Origin: an uncultured Bacilli bacterium
GTDB lineage: Bacteria; Bacillota_I; Bacilli_A; RF39; UBA660
Direction: 5' to 3'
Length of the DNA stretch: 64,000 nucleotides
Assembly (NCBI GenBank): GCA_944359065.1
Contig: CALVSP010000001.1
Location: forward strand, 4,314-68,313
Positions 1 through 64,000 of the stretch are shown here, piece by piece (positions within the stretch are counted from its first letter, which is position 1; each line of letters starts with the position of its first letter). The notes under the pieces are model-generated. The model searched no databases, was not told the origin of the DNA, and saw nothing but the letters and a program-made list of their open reading frames with translations. The translations under genes were made by a program, and so were the position numbers.

Positions 1-88
1 TTAACTTGCTTAAGTTTATGCTCTTAAATACAATAAAATGATTATCGTTCTACTAACATCGTAGTCTATATTTAAACAGCCTATGAAT

Positions 89-1657
89 TTAATTACAAGC
101 CTTTTCTTTTGATTGTCCTTCACTATTGAATAAATCTAAAAGACTTGAATCAATATTTGAATTGGTATCTGTATCATTTTTATTATTTGCTCTTTCTATT
201 TCTAATTGTTCTTTATAATGCCGATTATCATTCAGGCAATTTTCTAATAGGTTATTTGTGAATTTAGCAGCTGATTCATACCTTTCATTATCTTCTTTTA
301 ATTCTTCTACCTTGTTTTTTAAATATTGAAGCATCACTTCATTATCAACTTTTTCATCTAAGCTCTCTTGAGTATAATAAATTAAATTATATTCTTTATC
401 TGCCTTTACCAATATTTGATTAATTAAATTGCCATCTAATGATTTTAATAAAGATACTTCAATTACTTTGCTTCGATTTGATGAATTATCTCCTTTTACT
501 GCTAAAATAACCGATGAATATGTTTTTACTATATCTGAAATATAAGACAAATTATAATAAACCCCTTGTTCTAAAAGTTCATTATATGTTGATAAAGATT
601 CATTTGTTACTATTATGGGTATTTGATCACCTGTGCCTAGAAAATTAGATGCCATATCTTTAAAAAAGCTATAATACTCTTTTTCAACTAAATTACGATT
701 TGTAATAATTCGCCTACTAGTTTCAATATGTAAATTTGATAATCCATCTATTACAATTAAATCTATTGGTTTATTAGTTGACTTAACAAATTTATCATTT
801 GCAATAGTAAACAATCTTTGAAAAACAAATATATTTTGCATATTTAAATCTTCCTCATCAAATAATGCTAAATGTGTATCAAAATAATTTTTTATATCAC
901 GATAAAGACAACCATATGTATCTCTATTTTTTTTATTTATCAACTCTAATTTACTCAATGATTTACCAAATTTCAAATCACAAGAATGCCTACTTATAAG
1001 GTCTAAGTAAATATTTTTTTGGTTGTAATCAAATGATAAAAACAAAACATTTTTTCCTTGCATAATTAATTTATAAACCATATTAATTACAATCATGTGT
1101 CGATAAATTTTGTCCATTCCTACAATTGAAGTAACCTTACCAATTGGTAATCCATGGGTCATTTCATCTATATTTTTAATACCAGTTGGAATTCCATCTA
1201 AAAGTCGTTCTTCATCTAAATCAACGAAACATTCTAACTCACTCAATATATTTCTATCTTTTATTTCAATGTTAGCCTTATATCTTTTATTAATTATGTC
1301 AATTGCTTCTTTGCTAAATACATCATAATTTGTTATATCTAACACATCATTACAAATTTTTTGATTGTATTGTTTTCTTCTTTTAATAGTCCATTCATCA
1401 ATCATAATTAATATTTTTGACTCTTCATACGGTACTATTGAATTAATTTCTTCTATATTCATTCCATTCTGTTTTAGAACAGAAGAAATATTGTGTTTAC
1501 CTAAAATAGCATAATTATCTATAATTGCATCACATAACTTTTTTTCTTCATTATTAAGAACATCAGCATTATATAAATATCTAATTTGGTCCTTATTAGT
1601 TAAAGATAATAATATTTTTATAAGATCATTATCAATATTTTTTATCAAAGTTCTCAC
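89..1657 (-). CDS. DnaB-like replicative helicase C-terminal domain protein; the Walker A position reads GMDKIY rather than GxGKT
   Basis: 522-aa ORF. The segment GIPTGIKNIDEMTHGLPIGKVTSIVGMD...VLFLSFDYNQKNIYLDLISRHS follows the DnaB C-domain pattern (GxxTGfxxLDxxTxGLxxGxLiiiaaRPsMGKT...vlfFSLEMsxxQlxxR) but lacks the GKT lysine/threonine. Confidence 0.5.
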   Translation of the reverse strand: MRTLIKNIDNDLIKILLSLTNKDQIRYLYNADVLNNEEKKLCDAIIDNYAILGKHNISSVLKQNGMNIEEINSIVPYEESKILIMIDEWTIKRRKQYNQKICNDVLDITNYDVFSKEAIDIINKRYKANIEIKDRNILSELECFVDLDEERLLDGIPTGIKNIDEMTHGLPIGKVTSIVGMDKIYRHMIVINMVYKLIMQGKNVLFLSFDYNQKNIYLDLISRHSCDLKFGKSLSKLELINKKNRDTYGCLYRDIKNYFDTHLALFDEEDLNMQNIFVFQRLFTIANDKFVKSTNKPIDLIVIDGLSNLHIETSRRIITNRNLVEKEYYSFFKDMASNFLGTGDQIPIIVTNESLSTYNELLEQGVYYNLSYISDIVKTYSSVILAVKGDNSSNRSKVIEVSLLKSLDGNLINQILVKADKEYNLIYYTQESLDEKVDNEVMLQYLKNKVEELKEDNERYESAAKFTNNLLENCLNDNRHYKEQLEIERANNKNDTDTNSNIDSSLLDLFNSEGQSKEKACN

Positions 1658-1756
1658 ATCCTTTTATATATATACTAAATAATTTGGAAATTCCCTTACA
1701 AAACAGGATATTTTCATTTTTTCATTAACATAACTTTATGTTTTTTTCACACAAGT

Positions 1757-2941
1757 TTATAGTTCATCATATGGCACTTCTCCTAAATAGACTTTAAGAC
1801 TTTTTATAATTTCTGGTTTTATCTCATCTGATTTTTCATTCCAATATTCATTCAATTCCTTATGATATTGTTCTCGTTCTTTTTCTTCTTGACTTTTATC
1901 TTTACAATCTTCTGGATTAATTTCAGAATAATTATAATAACTTATCTTGTTTTCCTGCTCCATTTTCCTTAATACCTTACAAGCTATTTTTAATATATGT
2001 TTACTTTGCCTGTTATAATTACTTTTAATCTTCAGTATTGGATCTTCAACAAACCTCGTTAATTCTCCTAAATCTATTTCAAATGAAACTTTAGGATTTA
2101 ATGCTTTAGTGCGAAGTCCTTTTTCTATAAATATAATTCTAGCCAAATACATAGCTACCAAATTTTCCTTTACTTGATTAAAATTAACTTTAAAGAATTC
2201 TACTGGTGCTAGAGTTGAGTATCTTTTAGAATTTTTAAGTATTTTACCTAACATACCAAATGAATAGCTGAATCTTACATTATTAGAACCATCTTGAAAT
2301 GAATTGTTTATTTTAATTAAAGATTGTGCCAATTCAATATTATTTACACCATAATTTAAATTTCTAAATACAGCATTAGTCTTAATATATAATTCCTTAT
2401 TACATAGTAGATTGATAGTTATTAAATATCTATTGTATGTATCATTATTTAAAACTATATTTCTTCGAGAAATAGCCATCGATCTATACATTATTTCCAT
2501 TTCTTTTAACGAAATAGAAAAATCATAAGGACTATCTAGATATTTATCTAATAATATATTCATAATGTATTTTTCATTATTAGAAAGACATAGATATTTA
2601 CCATATTTATCATATATTTCTTCTGAATGTTTTTCTAAATCTGAAAAATCATCTTTACCATATTTGATTTTTGCTTTTTTATAATACTCAAACTCTATGT
2701 GCAGATCTTCGTTTAAAATACGATCAATATTCTTTATCAATGTCCCACTCTCTATTTTACTATCTAGCTTTTCCTCTAGTTTTTTTCTAAACCCTATTTC
2801 AAAATTATCACGCTTAATAGTATTTATTAAATATGGTTGCCCATCAATTATTTTATATATAACTGTATCTAAATTTAAATTAAACAACTCATATAATACT
2901 TCATCATGAATCATATATCGTTCTTCACGCATTCTTCTCAT
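1757..2941 (-). CDS. hypothetical protein, possibly a replication-associated protein of the mobile element
   Basis: 394-aa ORF lying between the helicase-like and recombinase genes. No recognisable motif; assigned from context only. Confidence 0.3.
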   Translation of the reverse strand: MRRMREERYMIHDEVLYELFNLNLDTVIYKIIDGQPYLINTIKRDNFEIGFRKKLEEKLDSKIESGTLIKNIDRILNEDLHIEFEYYKKAKIKYGKDDFSDLEKHSEEIYDKYGKYLCLSNNEKYIMNILLDKYLDSPYDFSISLKEMEIMYRSMAISRRNIVLNNDTYNRYLITINLLCNKELYIKTNAVFRNLNYGVNNIELAQSLIKINNSFQDGSNNVRFSYSFGMLGKILKNSKRYSTLAPVEFFKVNFNQVKENLVAMYLARIIFIEKGLRTKALNPKVSFEIDLGELTRFVEDPILKIKSNYNRQSKHILKIACKVLRKMEQENKISYYNYSEINPEDCKDKSQEEKEREQYHKELNEYWNEKSDEIKPEIIKSLKVYLGEVPYDEL

Positions 2942-2944
2942 TTT

Positions 2945-3208
2945 CTACCTCCTGTTATAATATCTAAATTTTCTTACTTCTTCTGCATCTAATGCTAATA
3001 CTTCAAGATAACAATCTTTACATAGAGGGTAAGATGGATTTGAAACACATCTGTTACATCCTTCTCTTCTACACCTAACATTTTTGTAGTTTGATTTAAA
3101 TAAAATCATACATTTTTTGCAATTTCTTGCACTACAAATATAATCATATTTTTTACCACATGACATACATCTTGAATGTAATTCGTACATAAATTCACCT
3201 CCTGTCAC
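2945..3208 (-). CDS. small Cys-rich zinc-ribbon protein
   Basis: 87 aa with many CxxC pairs (CMSCGKK...CSARNCKKC...CRREGCNRC...CKDCY). Its stop is 3 bp from the start of the upstream ORF. Confidence 0.4.
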   Translation of the reverse strand: MTGGEFMYELHSRCMSCGKKYDYICSARNCKKCMILFKSNYKNVRCRREGCNRCVSNPSYPLCKDCYLEVLALDAEEVRKFRYYNRR

Positions 3209-3327
3209 CTTTAATTATACATTTAAGGTATATTCTAAAAGAATTGGTTTAATTATCGTAAAATTCGTAAAATATATTGACTTATAAAAAATAATAATTA
3301 TAATATTTAGCAAGGAGGAGATAAAGT

Positions 3328-4296
3328 ATGATTAAATATTTTTTAGAAAAGGAATTAAATTACTATTATGATGATGATATTAAAACTGATGGTGGAAGTA
3401 TTTATCAACAAGATTTGGCTATATTAAATTTGTGTGAAAGGAATCATAGTAGAATAATTGAAAAAGTTTTTGTTAGTTTAGATGATGTTCTTCATGAACT
3501 TATCGAGTTAGGTAAAACATTTTACAATAACAACATTAAAGATGATGACAATAATCATCTTACAGAAAACATAAAAATACTAGAAAAGTGGATTGAAGAA
3601 AATGAAGTTAGTGTAAAGAGCAAAATAAATTATTCTGAAATATATACAATAGACTTATTTAAAAATATTGAAAATGAGGCAGACATAATTTCTAAATGTG
3701 AAAAATTATATATTGTAAATTACATATATGGACATTATAAAGAAAGAAATTTTATTACCTTCTATAACAAAATGAAAAAGCTGATAATTGATCGTGTGAA
3801 TATGTCTGTATTTATTTCAGATATTCTAAACTTTTATAATGATGAAAATATAACCTTAGATAAATTTTATGAAGATATAAATAACAAGCAAAGATTTAAA
3901 GAGATATTACACAAAGAAGACTTTTATGCGCAACTATTATTGCATTTACTAATTTTATATTTAAATTTTAATGATGTAAACATTAAAGTATGTCTTCCAA
4001 TATATATACATGAAAAATCAATATATCATTACTATTGTTCTGCCAATTCTATTTATGATTTAGCAGCTTATCAACTTTTACTTAATTTAACTTCTTCTTT
4101 TGAAGGCAGTAAAGTTAAACCTTGTCATAATAAAAAATGTCATAACTTAGTTGAAATAAAAGGAAATACAAAATATTGTAAAAAATGCAGAGATAGTGGT
4201 ATTGCTAAAAAACTTGCAGATAAAGCTTATAATGAAAGTAAAAAAGGTAAAGAAACAAGAAAAAAACATTACGAAAGCAAAAAAAATAAACAATAA
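3328..4296 (+). CDS. hypothetical protein with C-terminal Cys4 zinc ribbon and lysine-rich tail
   Basis: 322 aa. A strong RBS (aaggaggag) precedes the ATG. The C-terminus reads CHNKKCHN...CKKCRDSG followed by a K-rich tail. Confidence 0.45.
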   Translation: MIKYFLEKELNYYYDDDIKTDGGSIYQQDLAILNLCERNHSRIIEKVFVSLDDVLHELIELGKTFYNNNIKDDDNNHLTENIKILEKWIEENEVSVKSKINYSEIYTIDLFKNIENEADIISKCEKLYIVNYIYGHYKERNFITFYNKMKKLIIDRVNMSVFISDILNFYNDENITLDKFYEDINNKQRFKEILHKEDFYAQLLLHLLILYLNFNDVNIKVCLPIYIHEKSIYHYYCSANSIYDLAAYQLLLNLTSSFEGSKVKPCHNKKCHNLVEIKGNTKYCKKCRDSGIAKKLADKAYNESKKGKETRKKHYESKKNKQ

Positions 4297-4299
4297 TCA

Positions 4300-4908
4300 T
4301 CAATTGCTTATTTTTTTTATCCAATTTGTTATTGTATTTCTTGATACACAACATAATCTACTTAATTCAATTAAGTTAATATGCCCATTTACATAATCTA
4401 TATAATACTTAGCAAAATTAGGACATTTAGCATAAATCCTTTCTTTTGTTAATTTAGGTTGTCCACCTATCCTTCCCTGTTCTCTTGCTGTTATTAAGCC
4501 ATCTTTTACATTTTCTACTATTATTAATCTTGTTAATTCTGCAACTAACCCTAACATGAGTAATTGTCCTTCAGTTAAAGCTGATAAATTATTTCTACAG
4601 TCAATTATAAAATCACCAAATACTAATTTTACTTTGTACTGTTTCGCATATTCAACTAATTCCATTAACTGCTTTAAAGATCTTGTTGCTCTTGATACAT
4701 CTGAAAAATATATTTCTTTAGATTCTACATTTGATAGTTTTACATACTCTAATAATTTCTGAAACTCAATTCTTTCAGATTTAGCACCACTAGCGTATTC
4801 TTTATAAATATTTTCTTTAGATACTCCATTATTAATAGCAAATCTAATCTGTCTATCTAAACTTTGTTTATCTTGTGTTGTAGAACATCTACAATATGCC
4901 CACTTCAT
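4300..4908 (-). CDS. small serine recombinase (resolvase/invertase family)
   Basis: 202 aa. N-terminal catalytic motif MKWAYCRCSTTQDKQSLDRQ with the Ser nucleophile and conserved R/Q. C-terminal HTH (IELSRLCCVSRNTITNWIKK). Confidence 0.85.
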   Translation of the reverse strand: MKWAYCRCSTTQDKQSLDRQIRFAINNGVSKENIYKEYASGAKSERIEFQKLLEYVKLSNVESKEIYFSDVSRATRSLKQLMELVEYAKQYKVKLVFGDFIIDCRNNLSALTEGQLLMLGLVAELTRLIIVENVKDGLITAREQGRIGGQPKLTKERIYAKCPNFAKYYIDYVNGHINLIELSRLCCVSRNTITNWIKKISN

Positions 4909-5095
4909 AATATCTCCTCTCTATGCCCAAAGAAACCTATTTTAAGTAAATTGAACATTTTTATTAAAAAATCACCAAATCAACCAACAAAATCAAATAC
5001 ATTTTGCACATAATTAAGTACCCAACATAACAATTGTTTCTTTGAACAAACATATTAAAATAATAGCACCACAATTTAAAGGTGCTATTATAGTT

Positions 5096-5419
5096 TTAAG
5101 CTGGTTTGTTGCTTGATAAAAATGATATTTTTTCTGCTATTAATTGTACTGTTTTTACTTCAACACCATTGATATTTTTTAAGTTTGATTCCAATCTACC
5201 TCTTATTCCTAAAAAATCTCCTTTTTTACAATATTCATTTGCTAATTGAGCAACAGATTGGAATAAAATGCAATCTATAAAATCTGTTCCATACTCACCA
5301 TTAATATTTTTGATATTTCTTGGAACTGCTAAACATAATTGGCACACATCTTTATCTTCAATTTTCTTATACTCTATATCTTTTACAACTCGGCCAACTA
5401 ATACTGATTGATTTAACAT
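5096..5419 (-). CDS. ssb: single-stranded DNA-binding protein (short phage/plasmid type, no acidic tail)
   Basis: 107 aa. N-terminus MLNQSVLVGRVVKDIEYKK...CLAVPRN matches the SSB OB-fold signature (MlNkVxLvGRltkDPE...). Confidence 0.75.
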   Translation of the reverse strand: MLNQSVLVGRVVKDIEYKKIEDKDVCQLCLAVPRNIKNINGEYGTDFIDCILFQSVAQLANEYCKKGDFLGIRGRLESNLKNINGVEVKTVQLIAEKISFLSSNKPA

Positions 5420-5480
5420 TTCTACACCTACCTTCCTACTCTCCTATTGTAAACATTATTAAAATAATTACCAGACTTAA

Positions 5481-5526
5481 TAACAAAAAATAACAAAAAT
5501 CTGCCTATAATGACTAATTTTTGTTA
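5481..5526 (-). terminator. rho-independent terminator downstream of the XRE gene
   Basis: 10-bp inverted repeat taacaaaaat / atttttgtta with a 16-nt loop, followed on the minus strand by a T-run. Confidence 0.4.
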
Positions 5527-5533
5527 TTTTATT

Positions 5534-5785
5534 TTAAATATCTTTAAATAATTCTTGAATAGGAATATCAAGTGCTTTAGCAATTTGACTTAAATCATTT
5601 AAGGTAAGTCTTCTTTTAGTACCAATTGCTAAGATCCTTTTTATTTTGCTTTCCTTTAAATCAGTTCTATCTTTTAAATAATTAACATATTTCTTTTTGC
5701 TATCATTAACTTCAATTTTTTCATCTATGTGTTTAATAATATTCATAACTACTTTATCTTGAAATCTTATATAATTAGTATTCAT
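5534..5785 (-). CDS. XRE-family helix-turn-helix transcriptional regulator
   Basis: 83 aa. The C-terminal part LTLNDLSQIAKALDIPIQELF is a typical HTH_XRE motif. Confidence 0.75.
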   Translation of the reverse strand: MNTNYIRFQDKVVMNIIKHIDEKIEVNDSKKKYVNYLKDRTDLKESKIKRILAIGTKRRLTLNDLSQIAKALDIPIQELFKDI

Positions 5786-6063
5786 TAATATTCCTTTGCA
5801 AACATTATAGTGGTATAACTTCTATCTCTTTCAGTAGTTATATATACCTTACCTTTTGAAGTTAGATAAGCACCTAACAATCTTTCATTATTAATCAAAG
5901 CTAAGTCATTTGCCTTTTTATCTTCTGCTTCTAAATTTCCCCAATTGCCACTAATAAACTTTATAAATATACTAATTATTTCATAAAGATAATATTCATC
6001 CTCTTTAAGTGCTTGGTCTATTCCATTTGTTTTATAGACTTTACCAACATTAAATTTCACCAT
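5785..6063 (-). CDS. hypothetical protein
   Basis: 92-aa ORF. The 83-bp repeat copy A lies directly upstream. Confidence 0.45.
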   Translation of the reverse strand: MVKFNVGKVYKTNGIDQALKEDEYYLYEIISIFIKFISGNWGNLEAEDKKANDLALINNERLLGAYLTSKGKVYITTERDRSYTTIMFAKEY

Positions 6064-6122
6064 AATATATCACTCTCCTTATGTTCTAGTTGTATTTGCG
6101 TTATGTACTTTAATTAAACAAT

Positions 6123-6205
6123 CTTATCAAACAAAATAAACGATTGTGGCAACTTTAAATATTATTTAACACATGACACACCACCCCAAAACAAATGTCA
6201 AAAAT
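6123..6205. repeat. 83-bp direct repeat, copy A (1 mismatch to copy B)
   Basis: cttatca[a/c]acaaaataaacgattgtggcaactttaaatattatttaacacatgacacaccaccccaaaacaaatgtcaaaaatt occurs again at 8862..8945. Confidence 0.85.
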
Positions 6206-6208
6206 TCA

Positions 6209-6475
6209 CTAGTCTAACCAACTTAAATCTTGTTCTTGTACATCATCATTATTGGTTTCTTGTGATTTCCATGATTGAAGTATTTTATATATGTATCTAA
6301 AACTAACAGCACTATTATATACTGCTTGCTTTAATGCTTTAATTATAGTGTCATCAGAAAATCCTTCTTTTTTCCAATCATCAATAATTTCTTTTTCAAG
6401 TGGAGTTAATAATCTATTAAACTCACATTGAAAAATATGATATATATCTAAATGTTCCATATTATCTCCTTTCAT
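6209..6475 (-). CDS. DnaD-domain protein (replisome organiser / DnaD C-terminal domain)
   Basis: 88 aa. LTPLEKEIIDDWKKEGFSDDTIIKALKQAVYNSAVSFRYIYKILQSWKS matches the DnaD_dom consensus (l.p.e.e.l..W...g.s.elI..Al..A.....s..Yi..IL..W). Confidence 0.7.
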   Translation of the reverse strand: MKGDNMEHLDIYHIFQCEFNRLLTPLEKEIIDDWKKEGFSDDTIIKALKQAVYNSAVSFRYIYKILQSWKSQETNNDDVQEQDLSWLD

Positions 6476-6476
6476 A

Positions 6477-7901
6477 TTAACCTACTATTCTATGTAGTAT
6501 TTTTGCCTGCCACAAATCTAAAAATTTTTGTTGTTCTTTACTTGGATTATCATTATGCTTTATTCTTGCTTGAACTATATTATTATGTTGTACCTCAATA
6601 GTAACTAAAGGCTTATCCTTATCATTTATATTTCGTAAAAAATAAATATCAGTTTCAGCTAAAGCATATCTTTGAGAATATGTTTTTACACAATGTTCTA
6701 ACTGATTGGATTCTTCAATTAAACTTTCAATAGAAGGTGCCGGAAAAATTATATATTTGTCATTCTGATATATATTTTGATTCAATGTTTTTAATCTTTG
6801 TTTAATCAATCTATCATTAGCTTCATTTTTGACTACTTCCACTAAATTAGTTACCCTATCATGTTCAAATTTTAAATCTTTCGGATAAAGAACTTTTTTG
6901 TCCTTCATTGGATATTGTAATTCAACACATGCTTTTAAATAGTCTAAATAATCGTATTCATTATTTCTTTTAACTTTTAAAACTTTGTAGTAAGCTTCTT
7001 CCAAATCAACATACCTAGATAATTCCTCTAAATTATTAAAACGTAATAACTTGTTAATAAGTTTAATATCTTCTTTTTTAATTAATATCAATACTTCTAA
7101 TTGCTCATAAGACAAATTATGTTTTTTAATAAAAGTATAAAATGTTTTAGGCACTCCAAATACTTCTTGAAAGTTTTTACCACTTCTAAACTTATCAGCA
7201 CTTTTAGCTAAGTTAAATAGTTTCATTTTTATTAACAATTCAAAACTTGGATAATGTGCTAATCTAGTAAAGTAATCAACAAAATTTATATAATCTCTTT
7301 CCTTTGATATAAATGTATCTAATTGTGAATACTTCAAAACAGTTTTACTTAATATTCTTTTTAAGCCATAAGGACAAACCATTCCTCTAATATCTCTATA
7401 AGACCAACGATAATTTCGGCCTCTCCATGATTTCCTAGGACGAAAATGAGACACATACATGTATCCCATATGATTACAAACTTGATCTGATACAAAATCT
7501 ATTGCTGAATTATTTTCAATAAATGTTCTCATAAATTCAGTTATATTATGACTTACATTATTATTGCTGTAATATGAATAAAGTTCAAAAGTCCTCAATA
7601 CAAATGTATCTTGTATTTTATCTAATAACTGTAAATTATCTTTAAATATATAACTTTGTAATCTATCTGTTTTAACTAATAATTTTTGCTTACAGTTAGG
7701 ACACTTAATTAAACAATTAACCTTTGTTTGTGAGACAAAATTATGCCCACAACACGTACACCAACAAATTCCTCTTTTGCCTTTAATAATCAAATTGTGC
7801 AACTTTTCTCTTTCCATTATAAACTTTTGAAAAGTTGCAGGAATAATAAACTCATTATCTGCTAAATTTAATAGCTCCCTATATTTTTTTCTAATGTACA
7901 C
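6477..7901 (-). CDS. Zn-ribbon-containing protein, tentatively PcfJ-like (conjugative-plasmid/phage associated)
   Basis: 474 aa. N-terminal CWCTCCGH...CLIKCPNCKQK zinc ribbon. The stop lies 1 bp from the DnaD-domain gene. The PcfJ assignment is from memory of the family and has not been verified. Confidence 0.35.
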   Translation of the reverse strand: MYIRKKYRELLNLADNEFIIPATFQKFIMEREKLHNLIIKGKRGICWCTCCGHNFVSQTKVNCLIKCPNCKQKLLVKTDRLQSYIFKDNLQLLDKIQDTFVLRTFELYSYYSNNNVSHNITEFMRTFIENNSAIDFVSDQVCNHMGYMYVSHFRPRKSWRGRNYRWSYRDIRGMVCPYGLKRILSKTVLKYSQLDTFISKERDYINFVDYFTRLAHYPSFELLIKMKLFNLAKSADKFRSGKNFQEVFGVPKTFYTFIKKHNLSYEQLEVLILIKKEDIKLINKLLRFNNLEELSRYVDLEEAYYKVLKVKRNNEYDYLDYLKACVELQYPMKDKKVLYPKDLKFEHDRVTNLVEVVKNEANDRLIKQRLKTLNQNIYQNDKYIIFPAPSIESLIEESNQLEHCVKTYSQRYALAETDIYFLRNINDKDKPLVTIEVQHNNIVQARIKHNDNPSKEQQKFLDLWQAKILHRIVG

Positions 7902-7904
7902 TTA

Positions 7905-8243
7905 TTAGATCTCCAGTTTTAACTGATTATTATCAGCTTTTTGATCTTCTTGTTGTTTTACAGAATTATGTTTAACTATTCCTAGTTTCTCATTACTACT
8001 TGTAAAATATAAAATTGCCCAACTATAAACTTCATCATCTTGAATTATTGCTACACCATTTACTGCTTGTTCTTTTGCCTTTTTATTAATATAACTTACT
8101 AAGTCATCTAAGTTTTTTTCTTCATTAAGATACAATTCACTCATATTAGGTTGTTTCATAAGATGCTTTACTATTACACTTAAGAACTTATCTTTATTTG
8201 TACTTTTCAAATATAATTCTTTAATTCTATTATATCCTTCCAT
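7905..8243 (-). CDS. hypothetical protein
   Basis: The track ORF 7905..8354 overlaps the upstream gene. The start was moved to the internal ATG at 8243, which is preceded by an agagaggt RBS. Confidence 0.4.
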   Translation of the reverse strand: MEGYNRIKELYLKSTNKDKFLSVIVKHLMKQPNMSELYLNEEKNLDDLVSYINKKAKEQAVNGVAIIQDDEVYSWAILYFTSSNEKLGIVKHNSVKQQEDQKADNNQLKLEI

Positions 8244-8271
8244 TGTTATTATTACCTCTCTTATTCTATTG

Positions 8272-8688
8272 TTAAATAGTATCTTTAACAAAAAATCCAT
8301 ATACACATCTTCGACCATTTCTACTTGGATCATAAGTATCATGAATAATACCATTGATTATACAAGTAAGATGTTTTGATAGTTTTGCAATAATAACTTT
8401 ATCATTTGGTAATTCATCTTCTTTTAGATGTACTTTACAACCTGTACCAAATTTCATAGTAGGAATCCAAGTCCAACCTAAATCTGTCAATATTTTAAAT
8501 ATTATATTTTTTGATACACCTATTCTCGAATTACTATTATCTTTATTGCTTTTGGAATAATCATTAATAAGATCATAAACTTTCTTATAATTAAGATTGT
8601 TTGCAATAGCAATTGCTCTACATACACAATCATTTGTATTACCTTTGTAGTACTTATTACGCCCACCATCATCATATATCCATTTCAT
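8272..8688 (-). CDS. hypothetical protein with candidate Cys/His dyad
   Basis: 138 aa, MKWIYDDGGRNKYY...DCVCRAIAIA ... HLTCIINGIIHD. Copy B of the 83-bp repeat lies about 170 bp upstream. Confidence 0.45.
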   Translation of the reverse strand: MKWIYDDGGRNKYYKGNTNDCVCRAIAIANNLNYKKVYDLINDYSKSNKDNSNSRIGVSKNIIFKILTDLGWTWIPTMKFGTGCKVHLKEDELPNDKVIIAKLSKHLTCIINGIIHDTYDPSRNGRRCVYGFFVKDTI

Positions 8689-8861
8689 AAATTCACCTCC
8701 TGATACTATTTAAACAGCTTTAAATTTAATAACAAGAGATGTGTTAAAGAAATAACAAATAATAACAAATAATAACAAACTCATTAATCTAATTAACTTA
8801 AATCTTTTTTTTATCTACAGATATATATCATAATTACAATATAAATAGAAATTCATACAAA

Positions 8862-8945
8862 CTTATCACACAAAATAAACGATTGTGGCAACTTTAAATA
8901 TTATTTAACACATGACACACCACCCCAAAACAAATGTCAAAAATT
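8862..8945. repeat. 83-bp direct repeat, copy B
   Basis: Near-identical to 6123..6205. It sits in a 450-bp AT-rich intergenic region that also contains three tandem copies of aataacaaat (8751..8780). Confidence 0.85.
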
Positions 8946-9146
8946 AAACATTTAACTAGTTACATAACATTTTTACATCATACCTATCTAAGCATTAAAT
9001 TTAAACATAAATAAAAAATGCACATTCTTATAAAACATGCATTTTAAATCAAAATATATGATAACATCAATTATAACGTTTCATTCATTACTATTATTAC
9101 TAAATATCTTTTTATCAATAAATATTATAACTGACTAAAATTAATT

Positions 9147-9509
9147 TTATAGTCTTTTTAAAACTTCTTTACACACGTTGTTTTTGTCACAAATAATTTC
9201 TAAACAATCATCCCATCTATATATACGATTGTTATTATTTGAAATATCAACATCGGAATGCTTTCCAATTATGTCTTCTATATTGTTTAATTTTTTTCCT
9301 ATAATATCTTCTTGTTCAAACATTCTATTTATTTGTGTTTGTAAAGTAGCTTTAGGTATATTTTCACCAATAGCATTAGCTATAGCAAAAAATATTCCAC
9401 TAAAAACAGTTATAAATATTGCTGGATAAAATCCATTTAAAGTTACTATTATTCCTCCCAAAAATAATATAGCACCTATTATATACATTAAACATCCAAT
9501 CGCAAACAT
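9147..9509 (-). CDS. small integral membrane protein
   Basis: 120 aa with three hydrophobic helices at the N-terminus. Confidence 0.5.
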   Translation of the reverse strand: MFAIGCLMYIIGAILFLGGIIVTLNGFYPAIFITVFSGIFFAIANAIGENIPKATLQTQINRMFEQEDIIGKKLNNIEDIIGKHSDVDISNNNNRIYRWDDCLEIICDKNNVCKEVLKRL

Positions 9510-9523
9510 AATTATATCACCAC

Positions 9524-9898
9524 TTATTCAATGTTACTTAAAAAATCGAATTTAACATCATCCAAATAAAATGAATCTGTATCACTTGAAATAGTTTTTA
9601 TGTCATTTTTATCTTCTTCAAGGTACGTCCATTGAATTTTTAAGGTTTTAGTCTCTTTATAAAAATCTACAATACATATTCCTAAGTCTTCTTCACCAAG
9701 TCTTATCACACAAGTAGGCTTTGAAAGTTTGGTATTTAATTCAGGGTCATTTATAATTAATGTATAACCACTAGAACTTTTCCATTTGCTATGATATATA
9801 TTTTTATTTGTTGATTCAGAACTACAACCTGTAATCATTAAAATAGATAATATAAAAGCAATTATAGGAATTACTAATTTCTTTAATTTATCTTGCAT
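9524..9898 (-). CDS. lipoprotein
   Basis: 124 aa with signal peptide and lipobox LMITGC. Confidence 0.55.
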   Translation of the reverse strand: MQDKLKKLVIPIIAFILSILMITGCSSESTNKNIYHSKWKSSSGYTLIINDPELNTKLSKPTCVIRLGEEDLGICIVDFYKETKTLKIQWTYLEEDKNDIKTISSDTDSFYLDDVKFDFLSNIE

Positions 9899-9899
9899 A

Positions 9900-10619
9900 T
9901 TATCTCCTTAATCTTGATAGAACTTCATTTTTATCGGCATGCGCCGCCCTAAAATAAGAATGACCACTAGCAGATTCTAAATATCCATACCAAATAGTAG
10001 ACGAACCATAAAAATCTAACAATTCTTCATGTGTAGTAGTGCATTTTACTAAAATTATTTCATCATCTGTAATAGACTCAGCATTACATTTAAGTTCATT
10101 TGATTTAACAGTGGAAAAAGCAAGTCCCAGCTCTGGTACATCTTCAAGTGCCTTTTGTTCTGCCCAACTACAGTCGCTAGTATCACACCCACTGTTAGAA
10201 TCGTTAGATAATGGATCTATCACAAAAAAGAAAAATACTAAACCAAAAATTATAGCGCCAACAATACATCCCATAGCTCCACTTAAAGCCTCCAAATCTT
10301 TTTCATTAGTTGCGTTATTATTGTTATGGTTAATATTTGCTTTAGGTATATCTTCTTTTTCTTTATTATTTTCTTCCATCTCTATAAAAGTTGCTTTTAT
10401 TTGGCCTTCAGTAGTATAAGTAATATATATATTATTTATTTGTTCCTTCAATACTCTAATATTTGCTTTTTTCCTTCCATGTTTAATAGTAAGTAAGCCA
10501 TCTTCTTCTATTGTTGTTTTAAAAATATCTTTATAACCTGATTCTCCAATTATATTATTATTAAGCAATATTTTGACATCAACGTCAATGTCAAAATTTA
10601 TAATTAAATTATTTTTCAT
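9900..10619 (-). CDS. single-pass membrane protein; its N-terminal domain is paralogous to ORF 10708..10965
   Basis: 239 aa: an N-terminal domain of about 85 aa, a TM helix (GCIVGAIIFGLVFFFFVI), and a Cys-containing extracytoplasmic C-domain. Confidence 0.5.
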   Translation of the reverse strand: MKNNLIINFDIDVDVKILLNNNIIGESGYKDIFKTTIEEDGLLTIKHGRKKANIRVLKEQINNIYITYTTEGQIKATFIEMEENNKEKEDIPKANINHNNNNATNEKDLEALSGAMGCIVGAIIFGLVFFFFVIDPLSNDSNSGCDTSDCSWAEQKALEDVPELGLAFSTVKSNELKCNAESITDDEIILVKCTTTHEELLDFYGSSTIWYGYLESASGHSYFRAAHADKNEVLSRLRR

Positions 10620-10707
10620 ATTAAAACTAACTCCTTCTCAAACTACTTGAAACTTAACTTCGAGACATATTATACCTACAATAAATTTATTTTTAGTTTA
10701 ACTATCA

Positions 10708-10965
10708 TTAAATATACTTTGCCTTAAGTGAACCTGTAAATCTATTAAACTCTAAAGATATTTTATTTATCTTATCCTTATAGACTTTAATTTTTGCTTT
10801 CCTTATACTACATTTGAACACAAGTACACAATCATCTTCCACTCTAAATTCAAAAGAATCACGATGTGAGACCTCACCTATCAATTTGTCATCACAATAG
10901 ATTTGAATTTTTGGATAAACTGCATATTCCCCTGTATATCCATAAACAATAACATTATTTTTCAT
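10708..10965 (-). CDS. small protein paralogous to the N-domain of 9900..10619
   Basis: 85 aa. Both proteins start MKNN. Shared features are IGE, a D.F motif and K.KA.I.V.K..IN.I. Confidence 0.45.
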   Translation of the reverse strand: MKNNVIVYGYTGEYAVYPKIQIYCDDKLIGEVSHRDSFEFRVEDDCVLVFKCSIRKAKIKVYKDKINKISLEFNRFTGSLKAKYI

Positions 10966-11059
10966 AAATCACATCCTATCAAATTTAATGCTACAATAGC
11001 ATCAATCATAAAAATTACTATTTTTTTAATTTGTATTTCATAATATGTCTCTTAATTTA

Positions 11060-12331
11060 TTAATAATACCAACACGTTGTTTTTGTACATTTAACCTTAT
11101 ACCCAACATCTGGCTTAATATTAGATGTAGGAAGTCCATGATTATCAAAACCAACATTAAAATATTTTACATAATTACGAATATATTCATTAGGGCTTCC
11201 CTGATATAATGGAGCAGCGTAGTTTGGATCACACAATTCATCTATAACCAAAACTCTACCATATTCATCAAAAACTATCACTAATCCTTTGGCAATATAC
11301 AAATTGCCTTTAGGTTCAGTATAAAAATAACCATAATAATCTATCCACATATCAACGTATTTATTAACTTCACTTTCTACCAAACTTGTTCCAGTTATAA
11401 TTTCTCCATCAATTTCTTCTGTCCAATGATTACATACAGCTTTTCTATCTGGAATAACATAGCTTCCTAATGGTTTTTCTTCTACTATAGGTGGAACATT
11501 AGGATTATTAGCATTTTGGTTTTCATCATCTTTATCATTATTGGATTGATTTTCATCATCTTTATCATTATTTGATGGTTTTTCTTCAGGATCGACTTTA
11601 TTTTTCTTCCATATTGCTTTTAACTCTATATCATTTACAACCTCATTGTTAAAATTGTATTTTATACCATCTAATTGCCACTCTACAAAAGTATATCCAC
11701 TTTTTGTAGGACTCATAGGAGCTGATACCTTCTCACCTTCAAAAACATTTTGACTAGCAACTTTTGATCCACCATTACTATTAAAAGTAATAGTAAAAGT
11801 TTTTCTTGCTTCTTCTAAGTTCGTTCCTATATCATCAATTTCTTCTTTATTAACTACATTAACACTAAAAGACCAATTACTAGTTATCTCTTCATGATCA
11901 TCAATATAATCATTAATTATAGAATAATCACTATAAACATCTACTGTATTAAACTCAACTTCACTGTCTCTAGCAGTTTGAGCTATTAAAAGTAACACAT
12001 TGCTTAATTCTCCATTAGTTTTAGAAAAATCTATATCATTATAAATTTCTTTGGCATCATCATTTACTAATTCATAATCAATAACTAATGGTTCACTACA
12101 AACATTATCTTTGCAAGATACTTTAAAAGTTAATTTTATCAACGGATTGATACTTATATAAGCTGTATAATTTGTATCAACAGTATTAACTTCATTATTC
12201 TCAATATTATTTTTATCTTCATTTTTAGCTTTATCAGTTAAAACATATTTAAATAAAACACATCCTATCATAATTAATACTACAATAACAATAATTATAG
12301 GTATTAATAATTTTTTTAATTTATCTTTCAT
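11060..12331 (-). CDS. cell-surface (lipo)protein with a Listeria-Bacteroides repeat (Flg_new-type) domain and a tandem NDKDDENQ repeat
   Basis: 423 aa. N-terminal TM/lipobox MIGC. FTITFNSNGGSKV...GYTFVEWQLDG...ELKAIWKK matches the List_Bact repeat. A DNA tandem repeat of about 33 bp x2 lies at 11519..11584. Confidence 0.55.
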   Translation of the reverse strand: MKDKLKKLLIPIIIVIVVLIMIGCVLFKYVLTDKAKNEDKNNIENNEVNTVDTNYTAYISINPLIKLTFKVSCKDNVCSEPLVIDYELVNDDAKEIYNDIDFSKTNGELSNVLLLIAQTARDSEVEFNTVDVYSDYSIINDYIDDHEEITSNWSFSVNVVNKEEIDDIGTNLEEARKTFTITFNSNGGSKVASQNVFEGEKVSAPMSPTKSGYTFVEWQLDGIKYNFNNEVVNDIELKAIWKKNKVDPEEKPSNNDKDDENQSNNDKDDENQNANNPNVPPIVEEKPLGSYVIPDRKAVCNHWTEEIDGEIITGTSLVESEVNKYVDMWIDYYGYFYTEPKGNLYIAKGLVIVFDEYGRVLVIDELCDPNYAAPLYQGSPNEYIRNYVKYFNVGFDNHGLPTSNIKPDVGYKVKCTKTTCWYY

Positions 12332-12405
12332 AATCTACCTCTTAATTCTTCTTCATTATCATTACAAAATAATATGTATCTAATTCTTTAACATAAATTT
12401 ATCTT

Positions 12406-12822
12406 TTATAAACTCATTCTAGCATTTAATAACTTCAAAGATACATCTGAAATATAGAATCTTTGCTTTATTTGGCTAAATGTTTTAAATCCAATTATTA
12501 ATTCAGACAATTCTTTTTTAGTAATTGGTTTAAAAGATTTAATCGTATTCTTGCTTAAAATATAAACACCTAAATTACCATCAATAGTTGGTTTTTTAAA
12601 TCTGATTATATCATTCAGCTTTGCTGAAGCAATAATACTATTTTTCATTTGGAACAATAACAAATCTCCTTTATTCGCTTCCATCCCCTTTCTCCCATAA
12701 TAATACCAGCCTTTTCCTTCGTAAGTCAAATAATCATCAAAAAATTCTTTTTGAATTTGATTAATTGTTTTACCTTCAAATTCACTATTATATATGGTCA
12801 TCGGAATTATTCTAATATTCAC
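12406..12822 (-). CDS. hypothetical protein
   Basis: 138-aa ORF with a clean intergenic context and no recognisable motif. Confidence 0.4.
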   Translation of the reverse strand: MNIRIIPMTIYNSEFEGKTINQIQKEFFDDYLTYEGKGWYYYGRKGMEANKGDLLLFQMKNSIIASAKLNDIIRFKKPTIDGNLGVYILSKNTIKSFKPITKKELSELIIGFKTFSQIKQRFYISDVSLKLLNARMSL

Positions 12823-12921
12823 CCTATCACCTCTAGTATTATTATATCATACTTTCTAGTATTCAAGCAATACCTTTGGGGTATACTAATAAAAACTTTG
12901 TAGTTGATAAAATTATATTAG

Positions 12922-13308
12922 GTGATTAAAATGAGGATAAATGACAAAGAAAACTATGATATTATAAGAAACTCAATCTCAATGACTAATTTAAAAAAGA
13001 TTATAGATAACAAACAAATATCAATGGTAAAATTAGCAATGAATTCTAAAATTTCTGATTCTACAATTAAAGCATACATATCAGGCCAAAAGATTCCAAG
13101 TCTTCCAACTTTGGTTTCTATAGCCGACTATTTAAATTGTAATATAGATTATTTACTTGATAGAACTAATAATCCTATAAAGATAGATGATATTAATTCT
13201 ATAAACAAAAATGAAGAAGTAAATCAATTATTTCAAAATATTATATCTTTACCTAACGAAAAACGAAATCTTGTAATAGGATATGTTCAAGGTCTTCTAA
13301 AACAATAG
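12922..13308 (+). CDS. XRE-family HTH regulator
   Basis: ISMVKLAMNSKISDSTIKAYISGQKIPSLPTLVSIADYLNCNIDYLL is an HTH_XRE motif. The true start may be the second Met (MTNLKK). Confidence 0.65.
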   Translation: MIKMRINDKENYDIIRNSISMTNLKKIIDNKQISMVKLAMNSKISDSTIKAYISGQKIPSLPTLVSIADYLNCNIDYLLDRTNNPIKIDDINSINKNEEVNQLFQNIISLPNEKRNLVIGYVQGLLKQ

Positions 13309-13431
13309 AAGACCTTTTACTATAATAAACATATATTAGATATTTAAGTAATAATTATAATGTAATGTTACTTTTTTTCATAACATTCTATCTTAATAGT
13401 AATCTAACACAATATAAATTTAAAAACAAGT

Positions 13432-13842
13432 TTAATCAAAAAATTTATACCAATTGCTTTGTGTATCAATTATATTAAGTAATGATTTAGTAATATCAAC
13501 GCCAACTATTTTAATTTGGCGATTTTTTCTACTATCATCTCTAAGCCTTAATATCAAATTATTATGATTGCTTTTTATATAACTATATGTTTTAAACATA
13601 TACATATAATTTATTCTGGAATCTGCATTTTTATCGGTAAATGGATTTCCATTGATATCCGTTTTACCATTTAAAAAGCTTTTTATTCTATTAATAGTTG
13701 CTATATCTAATATACCTAGTTTATGGCCTCTTTCAGTTCCATAAACTAGGCCATTATCACAAATGGATATTCTATTATTTGTATTTTTATCTTCAATCTG
13801 AAGAAACCATTTTTTATTATTCATATCATCAATCCTTATCAT
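13432..13842 (-). CDS. hypothetical protein
   Basis: The track ORF starts at TTG 13857. The first ATG gives MIRIDDMNNKKWF at 13842. Confidence 0.4.
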   Translation of the reverse strand: MIRIDDMNNKKWFLQIEDKNTNNRISICDNGLVYGTERGHKLGILDIATINRIKSFLNGKTDINGNPFTDKNADSRINYMYMFKTYSYIKSNHNNLILRLRDDSRKNRQIKIVGVDITKSLLNIIDTQSNWYKFFD

Positions 13843-13880
13843 AAATTGTGACCACAATATTAAACAATTGTGGCCACTTT
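13843..13880. promoter_or_regulatory. pair of operator-like palindromes (aattgtg-ac-cacaatt and caattgtggccac)
   Basis: Perfect inverted repeats sit immediately upstream of the 13432..13842 gene. They share an ATTGTGRC core with the 83-bp repeats. Confidence 0.35.
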
Positions 13881-14237
13881 TTTATTTTATTAATTATAAG
13901 CCACCCACCCATTAGATTGGAGGCTTGTAAAACCATAAATCAAAATTATAAATGTTCGATACTGCTATTATAATAAACAGGGATAGGTTGTTCTTATTAT
14001 AATAGTCTAATAGTTTTAACTTTCTATTAGTTTTTAATAGTTCTCTCTTCTCTTTCTTTTTTTAATGTGATTGTTATTCTTCTTATTAGTAGTAGTGCTA
14101 CTAGTGTTATTGCTATTCTTCCTTTTAATATTACTGTCAGTGTTATTGTGATTAATATTATTAAGATTATTGAACTGGCTTTTGCATGAGGTTTCCACTC
14201 GTATCATGATGCGCGAACTTGCTGTATATTTATATTT

Positions 14238-14552
14238 TTACACTTTTTCTAACATTAATTTATCATTTTCAAATATAGATACTACTTTTAATCTATACTT
14301 ACGTTTTAATATACTACATATTAAATTATCTAACTTCCTTTCATCACATAAATTAAATATGAAATCATCCTTAGACATTCTCTTGATACTATGAAAAGAT
14401 AGATTAATATCATTACCATAATATTTATAGTAAATGACAATGTTATCAGCTACCAAATTAGCATAGTGTTTTATGTAGTTCTTTCGCAAATCGTTTTCAA
14501 TATTTTGCTCTAATTTTGTTAATATATTATCCATTGCTTTCATTCCTCTCAT
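14238..14552 (-). CDS. small hypothetical protein, 3rd of 3 overlapping ORFs downstream of the FtsH-like gene
   Basis: 104 aa. Overlaps the upstream ORF by 26 nt, indicating translational coupling. Confidence 0.4.
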   Translation of the reverse strand: MRGMKAMDNILTKLEQNIENDLRKNYIKHYANLVADNIVIYYKYYGNDINLSFHSIKRMSKDDFIFNLCDERKLDNLICSILKRKYRLKVVSIFENDKLMLEKV

Positions 14553-14814
14553 TTTTAAATTCTAACAAACAATGATAAACATTACATATAAACGAATCAG
14601 GTTTTGAATAATTGTCACAATCATCTAACAAAGATGAAGGAAGTGAATACTTAACTTCCATAAACTTTATAACTTCATCGAACTTAATTGTGTTATTCCA
14701 CAACTTAGATATCATTACAAACAATTCAAATAATGAAAAATTTAATATTATATTTCCTTTTAACCAATGCAACAGTATATCGTTTAATATTTTATTTAAT
14801 CGACTATCCTTCAT
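14527..14814 (-). CDS. small hypothetical protein, 2nd of 3
   Basis: 95 aa. Overlaps neighbours on both sides (11 nt and 26 nt). Confidence 0.4.
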   Translation of the reverse strand: MKDSRLNKILNDILLHWLKGNIILNFSLFELFVMISKLWNNTIKFDEVIKFMEVKYSLPSSLLDDCDNYSKPDSFICNVYHCLLEFKNERNESNG

Positions 14815-15133
14815 CTCTACAAATCCTTTTCTTTAATGGTTTATAACCTATGTTTATCTCGTTTATTCTATTTCTTCTTTTAAAAGCTCTAATCGTAGTC
14901 TTAATGATTAGATTATCATTTTTAAATTTATCATTTAAAGAGAAATATATGTTTGGAACGTATTTTATTGATTTCAAACTTGCTTCATAGTTATCGTTTA
15001 ATAGATCAATAAACATTTTTGGAACGTATTTTATCCAAGTATCCTTACTCATTACTTTTAATATATCTACAACATCTTTAGCCAAAACACATTGAACAAA
15101 TTCGCCTATATCATTTTTATCCTTGTATTTCAT
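14804..15133 (-). CDS. small hypothetical protein, 1st of 3
   Basis: 109 aa. Lies 83 bp downstream of the FtsH-like gene. Confidence 0.4.
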   Translation of the reverse strand: MKYKDKNDIGEFVQCVLAKDVVDILKVMSKDTWIKYVPKMFIDLLNDNYEASLKSIKYVPNIYFSLNDKFKNDNLIIKTTIRAFKRRNRINEINIGYKPLKKRICRDEG

Positions 15134-15216
15134 AATGAATTACTCTATTGGGTTAACTTCCTAATACTAATGTACCACATTGTAATTATTAATCAAGACC
15201 TAACAAACATTTAGTT

Positions 15217-16491
15217 CTATTTATTACAATTATTAATGATGTTATAAATATCTTCTTTAAAAAGAATTTTCTTTTCCTTCAACTCATTTGCAAGTACATC
15301 TAGTTTATTTCTATTCTGTAATAATATTTGTTTAACTTCATTGTAATACATATCAAGAATTTTAGTAGCGTTTTTATCTTTATTGTTTTTCACTATATCT
15401 GAACTATCAAAGCTATTTGATATACTATCAAATCCAAAAAAAGTATAATCGCTGACTAATCTTCGTGCTAAAGAATATGCATTATTTGTATCGCGATCAC
15501 TTCCAATATCGCATTTGTTATATACTATTTCTAACGCGGCCTTCCCTGCTAATAATATTTTAATTTTATTCTTTACAACATCAATATCATCAATATAATC
15601 GTTACCATTATATATAGCTAAACCCTTATTATTACCTATTTTAACAACTGAAACTGCTAAAACTGATTGTGGTTGTAATAAGTTTGCTATTAAAGCATGA
15701 GCTGCTTCATGATAAGCAACTCTTTGAGTATATTCGTTTTCTTCATTTAAATCATCAATTATTTCACTATAAGTATGTTCTAAAGATGCTTTAATCAGTT
15801 CTTCCATTCCTATTGATTTTTTATTTTTATATCCTGCATAAATACCTGCTTCATTGCATATATTTTCTAAATCTGCACATGATACTCTTTTTAGAATATA
15901 TGATATGTTTCTTGCATTTACATTCTTATCTATTTGCTTGTTACTTAAATAATGTTTAATTATTTTATAACTATCTTCATCTCTAGGATTTTCAACTTCT
16001 ACAATTATATCGAATCTACCTGATCTTAATAGTGAATCAGGAATATCATATTTCCAATTAGCAGTAGCAATTATAAATATATCGTCATCTTTCACTTCAT
16101 CTATTAATGATTGAACTGTAGCAAATTCCTTACTATTCTTTTTGTCTTGAGCTTCAGAAAATTTATCTAAATCATCTAACAAGATTAAAGATGGTTGAGT
16201 TTCTTTTGCTTGTTTAAAAATATCATTTAAGTGTTCTATAAAATTTTCATCTGCTTTATTTTTCCTTACAATATATGATTTTCTATTAGTGTAATCAATA
16301 AAGTTTTTGGCAATGCAAGTTTTGCCTATACCTGGGGGCCCATATAAAAATAAACCTTTGGGTATGCTTGAACCTAATTTTTTATATTTCTCTGGGTTAT
16401 TTAATACATCAATAGTTCTTTTTAAATGTTGTTTTATATTATCATATCCAATTATATTACTAAATATCTCTTTCTTTTTTTTCTCTTTCAT
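15217..16491 (-). CDS. soluble FtsH-like protein: AAA+ ATPase fused to an M41-type zinc-metalloprotease domain, with no transmembrane or periplasmic N-domain
   Basis: Walker A GPPGIGKT, Walker B ILLDDLD, second region of homology ATANW...RSGRFD, then AYHEAAHAL (HEXXH). Alignable along its length to FtsH from the AAA module onward. Confidence 0.75.
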   Translation of the reverse strand: MKEKKKKEIFSNIIGYDNIKQHLKRTIDVLNNPEKYKKLGSSIPKGLFLYGPPGIGKTCIAKNFIDYTNRKSYIVRKNKADENFIEHLNDIFKQAKETQPSLILLDDLDKFSEAQDKKNSKEFATVQSLIDEVKDDDIFIIATANWKYDIPDSLLRSGRFDIIVEVENPRDEDSYKIIKHYLSNKQIDKNVNARNISYILKRVSCADLENICNEAGIYAGYKNKKSIGMEELIKASLEHTYSEIIDDLNEENEYTQRVAYHEAAHALIANLLQPQSVLAVSVVKIGNNKGLAIYNGNDYIDDIDVVKNKIKILLAGKAALEIVYNKCDIGSDRDTNNAYSLARRLVSDYTFFGFDSISNSFDSSDIVKNNKDKNATKILDMYYNEVKQILLQNRNKLDVLANELKEKKILFKEDIYNIINNCNK

Positions 16492-16840
16492 TATATCCTC
16501 CTCATTTGTTTTAGGGAGTGTAAATGGTATAAATCAATTAATTTATTTAACAAACTTTTAATCATAAAAACATTTATATAACCCAAAACCCTTTCTTATA
16601 TTTTTATTAAATCAAAATCATTTACCTCCCTACTCTTAATCTAACAGCTTGTCAATATAAGTCAAGAGTTGTAAAACAAATATTAAACTTACTTTAGATT
16701 ATTATTGGGTATCACAATTTCCTTCGTAATAAATTAACTCATTTAAAAAATAGAACATCATTTAAAGATGCTCTATAATCAATTTATACTCTTTAATTTT
16801 ATGATAATAGTATTATACAATCCCTTATAATATAAGGTCA

Positions 16841-17752
16841 CTATATGGTATCTACGTTCTTAAAGGTAGAACCAGGTTCATATGTCATCCAAATTGGTAA
16901 ATTACGATTGATTATTTCAGATGAATAATCTTGATAATTACTTGGTTCAAATGTAGGTCGAGAAGATATTGCAAGTATCTCACCAGTTTTAGGGTCCATA
17001 ACTATTCCTAATGCTTGATCAGGATTATATTTACTAATAGCATTATCTAATTCACTTTCTAGTGCTACTTGAATATTATAGTCAACAGTTAGATAAACAT
17101 CTATTCCATCTTGTGGTTGTTCATATACTTCTGATAATTTTAATTTGTTTCCTTTAGCATCACTAAAAAATTTAATAGCCCCATAACTTCCTGTTAAATA
17201 ATCATCATACATAAGTTCTAAACCAGATAATCCTTGATTATCGATACCAACAAAACCTAAAGTATGAGCAAGCATACTACCATATGGATAATATCGTTTA
17301 CTTTCTTTTAATAAATATACTCCAGGTAAATCTAAATCATTTATTTTATCTGCTGTTTCATAATCTAATCTTCTACCTTCAGGATGAACTCTTTCAATCG
17401 AAGATTTAACCGAAACATGCTCATACATTTCTTCATAAGTAACACCTAAAATAGGTGCGATTAATTCAGCAGTTTTTTCCTTATCTTCAATTTGATTAGG
17501 GATTAAAACTAAAGATGTCGTTGTTATATTATCAGCTAAAACAACACCATTTCGATCATATATTTTTCCTCTATTTGCTTCTATGGGTAAATTTCTACTC
17601 CATAAACTAGTTGCATAATTATTTAATTTTTCATATTCAAAAACTTGAATATAAAATACTTTACCAATTATCAAAATAAAAAATAAAAATATTATTAACA
17701 TTACTATTTTAATTCTTATATGAATATTTTTAAAAAACATATACTCACCCAC
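16841..17752 (-). pseudogene. truncated penicillin-binding protein (class B PBP N-terminal/dimerisation part) that stops 6 codons after the SXXK active-site motif
   Basis: N-terminal TM, then a PBP dimerisation-domain-like sequence. It ends ...YEPGSTFKNVDTI*. The transpeptidase domain after STFK is missing, and a non-coding stretch of about 350 bp follows before the accessory region. Confidence 0.6.
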
Positions 17753-17800
17753 TTAAGTATATGTTTTATTTATAATATTTTTACTTTATAAATATCGACT

Positions 17801-18148
17801 TTAGTATTCATATAATTCATAATTCCAATTTTTTATTCCACCAAAAGTATATATATTATCATACCCATTTTCAGCTAATATTTCTAAAGCTATTTGAGCA
17901 CGATTACCAGATAAACAATAAACAATTATTTTTTTGTCTTTATCTATTTCGTTTATTTTTTCTTCTAAATCATCTAGTGGAATATTAATAGCATTTTCTA
18001 AGTGTCCACTATTATATTCAAAATATTCTCTAACATCTATTATAACAACATCTTCGTTTTCCATCATCTTATAAGCTTGTTCTGGTGAAATATTTTGTTT
18101 ATCACAGCCAACTAATAATAAAATTAAACAAATAATTATATATTTCAT
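17801..18148 (-). CDS. rhodanese-domain lipoprotein
   Basis: 115 aa. Lipobox LVGCDK. Rhodanese active-site loop CLSGNRAQIA. Confidence 0.7.
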   Translation of the reverse strand: MKYIIICLILLLVGCDKQNISPEQAYKMMENEDVVIIDVREYFEYNSGHLENAINIPLDDLEEKINEIDKDKKIIVYCLSGNRAQIALEILAENGYDNIYTFGGIKNWNYELYEY

Positions 18149-18366
18149 TATTATTCCTCCTTTTATTATAATCTTTCATTTATTCCATATAATATTTTAC
18201 ACTTTTTTTGTAATTATTCAATATTATTTTCTTTATATAATCAAATAAAATTTTTTTATTAATAATATAAATTCTATAATATATTTATAAAGACAAAAAA
18301 GAGTAGATTTTCATCCACACTTTAATTAATCATTTATCTTTTTGAATTTACCATTTGATTACATCT

Positions 18367-19578
18367 TTAAACTATCAAATTAGATTTAGATACAATTATA
18401 ATAGGCACAATTTTACAACTATCAGTTTTTAAACCTTTATAATATTTTGAATTATTATCGTCAATTTTTTGATATTGAAATGCACCATCATTATATTCAT
18501 TATTAATCCAATAACAACTATTAGAAACTAAATAACTAAAATTAGAATTATTAAATTTATAATATCCATCATTTGTGATTGCATAATTTAATTCATTATT
18601 TAATCTATCTTGATAATTTAAATTTCCAATTATAACATCAGATAAATTATTTCTTACTAAAACAGAATTATTAACATCTTTAGAAATAACTGATAATATA
18701 TCACTCATTTCTAATGGTTTTGACGTAACTTTCCAATTTTTAGTTATTTGATTCATAGTAGTAGTATAATTTTCATATGTACTTACATCAAAGCCACTAT
18801 TTAAATCTGGTAATAACTTAACTGTAGTATCTCCTACTTTATTTCTTGAATCAATTACATAAGTTTTTAAACAAAAAGCACTTACTTGATCACAGACTTT
18901 ATTATTAATAACATCATATAAAACAACATCACCTAAATTGTAATTAGTGTCTGATGTTTCATTAGTAATCATCATTTGTTCCGCTTTTATTTCAATAACC
19001 ACTTCTAAAGATGATCTTATTTCATAATCAGGATTAGATTGTTTTTTTTGTTGTTCTTCCATATAAAATTGATATGCTTTATTTCCCCATTCACTATCCA
19101 ATTCATCATTATTAGAATCAAGTGGCCATGATATAGAAACATTAAACTTACCACTATCACCATGAGATAAAGCATAGTCTTTATCTAAATTCATATTAAT
19201 ATGAAATGGGTAATCATGAGATAATTTATCTATTAATTCCTCATTAGAATTATTATTTAAAACTTCATTTAAAACTCTAACTGACTTAATATTATAACTA
19301 ATTTGGGCATCAGAATCCCCTAAATTAGCTATATCAACATCTTTAAATTCAGTATCCATACCAGGATGAATATCCGATAATGAGATAACAATTTCATTTG
19401 AAACAACTTGTTCACCATTTTTAAATTCAATATTCCAAGCTTTAATATCAACATCAACAGTAGCGCTTGATAAACCACTATAAGCAAACCAAGCTAAAGT
19501 AATAGAAACAAAAGAAATTGCAACAAAAAATAGCGACATCAAATTTAATTTCAAAAATAATTTATGCTTTCTTTCCAC
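18367..19578 (-). CDS. secreted protein with SipW-cognate-type signal peptide (SITLAWFAYSG)
   Basis: 403 aa. N-terminal K-rich region, a hydrophobic helix, then a T-L-A-W-F motif. Immediately downstream of the SipW gene, the same arrangement as sipW-tasA. Confidence 0.55.
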   Translation of the reverse strand: MERKHKLFLKLNLMSLFFVAISFVSITLAWFAYSGLSSATVDVDIKAWNIEFKNGEQVVSNEIVISLSDIHPGMDTEFKDVDIANLGDSDAQISYNIKSVRVLNEVLNNNSNEELIDKLSHDYPFHINMNLDKDYALSHGDSGKFNVSISWPLDSNNDELDSEWGNKAYQFYMEEQQKKQSNPDYEIRSSLEVVIEIKAEQMMITNETSDTNYNLGDVVLYDVINNKVCDQVSAFCLKTYVIDSRNKVGDTTVKLLPDLNSGFDVSTYENYTTTMNQITKNWKVTSKPLEMSDILSVISKDVNNSVLVRNNLSDVIIGNLNYQDRLNNELNYAITNDGYYKFNNSNFSYLVSNSCYWINNEYNDGAFQYQKIDDNNSKYYKGLKTDSCKIVPIIIVSKSNLIV

Positions 19579-19597
19579 TGTTACAACTCCTTTTCTT

Positions 19598-20152
19598 TTA
19601 CGCTTTTTTTCTTCTTTTTTCTTCTTTTTCTAGCATAGTCATAAGTATTTCAGAACCAATAATATATAAAAGTGGTATAAATATTAGGAAAAACATTCCA
19701 AATTTTGTAGCAACTATTTTATATATAAATGATAATATTATACATTTATATATAATTTTGCCATATACTTGACTTTCATAAACTATTGGATCTGGTGCAT
19801 CATTGGCGATACCTTGGGTATGAAAAATATATTTTCCATCTTCATCTTGTTCGATATTAATAACTTCGTGAGTTACAACTTTTCCAGCTAAAGTGCCTTG
19901 CTTACCTAAATAAGAAATAGAATCTCCAATTTCAATTTTAGATGGTTCAATCTCTTTAGCAATTAAAACATCGCCTATTTTATATTTTGGATCCATACTT
20001 CCAGATACAACAGTAAACATTCTAAAACTTAAAAATGATATTTTATTATTACTAAATCTTTGTAAAGCAACTACTAACAAAAATAAAATAATAAATATTG
20101 CAACAAATATATTTAAAATTGTTTTAATTATTTTAAAAGCCTTATTATTCAT
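19598..20152 (-). CDS. sipW: signal peptidase I, SipW/S26B (ER/archaeal) type
   Basis: 184 aa. N-terminal TM, VVSGSMDPKY (Ser nucleophile), VVTHEVI (His), TQGIANDAPD (counterpart of GDNNxxxD), C-terminal TM. Confidence 0.8.
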   Translation of the reverse strand: MNNKAFKIIKTILNIFVAIFIILFLLVVALQRFSNNKISFLSFRMFTVVSGSMDPKYKIGDVLIAKEIEPSKIEIGDSISYLGKQGTLAGKVVTHEVINIEQDEDGKYIFHTQGIANDAPDPIVYESQVYGKIIYKCIILSFIYKIVATKFGMFFLIFIPLLYIIGSEILMTMLEKEEKRRKKA

Positions 20153-20164
20153 ACTAACTAACCA

Positions 20165-21289
20165 CTACAAGTATTCTTGTGCCCTTTCTAAGTATTCTTC
20201 CATTGCATTTTTAAACTTTTTCTTAACATCATCCATACCAACTAATCTTTCACTTTTATCTTTTTTTATTTCTTTAGCTATCATATTTAATAATTCTTCA
20301 TCAGTTATTTCAATACCTGCACTTAATAATAAATCAACTATTCTTCTTATTTCTTCTCTTAACAATAAAACTGCGTTTTTAGCCATTTTTTTCTTTTGTT
20401 CTCTTTTAGAAGGAACTAAAGAATCTAAAACTAAATAATCTATTAAGAATGAGTGATCCAAAAATCCTTTTAATACATCATTTCCATTATCAGTATCATT
20501 TTCTTTTTTATTTTCATCATCCTCAAATTTTAATAAATATTCCCATAGTTTAACAGCAATTCTAAAGTTAGGATTCTTTAAAATGATATTAGTTTTCTTA
20601 ATTGGTGGCTTTATGAATGACACATGTGCTTTATCTAAAGCTTTATACATTTCACTTCTTTGCCAACTAGAAATATATTCTTTAATTCTTTTAATTCTAG
20701 CTTTGATTTTTTTAATTTCATCTTTAATTTTTTTGTCAACCTTTGCAGTTGGTAAAGTTTCTGATGTAACTTTTAATTCAATATCTAATTTTTCAAAATC
20801 AGTTACTGTTTTAGCAGAATACTCTAATACTTTATCATCACTTAATTCAAAATTATTAAGTAATTCCTCTTTTTCTAAAACAAATTTTAATAAAGAATCT
20901 ATTAGAGTATAGAGAAACCTATTTTCATATATATTATAGGTTTCTTCATTTCTAACATCCAATATTTTTTTAGGTTCAACACTTTTAGTTTTCTTATCAA
21001 CTTTATTAATATATTCAGTATGTTTACTCAAATCTTTAATACTTGCTACAGTAATTTTTTTTGATTTTTCAATTTTAACAGTATTTTCTTCTCTAATAAG
21101 TGCGATTTTAGGTTGTCTTACAATAATATCAATATATGGACAAGCATCTTCTATTACATCAATCCAATCAAAAGATACTAAATTACCTTCATAATCAGAT
21201 TTAAAAAACATCTCAGAGCCTAATTTTTTTAAAAATATATCAGTTCTATCTTTTACTTCTTTTTCAACTTCACATTTGAAATTGTCCAT
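20165..21289 (-). CDS. hypothetical cytoplasmic protein, apparently partnered with the McrB-like AAA+ gene (13 bp from the neighbours on each side)
   Basis: 374-aa ORF, K/E-rich, with no confidently recognisable nuclease motif. Confidence 0.4.
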   Translation of the reverse strand: MDNFKCEVEKEVKDRTDIFLKKLGSEMFFKSDYEGNLVSFDWIDVIEDACPYIDIIVRQPKIALIREENTVKIEKSKKITVASIKDLSKHTEYINKVDKKTKSVEPKKILDVRNEETYNIYENRFLYTLIDSLLKFVLEKEELLNNFELSDDKVLEYSAKTVTDFEKLDIELKVTSETLPTAKVDKKIKDEIKKIKARIKRIKEYISSWQRSEMYKALDKAHVSFIKPPIKKTNIILKNPNFRIAVKLWEYLLKFEDDENKKENDTDNGNDVLKGFLDHSFLIDYLVLDSLVPSKREQKKKMAKNAVLLLREEIRRIVDLLLSAGIEITDEELLNMIAKEIKKDKSERLVGMDDVKKKFKNAMEEYLERAQEYL

Positions 21290-21306
21290 ATAATATCAAC
21301 CCCTAA

Positions 21307-22836
21307 CTATATGCTTTTCTTAAGATTTTGTAAATATGCAATACATTCTTTCATTACATCTTTACCAAATTTTTTATTCAAATAAGAAATAAATGGATCA
21401 ATTTCATCTCTAATTAAAGCAACACTTAATTGATCAAATTTTCTTAATATTTTTTTAGCAATAAAGTAATCAATAGCTTCGATTTCTTTACCACCACATG
21501 CTACATAAACAGGAACAAATACACCTAATTGTTTCATAATACGATTACCAAAAGCAATTCTAAAATGTTCAATAACGTAATCATCTATTTCTCCAACATA
21601 ATTTAATCCTTTATCAGATAATGGATATTTTTCAATTGCATCAGCGAATAAACTGTCTAAATAACTTGAATTTATTTTTACTACATCTTGTTCACGACAT
21701 TTAAATGGATCTACTTTTGTATTAATATCAATAGGCATTGCTCTATCATATACTTTATCAGTAACCATAAATGTTGAATCATCATTATTAATAGTACCAA
21801 TATACCAAATATTACCTGGTAATTTAATTTTTCCTTTAATTAATTTTTTAGGATCATCTGGCCAAGCACTAGGAACTAAATCTACTAACCATTCATCACG
21901 ACTAGGCATTTCAAGAATTGATAATAAATCCGCAAAATAATATTCAACACGTGCTAAATTCATTTCATCTAGAATAATTGTATGAACATCATCATCAAAT
22001 GAAGCAGCATATATTTCACCTAAAGCCTTAGTTTCATTAAACTTTTTAGTAAATTCATTGAAATATCCTAAAAAATCTGATTTATCTCTCCAAGATGGTT
22101 CAACAGAAGATACACAAGCATCCATACCCATAAATTTTCCCCAAGCATATGCTAAGGAAGTTTTACCAGTACCAGAGATACCTTGTAAAATAATTAACTT
22201 ACCACAAGCTAAGCCACCAAAGAAAGGCCTTAAAATTGTAAAATCATAATATAAATGTAATTGACTAGCAGCAAAACATCTAAAATCATCAATTAATTGC
22301 GCTAAAGTTGTATCGTTTTCATATTTTTTAATTTTATAACCTTCAAATTGTTCATCAATAGCCACCAATTTAGGAAATCTAATTCCTTTAATAACAGCAT
22401 CTTCTTCTTCCGGTTTTTCTTCTTCTTTATTTTCTTCAGTTTCTTCCTCAGGATTAATTCCTAATTGAGAAACTTTCATAGCCATTAATTCTTCTCTTTC
22501 TTTCATTAACTTTCTAACTTGATCATTTAAATTACCAATTTCAGTTAATAATTCATCTTTACTTAAATTATTATTTAATTTTCTTATAATTTTTTTAACT
22601 AATAAGAATATTAATAATGCTATTAATAAAACAATTATTATTAAACAAACAACACACATAACAACAAATATTTTTTCATTGCCATTAAAATTATCTTTAT
22701 AACTTTCAATTATTTTAGCGTAATCACCAAAACTAAACATCTGTTTAATACCATTAATAAATCCTTTAAAAGCATTAAACAATCCATCAAAAAAGATAGA
22801 TATAAATTCGTAAAAAAATCTCAAAAATGTATTCAT
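21307..22836 (-). CDS. membrane-anchored AAA+ ATPase of the AAA_5 / McrB-like class
   Basis: 509 aa. TM helix (FVVMCVVCLIIIVLLIALLIFLL), coiled coil, acidic linker. Walker A GISGTGKTS. Walker B/sensor HTIILDEMNLARVEYYFADLLSILE (compare McrB hhIDEINRa...fGEl..LLE). Also IGTINNDDSTF...YDRA. Confidence 0.6.
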   Translation of the reverse strand: MNTFLRFFYEFISIFFDGLFNAFKGFINGIKQMFSFGDYAKIIESYKDNFNGNEKIFVVMCVVCLIIIVLLIALLIFLLVKKIIRKLNNNLSKDELLTEIGNLNDQVRKLMKEREELMAMKVSQLGINPEEETEENKEEEKPEEEDAVIKGIRFPKLVAIDEQFEGYKIKKYENDTTLAQLIDDFRCFAASQLHLYYDFTILRPFFGGLACGKLIILQGISGTGKTSLAYAWGKFMGMDACVSSVEPSWRDKSDFLGYFNEFTKKFNETKALGEIYAASFDDDVHTIILDEMNLARVEYYFADLLSILEMPSRDEWLVDLVPSAWPDDPKKLIKGKIKLPGNIWYIGTINNDDSTFMVTDKVYDRAMPIDINTKVDPFKCREQDVVKINSSYLDSLFADAIEKYPLSDKGLNYVGEIDDYVIEHFRIAFGNRIMKQLGVFVPVYVACGGKEIEAIDYFIAKKILRKFDQLSVALIRDEIDPFISYLNKKFGKDVMKECIAYLQNLKKSI

Positions 22837-22839
22837 AAA

Positions 22840-24882
22840 CTACTCTCCCCAATAACTTCCTATTTTACTTGCTATATCATCATAAGCAATTTTATTGTGT
22901 AATTCTTCTTTAATTGATGATAAAACATCAATCGATTCAAACATTTTCCCTTTTACTCTTTTATCGATAAATATGTATTCCATTGCTTCAACAATTCCTT
23001 GATCTTTTGCTTTAACTGCTGAAGTTTGTAAATCAACGGCAAATCTATATCCATCTTTAATTAATGATTTAATAACCTTTTTATTCTTTGACAATTCTTC
23101 ATATTGAGATAAAACAATAATATTATTTTTAGCATATTCATCACCAAATAAATTAAATATTTTATCTAACTTATTAGATTTAGTATATAAACTTTCTGGT
23201 ATATAGAATATATATTTTTTATTAAAATCAGCATTCAACATATCTTTAACAACTTGTACCAATAATAATGTTAATAAAACTTCTATTTTGTCTTCAGCAA
23301 CAATGCCATCATAATATGTTTTATCTACAATATAATCGCTATATACTTTACTAAAATTGATATTATGATTTAGTTCAACTGCGTAAGTATTTTTTATTGA
23401 TAAACTATTATAATTTAATTCAAATAAACTTGTTTCTAATTTTTCAATCGATTCTTTAACAATAGATTTATAAGTTTTTTGAATTTTTAATATACTACTA
23501 ATCATAGTATTCATTGTTTTTGGATCAACTTCAGTTCCAATTAATTTAACCATCTTATTTTTATAAGTTTGTTTTTTTATCTTAGTATCATCAATAACTA
23601 AATATGTGTGTTCTAAATGCATAATTAAAGTAAATATATTAGTGTATTTTTTTACCTTTTCACTATATTTATTATCAGTACCTTTATATACTTTAATCAT
23701 TTTTTCTGCTGCTTCTTTTAATGCATTTTCAATTCTAGTATTCATATTACGGCCATTATATTCAACATTGACATCTCCGCAATAATTATAATATTTACCA
23801 TCAATATAAACACTCATAAAGTTTTCTCTAATCGTTGCTTCATTAGTTTTTAAAGTTTCATCATTATTTAAAACTTCAATAATTTCCTTTAATTCTTCTT
23901 CTTTCATAAACATAGTTTTTTCGATTATATTTTTGAATTTTTTCTTTTTATTTTGTAACATTTCTAATTTTAATTCAACTTCAGCAACTTTAGGTTCTTC
24001 TTCTTTTTCTACAACGACTGGTTGTTCTTCTTCAATTTCAATTTTTTTAGCATAAGCATTTTCGATTTCATCTTTATCAACTTGAATCATTCTAAAATAC
24101 ATAGTTTTATCTAAATCTTCTGCTTCTAAAGGTTTTAAATCAGTAATTGTTTCATCAATTTTTTCATCTTTTACTTCTTCAACCTTAGTAACTTTTACTT
24201 CTTCATCTTCTTCTTTTATATTATTTTGAATTTTTTCTGGTTCTGATTTTTCTTTAATATATTCATCATTAACTATTTTTTTCTTATCCTTTTTAATTAA
24301 TTTAATAATATTTTTTATAAATATTTTTATTTTTTTAACTACATTTGCCATAAATACATCAAATTTCTTCATATCTTTTTCCTTCTTATTCTTCTTAATT
24401 GTTAATGTTACTAAATAAACAGTAATAATAATTGCAACTAAAACATAAGGATTAAATATTGTTTTTTTAAATATACCAAAAGCAGGTAATACTTTAACAA
24501 CTTTTCCAACTATTTGTTCTTGTGTAATTGGATCATCCTTAGCATCATTAGCATCACCTTTAGTTACATAAGTACCTTGGTATGCTTCAATAACTCTATG
24601 AGTTATAAATTCACCATCTTGCTTAAATGTAATAATATCATCTAATTTTATATTTTTAGAATACTTAACAACAATCCAATCACCAGGTTCAACTGCTTCT
24701 CCCATACTTCCTGTCTGCACTTCAAATACAGAGTAACCAAAAAAACTAGAGTAATCATTACCTAATAATTTAACTTGGATATTGTTGTATATAGAAATTA
24801 ATAATACTATTCCAAAAATAAAAATTAATATATTTAAACCAATATTGGCAACTTTTTCTAAAATTTTACCTTTATTTACCAT
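22840..24882 (-). CDS. fusion protein: N-terminal S26B/SipW-type signal peptidase domain plus a long K/E-rich coiled-coil and a C-terminal domain of about 380 aa of unknown function
   Basis: TM helix, QTGSMGEAVEPGDWIVV (Ser), FITHRVIEAY (His), TKGDANDAKDD, then a second TM (YVLVAIIITVYLVTLTI). Cytoplasmic extension of about 500 aa follows. Confidence 0.6.
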   Translation of the reverse strand: MVNKGKILEKVANIGLNILIFIFGIVLLISIYNNIQVKLLGNDYSSFFGYSVFEVQTGSMGEAVEPGDWIVVKYSKNIKLDDIITFKQDGEFITHRVIEAYQGTYVTKGDANDAKDDPITQEQIVGKVVKVLPAFGIFKKTIFNPYVLVAIIITVYLVTLTIKKNKKEKDMKKFDVFMANVVKKIKIFIKNIIKLIKKDKKKIVNDEYIKEKSEPEKIQNNIKEEDEEVKVTKVEEVKDEKIDETITDLKPLEAEDLDKTMYFRMIQVDKDEIENAYAKKIEIEEEQPVVVEKEEEPKVAEVELKLEMLQNKKKKFKNIIEKTMFMKEEELKEIIEVLNNDETLKTNEATIRENFMSVYIDGKYYNYCGDVNVEYNGRNMNTRIENALKEAAEKMIKVYKGTDNKYSEKVKKYTNIFTLIMHLEHTYLVIDDTKIKKQTYKNKMVKLIGTEVDPKTMNTMISSILKIQKTYKSIVKESIEKLETSLFELNYNSLSIKNTYAVELNHNINFSKVYSDYIVDKTYYDGIVAEDKIEVLLTLLLVQVVKDMLNADFNKKYIFYIPESLYTKSNKLDKIFNLFGDEYAKNNIIVLSQYEELSKNKKVIKSLIKDGYRFAVDLQTSAVKAKDQGIVEAMEYIFIDKRVKGKMFESIDVLSSIKEELHNKIAYDDIASKIGSYWGE

Positions 24883-24978
24883 ACTATATCAACCCTATCT
24901 TTGACTCTTTTCTTACTATATATAATTTTACCATATTCGACATTTTTTTACAATACAAAAAATCAAAAAAAAGAATGT

Positions 24979-26589
24979 TTAATCATTCTCTTTAATTTCT
25001 TTAGCAACAATTTTTTCAACTTGCACAATAAACCAAATCTTTTCAATTGTTGTTTCACTTTTTTCTATTTTATTTACTCTTAATATTAATAATATCTTAT
25101 TAAGTAAATTTTTAAGATTATCTTCATTTAAATCATCTTCACTAATATTAATACTATTTAATCGATATTTATTACTAATTGTTTTAGCAATATTATTACT
25201 AGAAAAAATTGGTACTCCAGTAATAATAATATTAGTTGGATTCATTGCAAACAAATCAAAATTATCGCTATATTTAATAATTTCATCATAATCAGTTATA
25301 TTATAAACTTTTTGAATTGTTAATTTTTTAAAATAATCAAAACTATAATATAAATTCAAAACATCAGAAATAGTTAATGTATCATTTAATATCATCATTA
25401 CTTTATCTTTAAAATATTCAATATCATAAGTTTTATATAACTCATATAATTCTTTAGCTTTTAAAACTGATTGTAATTTTAATTGCTTTAAAGCACTATC
25501 AGATCTAAACTCAAATAAACCTGGTTTACCACTAAAGATTTTCTTATTTAATTTTTCTAATTCATTTTCTTTAGTTTCTATTTGATCAATAATAGTTTTT
25601 AAACCTTTATACTCTTTTTTATCAGTAGTCAATAATTTTTCATATTCATCTTTAAAATACTTAAACATTGGATAAAACTCTAAATAATTTTGATATTCTA
25701 AAATATTTAATTTTAATTTTTCTAAAGCAGGCGCTACTTTATCAACATCAGTAACTTCTGGAATTAAAGAATCAAATGCTGTTTTGCGTCCTTTACTATC
25801 ACTTAAATATTGTTCGATATCTAATTCTTTAGTTTTAGCCATAGCTATTATGTCACTAATAGTTTCTTTACTTGCCATATTTAAATCAATATAAGCATCT
25901 TGTAATTTTTCTAAACAATGAGCATAATCTCTAATTTTATTTTTCTCCATTACTTCTTTTTGTAATGTTAAAATATAATTATTAAATTTACGACTATTTT
26001 TCTTAATTAACTTTCTAAAATTTAATTCTATATGTTGAATAAGTTCAGGATTTACCCAATAAATTTGTTCAAATATTTCTGATACTTTATCATAACTACT
26101 TAATCTTCTATTTCTTACTTCTAAAAAAGCAGTCATATATTCATGGACATAACAAGTATAATTAAAATCATCACTTTCTAAATGAATACCTGCTTGTTCA
26201 AACTTATCTAATAAACCATTTATTATTTCATTTAAAGATTTAAAATTAAATGTATCATAATTATTAATTTGATATAGTAAATCATCAAAACACATTTTTT
26301 CGACATAGGTATTAGTTGGATTTAAAAGAAATTTAACATTTTCTAAAGTTTCTAATTTTTCTGTTAATTGATCTAAATCAGTAGATTCTTTAACTTCAAA
26401 ACTTTTAGCCTTAGCAATTAAATAATTTCTAGTGCTAGTTTTATATTCTTCATATCTTTCAATTATATCATCAATTGTTTCATTAAATTTCTTTTTATTT
26501 GTTTTAGTTTTAGTAGGCATAGTGGAAATTAATGTTTTTTTTGCTTCAATATCTTTATTTATAAATTCTAAAAAATTATTCATCTTCAT
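24979..26589 (-). CDS. hypothetical all-alpha cytoplasmic protein
   Basis: 536 aa with no TM. Sits inside the same tightly spaced minus-strand gene string. Confidence 0.4.
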   Translation of the reverse strand: MKMNNFLEFINKDIEAKKTLISTMPTKTKTNKKKFNETIDDIIERYEEYKTSTRNYLIAKAKSFEVKESTDLDQLTEKLETLENVKFLLNPTNTYVEKMCFDDLLYQINNYDTFNFKSLNEIINGLLDKFEQAGIHLESDDFNYTCYVHEYMTAFLEVRNRRLSSYDKVSEIFEQIYWVNPELIQHIELNFRKLIKKNSRKFNNYILTLQKEVMEKNKIRDYAHCLEKLQDAYIDLNMASKETISDIIAMAKTKELDIEQYLSDSKGRKTAFDSLIPEVTDVDKVAPALEKLKLNILEYQNYLEFYPMFKYFKDEYEKLLTTDKKEYKGLKTIIDQIETKENELEKLNKKIFSGKPGLFEFRSDSALKQLKLQSVLKAKELYELYKTYDIEYFKDKVMMILNDTLTISDVLNLYYSFDYFKKLTIQKVYNITDYDEIIKYSDNFDLFAMNPTNIIITGVPIFSSNNIAKTISNKYRLNSINISEDDLNEDNLKNLLNKILLILRVNKIEKSETTIEKIWFIVQVEKIVAKEIKEND

Positions 26590-26736
26590 TTTCCTCTTCT
26601 AACTCTATTTTACTTTCAACTAAAAATTGCGAAAAATCTGTAATATTTTGATAAACTTCAATCAATTCTTTTAAAGTTAGTGTCGATAAATCGAAATCTA
26701 CTTTTTCTTCCCTTTTCATCTTATCACCTTTTTCCC

Positions 26737-27783
26737 CTATTCATATCCTTGTGTATCTTTTAAGAAATTTAATGAAATATATATTTCAGCACCATCAGAA
26801 TCTGTTTCTAGACTATCAATATCTTGTCCTTCAATCCAAACATATACTCTTGTTTTAGTTATACCATCTGGTACAGTAAATAAAGGTTGTTCAAAATCTT
26901 CATCAGTCATAGTTTCTTGTAATTCAAAATAATTTGGATCAAGATTTGGTGAACCAGATACTGTATTTGCTACAAATATAGGACCACCTGCTCTAGTAAA
27001 TGCATATGTTGGAAATTCTTGCCCATCAATTAAATTAACGCCATATTTAGTAGCCCTTTCAATAGAAAGATTTGAATGTGCTTTACTATTTGGCTCAAAA
27101 ATAATAGAATAACAATTATTATTACATTCAATATTTTGAACTTCATTTGCTGGTGCATCTTTAGCAACAGATCCAATTTTAACAATACCAATACGAGCAG
27201 AATTTAATAAACCTATCATTTCTTCTTCTGCATTTTTTTCCATTGTGATTGAAGTACCATATTCAAAATATAAATTATCGCTTACTGGAGAACCAGAATC
27301 ATTTTTGAAAAACAAATCAAATGCTATATAATTATTGTACTCATTTCTGCCACCTTCATGCATTAAATTAGTTCTTATATAACCATTATTTTTATCCTTA
27401 TTTGGATATCTAACCCCACTACTTGAAAACATATTAAATATCGGACTATCATGATTAGTAATTCCATTTGAAGAAATAGGTACTAATCCGCCACCTGCCC
27501 ATTGACTTGTATTATTAGGATAAGTATATCTTAATCCTCTTATAAGTTCATCAGCAGATATAATTAAATCAGTATCAAAATTAATACCATCTAAAGAAAT
27601 AGATAATCCAGTATTCTTTTTAACCGTCATAGTAAATGTTTTTACTCTAACATTTAAATTGGTTGAAAACCATGCATATGTTGAAAAAATAAGCAAAATA
27701 CCTACTAATACCATAATAGTGATAGTAACTTTTTTATTTGTTTTTTCAATAATTCTTTGTCTAAAAGTATTTTGTTTTTTCAT
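26737..27783 (-). CDS. secreted protein, SipW-cognate signal (STYAWFSTNLNV); member of the IWIEGQDID family
   Basis: 348 aa. C-terminal region TKTRVYVWIEGQDIDSLETD shared with paralogues. Confidence 0.55.
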   Translation of the reverse strand: MKKQNTFRQRIIEKTNKKVTITIMVLVGILLIFSTYAWFSTNLNVRVKTFTMTVKKNTGLSISLDGINFDTDLIISADELIRGLRYTYPNNTSQWAGGGLVPISSNGITNHDSPIFNMFSSSGVRYPNKDKNNGYIRTNLMHEGGRNEYNNYIAFDLFFKNDSGSPVSDNLYFEYGTSITMEKNAEEEMIGLLNSARIGIVKIGSVAKDAPANEVQNIECNNNCYSIIFEPNSKAHSNLSIERATKYGVNLIDGQEFPTYAFTRAGGPIFVANTVSGSPNLDPNYFELQETMTDEDFEQPLFTVPDGITKTRVYVWIEGQDIDSLETDSDGAEIYISLNFLKDTQGYE

Positions 27784-27844
27784 TTTTCACCACCTAATTA
27801 ATAAAGGAAGAGTAATTAACCAAATTACTCTTCTTTATTATCAA

Positions 27845-29146
27845 TTATTCACCATTTGTTGGAGTAATATCTGTACTTGGTCCATCGTAACCTGGAATAT
27901 CAGATTCAATATATCTTTCTTTAGTGAATCCAAAATTAACTGTAATTTTCTTTCCTAATGAAGCGAAATCATAATTATCGATATCTTGTCCTTCAATCCA
28001 AATGTAAACTCTAACTTTTGTAATACTATTTGGAGCTAAAGTCATAAACTGTGGACGATCTTTACCAGCAACATTTTTCATTGTATCAGTAAAGTATGGG
28101 AATTCAACTAAGTTATATGTACTTCTATTTCCTGCAATGTAAGTTTCATAATCTACAGTATTTTTTGTATAAGTATTGTAAGCTAATCCATCATAAATAT
28201 TTACATTATCAGCAATTTCAATATCATTACTAATTGCATATGTTGGATAAGCTGTACCATTTTCTACTGCAGTACATTTTGAACCAGCATTATATGAATC
28301 TGGATCATTAACATCGTCACCATCAGTAGAAGCTTTTCTTGTTAAACAAGATTTTTGATACCAATTAATAGCATTTTGTACGTGTTTAGTATCGTTTGGT
28401 TCCCAAATTTGAGCATCTCTACAAATTCCAGTTACTTGAACTTGGCCATCAGCAGCAGGTACATCAGCGCAAGTGATTTTTGTAATATTGTCAACTGATT
28501 CAGTATTAGCTTCAACACGCCCGATTTGCGCGAAAGCAACTCTTACTGAATTTTCAATACCTGCTTTTTTTTCTCCACCATTTGCAGAAACTTTAACTTC
28601 TGAATTAGTAGTTAAATAAATTGCTTCTTCATTTAATGGATTATTATCAGTATAATAAGCATTTCCTGATAAGTTTTTAATGAATAAGTCAAATGCTACA
28701 TATCCATTTTCTTCTTCATATTCAACACCACCAGCATTTAAAGTAGTATGGTTATCAACTTGTTTAGATAATAATCTATAACCACCAGTAACAGCAGTTA
28801 AACTTCCTTTTTCATATAATTTCATTCTTGATGAAGCTTTATGCATATCACCAACAGATGACATTGGAATTAATCCTTCGCCAGGTTGATCTAACCATTG
28901 GTTAGCATTTCCTTCATAAGGATCAGCATTTCTTGCATCTAATGTATATTTCCAGTTTTCTCCATCCATAGATAAGAATAAACCTTCTGTTGTTGCTATG
29001 TTAACACTAAATTCTGCAACATTAACAGTTTTCATACCAATAAACCATGCATAAGTTGAAACTGATAATAAGATTGCACATAAAGAACAAATAGCAACTA
29101 AATCTCTAATTCTTTTACTTTTTTTACTATTATGTTTTTTTGCCAT
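27845..29146 (-). CDS. secreted protein, SipW-cognate signal (STYAWFIGMKTVNV); paralogue of 37550..38866
   Basis: 433 aa. Ends ...RVYIWIEGQDIDNYDFASLGKKITVNFGFTKERY. Confidence 0.55.
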   Translation of the reverse strand: MAKKHNSKKSKRIRDLVAICSLCAILLSVSTYAWFIGMKTVNVAEFSVNIATTEGLFLSMDGENWKYTLDARNADPYEGNANQWLDQPGEGLIPMSSVGDMHKASSRMKLYEKGSLTAVTGGYRLLSKQVDNHTTLNAGGVEYEEENGYVAFDLFIKNLSGNAYYTDNNPLNEEAIYLTTNSEVKVSANGGEKKAGIENSVRVAFAQIGRVEANTESVDNITKITCADVPAADGQVQVTGICRDAQIWEPNDTKHVQNAINWYQKSCLTRKASTDGDDVNDPDSYNAGSKCTAVENGTAYPTYAISNDIEIADNVNIYDGLAYNTYTKNTVDYETYIAGNRSTYNLVEFPYFTDTMKNVAGKDRPQFMTLAPNSITKVRVYIWIEGQDIDNYDFASLGKKITVNFGFTKERYIESDIPGYDGPSTDITPTNGE

Positions 29147-29214
29147 AATTTCCTCCTATATTTAAATTTTAGTAACCTAGAAGATTAATTAAAATCTTCT
29201 AGTTACTTTAATAA

Positions 29215-30459
29215 TTATTCACCTAATGTTGGTCTCTTATCAACATCACTTGGTAATTTAGGATCACCATCATAGTTGATATCTTCACCATATAATTGTT
29301 CTTTAGTAAATCCAAATGAAAGTGAGATTTGTCCTCCTAATGAAGCAAAATCATAGTTATCAACATCTTGTCCTTCAATCCAAATATAAACTCTAATTTT
29401 TGTAATACTATTTGGAGCTAAATAGAATAATTCTGGTCTTTCAGTACCTTTTAAATTTTTCATTGTATCTGTGAAAGTAGATACTTTCATTAATTTGCCT
29501 TTAGTAGCAGTCATAGCAACTGAAGCAGTATAACCATTGTATTCAGTACCATCATATACATCTACTTGATCAGTGTAATTAATTTCACCACTTACTGCAT
29601 ATGTTGGAACAAAAGTACCATCAGTAACAGTACCACATGTACCACTAAATGAACTTGGATTAGTAATATCAGCCGCTTTTCTCTTTAAGCATGATTTTGT
29701 ATACCATTGAATTGCATTATTTACGTGTTTTGTATCATTTGGTTCCCAAATTGTAGCATCTCTATTTGTACAAATACTAGAAACGCCATTACCACCTGTA
29801 CAATCAATTCCTTGAATTTTTGAAGTATTTTCTTCAGTTGCAACTACACGTCCAATTTGTGCGAAAGCAACTCTTACTGAATTTTCAATACCAGCTGTTT
29901 TTTGTCCAGCAGCACCAGTTTTAACAACTGATTGTGGAGTTAAATAAATTCCTTCTTCATTTTTTATATCAACTGTATCATAATAAGCATTTCCTGATAA
30001 GTTTTTAACAAATAAATCAAATGCTACATATCCATCTTGTTCAGTAGTATCATTTTCAACTTGCCTAGCCATTACACGATAACCACCAGGTGAAGCTGTG
30101 AAACTACCTTTTTCATATAAAATTAAGTTAGATGAATCAGTGTCGATTTTTCCAACTGTTGACATTGGAATTAATCCTTTGCCACCCCAACTGTTTGTAT
30201 TAGTCGAATATGTTCCTTTAACACCAGGATCACTATAATTACTTTCGTTAATTGTTACTGTGTCACCAAAATTTTTACCATCTAATGAAAGTGATAAACC
30301 ATCGATTGCAGCAATTTCTACATCGAATGCGGTAACGTTAACAGTTTTCATACCAATAAACCATGCATAGGTTGAAACTGATAAAATAGTAGCACATAAA
30401 CCAGCTCCAACAAGCAATTTTTTGACACGTTTTTCATGTCTTCTATTTCTTTTTTCCAT
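29215..30459 (-). CDS. secreted protein, SipW-cognate signal; paralogue of 38877..40295
   Basis: 414 aa. STYAWFIGMKTVNVTAFDVEIAAIDGLSLSLDG... and RVYIWIEGQDVDNYDFASLGGQISLSFGFTKEQ. Confidence 0.55.
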   Translation of the reverse strand: MEKRNRRHEKRVKKLLVGAGLCATILSVSTYAWFIGMKTVNVTAFDVEIAAIDGLSLSLDGKNFGDTVTINESNYSDPGVKGTYSTNTNSWGGKGLIPMSTVGKIDTDSSNLILYEKGSFTASPGGYRVMARQVENDTTEQDGYVAFDLFVKNLSGNAYYDTVDIKNEEGIYLTPQSVVKTGAAGQKTAGIENSVRVAFAQIGRVVATEENTSKIQGIDCTGGNGVSSICTNRDATIWEPNDTKHVNNAIQWYTKSCLKRKAADITNPSSFSGTCGTVTDGTFVPTYAVSGEINYTDQVDVYDGTEYNGYTASVAMTATKGKLMKVSTFTDTMKNLKGTERPELFYLAPNSITKIRVYIWIEGQDVDNYDFASLGGQISLSFGFTKEQLYGEDINYDGDPKLPSDVDKRPTLGE

Positions 30460-30478
30460 ATGTACCTCTCTCTTTTCA

Positions 30479-31174
30479 TTAATTTTCTACGTACTCTGAA
30501 TTGAAATCCATATAAACAGAGAATTCGCCACCTAAGATATCATCTGTACATTCAGGATCACTACCCTCAACCCAAATGACAATTGTATATTTATCGATAT
30601 CTCCAGGTTTGAAATTATCAACTTTATTACGAGCAACTAATTTTTCTTCTTCAAATGGAATAGTATCTGGCTCATTTCTTCCATTAGAAGCTTTCTTAGC
30701 GTACGTAACAGGTTGTCCATTTCGATAGACTCTAATTCTTACAGCACTGTCGATTTTTTTGATAACATCTGTGATAAAAAGTTCACTCCAATAGCTTGTA
30801 ATTTCATATCCAACATTCTCAACAAAAAATGTATAAGCAAGGTATTCAGAACCATTATGAGAACCACCAGTAGAATCATCTAAATTATCGGGTAACCAAT
30901 TACCAGATATATTAGTGAATGTTTTAGGCGAAGCAACTGATAATTCTGCTTGATACACTTTATAATTAGGATCATCGTAAATGATAATACCTCTACTAAA
31001 GTATAAGTTTTTATCCAGTGTTATACTAAAATTACCACTATTATAAATAATACCTATAACTAAATACAAAAGAATAAATAGGAAAAGAAATATTAATAAA
31101 GCTATTCTAAAGATCTTTTTAAGTTTTTTTTCATTTTTGATTTTCTTTGAACTAAGCTTAATCTTATCTTCCAT
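30479..31174 (-). CDS. membrane-anchored 231-aa paralogue (N-terminal TM, no obvious cleavage motif) sharing the C-terminal W[IV]EG.D motif; first gene of cassette 1
   Basis: KKLKKIFRIALLIFLFLFILLYLVIGIIYNSGNFSITLDKN ... KYTIVIWVEGSDPECTDDILGGEFSVYMDF. About 60% identical to 40285..40977. Confidence 0.55.
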   Translation of the reverse strand: MEDKIKLSSKKIKNEKKLKKIFRIALLIFLFLFILLYLVIGIIYNSGNFSITLDKNLYFSRGIIIYDDPNYKVYQAELSVASPKTFTNISGNWLPDNLDDSTGGSHNGSEYLAYTFFVENVGYEITSYWSELFITDVIKKIDSAVRIRVYRNGQPVTYAKKASNGRNEPDTIPFEEEKLVARNKVDNFKPGDIDKYTIVIWVEGSDPECTDDILGGEFSVYMDFNSEYVEN

Positions 31175-31239
31175 AACTCTACCCCTTCATATTACCCTAT
31201 AAACTAGGGTCACTATGATATTCTTTACAATACAATATA

Positions 31240-31267
31240 ATTATAACATACATATTTTTTTTGTCAA
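31240..31267 (-). promoter_or_regulatory. consensus sigma-A promoter (TTGACA-16-TATAAT on the minus strand) driving cassette 1
   Basis: The minus strand reads ttgaca aaaaaaatatgtatgt tataat. ATTGTCGA direct repeats lie further upstream at 31273..31290. Duplicated at 41031..41058. Confidence 0.6.
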
Positions 31268-31477
31268 TATAATATGTCGATAATTGTCGAATTTAATTTT
31301 ACTTTGTTTTTCTTTATTTTACAATAGTTTTTTGTCAATCATTTACACTATTTCGTTATTTTTGTTAAATATTTTACACATATTGACATATATAAAATCA
31401 CATTTTACACTTTTATGTTGATTTTTTACACATATATATGTATAATAAAGATGTAAAAGAAGAAAGAAGGGTTTTAA

Positions 31478-32089
31478 ATGGCAATGAAATTTAAAATATT
31501 GTTAGTTATTAGTTCTTTGGCATTAACATTAAGTTTGATGAGTAATACTTATTCAAGATATGTTGCTGATGTTGATAGCAATATTGATTTGTTATTCGCT
31601 AAGTGGCAAATTTTAGTTAATGAAAATGATATTACCAATAATACTACAACTTCTATCAATATTACTCCAGTTATGGAAGAAAATGTTAACGTTGCTGAAA
31701 ACACCGTTGCTCCTTCTTCTAAAGGTTATTTTGATATTGACATTGATCCATCTAATGCTGGTGTATCATTTGATTATTCAATCAATTTAAACATTGAAGA
31801 TGAAAATATGCCTGATTTAATGATTAGTAAATATGCAGTTTTAGATAAAGATTATAATGAAGGAGATCAAATAACTACAACCACTATTTTAAATAATACA
31901 ATAGATGGAACTGTTGATTATAACGCTACTACACATGAACCATTTACAGTAAGAGTTTTCTTTGAATGGTATGAAGGTGTTGATGAAAAAATGGATGATG
32001 AAGCTGATACAAATATAGGTTATGAAGCAGCATTAAATAATAAATCATTACTAGTAAACGCATCAATTAGTTTCAATCAAAAAATTTAA
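31478..32089 (+). CDS. TasA/camelysin-sized secreted protein with SipW-cognate signal (MSNTYSRYVADVDSN)
   Basis: 203 aa. It has its own promoter (ttgatt-17-tataat at 31418..31446) and is divergent from cassette 1. Confidence 0.55.
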   Translation: MAMKFKILLVISSLALTLSLMSNTYSRYVADVDSNIDLLFAKWQILVNENDITNNTTTSINITPVMEENVNVAENTVAPSSKGYFDIDIDPSNAGVSFDYSINLNIEDENMPDLMISKYAVLDKDYNEGDQITTTTILNNTIDGTVDYNATTHEPFTVRVFFEWYEGVDEKMDDEADTNIGYEAALNNKSLLVNASISFNQKI

Positions 32090-32155
32090 GAGATTTTTTA
32101 AAATCTCTTTTTTAATATATTTATATATTAAAAAAACACAATTTTTTATTGTGTT

Positions 32156-32689
32156 TTATTCTTCTACATCTACTTCATCACCATATTTAATTTCAACTAT
32201 TAATGCATATAATTCATAAATAAAGATTAAGAAACAAGGTACTAATACGATAAATAAGAAGCCCCATTGTGATTCGATAATTCCTAACACTCCTCCAATA
32301 TCATTATATACTTTAGTAGGTCTACCAATTAAATATTTGATTGAATATGTTTCACCATTTTCTAATGTAAGATAATCATCCATAACTTCTCCAACTTTAC
32401 CAATATTGATATCAGCAGTTTTAGACATCTTATCGACTTTATAAACGAATACTTCTTCACCTTTTTGTAAATTTTCTGGTGCAGCTTCTTCAACTAAAAC
32501 TAAATCACCTTTTTGATATTCTTCATGACTTACCTTATCTTTTAAAATTACTAATGAAGTTTCACCAAATACTGTTACACGATAATCATTGAAATTCAAA
32601 AGTAAAATTGTCATAAATAATGCAAAGGTAAAATAAACAATTCCTAATGTTACTAATAATACTTTCTTAATTTTTTTTAAAACTTTCAT
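32156..32689 (-). CDS. SipW-like topology protein (N- and C-terminal TM helices flanking a beta-rich domain) lacking recognisable catalytic Ser and His; candidate inactive signal-peptidase paralogue
   Basis: 177 aa. TM1 VLLVTLGIVYFTFALFMTILLL. The domain contains KGDLVLV and EVFVYKV. TM2 FLFIVLVPCFLIFIYELYALIV. No GSM or THRV motif. Confidence 0.35.
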   Translation of the reverse strand: MKVLKKIKKVLLVTLGIVYFTFALFMTILLLNFNDYRVTVFGETSLVILKDKVSHEEYQKGDLVLVEEAAPENLQKGEEVFVYKVDKMSKTADINIGKVGEVMDDYLTLENGETYSIKYLIGRPTKVYNDIGGVLGIIESQWGFLFIVLVPCFLIFIYELYALIVEIKYGDEVDVEE

Positions 32690-32698
32690 ACTTCCTCC

Positions 32699-33556
32699 TT
32701 AATTACATTCTACTTCTAATAAAGAAAATTCATTTATATCATAAGTAGCTGCTTTATCTACTTTATAAAATATATAACTTAAATTATCCTTACTAGGTAT
32801 TTCTAAAATTATTTCATTAATATAACCATCTGTCATATTATAGTTTGTTATATTTTCATTATCAATTCTTAATTTATTAGCATCCCAATTTATTTTGACA
32901 CATTTTTTAGTATCAGAAGAATTAGTTACTGTTAATCTATCATAATTAGAAAATGATTGATATAGCATATCTGTTTTTTCTATTAAGTTTTTATCCTTTT
33001 TAAGAATAAATGTACCAGTTAATTTTTTTTCATATGGTTCAGTAGTAACAACTTCAATATTAGCAGTTACATTATCATTTTCTACATCAAAATATATATC
33101 TGAAGTTGCTTTTTGAATAACCCAATCGTAACCTTTTACTTCACAAGTTGCTTTATCAAAATCAGTTGTATCGACACCATCATTTGTATTATTTACGCAA
33201 CTATTATAACTAGACAATGTTCCATAATAAACATTCGAATCAGTTCCATTGATTTTACAATCACTACCATCATCTAATGTACAAGTTACTTTATATTTTA
33301 TATCATAATCAGTAACTAAAGCATCGTTGATATTATTTTTTAAATTGAAATGAATACTTGTTCCATCCCAAACATTATTAACATTTTTTACATTGTTCCC
33401 TAATTGATCACTACTTAAATAAAATCCTTGAGAATTTAAATAATAATTCCAAACTGTATTAGATACATATTTTGCTAAGGTAAAACCATTAGTAATAAGT
33501 AATATTGTACCTAAAAATATAACAATCATTATTAAATATTTGCGCATTTTAATCAC
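32699..33556 (-). CDS. secreted protein with SipW-cognate-like signal (NGFTLAKYVSNT)
   Basis: 285 aa. Overlaps the upstream gene by 8 nt. Confidence 0.5.
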   Translation of the reverse strand: MIKMRKYLIMIVIFLGTILLITNGFTLAKYVSNTVWNYYLNSQGFYLSSDQLGNNVKNVNNVWDGTSIHFNLKNNINDALVTDYDIKYKVTCTLDDGSDCKINGTDSNVYYGTLSSYNSCVNNTNDGVDTTDFDKATCEVKGYDWVIQKATSDIYFDVENDNVTANIEVVTTEPYEKKLTGTFILKKDKNLIEKTDMLYQSFSNYDRLTVTNSSDTKKCVKINWDANKLRIDNENITNYNMTDGYINEIILEIPSKDNLSYIFYKVDKAATYDINEFSLLEVECN

Positions 33557-34085
33557 CTAACTTCTGCCAACTATTTATTTCCACATCAATGAAATCTGCT
33601 AAATTTGTATATTCTAATGAATTATACTCACTAGGGAAAGTTACTTTTAATTTATAATTATCTAACGTTTCATTTGTATGTTCTAGTGTTTGAATTGAAG
33701 AATTACATACCAATTCATTTTTTTCATTTCTTGAATAAGTCTCATCACATTTCATTATTAATTCTTCCGTTTCCCCTACTTTATATAATTCAATATCTAA
33801 AGGCATAAAATGAAATGTTTTAATAGTAATTTGATATTCAACTGTTACATTACTTAATTCATTATCCTTATTAGCAACTGAAAATAAATACTCTTCATTA
33901 CTACCAGGATTTAAATTACTTAAATTTAACTCTAAATGATCTAATTGTTTACTTTCAAATACAAATTTAGCGATTTTTTGATCTACTTTTATATTACTGT
34001 TAGAATTAAACATTGAATATGTAACACCAGTACCTAAAAATATAGTTATTAAAATAAATAAAATTATCAATACTTTATGTTTCAT
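33549..34085 (-). CDS. TasA/camelysin-sized secreted protein with SipW-cognate signal (GTGVTYSMFNSNSN)
   Basis: 178 aa. Lies 10 bp downstream of the 1109-aa gene. Confidence 0.55.
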   Translation of the reverse strand: MKHKVLIILFILITIFLGTGVTYSMFNSNSNIKVDQKIAKFVFESKQLDHLELNLSNLNPGSNEEYLFSVANKDNELSNVTVEYQITIKTFHFMPLDIELYKVGETEELIMKCDETYSRNEKNELVCNSSIQTLEHTNETLDNYKLKVTFPSEYNSLEYTNLADFIDVEINSWQKLGD

Positions 34086-34094
34086 AACACCCTC

Positions 34095-37000
34095 CTATCT
34101 AACAATAAATTTCTTTTCGATTGTTCCTATTTTAGTTGTACCATCGTATAATTCAATTACAAATTTGTAACCACCTAACATATTTTTAAGTTCTAATTTA
34201 TTAGGTAATTCATAAATATTATCAGTTATTTTATTTAACTGTGTAGTAGTGTAATTATTTAAATCAACTAGTGAATAATCTTGATTATAGGCTGATAAAA
34301 CTTGTTTTTTATATAATGAAATTCTAACAATTGGATTAGTAAAATTACCAGTTTTAATTACATCAAAATTAATTATATTGTCTGTTATAACATTATTAAA
34401 TGATACATCAAATCCATAATCAATTGTAACGTTGTTAGTTACGGTTATAGGAATAGTTATTTCATTACTATATGTATTAGCATATTTTCCATCATAAGAT
34501 GCAAGTGCTTTTATTTTAAAATAATAAGTTCCTGTTTCTAATTTACTATTATCAACTGAAGTAGTTATTTCTAAATTACCAATATCAGGTATTCTAACTA
34601 TACCATCATTACTTGGTGAATATTCTTTTCCATTTACTTTAAATGTTAAATTTTTTAAGTATTCCTTATTTACTATATTTCCATTTTTATCAACTAATCT
34701 AATATTTAATCCCATTATTTTATCTTCATATGTTGTATCATTTATTTGATTACCATTTATAAAATCATATACTAAATTACTTGTAATATCAATTGTATTA
34801 ATAGAATCACTATTATAAATAATTGTGTCGCTATAATTAGAACTAATATTTATACTAGCACTACTTTCATAAATATTAAATGGTTTTAAAGTAGTTGTTA
34901 AAGTTTTAATTACACTATCTTGATTATTTAATTCCATAGTTATTTTAATATCTTCAACATTAGTTATATCAGTATTCTTAAAATCTAAAACAATAGTAAA
35001 ATTTTCATTTATTTGATTTGTGTAATTATCTTCATTAAATAAATTATCACTACCTACTTCTTTAAATAAAGTTAAATTATAAATTGTATCTTGTTTATCA
35101 ACTGTATATGTATATACTTTATTTTGATTATTATCAATTAAAGTTATTTTTGTATTAAGTGGTAAAGAAGTATTAGATACAATACTATGTATTTTTCCTT
35201 CATTATAATCATAACTTGATTGATAACTTACATTTAAAGTTATAGATGATTTATTTGTTATATAATTTGTAGTAAAGTTATTATTTCTACCAGCATTTAA
35301 ACTATCAACACTATAGCCATCAAATATTATATATTCACTATTAACATAAGTAACATAATCAGCATTATCAATTACTTTAACATATAAAATATAAGTACCT
35401 TTATTATCAATTGTTATTTTATCATTATAAGTATTCCAACTAATACTTTCTAATTTATCTTCAGTTATTATTTCATTAGATAAATAATATTCCACACTTT
35501 TAATACCAGATAAATTATCAATAGCAGTTATTGTTAAATCGGTATTTTCATTTATATAATTTTTAATAGTTGGATTATTTAATTTATTCCAAGTTTTATC
35601 ATTCATATTAATAGTAACTTCAGAACCAGATAAATCTACTATAATTAAATCAGAGTTTAAATAATAGATATTATCATTATTATCAACTACTTTAGCATAT
35701 ATAACATATTTACCTTCATTATTTAATTCAGCTATATTTTCATAATTAATAAAAGTTAAATTTTGTATTTCTTCTTTTGTTAATTCTTTATCACTAATAT
35801 AATAACTAACTTCTTTAAATGGTCTCAATGGATCAATTTGTTCAATACTAAATGCTGTTGCTTTATTAAATTTAATTGAATTTAATTCATATCCTAAATT
35901 ATTCCATGAATATGTTCCAACATGAATATTAGCAATTGGATTATTTATATCATCAGTAGCTAAAATAGGAAAACTTCCTTCTTCATAAACCCAAACATTT
36001 TCTACATTATTAGCTAAATCTGTACTGTCAATAAATTCATTAAATTGCAAATTATTGATAACAAAATCTTTATCTTTTAAATTATTAACATCTGTTAATG
36101 TAACACTACCAAATATACTTCCTTCATTTGTTACATTACCATCAGTATAATAAGAGTTTTTAAAACTAACAACACTACTTATAATAGAATTTACTAAATA
36201 TGTTGTCTCGGTAGCAAAAGAATTATTAATAGTTAAATTACCATTTGTAACATTATTAATTAAGTGAGTAACATTACCTGTACTATAAATTTTGTTTAGT
36301 GTTCCTTTACCATGAAGTTTATTAATTAATCCAGATGTTTTATCACCTGATAATGTTCCATTATTATATGATTTATTAATTGTAATATCATTAGTATATC
36401 CTACTAAACCAACACTATTTTTACCTATAACATTAGATTTATTAATAACATTACTTAAAGTAATTTTATCTGCCTTAGCAACTATTCCACTACTAATACC
36501 ATAATTATAAGTTACATCATAAGTTAAATTATCTAAAGTTATACTAGTATCTATAACTATTTTACTAATATTTCCCAAGTCAAGACTAAAATCACCAGTT
36601 ACTTGATTATTATTAATTTTTATTTTATTTTCACCAATATTACCTTTAATTGTAACATTAGTTATATCACCTTTTATATAAGGAATCATTACATTAGAAA
36701 AATTAGAAATTGTAGGAACATTAAATGTTTCTGTTTTAGATAATTCTTCATTAGTACCAACAACATAACCATTATATAAAACATTAGTTATATTAGAATT
36801 AGTAGCACTAGAAGCAATTCCAGCAGTAATATTACCACCATAAACCATTGAATTTTCAACATATAAATTACTTACATTGCCACTTAAATTAGTAAATAAA
36901 CCTACTTCTTCATTTTCACTAGAAATATATAAACCATATATTCTAAAATAATTACCATCTAAATTACCTTTAAAATTATTTAAAGATTCAAATAAATTGA

Positions 37001-37424
37001 TATTTTTTATTTTAGTACCAGTTTTATCTACATTATCATATATTTCATTAGTATTCTCTTTTACATAAAATGTCGTATTATTTAATTTATATTTAATACC
37101 TTCTTCATCATAACTAAAAATGCCATCATTTAAAACAATATCCTTATTTAATTCAAAATATGTATCAGCATAATCAGTAGTCTCTAACATTTGCGCAAAA
37201 TAAGCCAATTCGTTACCATTAGAAATAATATAGGGGTCTTCTAAAGTACCACTACCACTTCGATAACTAGTAGCGACATTTCCATCCCAAACATCAATTT
37301 CTTTAATAGTATTCCTGTTTTTATAGCGCGCTAAACTAGGTATCATAATAGAACAAACTAATATTAAACATAAAATTAAAATTAAATAATTCTGCTTAGG
37401 TATTCTTTTCAACAAATCTTTCAT
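34095..37424 (-). CDS. large (1109 aa) secreted repeat protein, probably a beta-helix / GLUG-like N-domain followed by Ig-like repeats, with SipW-cognate-like signal (PSLARYKNRN)
   Basis: After the signal comes GSGTLEDPYIISNGNELAYFAQML, which is typical of Firmicute beta-helix surface proteins. Highly N/T/S-rich repetitive sequence. Own promoter with extended -10 (tgttataat) at about 37450. Confidence 0.5.
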   Translation of the reverse strand: MKDLLKRIPKQNYLILILCLILVCSIMIPSLARYKNRNTIKEIDVWDGNVATSYRSGSGTLEDPYIISNGNELAYFAQMLETTDYADTYFELNKDIVLNDGIFSYDEEGIKYKLNNTTFYVKENTNEIYDNVDKTGTKIKNINLFESLNNFKGNLDGNYFRIYGLYISSENEEVGLFTNLSGNVSNLYVENSMVYGGNITAGIASSATNSNITNVLYNGYVVGTNEELSKTETFNVPTISNFSNVMIPYIKGDITNVTIKGNIGENKIKINNNQVTGDFSLDLGNISKIVIDTSITLDNLTYDVTYNYGISSGIVAKADKITLSNVINKSNVIGKNSVGLVGYTNDITINKSYNNGTLSGDKTSGLINKLHGKGTLNKIYSTGNVTHLINNVTNGNLTINNSFATETTYLVNSIISSVVSFKNSYYTDGNVTNEGSIFGSVTLTDVNNLKDKDFVINNLQFNEFIDSTDLANNVENVWVYEEGSFPILATDDINNPIANIHVGTYSWNNLGYELNSIKFNKATAFSIEQIDPLRPFKEVSYYISDKELTKEEIQNLTFINYENIAELNNEGKYVIYAKVVDNNDNIYYLNSDLIIVDLSGSEVTINMNDKTWNKLNNPTIKNYINENTDLTITAIDNLSGIKSVEYYLSNEIITEDKLESISWNTYNDKITIDNKGTYILYVKVIDNADYVTYVNSEYIIFDGYSVDSLNAGRNNNFTTNYITNKSSITLNVSYQSSYDYNEGKIHSIVSNTSLPLNTKITLIDNNQNKVYTYTVDKQDTIYNLTLFKEVGSDNLFNEDNYTNQINENFTIVLDFKNTDITNVEDIKITMELNNQDSVIKTLTTTLKPFNIYESSASINISSNYSDTIIYNSDSINTIDITSNLVYDFINGNQINDTTYEDKIMGLNIRLVDKNGNIVNKEYLKNLTFKVNGKEYSPSNDGIVRIPDIGNLEITTSVDNSKLETGTYYFKIKALASYDGKYANTYSNEITIPITVTNNVTIDYGFDVSFNNVITDNIINFDVIKTGNFTNPIVRISLYKKQVLSAYNQDYSLVDLNNYTTTQLNKITDNIYELPNKLELKNMLGGYKFVIELYDGTTKIGTIEKKFIVR

Positions 37425-37510
37425 AAATATCTTCCTTTACCACTTATTTATTCTTTAACTTTTCTACCTTATATCAATTATAACATAATTCGACATCTTT
37501 TGCACTACAT

Positions 37511-37545
37511 TTCAAAAAAAATATCACACAAATTGTGTGATATTT
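37511..37545 (-). terminator. rho-independent terminator ending the cassette-2 transcript
   Basis: Perfect inverted repeat atatcacacaa/ttgtgtgatat, followed on the minus strand by an 8-T run. Confidence 0.55.
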
Positions 37546-37549
37546 TAAA

Positions 37550-38866
37550 TTATTCATTTGTTGTTGGAACATCTGGTCCATCATAATCAGGGAAATCTGA
37601 TTGATTGTATCTTTCTTTAGTGAATCCGAAGTTAATAGTAATTTTCTTTCCTAAAGATGCGAAATCATAGTTATCAATATCTTGTCCTTCAATCCATACA
37701 TAAACTCTTAATTTAGTAATACTATTTGGAGCTAATGTCATAAATTGTGGACGATCTTTACCAGCAACATTTTTCATTGTATCAGTAAAATATGGGAATT
37801 CGATTAATTTCATTGCACCTTTTTGTCCTGGTTGTGTTCCTTCTGCAGCAGCATTGTATTCTGCTAATGTATTAGTATTAGCTGTATATTTATTATAAGC
37901 AGTACCATCATAAATATTAACATTATCATCAACACCAATTGTTCTACTAATAGCATATGTTGGATAAGCAGTTGTTGTATTTAATGTTTTACATGGTGTA
38001 GCATCAGTATAAGATGCACTTGAATTAACATCTGAACCAGTTCTTTCTAAACAAGATTCATTATACCAATTAATAGCATTTTGTACGTGTTTAGTATCAT
38101 TTGGTTCCCAAATTTGAGCATCTCTACAAATACCTGTAACATGTTTTGGTTCATCTGCATCATCTGCACTACTAGCACAAGTCATACTTGTTACTAATTT
38201 TTGATTTTCTGGTACATCTGTATCTAGAGCAGCACTTACACGTCCTAATTGAACAAATCCAACTCTTACTGAATTTTCAATACCAGCTTTACCTTCACCA
38301 TCTAAAGCAACTGTAACAGCTGAATTAGTATTTAAATAAATTGCTTCTTCATTTAAAACATTATTTTCTGGATAATAAGGATTTCCTGATAAGTTCTTAA
38401 CAAATAAGTCAAATGCTATATATCCATCACCTTCAACATATTCTTTTGAACTAGTTGATCCACCTACTTGTTTAGTATGATTATCAACTTGACTAGATAA
38501 TAATCTATAACCACCAGTAACAGCAGTTAAACTTCCTTTTTCATATAACTTCATTCTTGATGAAGTTGCATCCATTTCACCAATTGAAGACATTGGAATT
38601 AAACCTTGTTTAGGTTGATCTAACCATTGATTTGCATTTCCATCATAAGCATGGGCAGTTTTTGCATCTAATGTATAAACCCAATCTTTTCCATCCATTG
38701 ATAAGAATAAACCTTCGGTTGTTGCAATATTAATATCGAATTCTGTTACATTAACAGTTTTCATACCTATAAACCATGCATAAGTTGAAACTGATAATAA
38801 AATAGCACATAAAGCACAAAGAGTAATCAGATTTCTTACTTTTTGATTTTTCTTTCTTCTTTTCAT
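37550..38866 (-). CDS. secreted protein, SipW-cognate signal; paralogue of 27845..29146
   Basis: 438 aa. STYAWFIGMKTVNVTEFDINIATTEGLFLSMDG. C-terminus identical in motif (RVYVWIEGQDIDNYDFASLGKKITINFGFTKERY). Confidence 0.55.
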   Translation of the reverse strand: MKRRKKNQKVRNLITLCALCAILLSVSTYAWFIGMKTVNVTEFDINIATTEGLFLSMDGKDWVYTLDAKTAHAYDGNANQWLDQPKQGLIPMSSIGEMDATSSRMKLYEKGSLTAVTGGYRLLSSQVDNHTKQVGGSTSSKEYVEGDGYIAFDLFVKNLSGNPYYPENNVLNEEAIYLNTNSAVTVALDGEGKAGIENSVRVGFVQLGRVSAALDTDVPENQKLVTSMTCASSADDADEPKHVTGICRDAQIWEPNDTKHVQNAINWYNESCLERTGSDVNSSASYTDATPCKTLNTTTAYPTYAISRTIGVDDNVNIYDGTAYNKYTANTNTLAEYNAAAEGTQPGQKGAMKLIEFPYFTDTMKNVAGKDRPQFMTLAPNSITKLRVYVWIEGQDIDNYDFASLGKKITINFGFTKERYNQSDFPDYDGPDVPTTNE

Positions 38867-38876
38867 TTTATACCTC

Positions 38877-40295
38877 CTAATTTATTGTCCATATATCATC
38901 TACTCGCGTAGCTGTTTTTTTAACTCCACCATCTTTAAATGTAAATTTAGTCATCCAATTTGGTAAAGTAAATTCCTTTTTGTCATTATCATAAGTAATT
39001 TTTGAATTTGAAATATCAGTTATTTCACCAGTATTAACATAAGATACTGTTTGGTCTCTAACTACATCATCTGGTAATTCTGGATCACCATCATAATCGA
39101 TATCTTCTCCATAGAATCTTTCTTTAGTAAATCCAAATGATACAGAGATCTTTCTTCCTAACGAAGCAAAATCATAGTTGTCTATATCTTGTCCTTCTAT
39201 ATAAATATAGATTCTTACCTTAGTAATACTATTTGGAGCAAGTGTTATAAAATCAGGTCTATTAACTCCTTCATTAAATTTATCAGTATCAGTAAAGTAA
39301 TCTACTTTGTATAGTTTACCTTTTTGATATGAACTCGCTATTGATTTGGTATAGCCATTATATTCTTTACCATCATACACATCAACTTGATCTGTATAAT
39401 CAATAACACCACTTACAGCATAAGTTGGATAATAAACTCCATCTTTAATAGTTTTACAAGGTCCACTAAATGAAGCAGGATTAGTTATATCACTGCCAAT
39501 TCTTTTACGACATGATGTTGTATACCAACTAATAGCATTAGTAACATGTTTAGTGTCATTAGGTTCCCAAATTTGAGCATCCCTATCAGCACATATACCA
39601 GTAACATCATCATTTGATTTACAAGTAATGCCTGTAATTACATCAACATCATCTTCTACTGCTATAACACGTCCGATTTGTGCAAAAGCTACTCTTACCG
39701 AATTTTCAATACCAGCCTTTATTTCTCCATCTTCAGCAACTTTTACTTCTGATTCTGGATCTAAATAAATTGCCTCTTCGTTTTTTGGATTTAATTCTTT
39801 ATAGTATGCATGACCTGATTTATTTTTAATAAATAAATCGAACGCAACATATCCATCAACCTCTTTAGCGCCAGTATTTTCTACTCTTTCAGCCATTACA
39901 CGATAACCACCAGGTGATGCTGTAAAACTTCCTTTTTCATACATTATAAGTCTTGATGAGCCAGTATCAATCTTACCAACTGATGAAACAGGAACTAATC
40001 CTTTGCCACCCCAACTGTTAGTGTTTCCAGGATAACTTACAGTTTTATGATTTTTTTCATTAATAGTTACTGTTGTTTCCCAATTTTCTCCATCTAATGA
40101 TAATAATAAACTATCAATAGCAGCAATGGAAACATCAAAACTAGAAACATTAACAACCTTCATACCAATAAACCATGCATAAGTTGAAACGGTTAGAATA
40201 ATCGTACATAAAACAGCAGCAACAAGTAATTTTTTTACTCTTGTTTCATGTTTTTTCTTACGTCTTCTCATAATCCCTTCTTTCTTATTCTGCAT
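38877..40295 (-). CDS. secreted protein, SipW-cognate signal; paralogue of 29215..30459 with an extra C-terminal extension of about 60 aa
   Basis: 472 aa. STYAWFIGMKVVNVSSFDVSIAAIDSLLLSLDG. Confidence 0.55.
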   Translation of the reverse strand: MQNKKEGIMRRRKKKHETRVKKLLVAAVLCTIILTVSTYAWFIGMKVVNVSSFDVSIAAIDSLLLSLDGENWETTVTINEKNHKTVSYPGNTNSWGGKGLVPVSSVGKIDTGSSRLIMYEKGSFTASPGGYRVMAERVENTGAKEVDGYVAFDLFIKNKSGHAYYKELNPKNEEAIYLDPESEVKVAEDGEIKAGIENSVRVAFAQIGRVIAVEDDVDVITGITCKSNDDVTGICADRDAQIWEPNDTKHVTNAISWYTTSCRKRIGSDITNPASFSGPCKTIKDGVYYPTYAVSGVIDYTDQVDVYDGKEYNGYTKSIASSYQKGKLYKVDYFTDTDKFNEGVNRPDFITLAPNSITKVRIYIYIEGQDIDNYDFASLGRKISVSFGFTKERFYGEDIDYDGDPELPDDVVRDQTVSYVNTGEITDISNSKITYDNDKKEFTLPNWMTKFTFKDGGVKKTATRVDDIWTIN

Positions 40296-40977
40296 CTATT
40301 GGTTTAAAATTCATACGAACTTTAAATTCACCACCCAAAATATTATCAGTACAATCAGGATCTTCGCCTTCAATCCATAAAACTATTGTATACTTGTCAA
40401 TATCGTTAGGTTTAAAATTAGTAACATCTTCACTCATGATTATATTATCATCAATAAAAGGAATTGTATTTGGTTCTGCTTCTCCTTCGCTTGATAATTT
40501 TGCATAAGTAAGATATTCTCCATTCTTATAAATTCTAACTCTGATGGCAGCATCAACATTCTTGATAACATCATCGATAATAACTTCTCTAGTATAACTA
40601 GCAATTTCATCACCAGTATTTTCAATATAAAATGTATATACTAAATAACTATCGCCATTATGTGATCCACCTTCATAATCTTTGATTTCTTCAGGTAGCC
40701 ATATTTCCTTAATACTATTAAAAGTTTCAGGTGCTTTAGCAAGTAGTTCTGTACGATATACTTTATATTGGAAATCGTCATAAATAATTATGCCATTATC
40801 TAAATAAAGATTTTTATCGAGTGTTATGCTAAAATTACCACTATTATAAACAATACCTATTACAAAATATAAAATAAGTAAAAGCAAAAGTAATAATATC
40901 ACAGCTAGTTTAAATTTTTTCTTGAGTTTTTTTTCTTTTTTTAATTTATCGGTAGTTTTAGTAAATTTACTTTCCAT
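40285..40977 (-). CDS. membrane-anchored 230-aa paralogue of 30479..31174; first gene of cassette 2
   Basis: Near-identical TM plus NSGNFSITLDKNLY. C-terminal KYTIVLWIEGEDPDCTDNILGGEFKVRMNF. Confidence 0.55.
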   Translation of the reverse strand: MESKFTKTTDKLKKEKKLKKKFKLAVILLLLLLLILYFVIGIVYNSGNFSITLDKNLYLDNGIIIYDDFQYKVYRTELLAKAPETFNSIKEIWLPEEIKDYEGGSHNGDSYLVYTFYIENTGDEIASYTREVIIDDVIKNVDAAIRVRIYKNGEYLTYAKLSSEGEAEPNTIPFIDDNIIMSEDVTNFKPNDIDKYTIVLWIEGEDPDCTDNILGGEFKVRMNFKPIDAE

Positions 40978-41030
40978 CTTTTACCTACACCCCTTTTTGT
41001 ATACTACGATATCCTTTACAATACAATATA

Positions 41031-41058
41031 ATTATAACATACCTACTTTTTTTGTCAA
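41031..41058 (-). promoter_or_regulatory. duplicate consensus promoter (TTGACA-16-TATAAT) driving cassette 2
   Basis: The sequence 41014..41060 is near-identical to 31223..31268. ATTGTCGA x2 upstream at 41064..41082. Confidence 0.6.
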
Positions 41059-41142
41059 TATTAATTGTCGACTATTGTCGAAAATTGTGTGATTTTTGTG
41101 AAAATATCATGTCAAATTTGTTATAATATAATTGGTGATAAA

Positions 41143-41721
41143 ATGAAATTTATATATGCTATTTTTATTAGTCTTTTATTTATTGTTAATGTAAATGCTC
41201 AAAAATTAGAAGTTACTTTAGATAGTTGTGTCGATGGTGATACTGCTTGGTTTATTTTAAATAATGAAAGAATTAAAACAAGATTTTTAGCTATCGATAC
41301 GCCTGAATCTACTAATAAAAAAGAACCATATGGTAAAGAGGCTAGTGATTTTACTTGTAATATTTTAAGTAATGCTAGTAAGATCGAAATTGAATATGAT
41401 CCTAATAGTGACAAATTAGATAAATATGACCGCCATTTAGTTTGGATATTTGTCGATGATAATTTATTACAAGACTTAATTATTAAAAATGGTTTAGGTG
41501 AAGTTGCTTATTTATATGGTGATTACCAATATACATATATTTTAGAAGCTAGTCAATTGATTGCTAAAACGAGTAAAATTGGTATTTGGAGTGAAACAAA
41601 TGATTACTTATATGTTATAATAGGTATTGCTATTTTTATTGTAATTTTAATAGTTTGTATTTTTAATAAAAAAATTAGAAAAAAAGTATTTAAAAAAATA
41701 TTAAAAAAAATAGGAGTTTAA
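41143..41721 (+). CDS. secreted thermonuclease (staphylococcal nuclease / SNase fold) with C-terminal membrane anchor
   Basis: Signal peptide MKFIYAIFISLLFIVNVNAQ. DGDTAWF...RFLAIDTPE...YGKEAS...DRHLVWIFVDD are SNase motifs. C-terminal TM IIGIAIFIVILIVCIF. The track start at 41065 was replaced by the ATG at 41143, which is preceded by a ggtga RBS. Confidence 0.7.
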   Translation: MKFIYAIFISLLFIVNVNAQKLEVTLDSCVDGDTAWFILNNERIKTRFLAIDTPESTNKKEPYGKEASDFTCNILSNASKIEIEYDPNSDKLDKYDRHLVWIFVDDNLLQDLIIKNGLGEVAYLYGDYQYTYILEASQLIAKTSKIGIWSETNDYLYVIIGIAIFIVILIVCIFNKKIRKKVFKKILKKIGV

Positions 41722-41724
41722 TTT

Positions 41725-42111
41725 ATGAAATATTATTTAGTGCCAATTGAAGAAGTTAGAACATTTGATAAAGGGGTTAATGATTTTTTAAAAATTATGT
41801 ATCCTAAAATATATAATTTATATAGTAGAGGATTTACTGTTGATAGATTTGTTACTAAAGCATTAGATAACAATAATTTACCAACTCATATTTTGTTTGA
41901 ATCAAAGCAAAAATTTAATTCAAAAAAAATAAAAGTTATCGAACCAATTACTGAAATTGAATTGAAATTTCCTTTATTTTATTGTCTTGCTCACGAGGTC
42001 ACAAGACAAAAAGCATTGTTTTATTTAAGGAATTTAAGTGAACAACAAATTGAAGTGTCGCTATTTCATTTTATAAATTTATTTATGAGCGAAAAGAAAA
42101 ATGTAAAATAA
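41725..42111 (+). CDS. hypothetical protein
   Basis: 128-aa ORF, 4 bp after the nuclease gene. Confidence 0.4.
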   Translation: MKYYLVPIEEVRTFDKGVNDFLKIMYPKIYNLYSRGFTVDRFVTKALDNNNLPTHILFESKQKFNSKKIKVIEPITEIELKFPLFYCLAHEVTRQKALFYLRNLSEQQIEVSLFHFINLFMSEKKNVK

Positions 42112-42149
42112 TCGAATTTCCACTAAAAAAGCTTTAGGTTTTCCTAAAG

Positions 42150-42290
42150 TTATTTTAAATTACAAGATATATATTCTTCATTTATATCTTTTGTTTCTTC
42201 TAGTTTGGTACTAGGTGTACTAATAATAGTTATCCCTAACATAATAATAATAAAGGCAATAATAGTTTTATCTTTTAACATTTCTTTCAT
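42150..42290 (-). CDS. 46-aa single-TM peptide (MKEMLKDKTIIAFIIIMLGITIIS...), not in the ORF track; second gene of a LexA-controlled operon
   Basis: ATG at 42290, preceded by GGAG with 8-nt spacing. Overlaps the stop of the upstream HTH gene by 4 nt. One hydrophobic helix. Confidence 0.35.
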   Translation of the reverse strand: MKEMLKDKTIIAFIIIMLGITIISTPSTKLEETKDINEEYISCNLK

Positions 42291-42469
42291 AATTCAATCT
42301 CCATTCTTTTAATAAAATAAATTTTTTCAATTTTGTTTTCAAATATTACTGGTTTGTAATCTTTATATCTTTCTTTAATTTCCTGATTTAATTTTTTAAT
42401 CAACAAACAAACTTTTCTTTTACTATAACCAGTCAATAATTGAATATCTTTAATTGTATAGTATTCCAT
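42287..42469 (-). CDS. small HTH DNA-binding protein (excisionase/HTH_17-like), SOS-regulated
   Basis: MEYYTIKDIQLLTGYSKRKVCLLIKK. Start taken at ATG 42469 with RBS aaaggaaggg. Its promoter TTGACA-17-TAAAAT (42493..42521) has a Cheo box in the spacer. Confidence 0.5.
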   Translation of the reverse strand: MEYYTIKDIQLLTGYSKRKVCLLIKKLNQEIKERYKDYKPVIFENKIEKIYFIKRMEIEL

Positions 42470-42501
42470 AGCACCCTTCCTTTCATGATTTAATTTTATC
42501 A

Positions 42502-42515
42502 CGAACAAATATTCG
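42502..42515. promoter_or_regulatory. LexA (Cheo) box 1: CGAACAAATATTCG
   Basis: Matches the Firmicute SOS box CGAACnnnnGTTCG with one mismatch. Located in the spacer of the divergent promoter. Confidence 0.6.
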
Positions 42516-42539
42516 TGTCAATACATTTTTGATAAAAAA

Positions 42540-42553
42540 CGAAAATATGTTTG
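42540..42553. promoter_or_regulatory. LexA box 2 (CGAAAATATGTTTG), overlapping the -35 of the lexA promoter (ttgaca 42551..42556; -10 taagat 42574..42579)
   Basis: Two mismatches to consensus. Position is consistent with lexA autoregulation. Confidence 0.45.
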
Positions 42554-42610
42554 ACAAATGTAAAATTATATGTTAAGATGTTAATAGAAAGTTAAAAGGA
42601 GGTTTTCACT

Positions 42611-43228
42611 TTGGAAAAATTAACTAATCAACAAGAAAAAATGTTAGATATAATTAAAAAATATGTTGTCAAACACGGATATGCACCAACCGTAAGAGAA
42701 TTATGTCAAGAAATGAATTTATCAAGTACAGCAACAGTTCAAGTTCACTTAAATAACTTAGAAAAAAAAGGATATATTAAAAAAGAAGAAAGTAAAAATA
42801 GAACGATTGAAATATTAGTTGACAATGAATATGAAATTAAAAATGAATTAATTACTGAAGTACCACTACTTGGTAAAATTACAGCTGGTAATCCAATTGA
42901 AGCAATTGAAAGACCAGATGAATATTTTAGCTTACCATCATATTTAATACCTAAAAATAAAGATGTTTTTACTTTATTAGTAAGTGGTGAAAGTATGATT
43001 AATGCTGGTATTTTAGATGGCGATATCGTTATAGTTGAAAGAAAAAATACCGCTAATAATGGTGAAATAGTTGTAGCAATGACTGATGAAAACGAAGTAA
43101 CATTAAAAACATTTTATAAAGAAAAAGATCATTTTAGGTTACAACCTGAAAATGATACAATGGCACCATTTATTATGAATAATGTTACAATTTTAGGTAA
43201 AGCTATTGGCTTATATAGAAAAATATAA
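42611..43228 (+). CDS. lexA: LexA repressor (S24 peptidase)
   Basis: N-terminal winged HTH (TVRELCQEMNLSSTATVQVHLNNLEKKGYI). C-terminal VSGESMINAGILDGDIVIV...EVTLKTF (Ser-Lys dyad region). TTG start after aaggagg. Confidence 0.9.
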   Translation: MEKLTNQQEKMLDIIKKYVVKHGYAPTVRELCQEMNLSSTATVQVHLNNLEKKGYIKKEESKNRTIEILVDNEYEIKNELITEVPLLGKITAGNPIEAIERPDEYFSLPSYLIPKNKDVFTLLVSGESMINAGILDGDIVIVERKNTANNGEIVVAMTDENEVTLKTFYKEKDHFRLQPENDTMAPFIMNNVTILGKAIGLYRKI

Positions 43229-43236
43229 AAATCAGG

Positions 43237-45447
43237 TTATTCCTGATTTTTTTCTAATTTAACTAATACTTCTCTAGGTTTAGATCCATTAGATGGACCG
43301 ATAATACCTCTTTCCTCTAATAAATCAATTGCTCTAGCAGCCCTATTATAACCCAATCTAAATCTTCTTTGTAATAATGAAGCACTAGCTTTTCCTTGCG
43401 TTACAACAAATTCTACTATTTCATTATATAATGGTTCTTCCATTGCATCATCAGTCATCGTTGTAGCACCTTTTACATCTTCAGAAGCAATTTGTAATGA
43501 TTCATCATATCTTGCTTTTTGTTGGGATATTGTATAATCAGCAACCGATTTAATCTCTTCATCAGATATAAAAGTTCCTTGAACTCTTATTGGAATATTT
43601 TCTCCTTGTGGCAAAAATAACATATCACCTTTACCTAATAATTTTTCCGCACCAGTCATATCCAATATCGTTCTTGAATCGATACTAGAAGATACGGCAA
43701 ATGAAATACGCGATGGAATATTAGCCTTTACAACACCCGTAATTACATCGGTAGATGGCCTTTGAGTTGCAACGATTAAATGAATTCCTGCTGCTCTTGC
43801 CATTTGCGTAATTCGCATAATAGATTCTTCAACTTCTTTAGCAGCAACTAACATTAAATCTGCTAACTCATCGATTATAACTACGATATATGGTAGTTTT
43901 TTTATTTGTCCAAATTCATCTTTTGTTTTATTTTTCTTTTCTAAATAAGCATTATATCCCGCAATATTTTTTGTTCCTGTTTCTTCAAATAAATCATATC
44001 TATGCTCCATTTCAGTAACAATTTTTTTAAGAACTATATTCGCTTTTTTAGGATCAGTTACCACTGGCGTTAATAGGTGTGGTACACCGTTATACATTGA
44101 TAATTCAACTTTTTTAGGATCAACTAAAACTAATTTAACTTCATCTGGTTTAGTACGCATTAATATTGATATCAACATACTATTAATACATACAGATTTA
44201 CCAGAACCAGTTGAACCTGCAACTAATAAATGTGGTGTTTTATTTATTTCACAAAATATTGGTTTACCCATTATATCCTTACCTAAAGTTACTAACAATT
44301 TTGAATCTTCCATTCCTTTAGGAACACTTTCTAATATTTCTCTTACACTAACCATCGTTACAGATTTATTAGGTATTTCCACACCAACAGTTTTTTTACC
44401 AGGAATTGGCGCTTGTATATGGACACTTTTAGCCGCTAACGCCAAAGCAAGTTCCTTATCTAAACTTACGATTCTACTTAATTTAGTTCCTGCTTTAATA
44501 TCTAATTCGTATTGTGTTACCGCAGGTCCAATATTAATTGCAACAACTTTCGCCTCGATTCCAAAATCTTTAAATACTGTTTGTAATATATCGATAGTAT
44601 CCTTAATTGCTTCTTGATTTTCTTTATTATTTTTCTTAGTTGGTTTAGATAATAAACTAATTGGCGGATACTTATAATTAACATTAACCTTGTCATCGCT
44701 TTTTATTTCATCTAACTCAATTGTTTCAATATCATCTTTTTTAACTTCTTCCGTTTGAATAATTTCATCCATACTAGAAATAACAATTTTATCATTTTTT
44801 TCATATTCATCTTCAACTTTTTTAATATGTTCTTTATCTTTAGTTTTGTGGGCTAAATTAACTGTTCCTTGAACTGTTTTTTTAACGCCTTCTTTTAATG
44901 ACTTAATAATATCATAAATAGTAATGCCAGTAAATAAAATAAATCCACATATTATTAAAGCAATACTTACAACATTAGCCCCTTGTAATGATACTAATTT
45001 TACCATTGTGACACTTAAAACTGCTCCTATCATTCCCCCACCTTGAATATCCATCGAGCCATCAATAAAATAATTTAGATTATTAAATGTTTCTTCAATA
45101 ACAGTACCATAGCCAATAGTATCATCAATGATTAATTGTTTGATATATCCTAAATGAAATAAACATAATATACCTAATATAATTATATATAATCCTATTA
45201 ATTTACTAGTTAATAAATCTGGTTTTGTTCTTTTTACAATCATATAGCCACCGATAACACCAACTATTACTAATAAAATAGTCCATAAAACTCCAACTAA
45301 GAAGCCAGCAAATCCAACTATAATATTAGATAATAAACCAAATCGACAACAACCGATTATAGCCGCTAAAATTAATAATATTCCATATATCTCAACTCTT
45401 GCAGTATTATCTTTCTTTACTTCTTTTCTTACTTTTTTCTTAGTCAT
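43237..45447 (-). CDS. ftsK: DNA translocase FtsK/SpoIIIE
   Basis: 736 aa. N-terminal 4-5 TM helices. Motor domain with HLLVAGSTGSGKSVCIN and VVIIDELADLM. C-terminal gamma domain (winged helix). Confidence 0.9.
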   Translation of the reverse strand: MTKKKVRKEVKKDNTARVEIYGILLILAAIIGCCRFGLLSNIIVGFAGFLVGVLWTILLVIVGVIGGYMIVKRTKPDLLTSKLIGLYIIILGILCLFHLGYIKQLIIDDTIGYGTVIEETFNNLNYFIDGSMDIQGGGMIGAVLSVTMVKLVSLQGANVVSIALIICGFILFTGITIYDIIKSLKEGVKKTVQGTVNLAHKTKDKEHIKKVEDEYEKNDKIVISSMDEIIQTEEVKKDDIETIELDEIKSDDKVNVNYKYPPISLLSKPTKKNNKENQEAIKDTIDILQTVFKDFGIEAKVVAINIGPAVTQYELDIKAGTKLSRIVSLDKELALALAAKSVHIQAPIPGKKTVGVEIPNKSVTMVSVREILESVPKGMEDSKLLVTLGKDIMGKPIFCEINKTPHLLVAGSTGSGKSVCINSMLISILMRTKPDEVKLVLVDPKKVELSMYNGVPHLLTPVVTDPKKANIVLKKIVTEMEHRYDLFEETGTKNIAGYNAYLEKKNKTKDEFGQIKKLPYIVVIIDELADLMLVAAKEVEESIMRITQMARAAGIHLIVATQRPSTDVITGVVKANIPSRISFAVSSSIDSRTILDMTGAEKLLGKGDMLFLPQGENIPIRVQGTFISDEEIKSVADYTISQQKARYDESLQIASEDVKGATTMTDDAMEEPLYNEIVEFVVTQGKASASLLQRRFRLGYNRAARAIDLLEERGIIGPSNGSKPREVLVKLEKNQE

Positions 45448-45499
45448 TTTAAATCACCTTCTACAATAAAATTATATCATATTTTATAATAAAAAGGAA

Positions 45500-47177
<1,678 letters not shown>

Positions 47178-47187
<10 letters not shown>

Positions 47188-47981
47188 TTCTCTATTCTCC
47201 TATTTTTTATGTATGTATTTATCTGTTCAATATATTCTTTTATATAATCTTTTTTATCTTTTTTTATTTCAAATTTTTCTAAAATTTCATCTAAACTAGC
47301 AACAAGCTCATCTAATTTAGGTACTATATCTGAAATGAAATCATAATGATTATCAATTATGTAATCAATTATTTCAGGAATCTCAAAATATTGATAACCT
47401 ACACAACAATATGGAATACCAACAGATTTATAACTATTAAAAGAAAAACCATTATCAAATGAAGGCGGCAACCTATATTGTTTTGTTTTTTCATTAAATA
47501 TTAAACCAATATTTTCCATTTTAGCATCAATATTCTCTGTTATGCATTTTCCAAATAATATTCTTATATATTCTTTTTTTAACTCATTTTGATTTTCCTT
47601 TGATATCATACCTAAATTGACAAATTTATTAAATATTTGTTCAAAACATAATCTAAGTTCTTCTTCTCTTAACGATGTTCTAACGGGAATCCAATCCAAC
47701 CATTCATATAGCACATCAGCTTCATCAGTTAAAAAATTTGTTACTAAACAGCAATTATGTCTAGCATAAAGATCATACCCTAATTGAACATCAACACAAG
47801 GAATATTAATTTGACCTAATATTATACTAGTCAAACATTCCATAACATCTTGATCTGTATTTTTACTAACTTTAACCAGTTTTTTTACATTATCGTCAGC
47901 AACCCAGAATTTTTCATTTACAGCTTTACCTCGTGGCTCAATTCTTAAAAATTCTAGTTTTGACACATCTACTCGTTCCAT
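47178..47981 (-). CDS. HipA-like kinase C-terminal domain protein
   Basis: ENIDAKMENIGLIFNEKTKQYRLPPSFDNGFSF resembles HipA_C (DxHxxNxSllxxxxxxxrLAPxYD). Confidence 0.45.
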
Positions 47982-47983
47982 AC

Positions 47984-48283
47984 TTATCTTTCTCTTTCAT
48001 ATTTAATTAATAATTTATCCGTGATTAATTCACCATAATCCCGTTTCATCGATTCTATACTAAAATTATAATATCTATTTTTAAACACTTGAAACAAATC
48101 TTTACTTTTATACATTTTATTAATATCCAACATATCAGGAAATGGACGAAAACCTTCTTTCATAGCTTTTTTAATACAATTAGAATTATATTTAAAATAC
48201 CATAAATCATCGTAAATTAAAAAGCCAACTACTTGTTTATTTTTTTCGTCATAACTATGCCATATTACATAAAAAACTTCCAT
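47984..48283 (-). CDS. hypothetical protein, 3 bp upstream of the HipA-like gene (possibly a split HipA N-part)
   Basis: 99-aa ORF. Confidence 0.35.
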   Translation of the reverse strand: MEVFYVIWHSYDEKNKQVVGFLIYDDLWYFKYNSNCIKKAMKEGFRPFPDMLDINKMYKSKDLFQVFKNRYYNFSIESMKRDYGELITDKLLIKYERER

Positions 48284-48286
48284 AAA

Positions 48287-49618
48287 TCACCTCAAACTAT
48301 TTATTACTCTTTTAAAGTCATCTCCTCTATCTTCAAATTTTTCATATTGATCCCAAGATGCACAAGCTGGACTTAATAATATAACATCATTTTCTTTAGA
48401 ATTATCATAAGCCAAAATAGTTGCTTCTTCTAAGTTATCCTTTTTATAACAAGTTATATTATTTTTATTACAAAAATCTAAAATTCTTTCTTTTGTTTCG
48501 CCATAACACACAACAAATTTAACATTATTCATATGAGGTAATAATTCATCGAAAGAATGTCCTCTATCTAATCCCCCTAATAACAAAATAGTCGGTTGTT
48601 TAAATGAATCTAAAGCAATAATTGTCGATGTTACATTAGTTGCTTTTGAATCATTATAAAAACTTCTTTTATTTAATTCTTTAACAAATTCTAAACGATG
48701 TTCAACCCCTGCAAAAGTTGTTAAAATTTCTTTAATAACTTCATTAGATACATTAAAATATTTAGCCACGACAATCGCACACATAATATTTTCATAATTA
48801 TGATTACCTTTTAACCTAATATCATCTAATTTGATAATTTCTTCATTATAATAAATTGCGTTATTTTTAATACATATATCACATTCCTTAGAAGAAGAAA
48901 AATAAACTTTTTTAGATTTAATATCATTAGTTAAATCGATAACATCTTGATTACCACCGTTTAAAATGACTAAAGAGGTATTATGATTAAATATTTTTTT
49001 CTTGCATCTTTTATAATTTTCATAAGTTTTAAAATGATCTAAATGAACTGGCGTTAAATTGGTTAAAATACCAATATCCGTTCTAAAATCGTAAAAATCG
49101 TGTAATTGTTGAGCAGATAATTCGATTACAATTATTTCATTTTCCTTTAATTCATCTAATAAAGAACACATTGGATACCCTATATTTCCACCTAAATGGA
49201 CAGGTAATCCAGCACTTTTTAATATTTCATAAGTTAATGTTGTCGTTGTTGTTTTACCATTACTACCAGTAACAGCAACTATTTTAGTATTCTTTGGTAA
49301 ATAATGATAAGCAACTTCTAATTCATTAATAACTGGTATATTTAATTCTTTTGCTTTCAAACATACTTTATGATCTACTTTTATACCAGGATTTTTAACA
49401 ACATAAGCAAAACTATCATCTAATAATTCTTCTGGTTTATCAGTAATTATTAAATTAATTCCCAACTCTTTTAATTCTTTTACTTTTTCTTCATCTTGTT
49501 CCTTCATATCGGTAATTAAAATTTCACAATTATGTTTAACTAAAACTTTAGCAACTTCATAACCTGATCTTGCCATACCTAATATGAACATTTTTTTATT
49601 GTCATACATTTCTATCAC
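48287..49618 (-). CDS. murD: UDP-N-acetylmuramoyl-L-alanine--D-glutamate ligase
   Basis: GMARSG and VTGSNGKTTTTTL are Mur ligase motifs. 443 aa. Confidence 0.9.
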   Translation of the reverse strand: MIEMYDNKKMFILGMARSGYEVAKVLVKHNCEILITDMKEQDEEKVKELKELGINLIITDKPEELLDDSFAYVVKNPGIKVDHKVCLKAKELNIPVINELEVAYHYLPKNTKIVAVTGSNGKTTTTTLTYEILKSAGLPVHLGGNIGYPMCSLLDELKENEIIVIELSAQQLHDFYDFRTDIGILTNLTPVHLDHFKTYENYKRCKKKIFNHNTSLVILNGGNQDVIDLTNDIKSKKVYFSSSKECDICIKNNAIYYNEEIIKLDDIRLKGNHNYENIMCAIVVAKYFNVSNEVIKEILTTFAGVEHRLEFVKELNKRSFYNDSKATNVTSTIIALDSFKQPTILLLGGLDRGHSFDELLPHMNNVKFVVCYGETKERILDFCNKNNITCYKKDNLEEATILAYDNSKENDVILLSPACASWDQYEKFEDRGDDFKRVINSLR

Positions 49619-49681
49619 CTACTAACATTATATCATTTTTTATTATAAAATATAAAAAAATTGTAATATTTCATACAATTT

Positions 49682-50125
49682 TTACAGATTATTTAGTTTT
49701 TCTTTTACTAATTTATTAACTAATGACATATCAGCTTTACCTTTAAGTAATGGTGAGATTTTACCCATAATTTTTCCTGTATCTTGAGCACTAGTTGGAT
49801 TTACTTCCTTAAATACTTCTTCAATTACTTTATTTATTTCTTCTTCACCCATCATAGCAGGCATATATTTTTCTAATATGCTTATTTCTTTTTCTGCTTG
49901 TTTAATCAATTCTGTTCTACCACTTTTTTCTAAATCAGTAATTGTTTCTTTTCTAGTTTTGATTTGTTTAGAAATTACTGCTACTACTTCTTCATCAGTT
50001 AATTCTCTTTTTTTACTAATTTCTTCTAATTGAATAGCTCCTTTAACCATTCTTACAACATTAAGTAAATCTTTGTTTTGATTTTTCATCGCATTTTTTA
50101 AATCGATTAATATTCTTTCTTTCAT
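49682..50125 (-). CDS. yqeY: GatB/YqeY domain protein
   Basis: 147 aa. The conserved rpsU-yqeY arrangement of Bacillota. Confidence 0.75.
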   Translation of the reverse strand: MKERILIDLKNAMKNQNKDLLNVVRMVKGAIQLEEISKKRELTDEEVVAVISKQIKTRKETITDLEKSGRTELIKQAEKEISILEKYMPAMMGEEEINKVIEEVFKEVNPTSAQDTGKIMGKISPLLKGKADMSLVNKLVKEKLNNL

Positions 50126-50161
50126 TATTCATTCCCTTTCTATTTAAAAAAGCCATAAGGC

Positions 50162-50353
50162 TTAATTATAATTTCTTTCACGACGACGACTATTTTTTAT
50201 TGCTTCTTTTTTAGCTTCTCTTCTTCTTTCTCCTGGTTTACTATAGTGTTCTCTTTTTCTTACTTCTTTTAGGAGGCCATCTTTAACATTTTTTTGTTTA
50301 AACATTTTTAATGCACCATCAACATTACCATTTTTGACTACAACTCTTGACAT
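50162..50353 (-). CDS. rpsU: 30S ribosomal protein S21
   Basis: MSRVVVKNGNVDGALKMFKQK...RRREAKK. The start was moved to the second Met of the track ORF. Confidence 0.9.
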   Translation of the reverse strand: MSRVVVKNGNVDGALKMFKQKNVKDGLLKEVRKREHYSKPGERRREAKKEAIKNSRRRERNYN

Positions 50354-50420
50354 ATGATCCCTCCTTCCACACAACTACTTGAGATTATATCACTTTTTTC
50401 TTTTGTTTACAATAGTTTTT

Positions 50421-50459
50421 AAACAAAAATAAAGAAAAAGAATGATTTTCACCATTCTT
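50421..50459 (-). terminator. rho-independent terminator ending the bacteriocin operon, upstream of rpsU
   Basis: Stem aagaatg/cattctt (50438..50444 / 50453..50459) with an 8-nt loop, followed on the minus strand by tttttctttattttt. Confidence 0.55.
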
Positions 50460-50602
50460 TTAGACTGGACAAGAAGTTAAGCATCTAATAGAAGAACCTA
50501 CTAAATTGCCAAATTTAAATATTATTTCCACACATATAGGAAACAAAGGTAATAAACAAAGTACTACAACGGCTAATATAATTTGTTTATAATAATTTTT
50601 TA

Positions 50603-50764
50603 TTATACTGGACACACTGAACCTGATATCGCTCTTCTAATCGCACTACCTAAGCTTCTTCCGACATCCATTATTGCTTCAATTCCTTTATAAATTGAAC
50701 TTAATAAACTACCAGTAATATTGATACCACCTACTACTTGTAATAATTCTTCTTTTTCTAACAT
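50603..50764 (-). CDS. class II bacteriocin-like precursor peptide with double-glycine leader (not in the ORF track)
   Basis: MLEKEELLQVVGG | INITGSLLSSIYKGIEAIMDVGRSLGSAIRRAISGSVCPV (53 aa). Perfect RBS ggaggtg 7 nt upstream of the ATG. Confidence 0.7.
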   Translation of the reverse strand: MLEKEELLQVVGGINITGSLLSSIYKGIEAIMDVGRSLGSAIRRAISGSVCPV

Positions 50765-50774
50765 AATTCACCTC

Positions 50775-50909
50775 CTAATTACATTTAAGTGGTCTTATAT
50801 AACCATCGATAACACCGATTAAAAATATAACACCAGCTCCTATTAATAAGCCTAAACCTAATCCACCGCCGGATATCTTTTGTAATTCATTTTTTCCTAA
50901 CCTTTCCAT
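50775..50909 (-). CDS. second double-glycine-leader peptide; Gly-rich hydrophobic core (not in the ORF track)
   Basis: MERLGKNELQKISGG | GLGLGLLIGAGVIFLIGVIDGYIRPLKCN (44 aa). RBS aaagga. Overlaps the end of the accessory gene by 13 nt. Confidence 0.65.
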   Translation of the reverse strand: MERLGKNELQKISGGGLGLGLLIGAGVIFLIGVIDGYIRPLKCN

Positions 50910-51355
50910 TTTTCAAATCCTTTCTTTAATTGATGATAAATTGTCGTTTTATCATTTTTTAAAACAATATTAATAATATTATTTTCTATTTTACTTTCTT
51001 GTTTTAAAGCAAAATCTAATATTACTTGATAACACAATTTATCATCAATAGCAAAATATTCTTCACTTATTGAAACAACTTTAAAACTATAATCTTGATT
51101 ATCTACTAATAAATTACTTTTAGATAATTTATCTATACTTTCTTTTGGAACATAAATAATAGTATAAAATGAATCATCTATTTTTTTTACATATCCAAAA
51201 TATGATTGATACAAATAATATTCGTATTTTAAAGCGATAATTACAAATATAATAAAAGAAATAATTAAAAATATAATAAAGAAAATAATCGATTTGGAAG
51301 TTTTTTTATTCAAAATGTAAGAGAAGTTATTATATATTTTTGGATAGATCATCAA
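50897..51355 (-). CDS. single-TM accessory protein of the bacteriocin exporter (short; HlyD-like N-terminus or immunity-like)
   Basis: 152 aa. TM SIIFFIIFLIISFIIFVIIAL. Overlaps the ABC gene by 26 nt. Confidence 0.4.
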   Translation of the reverse strand: MMIYPKIYNNFSYILNKKTSKSIIFFIIFLIISFIIFVIIALKYEYYLYQSYFGYVKKIDDSFYTIIYVPKESIDKLSKSNLLVDNQDYSFKVVSISEEYFAIDDKLCYQVILDFALKQESKIENNIINIVLKNDKTTIYHQLKKGFEKWKG

Positions 51356-53366
51356 CTATTTTTCCTTTCTCTATTTTTATAACTTGGTTAAATAAATCCA
51401 TATTATCTAAACGATGGGATATAAATATTATTGTCTTATCGTTGTATTCTTTTAAAATATTTTTCATAATCACGCGTTCCATATTAGTATCAACTTGACT
51501 TAATCCTTCATCGATAATTAAAATATCAAAAGGATTAGAAATTGCGCGACTTAAAATTATTCTTTGTTTCTCACCACCCGATAAATTAAAGCCATTTTCT
51601 TCAATTAAAGTTTTATAACCTAATTGCATCTTTTTAACAATTTCATCAACTAAACATATTTTAGACACTTTATAAATATCGTTACCTATATTGTTTTCCA
51701 ATGTATCAGAAAATAATATTTCATTTTGTGATACATAAACAATATTATTTAATTTGTAGTCATTAATATCAATATCACCAATATATACTTTATCTCTTTT
51801 AATTTCATAGTGTTGTTTTAAAATTTTAAATAAAGTACTTTTTCCACTACCACTACTTCCTAATACCATAACCTTACTTTTATTTTTTATCGTTAAATTA
51901 ATATCTTTTAAAACATCTGTGACATCATCAAAACTATAACTTAGATTATTAAATACTATATCGCCAGTAACTGAATTAACCAAGGAATCACTCTTTTTAT
52001 AATATAAATATAGAATTTTTTTTAACGATATTTTTGATTGTTTTAAATTGTTATCTAAATCGATAATATTTCGAATTGGACTTAAAAAATAAACGAGTAA
52101 TGAATTGAATGACAATAATGTACCAAACGTTATTTCATTATCAATTACTAAAATAATGCCTACTAATATAATAATTAAAAATCCAATATCATTTATTAAT
52201 TCTTTTAGTAAAAATTGATAATTATAACATTCATCTAAGTTTTTTATTTTATTAGAATAAGTAGCATATTTATCTTCAAAATTATCTATAATTTTATTTT
52301 CAATATTACATCCTTTTAAAGTTTCATAACCATTAATCGTCTCCACCATATAAGAAGTTACCAAAGATTTATTTAATATAGTTTCATCAATTAATTCATT
52401 AAACTTATTTCTAAATATAACTATAATCAATAAATAAAACATCATAATAACTAGACTTATAAAAAACAAAGTAGAATTTAAAATATACATAATTATTAAA
52501 GATAAAATTGTGAGTGGTAAATCGATAAATAAACTTAAAGCAACTTTAGCAATCACTTGTCTTACTGCTTCTAAATCATTTATCTTTGATATTATTTCAC
52601 CAGTTGTATTATTTTTATAATAACGATATGGGAGGTTTATAATTTGTTTAAAAGTATTAAATGTAAGATTAAAATCGATTTTTTGATTGATCAAAATCAA
52701 TATTTTATTTCTTAAAAAATCTGAAACTATTTTTAATAGATAAACAAGTAAAAATAATATAAATATTAAAATTATTTTTGTTTTAGAAAACATAATATTA
52801 TCGATCATATATTGCATATAAAATGATGTGATAATAGAAAATATTGTAATAAAAATAGATATAATAATAACTTGAACCAATTGATTAGTTGAGGTCTTGA
52901 TAATTTCTTTTAAAAATTCTATACGCGAGTTATTGGGGGTATTTATTATTTTCTTAATAGGATATAAAAAAATTATTATACTGCTAAAAATTTTTGCAAA
53001 TTCTTGATATGAATAGTATTTATGTATGCCAATTGGATCGTAAATTAATAACTTTTTCTTTTTAAAATCTATTTTTTCAATTACAACATAATGTTTGTAG
53101 GAGTTATTTACGATTACATGAGCAATACATGGTAATATTACATTTTCTTTTTTTAAATCTTCTAATTTACATTTAAAACCATAACTTTCGAATCCTAATT
53201 TTTTACTTGCTTCAATTAAATGATAAGCGGTCGTTCCAGATTTATCAGTTTTACACATTTCTTTTAAATCATTAATATCGACATTACCTTTGTAATGTTT
53301 AATAATATTAAGTAGACAACTAGGTCCACAATCTTTTAAACCTTCTTGCTTAATTCTTCTAAACAC
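51330..53366 (-). CDS. bacteriocin-processing ABC transporter with N-terminal C39 peptidase domain
   Basis: C39 (LKDCGPSCLLNII, catalytic Cys). Six TM region. NBD with GSSGSGKST, LSGGEKQRI, ILIIDEGLS. Confidence 0.9.
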   Translation of the reverse strand: MFRRIKQEGLKDCGPSCLLNIIKHYKGNVDINDLKEMCKTDKSGTTAYHLIEASKKLGFESYGFKCKLEDLKKENVILPCIAHVIVNNSYKHYVVIEKIDFKKKKLLIYDPIGIHKYYSYQEFAKIFSSIIIFLYPIKKIINTPNNSRIEFLKEIIKTSTNQLVQVIIISIFITIFSIITSFYMQYMIDNIMFSKTKIILIFILFLLVYLLKIVSDFLRNKILILINQKIDFNLTFNTFKQIINLPYRYYKNNTTGEIISKINDLEAVRQVIAKVALSLFIDLPLTILSLIIMYILNSTLFFISLVIMMFYLLIIVIFRNKFNELIDETILNKSLVTSYMVETINGYETLKGCNIENKIIDNFEDKYATYSNKIKNLDECYNYQFLLKELINDIGFLIIILVGIILVIDNEITFGTLLSFNSLLVYFLSPIRNIIDLDNNLKQSKISLKKILYLYYKKSDSLVNSVTGDIVFNNLSYSFDDVTDVLKDINLTIKNKSKVMVLGSSGSGKSTLFKILKQHYEIKRDKVYIGDIDINDYKLNNIVYVSQNEILFSDTLENNIGNDIYKVSKICLVDEIVKKMQLGYKTLIEENGFNLSGGEKQRIILSRAISNPFDILIIDEGLSQVDTNMERVIMKNILKEYNDKTIIFISHRLDNMDLFNQVIKIEKGKIVDDLSKNI

Positions 53367-53420
53367 TTTTTTACCTCCCTACTAGTTATATTAGCCAAAA
53401 GTATCACGAATTCCTGCAAG

Positions 53421-53450
53421 AAATAAAAAAAAATTGCATTTTTTGCAATT
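53421..53450 (-). terminator. rho-independent terminator after the yebC-like gene
   Basis: aattgca-ttttt-tgcaatt hairpin, with a T-run on the minus strand. Confidence 0.5.
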
Positions 53451-53451
53451 T

Positions 53452-54168
53452 TTATACATTTGTTACATTGTGGTAAACATTTGAGACATCTTCAACATCA
53501 TCTAGCATTGCTAATAATTTTTTAAATAATTCTAAATCTTCACCATTTAAAGTAATTTTATCTTTAGCCAACATCGTTATTTCGTCCATATCAAATGTAA
53601 CATTAGGTAATACTTTAGTAATACTTTCTTTTATTTTAAATAAGTCTTGAGGATCACCATAAATAACAATACCATCATCTTCTTCAATATCTTTAACATC
53701 GACATCATTTTCAATTAAAGCATTAATTGTATCATCGATACTTAATCCTTTAAAATTTACAATACATAAATTATCATAATTATAAGATACACTACCAATA
53801 CTTCCCATTTTAATATGACATTTATTAACTACTGCTCTTAATTCGCTTACACTTCTATTAACATTATCAGTTAAACATTCAACGATTAAAGTAGAACCTG
53901 CTGGTCCAAATAATTCATAAGTATTTTTAACATATGTTTCATCAACACCACTATTTACTTTATCGATAGCCCTTTTGATAATATCAGACGGAACTTGTTC
54001 TTTTTTAGCCCTTTCAACTAATCTTTTTAATGATGCATTAGCCTCTAAACTAGTACCACCATTTTTAGCCGCTTGATAAATTTCTTTTGCATACATACTA
54101 TAAATTTTACCACGTGCTGCCCCTGTTTTTTGAATACTTGCTTTTCTTACTTCATACGCTCTTCCCAT
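53452..54168 (-). CDS. yebC: YebC/PmpR-family transcriptional regulator
   Basis: MGRAYEVRKASIQKTGAARGKIYSMYAKEI. Confidence 0.85.
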   Translation of the reverse strand: MGRAYEVRKASIQKTGAARGKIYSMYAKEIYQAAKNGGTSLEANASLKRLVERAKKEQVPSDIIKRAIDKVNSGVDETYVKNTYELFGPAGSTLIVECLTDNVNRSVSELRAVVNKCHIKMGSIGSVSYNYDNLCIVNFKGLSIDDTINALIENDVDVKDIEEDDGIVIYGDPQDLFKIKESITKVLPNVTFDMDEITMLAKDKITLNGEDLELFKKLLAMLDDVEDVSNVYHNVTNV

Positions 54169-54220
54169 TTCAAATCACCTCCTATATTTTACATTTATTT
54201 TTTTAATTTATCAATATTTT

Positions 54221-54886
54221 TTAACATTTTTGTGCTTTTTTTAAAGCATCACAAGCCGCTTGTTGTTCGGCTTCTTTTTTACTATGAGCAACACCTTCGC
54301 CATAAATAATATCATCTATTTTAACGATTACTTTAAATGTTTTATTATGGGCTGGTCCAAATTCATCAACTACAACATATTCTAAAGATTTTTTATCAGT
54401 TTGAACTAATTCTTGAAGCATAGATTTATAATCAGTATCAAACTCTATTTCTTTACTTTCAATTAAAGTTACGACATTATCGTATATAAATTTTTTAACA
54501 TAAATAAAACCTAAATCTAAATACATTGCGCCAATAAACGCTTCAAATATATCCGCAACTATGGCTTTTCTATATCGCCCACCATTTTCTTCTTCACCAT
54601 GACCTAGTCTTAAATATTTGTTTAAATTCAATCTTTTAGCATATTCAAAATTAGCATCTTCACAAACATATTTAGCTCGTAATTTAGTCATAATGCCTTC
54701 TTCATAATCTGTATTTTGATATAAATATTCGCTTATAACTAATTCTAAAACCGCATCCCCTAAATATTCTAATCTTTCATAACTTTCTTCATTATTTTCA
54801 TTAGCAAATGAAGTATGTGTTAAGGCAGTTAAATATAATCCTTCATTTTTATAATTTATTTTTAAATCTTTCAATAATTTCATCAA
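54221..54886 (-). CDS. rnc: ribonuclease III
   Basis: ERLEYLGDAVLELVISEYLY RNase III signature, plus a dsRBD at the C-terminus. Confidence 0.9.
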   Translation of the reverse strand: MMKLLKDLKINYKNEGLYLTALTHTSFANENNEESYERLEYLGDAVLELVISEYLYQNTDYEEGIMTKLRAKYVCEDANFEYAKRLNLNKYLRLGHGEEENGGRYRKAIVADIFEAFIGAMYLDLGFIYVKKFIYDNVVTLIESKEIEFDTDYKSMLQELVQTDKKSLEYVVVDEFGPAHNKTFKVIVKIDDIIYGEGVAHSKKEAEQQAACDALKKAQKC

Positions 54887-54963
54887 ATCACCAATATTAT
54901 TATACTATAAAATTATCAAAAATAAAATTTACTTTTTACACTTTTTAATGTATAATTATTATT

Positions 54964-55185
54964 ATGAAATATTTTTTATTAGGATTTATAAAAACATATC
55001 AAATGATACCAGGGCCTTGGCATAATTGTTGTCGTCATACCCCAACTTGCTCTAATTATGGGATTGAAGCAATAATAAAACATGGTTCGTTTAAAGGTAG
55101 TATTTTGACTATTAAAAGAATAATTAGGTGTAACCCATTTGGAAGTTGTGGTTATGATCCTGTACCAGAGAGGAGAAAAAAATGA
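54964..55185 (+). CDS. yidD: membrane protein insertion efficiency factor YidD
   Basis: [29 protein letters not shown]. Confidence 0.85.
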
Positions 55186-56075
55186 AAAAAATTATTTTAT
55201 TAATTATTTGTATTTTATGTTTAACAGGATGTTTTAAAAGAGATACGATGGAAGGAATAAATATTTACACAACTATTTATCCAATTACTTATATAACAGA
55301 AAGATTATATGGCGAATATAGTAATATCGAAAGTATTTATCCAAATGGCGTTAATATTCAACTAGAAAAATGTGAAGAATGTGACAATTTACTTTATACA
55401 TTAACAGATAAACAATTAGCTGATTATAGTAAAGCCGATTTATTCATATTCAATTCATTATTATATGAAGGAGAATATGTTAAACCGATGTTTGAAAATA
55501 ATAAAAAATTAAAGATAATTAATGCGACAGACAATTTAACGATGGATGAATTTTATGGTTTAGAAGAAATTTGGTTTGATCCATCAAGATTACTAACTTT
55601 AGCTCGTAGTATTAAAAATGGTTTAAATGAATATATTAGTAACTATTATTTAAAACAAAATATTGAAAACAATTTTAACACATTAAAAGAAGAATTAGAT
55701 AAAATTGGATCAAAATTATCTGATACAACTAAAGGTGCTACTAATAAGATATTAGTTACAAATGATGAAATGTTTGAATTCTTATCACGCGATAAATATG
55801 GTTTAACAGTTTATGTTTTAAATGAAAATTCTAGTAGTAAAACAATAAGTGACGTTAAAACATTAATTGAAAATGACACAATTAATTATATATATATTAA
55901 ACAATATGATGAACCAAACGAAATAATTAATAATTTAATTGAAGGAACAGATGTTGAAATAATAAAATTACATATGTTAACTAACTTAACAGAAAATGAA
56001 ATAAGTAATAAAAAAGATTATTTTACTATTATGAACGAAAATATTGAATTATTAAGAAAAAATTTATATAATTAA
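55182..56075 (+). CDS. lipoprotein, ZnuA/TroA-like metal ABC substrate-binding fold (possibly degenerate)
   Basis: Lipobox [14 protein letters not shown]...[23 protein letters not shown] resembles the SBP_bac_9 family. Confidence 0.45.
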
Positions 56076-56091
56076 GTAAGGAGGTTTATTT

Positions 56092-56844
56092 ATGTGGATT
56101 ATTTTAATTATTATTGTTTTAGTTGTTTTATCATCAATTAAACAAATTGATGAATACGAACGAGGCGTTAAATTTACGACAGGAAAATTTAGTAAAATGA
56201 TGGAGCCTGGTTGGAGATTAGTATTACCTATTTTTCAATCATTTAAAAAAGTCGACATTAGAACAAAAGCAGTCGATGTTCCAGAACAAGAAGCAATTAC
56301 TAAAGATAATGTTTCAGTTAAAATTAATGCAGTATTATACTATAAAGTATTTGATGCTTCTAAAGCAATATTAGCCGTTGAAAACTTTAGATATGCTGTT
56401 AGCCAATTAGCCCAAACAACAATGCGTAATGCAGTTGGTGCGGTATCATTAGATGAATTGTTAGGAGAAAGAGAAAAAATTTCTACTGAAATATGTAAAG
56501 TTATCGATGAAGCAACTGATCCTTGGGGAATCAAAGTTGAAAATGTCGAATTAAAAGATATTTCACTACCAGAAGAAATGAAACGAGTTATTGCTAAAGC
56601 AGCCGAAGCAGAAAGAGAAAAAGCAGCAGTAATTACTAAAGCACAAGGTGAAGTTGAAGCTTCACAAAATCTAGCCAAAGCGGCTGAAATTATGGCTACA
56701 ACACCAGGAGCATTACATTTAAGAACATTATCAACATTAAATGATATTAGTTCTGATCAATCAAATACAATTGTATTTGCCGTTCCATTAGAAGTATTAA
56801 GAGCATTTGAAAATAATGATGTTACTAAAATAATTAAAAAGTAG
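56092..56844 (+). CDS. SPFH/band-7 (stomatin/HflK-like) membrane protein
   Basis: N-terminal TM, then the SPFH domain and a C-terminal Ala/Glu-rich coiled coil. Confidence 0.8.
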   Translation: MWIILIIIVLVVLSSIKQIDEYERGVKFTTGKFSKMMEPGWRLVLPIFQSFKKVDIRTKAVDVPEQEAITKDNVSVKINAVLYYKVFDASKAILAVENFRYAVSQLAQTTMRNAVGAVSLDELLGEREKISTEICKVIDEATDPWGIKVENVELKDISLPEEMKRVIAKAAEAEREKAAVITKAQGEVEASQNLAKAAEIMATTPGALHLRTLSTLNDISSDQSNTIVFAVPLEVLRAFENNDVTKIIKK

Positions 56845-56896
56845 ATGATTTTATGGATATAGATCATTAAAAAAGAGTCATTTATAAATGATTCTT

Positions 56897-58102
56897 TTAT
56901 TTTATCCAATCTTTACCTTCAACCAATCTTGTAACTAACATTGAACTTGATACATCCCCTACTACATTTAAACAAGTTGCAGGTGGATCAATTAACCAAC
57001 CAATTGTAGCAATGATAGGGAATGCTTCTAAAGGAAATCCATATAAAGAAACTATTAACATTTCTCCTATTAAACCACCACCAGGAATTCCTGACATAAC
57101 AACCGCACTTAATACTGCTATTGTTATTGCTATAGTGTAAGTATCAAAACCGACAAATGGCATATTAAATATTCCAAATAAAAATACTATTTTTAAAATT
57201 GCTCCCATACTAGAGCCTTCCATATGCATTGTAGCCCCAATCGGTAATGTTACATCCCTTATATCCTTCGGAATATCCATATTACTTGCTGTTTCTAAAT
57301 TAGTTGGTAAACTTGCTAATGAAGACTGTGTCGCTAAAGAAGTAGCTGTTGCAGGAAATATATTTTTAAAAAATAATTTAACTCCCTTTTTCTTACCTGC
57401 AATATAAGCATATAAATAATAAAATATTACAAAATAAATTACACACATTACATAATATAAAATCATACTTTTAGCATAACTACCTATTAATTGTGGACCA
57501 AATTCCCCTATTAAATTAGCAAAATAAGCACATAAACCAATCGGTGCATAATACATAATAATATTAATTATTTTCATCATTACATTAGATATATTTTCTA
57601 ACGATTTAGCTAACTTATCATTTTTAGTTAATGCAACACCAATACCAAATAATATCGTAAATATAATTAAAGGTAACATATTACTTCTAGATAATAAATT
57701 AGAAAAATCAGTTACAGTTAATGCTTGAACAATTTGATCACCAATACTAACTTCTGTAGCCTCTCCTTGCTCTAATACTATATTCGCATTACCAACTGGA
57801 TCAATTACCTTAGTAACACCTAACATTAAAATTCCAGCTACTGCACTAGTTAAAATAAAAACTAAAAAAACATATTTTAATATTCTTCCTAATCGTTTTA
57901 AGTTAACCATATTAGCAATACTACTGGATATCGTAAAAAATACTAATGGCACTACTATCGTATACATCATATTTAAAAATACCGCTCCAAATGGTTTTAA
58001 TATAACTGCATCCTCTTCTAAAATTATTCCTAAAATACAGCCTATTATAATTGAAAATAATAATATAATTGGAAATTTATAATTTTTCCAAATTTTTTTC
58101 AT
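56897..58102 (-). CDS. dicarboxylate/amino acid:cation symporter (DAACS, GltP-like)
   Basis: 401 aa, polytopic. Conserved SSS..LPT and GATMHMEGS motifs. Confidence 0.8.
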   Translation of the reverse strand: MKKIWKNYKFPIILLFSIIIGCILGIILEEDAVILKPFGAVFLNMMYTIVVPLVFFTISSSIANMVNLKRLGRILKYVFLVFILTSAVAGILMLGVTKVIDPVGNANIVLEQGEATEVSIGDQIVQALTVTDFSNLLSRSNMLPLIIFTILFGIGVALTKNDKLAKSLENISNVMMKIINIIMYYAPIGLCAYFANLIGEFGPQLIGSYAKSMILYYVMCVIYFVIFYYLYAYIAGKKKGVKLFFKNIFPATATSLATQSSLASLPTNLETASNMDIPKDIRDVTLPIGATMHMEGSSMGAILKIVFLFGIFNMPFVGFDTYTIAITIAVLSAVVMSGIPGGGLIGEMLIVSLYGFPLEAFPIIATIGWLIDPPATCLNVVGDVSSSMLVTRLVEGKDWIK

Positions 58103-58168
58103 TTTTCCCTCCTTAATTAATTATATTTTTTTATAAACAAATATTACCACATACATATAATAAATTAG

Positions 58169-58777
58169 GTGATTTGTATGTATATCGGTATTATAGGAAG
58201 AAAAAATGAAGATAAAATAACCTTTAATCAAGAAATTATTAATGTTATTTACAAATATAATTTTGTTCCGCTTGGAATAATAGTTAATTTTAATAATGAT
58301 ATAAATAAAGAATTTAATAAAATTAAAAATTTATTAGATATGTGTAGTGGCTTTATTTTACAAGGTGGATCTGATTATTATGATATCGATATATTAATAA
58401 CAAAATATTTATATGATAAAAATATTCCAACTTTAGGTATTTGTTTAGGTATGCAAACAATGGGAGCAGCGTTTAATGGCATTATGGATAATATAGATAA
58501 TCATAAAAGTTTAGATAAATATGTCCATTATATAGATATAAATAATAATTCAAAATTGTATCAAATAATTAAAAAAAATAAAATATTAGTTAATAGTCGC
58601 CATAAATCATATATTTTAAAAACTAATTTAGATATTGCAGCAACCAATGAAATAATAGAAGCAATTGAAGATAAAAATAAAAAATTTTTCATTGGTGTCC
58701 AGTGGCATCCGGAAAGTTTAATGGATGAAAATAGCCTTTTATTGTTTAATTCTTTCTTTAATAGTATAAAATGTTAA
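58169..58777 (+). CDS. class I glutamine amidotransferase-like / gamma-glutamyl-GABA hydrolase family (peptidase C26)
   Basis: GICLGMQTMG (Cys nucleophile). VQWHPE. Confidence 0.75.
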   Translation: MICMYIGIIGRKNEDKITFNQEIINVIYKYNFVPLGIIVNFNNDINKEFNKIKNLLDMCSGFILQGGSDYYDIDILITKYLYDKNIPTLGICLGMQTMGAAFNGIMDNIDNHKSLDKYVHYIDINNNSKLYQIIKKNKILVNSRHKSYILKTNLDIAATNEIIEAIEDKNKKFFIGVQWHPESLMDENSLLLFNSFFNSIKC

Positions 58778-58805
58778 AAAATTTAGAAAAAATATTAAAA
58801 AAGAC

Positions 58806-58834
58806 TTGCCAAAATAAAAAAAATAAGGTATACT
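58806..58834 (+). promoter_or_regulatory. promoter of the tRNA cluster (ttgcca-17-tatact)
   Basis: Correct spacing. Lies 20 bp upstream of tRNA-Ile. Confidence 0.45.
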
Positions 58835-58854
58835 TAATATGCGTTTCAAAAATT

Positions 58855-58931
<77 letters not shown>

Positions 58932-58934
58932 TAC

Positions 58935-59011
58935 GCCTTAATAGCTCAGTCGGTTAGAGCACTTGACTGTTAATCAAGGGGTCGTAGGTTCGAGTCCTAC
59001 TTGAGGCGCCA
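58935..59011 (+). tRNA. tRNA-Asn (anticodon GTT)
   Basis: Acceptor gccttaa/ttgaggc, anticodon loop ctGTTaa, T-arm ggttcgagtcc, encoded CCA. Confidence 0.85.
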
Positions 59012-59013
59012 TT

Positions 59014-59090
59014 GGCCAGTTGGTGAAGTGGCTTAACACACTGCCCTTTCACGGCAGCATTCATGGGTCCGAATCCCATACTGGTCACCA
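59014..59090 (+). tRNA. tRNA-Glu (anticodon TTC)
   Basis: Acceptor ggccagt/actggtc, anticodon stem ctgcc/ggcag with loop ctTTCac, encoded CCA. Confidence 0.8.
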
Positions 59091-59105
59091 AAGAGACAAT
59101 AATAA

Positions 59106-59131
59106 AAGAACTTGTTGTAAGTTCTTTTTTT
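59106..59131. terminator. bidirectional terminator between the tRNA cluster and ddl
   Basis: 8-bp stem aagaactt/aagttctt with loop gttgt, flanked by A/T runs. Confidence 0.55.
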
Positions 59132-59138
59132 CATATAA

Positions 59139-60335
59139 CTATTTTAATTTACCTTTAATTCCTTTAACACCATTATAATTACTTAATATATTAGTATCAA
59201 ATGATACTGTTTTTTCATGTTTTTTCTTATATTGTTTAATTGCTAAAGTAATCATTTCATCTAATAGTTGTTCGTAATTTTTATCTGTTTTTTCCCAAAG
59301 ATAAAATGATAAACTACCTGGTATTGTATTAGGTTCATTAATATATATTTTATTATTTTTACCATCGATTAAAAAATCAATTCGACAAACACCACTTAAA
59401 TTTAAAGCTTTAAATACTTCTTTAGCTATTTCCTTTATTTTATCAGTCATTTTATCATCTAATCTAGCTGGTATTAAACGATTAGTACTAGCCATTCCCT
59501 TTGAACCTTTAGCCCCAATTTTACCTTTAGCGCCATTTAGATATTTATCTTGATAAGTTAAAAATTCTTTGGTACTCATTACTTCTTCTAAAACACTAGC
59601 TTGTTGATTTTCATAATTACCTAAAACACTACAATTAACTTCAATTAAATTTTCCACAGCTTTTTCAACAACTACTTTATTATCATATGAAATAGCATCA
59701 ACAATAGCATTTTCTATTCCTAAATCATCCTTAACATAAGTAATACCAACACTACTACCTAATGTTGCCGGTTTTACTATAACCGGATATCCTATTTTTT
59801 TAATATCTTTTAATATTTGTTCTTTATTTAAAAAATATTCATTTTCATAAAAATATGTGTACTCAACAATTGGTAAATCTAAACTTTCAAAAATTTGCTT
59901 CATAACAACTTTATCTTGGCCTAAACTAGAACCTAAAACATTACTACCAACATATGGAACACCAACTAATTCTAAATAACCTTGTAAAGTTCCATCTTCC
60001 ATATTGTTACCATGAACAATAGGCAAAACAATATCTAAGTCGGCTATAATTGTTCTAAATAAATTTAATGCTTGTAATCTAAATAATCCTTTATGATTAT
60101 ACAAAACAACCTTTTTAGCATATTTTTTTAAAGTATCAAAATCACGATATATATCAATATCTGCTAACATTTTACCAGTATACCAAATTCTATCTTTAGT
60201 TATGTATATTGGATATATATCATATTTCTCCTTATTTAAATGTTCTATTGCTTGTACAGCTGAAATAATACTTACTTCATGCTCAACCGTAGGTCCTCCA
60301 AATATAACTCCTACTTTAATTTTCATTACTATCAT
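59139..60335 (-). CDS. ddl: D-alanine--D-alanine ligase family protein
   Basis: ATP-grasp. GYPVIVKPATLGSSVGI. N-terminal KVGVIFGGPTVEHEVS. Confidence 0.85.
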   Translation of the reverse strand: MIVMKIKVGVIFGGPTVEHEVSIISAVQAIEHLNKEKYDIYPIYITKDRIWYTGKMLADIDIYRDFDTLKKYAKKVVLYNHKGLFRLQALNLFRTIIADLDIVLPIVHGNNMEDGTLQGYLELVGVPYVGSNVLGSSLGQDKVVMKQIFESLDLPIVEYTYFYENEYFLNKEQILKDIKKIGYPVIVKPATLGSSVGITYVKDDLGIENAIVDAISYDNKVVVEKAVENLIEVNCSVLGNYENQQASVLEEVMSTKEFLTYQDKYLNGAKGKIGAKGSKGMASTNRLIPARLDDKMTDKIKEIAKEVFKALNLSGVCRIDFLIDGKNNKIYINEPNTIPGSLSFYLWEKTDKNYEQLLDEMITLAIKQYKKKHEKTVSFDTNILSNYNGVKGIKGKLK

Positions 60336-61059
60336 CTCCTAAAAAACTTTTTAAAACTCTTATTGTCTGATCAAATCTTTCTAAATAAGCATAATGTGAG
60401 CAACCTTCATATGTTACTAAACCACAATTAGATATTAATTTTTCTAATTGATAGGCATCATTAATACTTACAGCTTTATCCATCGTTCCCCATATCAATA
60501 AGGTTGGACATTTAATTTTTTTTACTTCTTCTGTTATATCATAATTAATTGTTTGAACTAAAATTTTTCGCATCATTTCACTAGCATTTTTATAATCTGT
60601 TGAACCGATATGTTTTTTAGCAAATCCTTCTAATTTATTTAAAATCGGTATTTTTTTAGCTGTTTTTAATATTTTAACTTTAAATGACATATCTTTTGAA
60701 CTTTTTTTATAAGGACTAGCTAAACAAACTAATTTTTTTACCCGATATTTACTAGCGTACAATAATCCAATTTTTCCCCCAAAGGAATGACCTATAATAA
60801 TTGGATTAGAAACGTTTAAATTTTCTAATAACTCTTTTACACAAATTACATAATCTTCAACTGTCCAAGCTGTTTTAGGCTCTTCACTTTGACCATAACC
60901 AGGTAAATCAATTATTATAATTCGATTAGTAAAACTAAATTGATTACCTAATCCTTTCATCATTTCTATATTCTGTCCCCACCCATGAAGTAAAACAATA
61001 GGATTTTCTTTTTGACCATAATCGATATAATTAACATTAATATTTTTAATTATCATCAT
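60316..61059 (-). CDS. alpha/beta hydrolase
   Basis: HGWGQN and GHSFGG nucleophile elbow. Confidence 0.75.
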   Translation of the reverse strand: MMIIKNINVNYIDYGQKENPIVLLHGWGQNIEMMKGLGNQFSFTNRIIIIDLPGYGQSEEPKTAWTVEDYVICVKELLENLNVSNPIIIGHSFGGKIGLLYASKYRVKKLVCLASPYKKSSKDMSFKVKILKTAKKIPILNKLEGFAKKHIGSTDYKNASEMMRKILVQTINYDITEEVKKIKCPTLLIWGTMDKAVSINDAYQLEKLISNCGLVTYEGCSHYAYLERFDQTIRVLKSFLGDDSNEN

Positions 61060-61086
61060 ATCACCTATATAATTATACCATTTTTT

Positions 61087-61485
61087 TTAATTATTTACTA
61101 TCATATTTTCAATATTTAAACTATTAATTTTATCAATATTACTATAAATTTTAACTTTACTTATAATAATTCCAGAAATTGAAAGATTTATTGCCTCTAT
61201 TTTATAATTTTGTTTATTTAATTCATCTATATATTTATTTTTTGCATCAATAATATTTTTATAAACATATCGATTTTTTATATTATATTTTGTATTAAAT
61301 TCTATCCAAACAACTTGAATATCATTAAAATAATTTAAAAAGTTATTAGTAGATAAATTATTATTAGGGAATTCTAAAATATAAAAATTATTCATATTAT
61401 TTTCTTTAAAAGTTGTCATTATATTTTCACTATAATTTAAATTAAACAAAAAAATAAAAATGATTAATACTATTATTTTTTTCAT
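61087..61485 (-). CDS. secreted hypothetical protein
   Basis: 132 aa with signal peptide. Confidence 0.45.
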   Translation of the reverse strand: MKKIIVLIIFIFLFNLNYSENIMTTFKENNMNNFYILEFPNNNLSTNNFLNYFNDIQVVWIEFNTKYNIKNRYVYKNIIDAKNKYIDELNKQNYKIEAINLSISGIIISKVKIYSNIDKINSLNIENMIVNN

Positions 61486-61529
61486 AATACTTCACCATTT
61501 TTATTTTGGATTTTTTTTAATAAATTAAA

Positions 61530-62768
61530 CTATTTTTTTAATTCATCTATTCCCATACCTCTTTTATGTTTAATAGGTTCCCAACTCATATCTTTTTTAA
61601 ATAAACAAATAAAATTAATTGGTATCCAAGATAACATAAACAATGAGAATAATAATATACCAGACATTATTTCTTTAACATTCTTTTTATTATATTTTAC
61701 AACAAATAAATTTATAATAACATTTCCTATATAAGTTAGTAAGAAAAATAGTAATCCATAAGCATACATATATGAGAAAACATCATATAATTGAACATCA
61801 AAGATTTTAAATAAAATTAAGACAACAGTTAAAATAGTAGCTAAAACTTGAATATAAGGAGCCATAAAAGATAACAACATATCCCAACAAGGTAAGAAAC
61901 CTGTTTTGCTATATGTTCTAAATAAATCCTTACTATATCTTCTAAAACATTGAATATTTCCTAATGACCATCTTTTTCTTTGTTTCCATGAAACTTTAAA
62001 TTCAGTTGGTTGTTCATCATATGTTATAGCATCTTCAACAAACATAACTTTAATTCCTCTTAAAGCACATTGTGCAGTAAATTCAACATCTTCAGTTAAA
62101 GTATAAGTATTAAAACCATATTCGTCTACTACTTCCTTTTTAAATACAAAACCAGTACCATTTATACTTGCTGATCCGCCCATTTGCATACGAGCCTTAC
62201 TAAAGAAAAAATTTTGAATCCAATAAAATATTGAATAACTACCACTTATCCAGTTATCACCTGGATTTTTACTATCTCTAAAACCTTGCGCAACTTTATA
62301 TCCTTCACACAAAGCATCATTCATTCGTGATAAAAATTCAGGATGAACAACATTATCAGCATCAAAAACAACATAAGCGTCGATATCTTTTCTTTTAGAT
62401 AATTTTTCTAAAGTAAATTTTAAAACATCACCTTTAGATTTAGTTGGAACAGTACATTTAATAATTTCTGCACCAGCTTTTTTTGCAACTTTTTCTGTAT
62501 CATCAGTACAATTATTTGGAATAACATAAACATTGTATAAATCTTTAGGATAATCTTGTTGTAATAAACTTTTTACTAAATGTTCTATTACATCCTCTTC
62601 ATTTCTTGATGCTATTAAAACTGCAAATTTATGCTTTGGTTTATGTTTTTTTAATAATTTTTTATTGATATTTTTAAATCCAAAAAAACCAGTTACAAAA
62701 AAATATAAACCATATGCCAACGAAATAATAAATAAAATATAATATATAAATTGTATCATTAAATTCAC
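61530..62768 (-). CDS. family 2 glycosyltransferase (processive, membrane-embedded; IcaA/cellulose-synthase-like)
   Basis: DAD-type motif VFDADNVV, and QRKRW, with N- and C-terminal TM helices. Confidence 0.8.
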   Translation of the reverse strand: MNLMIQFIYYILFIISLAYGLYFFVTGFFGFKNINKKLLKKHKPKHKFAVLIASRNEEDVIEHLVKSLLQQDYPKDLYNVYVIPNNCTDDTEKVAKKAGAEIIKCTVPTKSKGDVLKFTLEKLSKRKDIDAYVVFDADNVVHPEFLSRMNDALCEGYKVAQGFRDSKNPGDNWISGSYSIFYWIQNFFFSKARMQMGGSASINGTGFVFKKEVVDEYGFNTYTLTEDVEFTAQCALRGIKVMFVEDAITYDEQPTEFKVSWKQRKRWSLGNIQCFRRYSKDLFRTYSKTGFLPCWDMLLSFMAPYIQVLATILTVVLILFKIFDVQLYDVFSYMYAYGLLFFLLTYIGNVIINLFVVKYNKKNVKEIMSGILLFSLFMLSWIPINFICLFKKDMSWEPIKHKRGMGIDELKK

Positions 62769-62812
62769 TCCTAAGACAATTACATTATACCATATTTTAA
62801 AAAAATAGCAAA

Positions 62813-63277
62813 TTATAAATATTTTTTTAATTTGCTAATAGATTCTTGCTGAAATTCTAAAAATTCTTCAGCTAATTTTATTGTTTTTTTATTTGCGATT
62901 TCATCATACTGACTCAATTTTTTTTCAATATCTAATACTCCCATTGACATACCTTTTATTAGCATATCAGCAATACTAGAATCACTATTATCACTAATAA
63001 CTTCTTTTTTTATCCCCATAGTTGCACCCATTTTAGAAAAAACAGAAGTTTCCTTTGGCCTGATACTTTCTTTTTTTAATTGTTTTTTTAAATCTTTATA
63101 AAATATTTCATATTTTTTTAAAATATCTTCAGCATCCTTAATAATTTTATTGTCTTTTCCTTTTAATTCACAAATTAACTTCTCTAATGTATATTTACCC
63201 ATTTCACTATTTTGATAAATATATTCTAATAACTCATTATTTTCATTCATTTTAATCACCAATAATATTTTGTTCAA
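62813..63277 (-). CDS. hypothetical protein
   Basis: 154-aa ORF. Confidence 0.4.
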   Translation of the reverse strand: MNKILLVIKMNENNELLEYIYQNSEMGKYTLEKLICELKGKDNKIIKDAEDILKKYEIFYKDLKKQLKKESIRPKETSVFSKMGATMGIKKEVISDNSDSSIADMLIKGMSMGVLDIEKKLSQYDEIANKKTIKLAEEFLEFQQESISKLKKYL

Positions 63278-63304
63278 AATTTTATTTTATATACAAAAAA
63301 AGAA

Positions 63305-63742
63305 TTAGTTTTCTTCCAATTCTTCATCAGATAAAATTGCTAAATCATCCATATCTTCGTCAGCATCTTCTAGATCTTCATCTTCTATTGCTGTATCAAT
63401 GTCATCTTCGTATTCATTTTCTACTTCATCAGTTTCTTCTTCAGCTTCTTCATAATCTTCTTCATCTTCATCTTCGTCCATAACAATATCGATAGGATTT
63501 TTTTCTCTTAAATCCCATTCATTAGTATCTAAAAAAACAAATCTTTTATCGGTTGCTAAAGAAGTATAATAATCTCCTATTTTATCAGTATATTCTTCAT
63601 CAGTATGTCCTAATATATCACATATTTTTTTAAATATAGTAGGTGTATTTAAAGGTTTATTTTCCTCTTTTAAAATTAACTCAGTTAAATCTGCATAAGA
63701 CAAAATTTCTAAATCTTCCTTTGCCATATTTTTTATCAACAT
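63305..63742 (-). CDS. rpoE: DNA-directed RNA polymerase delta subunit
   Basis: N-terminal HARE-HTH-like domain plus a long poly-acidic C-terminal tail (DEDEDEEDYEEAEEE...). Confidence 0.8.
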   Translation of the reverse strand: MLIKNMAKEDLEILSYADLTELILKEENKPLNTPTIFKKICDILGHTDEEYTDKIGDYYTSLATDKRFVFLDTNEWDLREKNPIDIVMDEDEDEEDYEEAEEETDEVENEYEDDIDTAIEDEDLEDADEDMDDLAILSDEELEEN

Positions 63743-63841
63743 AATTCCTCCTTGTTTAAAATATCACCATAATTTTAGCACATTTTGAAAATGTGTCAAT
63801 ACTATTTTTATAATATGTTATAACTTTCATAAAATATACTA

Positions 63842-64000
63842 CTATTTTACACATTCTAATTTAAAAATTACATCTTGCTCTGTTGTAATAACATTATATT
63901 TTAATATAATTAAATCATTATCAATAATTAAATAATCAGTTAGTATATCTAAATCTATTATAGAATTATTATCTTTTAACAAATATTTACCTTTTGTTTT
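63842..64000 (-). CDS. C-terminal fragment of an unidentified gene running off the window edge
   Basis: Open frame of 53 codons ending in TAG at 63842..63844. Confidence 0.3.
   Translation of the reverse strand, partial: KTKGKYLLKDNNSIIDLDILTDYLIIDNDLIILKYNVITTEQDVIFKLECVK

What the first reader, a model, noticed from the sequence alone, without database searches (positions are those of the whole stretch)
50603..50909. Unannotated two-peptide bacteriocin-like genes with double-glycine leaders next to the C39-ABC exporter
Two small minus-strand ORFs absent from the supplied track encode MLEKEELLQVVGG-INITGSLLSSIYKGIEAIMDVGRSLGSAIRRAISGSVCPV and MERLGKNELQKISGG-GLGLGLLIGAGVIFLIGVIDGYIRPLKCN. 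Each has a good RBS. They lie immediately downstream of the 152-aa accessory protein and the C39-peptidase ABC transporter (51330..53366), and a strong terminator closes the unit at 50421..50459. The leader architecture (LxxxELxxIxGG) and the GxxxG-rich cores are typical of class IIb two-peptide bacteriocins. No obvious immunity ORF with a start codon is present in the 140 bp between peptide 1 and the terminator.
Basis: seen in the sequence. Interest (0 to 1): 0.55.

Follow-up and report, generated by a model that had tools for sequence, protein, structure and literature searches.

The report
Conserved two-peptide bacteriocin operon with immunity gene

Summary
Observation confirmed. Both minus-strand ORFs exist (pep2 50775-50909, pep1 50603-50764). 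They are the only double-glycine-leader ORFs in the 64 kb window. They are under purifying selection and occur in this order in all 77 related species genomes found, which are uncultured Bacilli/"Tenericutes" MAGs, probably RF39-like.

The class IIb interpretation is supported by sequence: canonical leaders, one invariant GxxxG per peptide, a hydrophobic peptide paired with an amphipathic cationic one, and a catalytically intact C39-ABC exporter. Relatives of pep2 hit the lactobin A/cerein 7B class IIb model. pep1 belongs to a large unnamed family of about 385 clusters.

One claim is wrong. A conserved 51-aa ORF (50460-50615, GTG start, overlapping the end of pep1 by 13 nt) lies between pep1 and the terminator. 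It has one transmembrane helix, and its C-terminal half is homologous to the C-terminal half of pep1. It is the likely immunity protein.

The 151-aa "accessory" protein models as a membrane-anchored beta-barrel resembling membrane-fusion adaptors, and it is distantly related to the Mycoplasma MAG1140 family.

The operon usually sits next to rpsU, which suggests long vertical inheritance. Each peptide keeps one C-terminal cysteine. Antimicrobial activity is untested.

Verdict: new member of a known kind, with some unusual details.

The parts
53421..53451 (-). Terminator-like hairpin (AAATTGCA-AAAA-TGCAATTT plus a T-run) directly after the yebC stop. It marks the upstream boundary of the unit.
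   Evidence: Read from the sequence. The consensus scan did not list it because the stem is AT-rich.
51330..53366 (-). Peptide-cleaving exporter, 678 aa: N-terminal C39 peptidase, ABC membrane domain and ATPase. GTG start preceded by the SD AGGGAGG.
   Evidence: Pfam: Peptidase_C39 1.1e-30, ABC_membrane 8.4e-34, ABC_tran 3.1e-22. TIGR01193 scores 405.8 bits, below its 523.85 cutoff. NF045998 (Mbov_0121 family) scores 299 bits, below its cutoff of 500. Catalytic Q7, C13, H92, D110, plus Walker A, LSGG and Walker B, are all present.
50897..51352 (-). Accessory protein, 151 aa from the ATG (152 aa from the TTG at 51355). N-terminal transmembrane helix, then a beta-barrel and a C-terminal helix. 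It overlaps the end of the ABC gene and the start of pep2 (by 13 nt).
   Evidence: AF2 model has mean pLDDT 87.2. The recurring theme among the best Foldseek PDB hits is membrane-fusion or periplasmic adaptor proteins (BesA, MacA, Spr0693, EmrA, CusB) at E 0.035-0.15. 18 of 44 diverse homologues weakly match NF045999, the MAG1140 family. Present in 55 of 73 complete loci.
50775..50909 (-). pep2 precursor, 44 aa. Leader MERLGKNELQKISGG (50865-50909). The 29-aa core GLGLGLLIGAGVIFLIGVIDGYIRPLKCN is hydrophobic and transmembrane-like, with GxxxG motifs and one C-terminal Cys.
   Evidence: TIGR01847 scores 15.9 bits (cutoff 15.7) and TIGR03949 scores 15.5 (cutoff 21.5). 33 of 38 relatives hit TIGR03949. 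pN/pS 0.23.
50603..50764 (-). pep1 precursor, 53 aa. Leader MLEKEELLQVVGG (50726-50764). The 40-aa core is an amphipathic cationic helix with the invariant motif GRSLGSAIRR and one C-terminal Cys.
   Evidence: Hydrophobic moment reaches 0.71. No Pfam or NCBIfam family. The family holds 385 clusters at 50% identity. pN/pS 0.17.
GTG start overlapping the pep1 stop by 13 nt. Basic N-terminus, one transmembrane helix with a conserved Pro, then G-x-x-x-G-(S/T)-x-I-R...C. This is the candidate immunity protein.
   Evidence: ORF listed. Homologues in 55 of 73 complete loci, mostly with an ATG start and the same 13-nt overlap. In-frame pN/pS is 0.27, against 0.93 and 2.55 (with many stops) in the other two frames. 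hhalign of pep1 against orf3 gives probability 90.7%, E 1.3e-6; the controls are negative. Not on record as a called gene.
50425..50461 (-). Intrinsic-terminator-like hairpin (11-bp stem, 4-nt loop) plus a U-tract. It starts at the orf3 stop codon and closes the unit. The rpsU promoter-like site follows at 50412-50384.
   Evidence: dG -10.7 kcal/mol, z -1.65. (TTGTAA-17-TATAAT with TG).

Best explanation
This is a self-contained five-gene operon, bounded by two terminator-like hairpins, for a class IIb-type two-peptide bacteriocin.

Proposed mechanism:
1. The precursors pep2 and pep1 are translated from tightly coupled genes.
2. The C39 domain of the ABC transporter recognises their double-glycine leaders (15 and 13 residues) and cuts after GG. 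The transporter exports the cores, helped by a very short membrane-anchored adaptor-like accessory protein.
3. Outside the cell, the hydrophobic 29-residue pep2 core and the amphipathic, cationic 40-residue pep1 core are expected to pair through their invariant GxxxG motifs in a target membrane and permeabilise it.
4. The last gene, orf3, encodes a 51-residue single-pass membrane protein. Its predicted outward-facing C-terminal half is a paralogue of the C-terminal half of pep1. It most likely protects the producer, plausibly by taking pep1's place on pep2 or on the receptor.

Shown by sequence analysis: the genes, their coding status, the leader and GxxxG motifs, the intact peptidase and ATPase motifs, pep1-orf3 homology, and conservation and synteny across at least 77 species. 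Inferred: cleavage, export, pairing, killing, immunity and the membrane topology of orf3.
For: - Gene order ABC, accessory, pep2, pep1, orf3 is conserved. pep2 and pep1 are in all 77 loci, and all five genes are in 52 of 73 complete loci.
- The leader consensus matches the double-glycine type at positions -1, -2, -4, -7, -8 and -12.
- C39 catalytic residues and ABC motifs are intact. The Pfam domains are strong.
- pep1, pep2 and orf3 each have an invariant GxxxG.
- The pep2 core is transmembrane-like (mean hydrophobicity 0.9). The pep1 core is amphipathic (moment up to 0.71) with net charge mostly +2 to +4.
- pep2 relatives hit TIGR03949 (33 of 38, best E 5.6e-7) and PF10439 (18 of 38).
- All three small ORFs are under purifying selection.
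- orf3 is specifically homologous to the C-terminal half of pep1 (controls).
- Small single-helix immunity proteins encoded right after the peptide genes are known for class IIb: CbnZ (42 aa, N-terminus in, C-terminus out), BrcI (53 aa), EnkIaz (52 aa) and AbpIM (55 aa) (PMC6957408).
- In some systems, such as lactococcin G, one operon holds both peptides, the immunity gene, the ABC transporter and the accessory gene (PMC2850506).
- The accessory model resembles membrane-fusion adaptors.
- No histidine kinase or response regulator lies within about 6 kb on either side.
Against: - No activity, export or immunity data exist. All producers are uncultured.
- The window's own peptides fall below the curated cutoffs of the named class IIb families (TIGR03949 15.5 against 21.5; no PF10439 hit). 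pep1 matches no known family.
- The accessory protein is about a third the size I recall for the usual HlyD-type accessory proteins (own knowledge). Its fold match is weak (E about 0.04, TM 0.27-0.43).
- The mature cores are unusually conserved for a bacteriocin. The pep2 core has median 68% identity where the exporter has 45%, which equals ribosomal protein S21 at 67%.
- The locus is fixed beside rpsU in most genomes. This pattern looks more like a housekeeping trait than a typical variable weapon.
- Fifteen loci lack both the accessory gene and orf3 yet keep the peptides, so immunity there is unexplained.
Confidence: 0.66

Rival explanations
1. The exported peptide pair has a conserved, non-antagonistic role, for example as a processed membrane-inserted peptide complex, an envelope or physiology factor, or a host-directed or cell-to-cell signal. 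The bacteriocin-like export machinery would be retained only as a secretion route.
For: - The cores are as conserved as ribosomal protein S21 across lineages whose exporter is only about 45% identical.
- The locus sits beside rpsU-yqeY in 53 of 73 assessable loci. Exporter divergence tracks YqeY divergence (rho 0.55, p 6e-5), which indicates long vertical inheritance in reduced genomes.
- There are no hits in viral contigs.
- Operon GC (22%) is close to that of the window (25%), so there is no sign of recent acquisition.
Against: - Every sequence feature is what class IIb bacteriocins show: a pair of GG-leader peptides, GxxxG motifs, a hydrophobic peptide with an amphipathic cationic one, and a small membrane protein gene immediately downstream (PMC2850506).
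- No sensor kinase or regulator is nearby.
- The mature peptides (29 and 40 aa, transmembrane-like) are unlike short pheromones of the ComC or BlpC type (own knowledge).
- Conserved bacteriocin cores are not unprecedented. Class IIa peptides are an example (own knowledge).
Confidence: 0.2
2. orf3 is not an immunity protein. It would instead be a third structural component: a membrane-anchored pep1-like subunit that assembles with the processed peptides on the producer surface, giving a three-component or contact-dependent system. It could act together with the accessory protein, with which it co-occurs.
For: - orf3 shares the GxxxG-(S/T)xIR...Cys module of pep1 with the same 12-residue spacing to the cysteine.
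- orf3 and the accessory gene are gained or lost together: both in 52 loci, neither in 15, only one of the two in 6.
- The peptides persist without orf3 in 15 loci.
- Surface-retained glycine-zipper two-protein bacteriocins exist, for example Cdz in Caulobacter (PMC5380434, abstract seen).
Against: - Gene position, size and a single helix with a basic N-terminus match the known small class IIb immunity proteins (PMC6957408).
- orf3 has no GG leader, so it is not a substrate of the exporter.
- The co-occurrence counts are not phylogenetically independent.
Confidence: 0.12
3. The small ORFs are chance open frames or decayed remnants with no function.
For: The window's own peptides miss the curated family cutoffs.
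Against: - Frame-specific purifying selection.
- Conserved length, leaders and motifs in 77 species and hundreds of clusters.
- Ribosome-binding sites and 13-nt coupling overlaps.
- These are the only two such ORFs in 64 kb.
Confidence: 0.01

Closest known systems
Lactococcin G-type class IIb operons, with two peptide genes, immunity gene, ABC transporter and accessory gene in one operon (as described in PMC2850506)
   Same: - Two adjacent GG-leader peptide genes.
- GxxxG motifs in both peptides.
- A downstream membrane-protein gene.
- A C39-ABC exporter and an accessory gene in the same transcription unit.
- No pheromone, kinase or regulator module nearby, so expression is possibly constitutive.
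   Different: - Gene order here is exporter first.
- The accessory protein is only 151 aa.
- The immunity candidate has 51 aa and one helix. LagC has 110 aa and four helices (PMC6957408).
- There is no significant sequence match to the lactococcin G families: NF038034 scores 13.7 bits against a cutoff of 37.
- The locus is chromosomal and fixed next to rpsU across many species.
Lactobin A/cerein 7B family of class IIb peptides (NCBIfam TIGR03949) and Pfam PF10439 Bacteriocin_IIc
   Same: pep2 relatives match these models: 33 of 38 for TIGR03949 (best E 5.6e-7) and 18 of 38 for PF10439. They share a GG leader followed by a glycine-rich hydrophobic core.
   Different: - The window's pep2 scores 15.5 bits, below the 21.5 cutoff.
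- The invariant tail IGVIDGY-x-RP-x-x-C with a single cysteine characterises this clade.
- pep1 has no counterpart in any named family.
Small single-helix class IIb immunity proteins: CbnZ (42 aa), BrcI (53 aa), EnkIaz (52 aa), AbpIM (55 aa) (PMC6957408)
   Same: - Size of 47-62 aa.
- One transmembrane helix.
- Basic N-terminus, predicting N-terminus in and C-terminus out, as shown experimentally for CbnZ.
- The gene lies immediately after the two peptide genes.
   Different: - The C-terminal half of orf3 is homologous to the C-terminal half of one of the two peptides. I know of no such relationship for the named proteins (own knowledge, not tested).
- No sequence family match.
Mycoplasma module: Mbov_0121-family C39-ABC transporter (NF045998) with a MAG1140-family protein (NF045999)
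   Same: The exporter scores 299 bits on NF045998. The accessory family is the only recurrent match to NF045999, in 18 of 44 members, over nearly the full length. Both modules come from wall-less or reduced relatives within the Bacilli/Mycoplasmatota.
   Different: All scores are below the curated cutoffs, so this is a distant relative and not a member. The function of the Mycoplasma pair is not described in the papers found. Whether GG-leader peptides follow it there could not be checked.
HlyD/membrane-fusion-type accessory proteins of peptide exporters and tripartite pumps (MacA, EmrA, BesA, Spr0693)
   Same: N-terminal membrane anchor followed by a beta-barrel domain. Membrane-fusion adaptors are the recurring theme among the best structural matches.
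   Different: There is no coiled-coil hairpin and no lipoyl domain, and the protein is only 151 aa. The similarity is weak (E 0.035 or higher, TM 0.27-0.43).

Membership tests
Class IIb two-peptide bacteriocins (criteria from PMC2850506) | Two different peptide genes next to each other in one operon | tested here: met
   pep2 and pep1 are separated by 10 nt in the window. They are adjacent in 70 of 76 loci where both were mapped; six loci carry an insertion between them.
Class IIb two-peptide bacteriocins (criteria from PMC2850506) | [quoted passage not shown] | tested here: met
   GG at -2/-1 in 75 of 76 pep2 and 76 of 78 pep1 sequences. I/V at -4, L at -7, E at -8, L at -12. Leaders are 13-15 aa, at or just below the 15-30 range quoted in the review.
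Class IIb two-peptide bacteriocins (criteria from PMC2850506) | Dedicated ABC transporter that cleaves the leader and exports the peptide | tested here: met
   An adjacent gene carries Peptidase_C39, ABC_membrane and ABC_tran domains with intact Q/C/H/D and Walker motifs. Cleavage itself was not tested.
Class IIb two-peptide bacteriocins (criteria from PMC2850506) | GxxxG (or similar) helix-helix motifs in both peptides | tested here: met
   Invariant G35xxxG39 in pep1 and G32xxxG36 in pep2.
Class IIb two-peptide bacteriocins (criteria from PMC2850506) | Immunity gene in the same operon | tested here: inconclusive
   A conserved, translationally coupled one-helix ORF (orf3) occupies the expected position. 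Its protective function is untested, and 18 of 73 complete loci lack it.
Class IIb two-peptide bacteriocins (criteria from PMC2850506) | [quoted passage not shown] | not testable with these tools
   Requires peptide synthesis and bioassays.
TIGR03949 class IIb bacteriocin, lactobin A/cerein 7B family | Score at or above the curated cutoff (21.5 bits) | tested here: not met
   The window's pep2 scores 15.5 bits. 33 of 38 relatives match at E <= 0.1, best 5.6e-7, so the clade borders this family.
TIGR01847 bacteriocin-type signal sequence | Score at or above the curated cutoff (15.7 bits) | tested here: met
   pep2 scores 15.9 bits, which is marginal. pep1 does not reach it.
TIGR01193 peptide cleavage/export ABC transporter | Score at or above the curated cutoff (523.85 bits) and the three-domain architecture | tested here: inconclusive
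   It is the best-scoring model, at 405.8 bits over residues 11-673, but below the cutoff. The architecture and motifs are present.
NF045999 MAG1140 family / NF045998 Mbov_0121 family (Mycoplasma) | Scores at or above the curated cutoffs (35 and 500 bits) | tested here: not met
   15 bits and 299 bits. 18 of 44 accessory homologues match weakly. This is a distant relative only.
HlyD/membrane-fusion accessory proteins | Membrane anchor plus the MFP domain set (beta-barrel, lipoyl domain, coiled-coil hairpin) | tested here: inconclusive
   The model has an anchor plus a beta-barrel only. The Foldseek hits to MFPs are weak. No Pfam HlyD hit.
Peptide-pheromone quorum-sensing modules (ComC/BlpC type) | Histidine kinase and response regulator genes next to the GG-leader peptide | tested here: not met
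   The neighbours are yebC, rnc, znuA, rpsU, yqeY, murD and eno. No kinase or regulator lies within about 6 kb.

The most novel reading that the evidence does not exclude
The two mature peptides act as a covalent heterodimer joined by a disulfide between their single, near-C-terminal cysteines. These cysteines are present in 76 of 77 loci and were lost together in the one exception. The producer is protected by a membrane-tethered decoy: orf3 is a paralogue of the C-terminal half of pep1, keeping the same GxxxG-to-Cys spacing, and it would capture pep2 or the receptor site in pep1's place. Together with order-wide vertical conservation next to rpsU, this would make the system a lineage-defining trait of RF39-like bacteria and not a strain-level weapon.
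Probability: 0.25. Interest if true: 0.7.

Novelty: new member of a known kind. Interest (0 to 1): 0.5.

Why it matters
RF39-like Bacilli are widespread, uncultured gut bacteria with reduced genomes (own knowledge), and almost nothing is known about how they interact with neighbours. If this conserved operon is an active bacteriocin, it gives the group a testable competitive mechanism. The peptides are short and apparently unmodified, so they could be synthesised directly.

The locus also adds a large unnamed peptide family (pep1, about 385 clusters) and an overlooked gene family (orf3) to the class II bacteriocin repertoire. It offers a possible example of immunity evolving by duplication of the toxin peptide. 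It also links the exporter and accessory pair to an uncharacterised Mycoplasma module.

Tried and rejected
- Pfam and NCBIfam scans of the window's pep1, orf3 and accessory protein gave no family above cutoff.
- Profile searches of pep1, pep2 and the accessory family against PDB sequences gave nothing meaningful.
- Rfam found no RNA element in or around the operon.
- A viral-contig scan for pep2 found no relatives, so there is no evidence of phage carriage.
- Literature searches found nothing relevant. I searched for RF39 plus bacteriocin, for MAG1140/Mbov_0121, for an intermolecular disulfide in two-peptide bacteriocins, and for the peptide motifs themselves. The large gut class II survey (PMC12648112) does not mention RF39, and its supplements are not held.
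- Source names for cluster members: none.
- AF2 on a natural pep2-pep1 fusion (P0162) without an alignment gave only two low-confidence helices (pLDDT 57), so it says nothing about pairing.
- The consensus scan found no sigma-70-like promoter in the 85-nt gap before the ABC gene. By eye there is only TTGCAG ... TAATAT with a 20-nt spacer, so I make no promoter claim.
- My first automatic call of the accessory gene was wrong for loci where the ABC gene abuts pep2, because it picked in-frame internal starts. I replaced it with an HMM-based count.

Full report
**1. Observation**

pep1 is preceded by AGGAGG and pep2 by AAGGA at suitable distances. A six-frame scan of the whole 64 kb window (GC 25%) for a double-glycine leader pattern followed by 15-90 codons returns only these two ORFs.

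The exact ABC protein occurs on a 20.7 kb ENA metagenome scaffold.

**2. The ORFs are real genes**

Word-index searches found 31 clusters (at 90% identity) of pep1 relatives and 37 of pep2 relatives, all of nearly the same length. The alignments show a variable leader and a strongly conserved core:
- pep1 invariant residues include G35, R36, G39, S40, I42, R43, R44 and C51.
- pep2 invariant residues include I31, G32, D35, G36, Y37, R39, P40, L41 and C43.

Among 11 close relatives, pooled pN/pS is 0.23 for pep2 and 0.17 for pep1. A profile of pep1 run against 1.84 billion representative proteins finds 385 clusters at E <= 1e-3, and nearly all are 50-57 aa. None carries a name in any source.

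**3. Distribution and context**

A scan of one genome per GTDB species found 77 loci. All are from uncultured MAGs labelled Bacilli, Tenericutes, Mollicutes or Mycoplasmatota, with some evidently mislabelled bins. They include Candidatus Faecisoma and Candidatus Pelethosoma. NCBI places Faecisoma in Mycoplasmatota incertae sedis. I take these to be RF39-like bacteria; that assignment is my own knowledge and was not tested.

pep2 followed by pep1 is present in every locus, with GG or AG leaders and Shine-Dalgarno sites.

Of 73 loci with enough flanking sequence:
- 44 have rpsU within 700 nt downstream.
- 8 have rpsU further downstream, after an insertion.
- 1 has it inverted on the other side.
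- 20 have no rpsU within the flank.

Exporter identity tracks YqeY identity (rho 0.55, p 6e-5). No relative was found in viral contigs. This points to long vertical inheritance.

In the 60 loci whose exporter is under 60% identical to the window's, median identities to the window are:

| Protein | Median identity |
|---|---|
| pep2 core | 68% |
| pep1 core | 46% |
| ABC exporter | 45% |
| accessory | 30% |
| orf3 | 38% |
| S21 | 67% |
| YqeY | 61% |

**4. Anatomy of the unit**

A terminator-like hairpin follows yebC at 53421-53451. The ABC gene then starts at a GTG (53366) behind AGGGAGG.

The ABC protein has Peptidase_C39, ABC_membrane and ABC_tran domains. Its motifs are Q7, C13 (DCG), H92 (HYVV), D110 (DP), Walker A, LSGG and Walker B. 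Its best NCBIfam model is TIGR01193, the peptide cleavage/export ABC transporter, at 405.8 bits, which is below the curated cutoff. It also scores 299 bits on the Mycoplasma Mbov_0121 family model.

The accessory gene (50897-51352) overlaps both of its neighbours. Its AF2 model (pLDDT 87) is a transmembrane helix, a beta-barrel and a C-terminal helix. The recurring theme among its best Foldseek PDB hits is membrane-fusion or periplasmic adaptor proteins (BesA, MacA, Spr0693, EmrA, CusB), but the scores are weak (E 0.035-0.15). Among 44 diverse homologues, the only recurrent family match is NF045999, the MAG1140 family, in 18 members with best E 1.5e-5.

The leaders fit the double-glycine consensus at positions -1, -2, -4, -7, -8 and -12. 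Cleavage would leave:
- a 29-aa hydrophobic pep2 core (18-residue window hydrophobicity up to 0.96), and
- a 40-aa amphipathic pep1 core (hydrophobic moment up to 0.71; net charge +2 in the window and mostly +2 to +4 in relatives).

**5. The missed gene**

That is wrong. ORF 50460-50615 (51 aa, GTG start) overlaps the end of pep1 by 13 nt.

- Homologues follow pep1 in 55 of 73 complete loci. Most have an ATG start and the same 13-nt overlap.
- In the orf3 frame, pN/pS is 0.27 with no stops. The other two frames give 0.93 and 2.55 with hundreds of stop-codon pairs.
- The family has a basic N-terminus, one transmembrane helix with a nearly invariant Pro, an invariant GxxxG, a nearly invariant Arg, and usually a C-terminal Cys.
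- Profile-profile comparison aligns pep1 residues 26-52 with orf3 columns 33-59 at probability 90.7%, E 1.3e-6. The controls are negative: pep2 against orf3 gives 0.1%, and pep1 against pep2 aligns only the leaders at 27%.
- The spacing from the second Gly of GxxxG to the Cys is 12 residues both in pep1 and in most orf3 proteins (read).
- orf3 is not on record as a called gene and matches no family.

Its position, size and single helix match the small class IIb immunity proteins CbnZ (42 aa; N-terminus in, C-terminus out shown experimentally), BrcI, EnkIaz and AbpIM (PMC6957408).

The unit ends in an 11-bp hairpin plus U-tract at 50425-50461. This is moderate and not strong (dG -10.7 kcal/mol, z -1.65). 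An rpsU promoter-like site follows.

**6. Interpretation**

Measured against the definition in the class IIb review (PMC2850506), every sequence-level criterion is met:
- adjacent genes for two different GG-leader peptides,
- a dedicated cleaving ABC exporter,
- GxxxG motifs in both peptides, and
- an accessory gene in the same operon.

A downstream membrane-protein gene sits in the immunity position; I rate that criterion inconclusive because protection is untested and 18 of 73 loci lack it.

pep2 borders a named class IIb family: 33 of 38 relatives hit TIGR03949 and 18 of 38 hit PF10439. The window's own copy scores below the cutoff. pep1 and orf3 are unnamed families. No kinase or regulator is nearby, which argues against a pheromone module. 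I therefore read the locus as a class IIb-type bacteriocin operon with its immunity gene, at confidence about 0.66. Export, pairing, killing and immunity are all inferred.

**7. What is unusual**

- *Conservation and fixed position.* The cores are very conserved and the locus keeps a fixed chromosomal position across many species. This is atypical for bacteriocins and keeps a non-antagonistic role alive as a rival, at about 0.2.
- *Immunity candidate as a paralogue of a toxin peptide.* This suggests protection by mimicry.
- *One near-C-terminal cysteine per peptide.* There is one Cys in 75 of 78 pep1 cores and in 67 of 76 pep2 cores. The cysteine is absent from both peptides in the single locus L078. 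This is compatible with a disulfide-linked heterodimer, but it is a single event on a 2.9 kb contig. I found no paper describing such a link in two-peptide bacteriocins.
- *A very short accessory protein that co-occurs with orf3.* Both are present in 52 loci, neither in 15, and only one of the two in 6. These counts are not corrected for phylogeny.
- *A distant link to an uncharacterised Mycoplasma exporter-accessory pair*.

**8. Verdict**

The locus is a new member of a known kind, with several features worth an experiment. Interest 0.5.

Noticed in passing
P0162 and P0210 (representative proteins; sequences): In two metagenomic cluster representatives, pep2 and pep1 are encoded as one continuous ORF of about 101 aa with two GG-leader sites. 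This is a natural fusion that would need two cleavages by the exporter.
   Followed up: partly
L018:7208-8281; L062:7162-7812 (also L020, L026, L036, L049): Unrelated genes are inserted between pep2 and pep1 in some species: an Amidase_2 (N-acetylmuramoyl-L-alanine amidase) protein in L018 and a class I methyltransferase in L062. The peptide pair therefore tolerates separation.
   Followed up: partly
L078:234-534: This is the only locus where both peptides have lost their C-terminal cysteine. pep2 ends ...GYLNPEEAEKSGSHAF and pep1 ends ...REIREKNN. The contig is short (2.9 kb), and the locus also lacks the accessory gene and orf3.
   Followed up: no
L004:3649-7468: Here rpsU-yqeY lie on the opposite strand, upstream of the ABC gene, instead of downstream of orf3. 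This is a local inversion that still keeps the operon next to rpsU.
   Followed up: no
window 47178-48283 (-): Two adjacent conserved-looking ORFs (99 aa and 267 aa) lie between murD and a PEBP-family gene. Neither has a Pfam match, and their function is unknown.
   Followed up: partly
window 50897-50909 and 50603-50615: The same 13-nt overlap joins the accessory gene to pep2 and joins pep1 to orf3. This suggests translational coupling along the operon. The pep1/orf3 overlap is conserved in most of the loci that carry orf3.
   Followed up: partly
window 58855-59087 (+): A cluster of three tRNA genes. It is ordinary and unrelated to the finding.
   Followed up: no
L076:352-973: In a divergent locus labelled Clostridium sp., the peptide pair is followed by two small ORFs (104 and 95 aa) that look WXG100/ESAT-6-like by eye, instead of orf3 and rpsU.
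   Followed up: no
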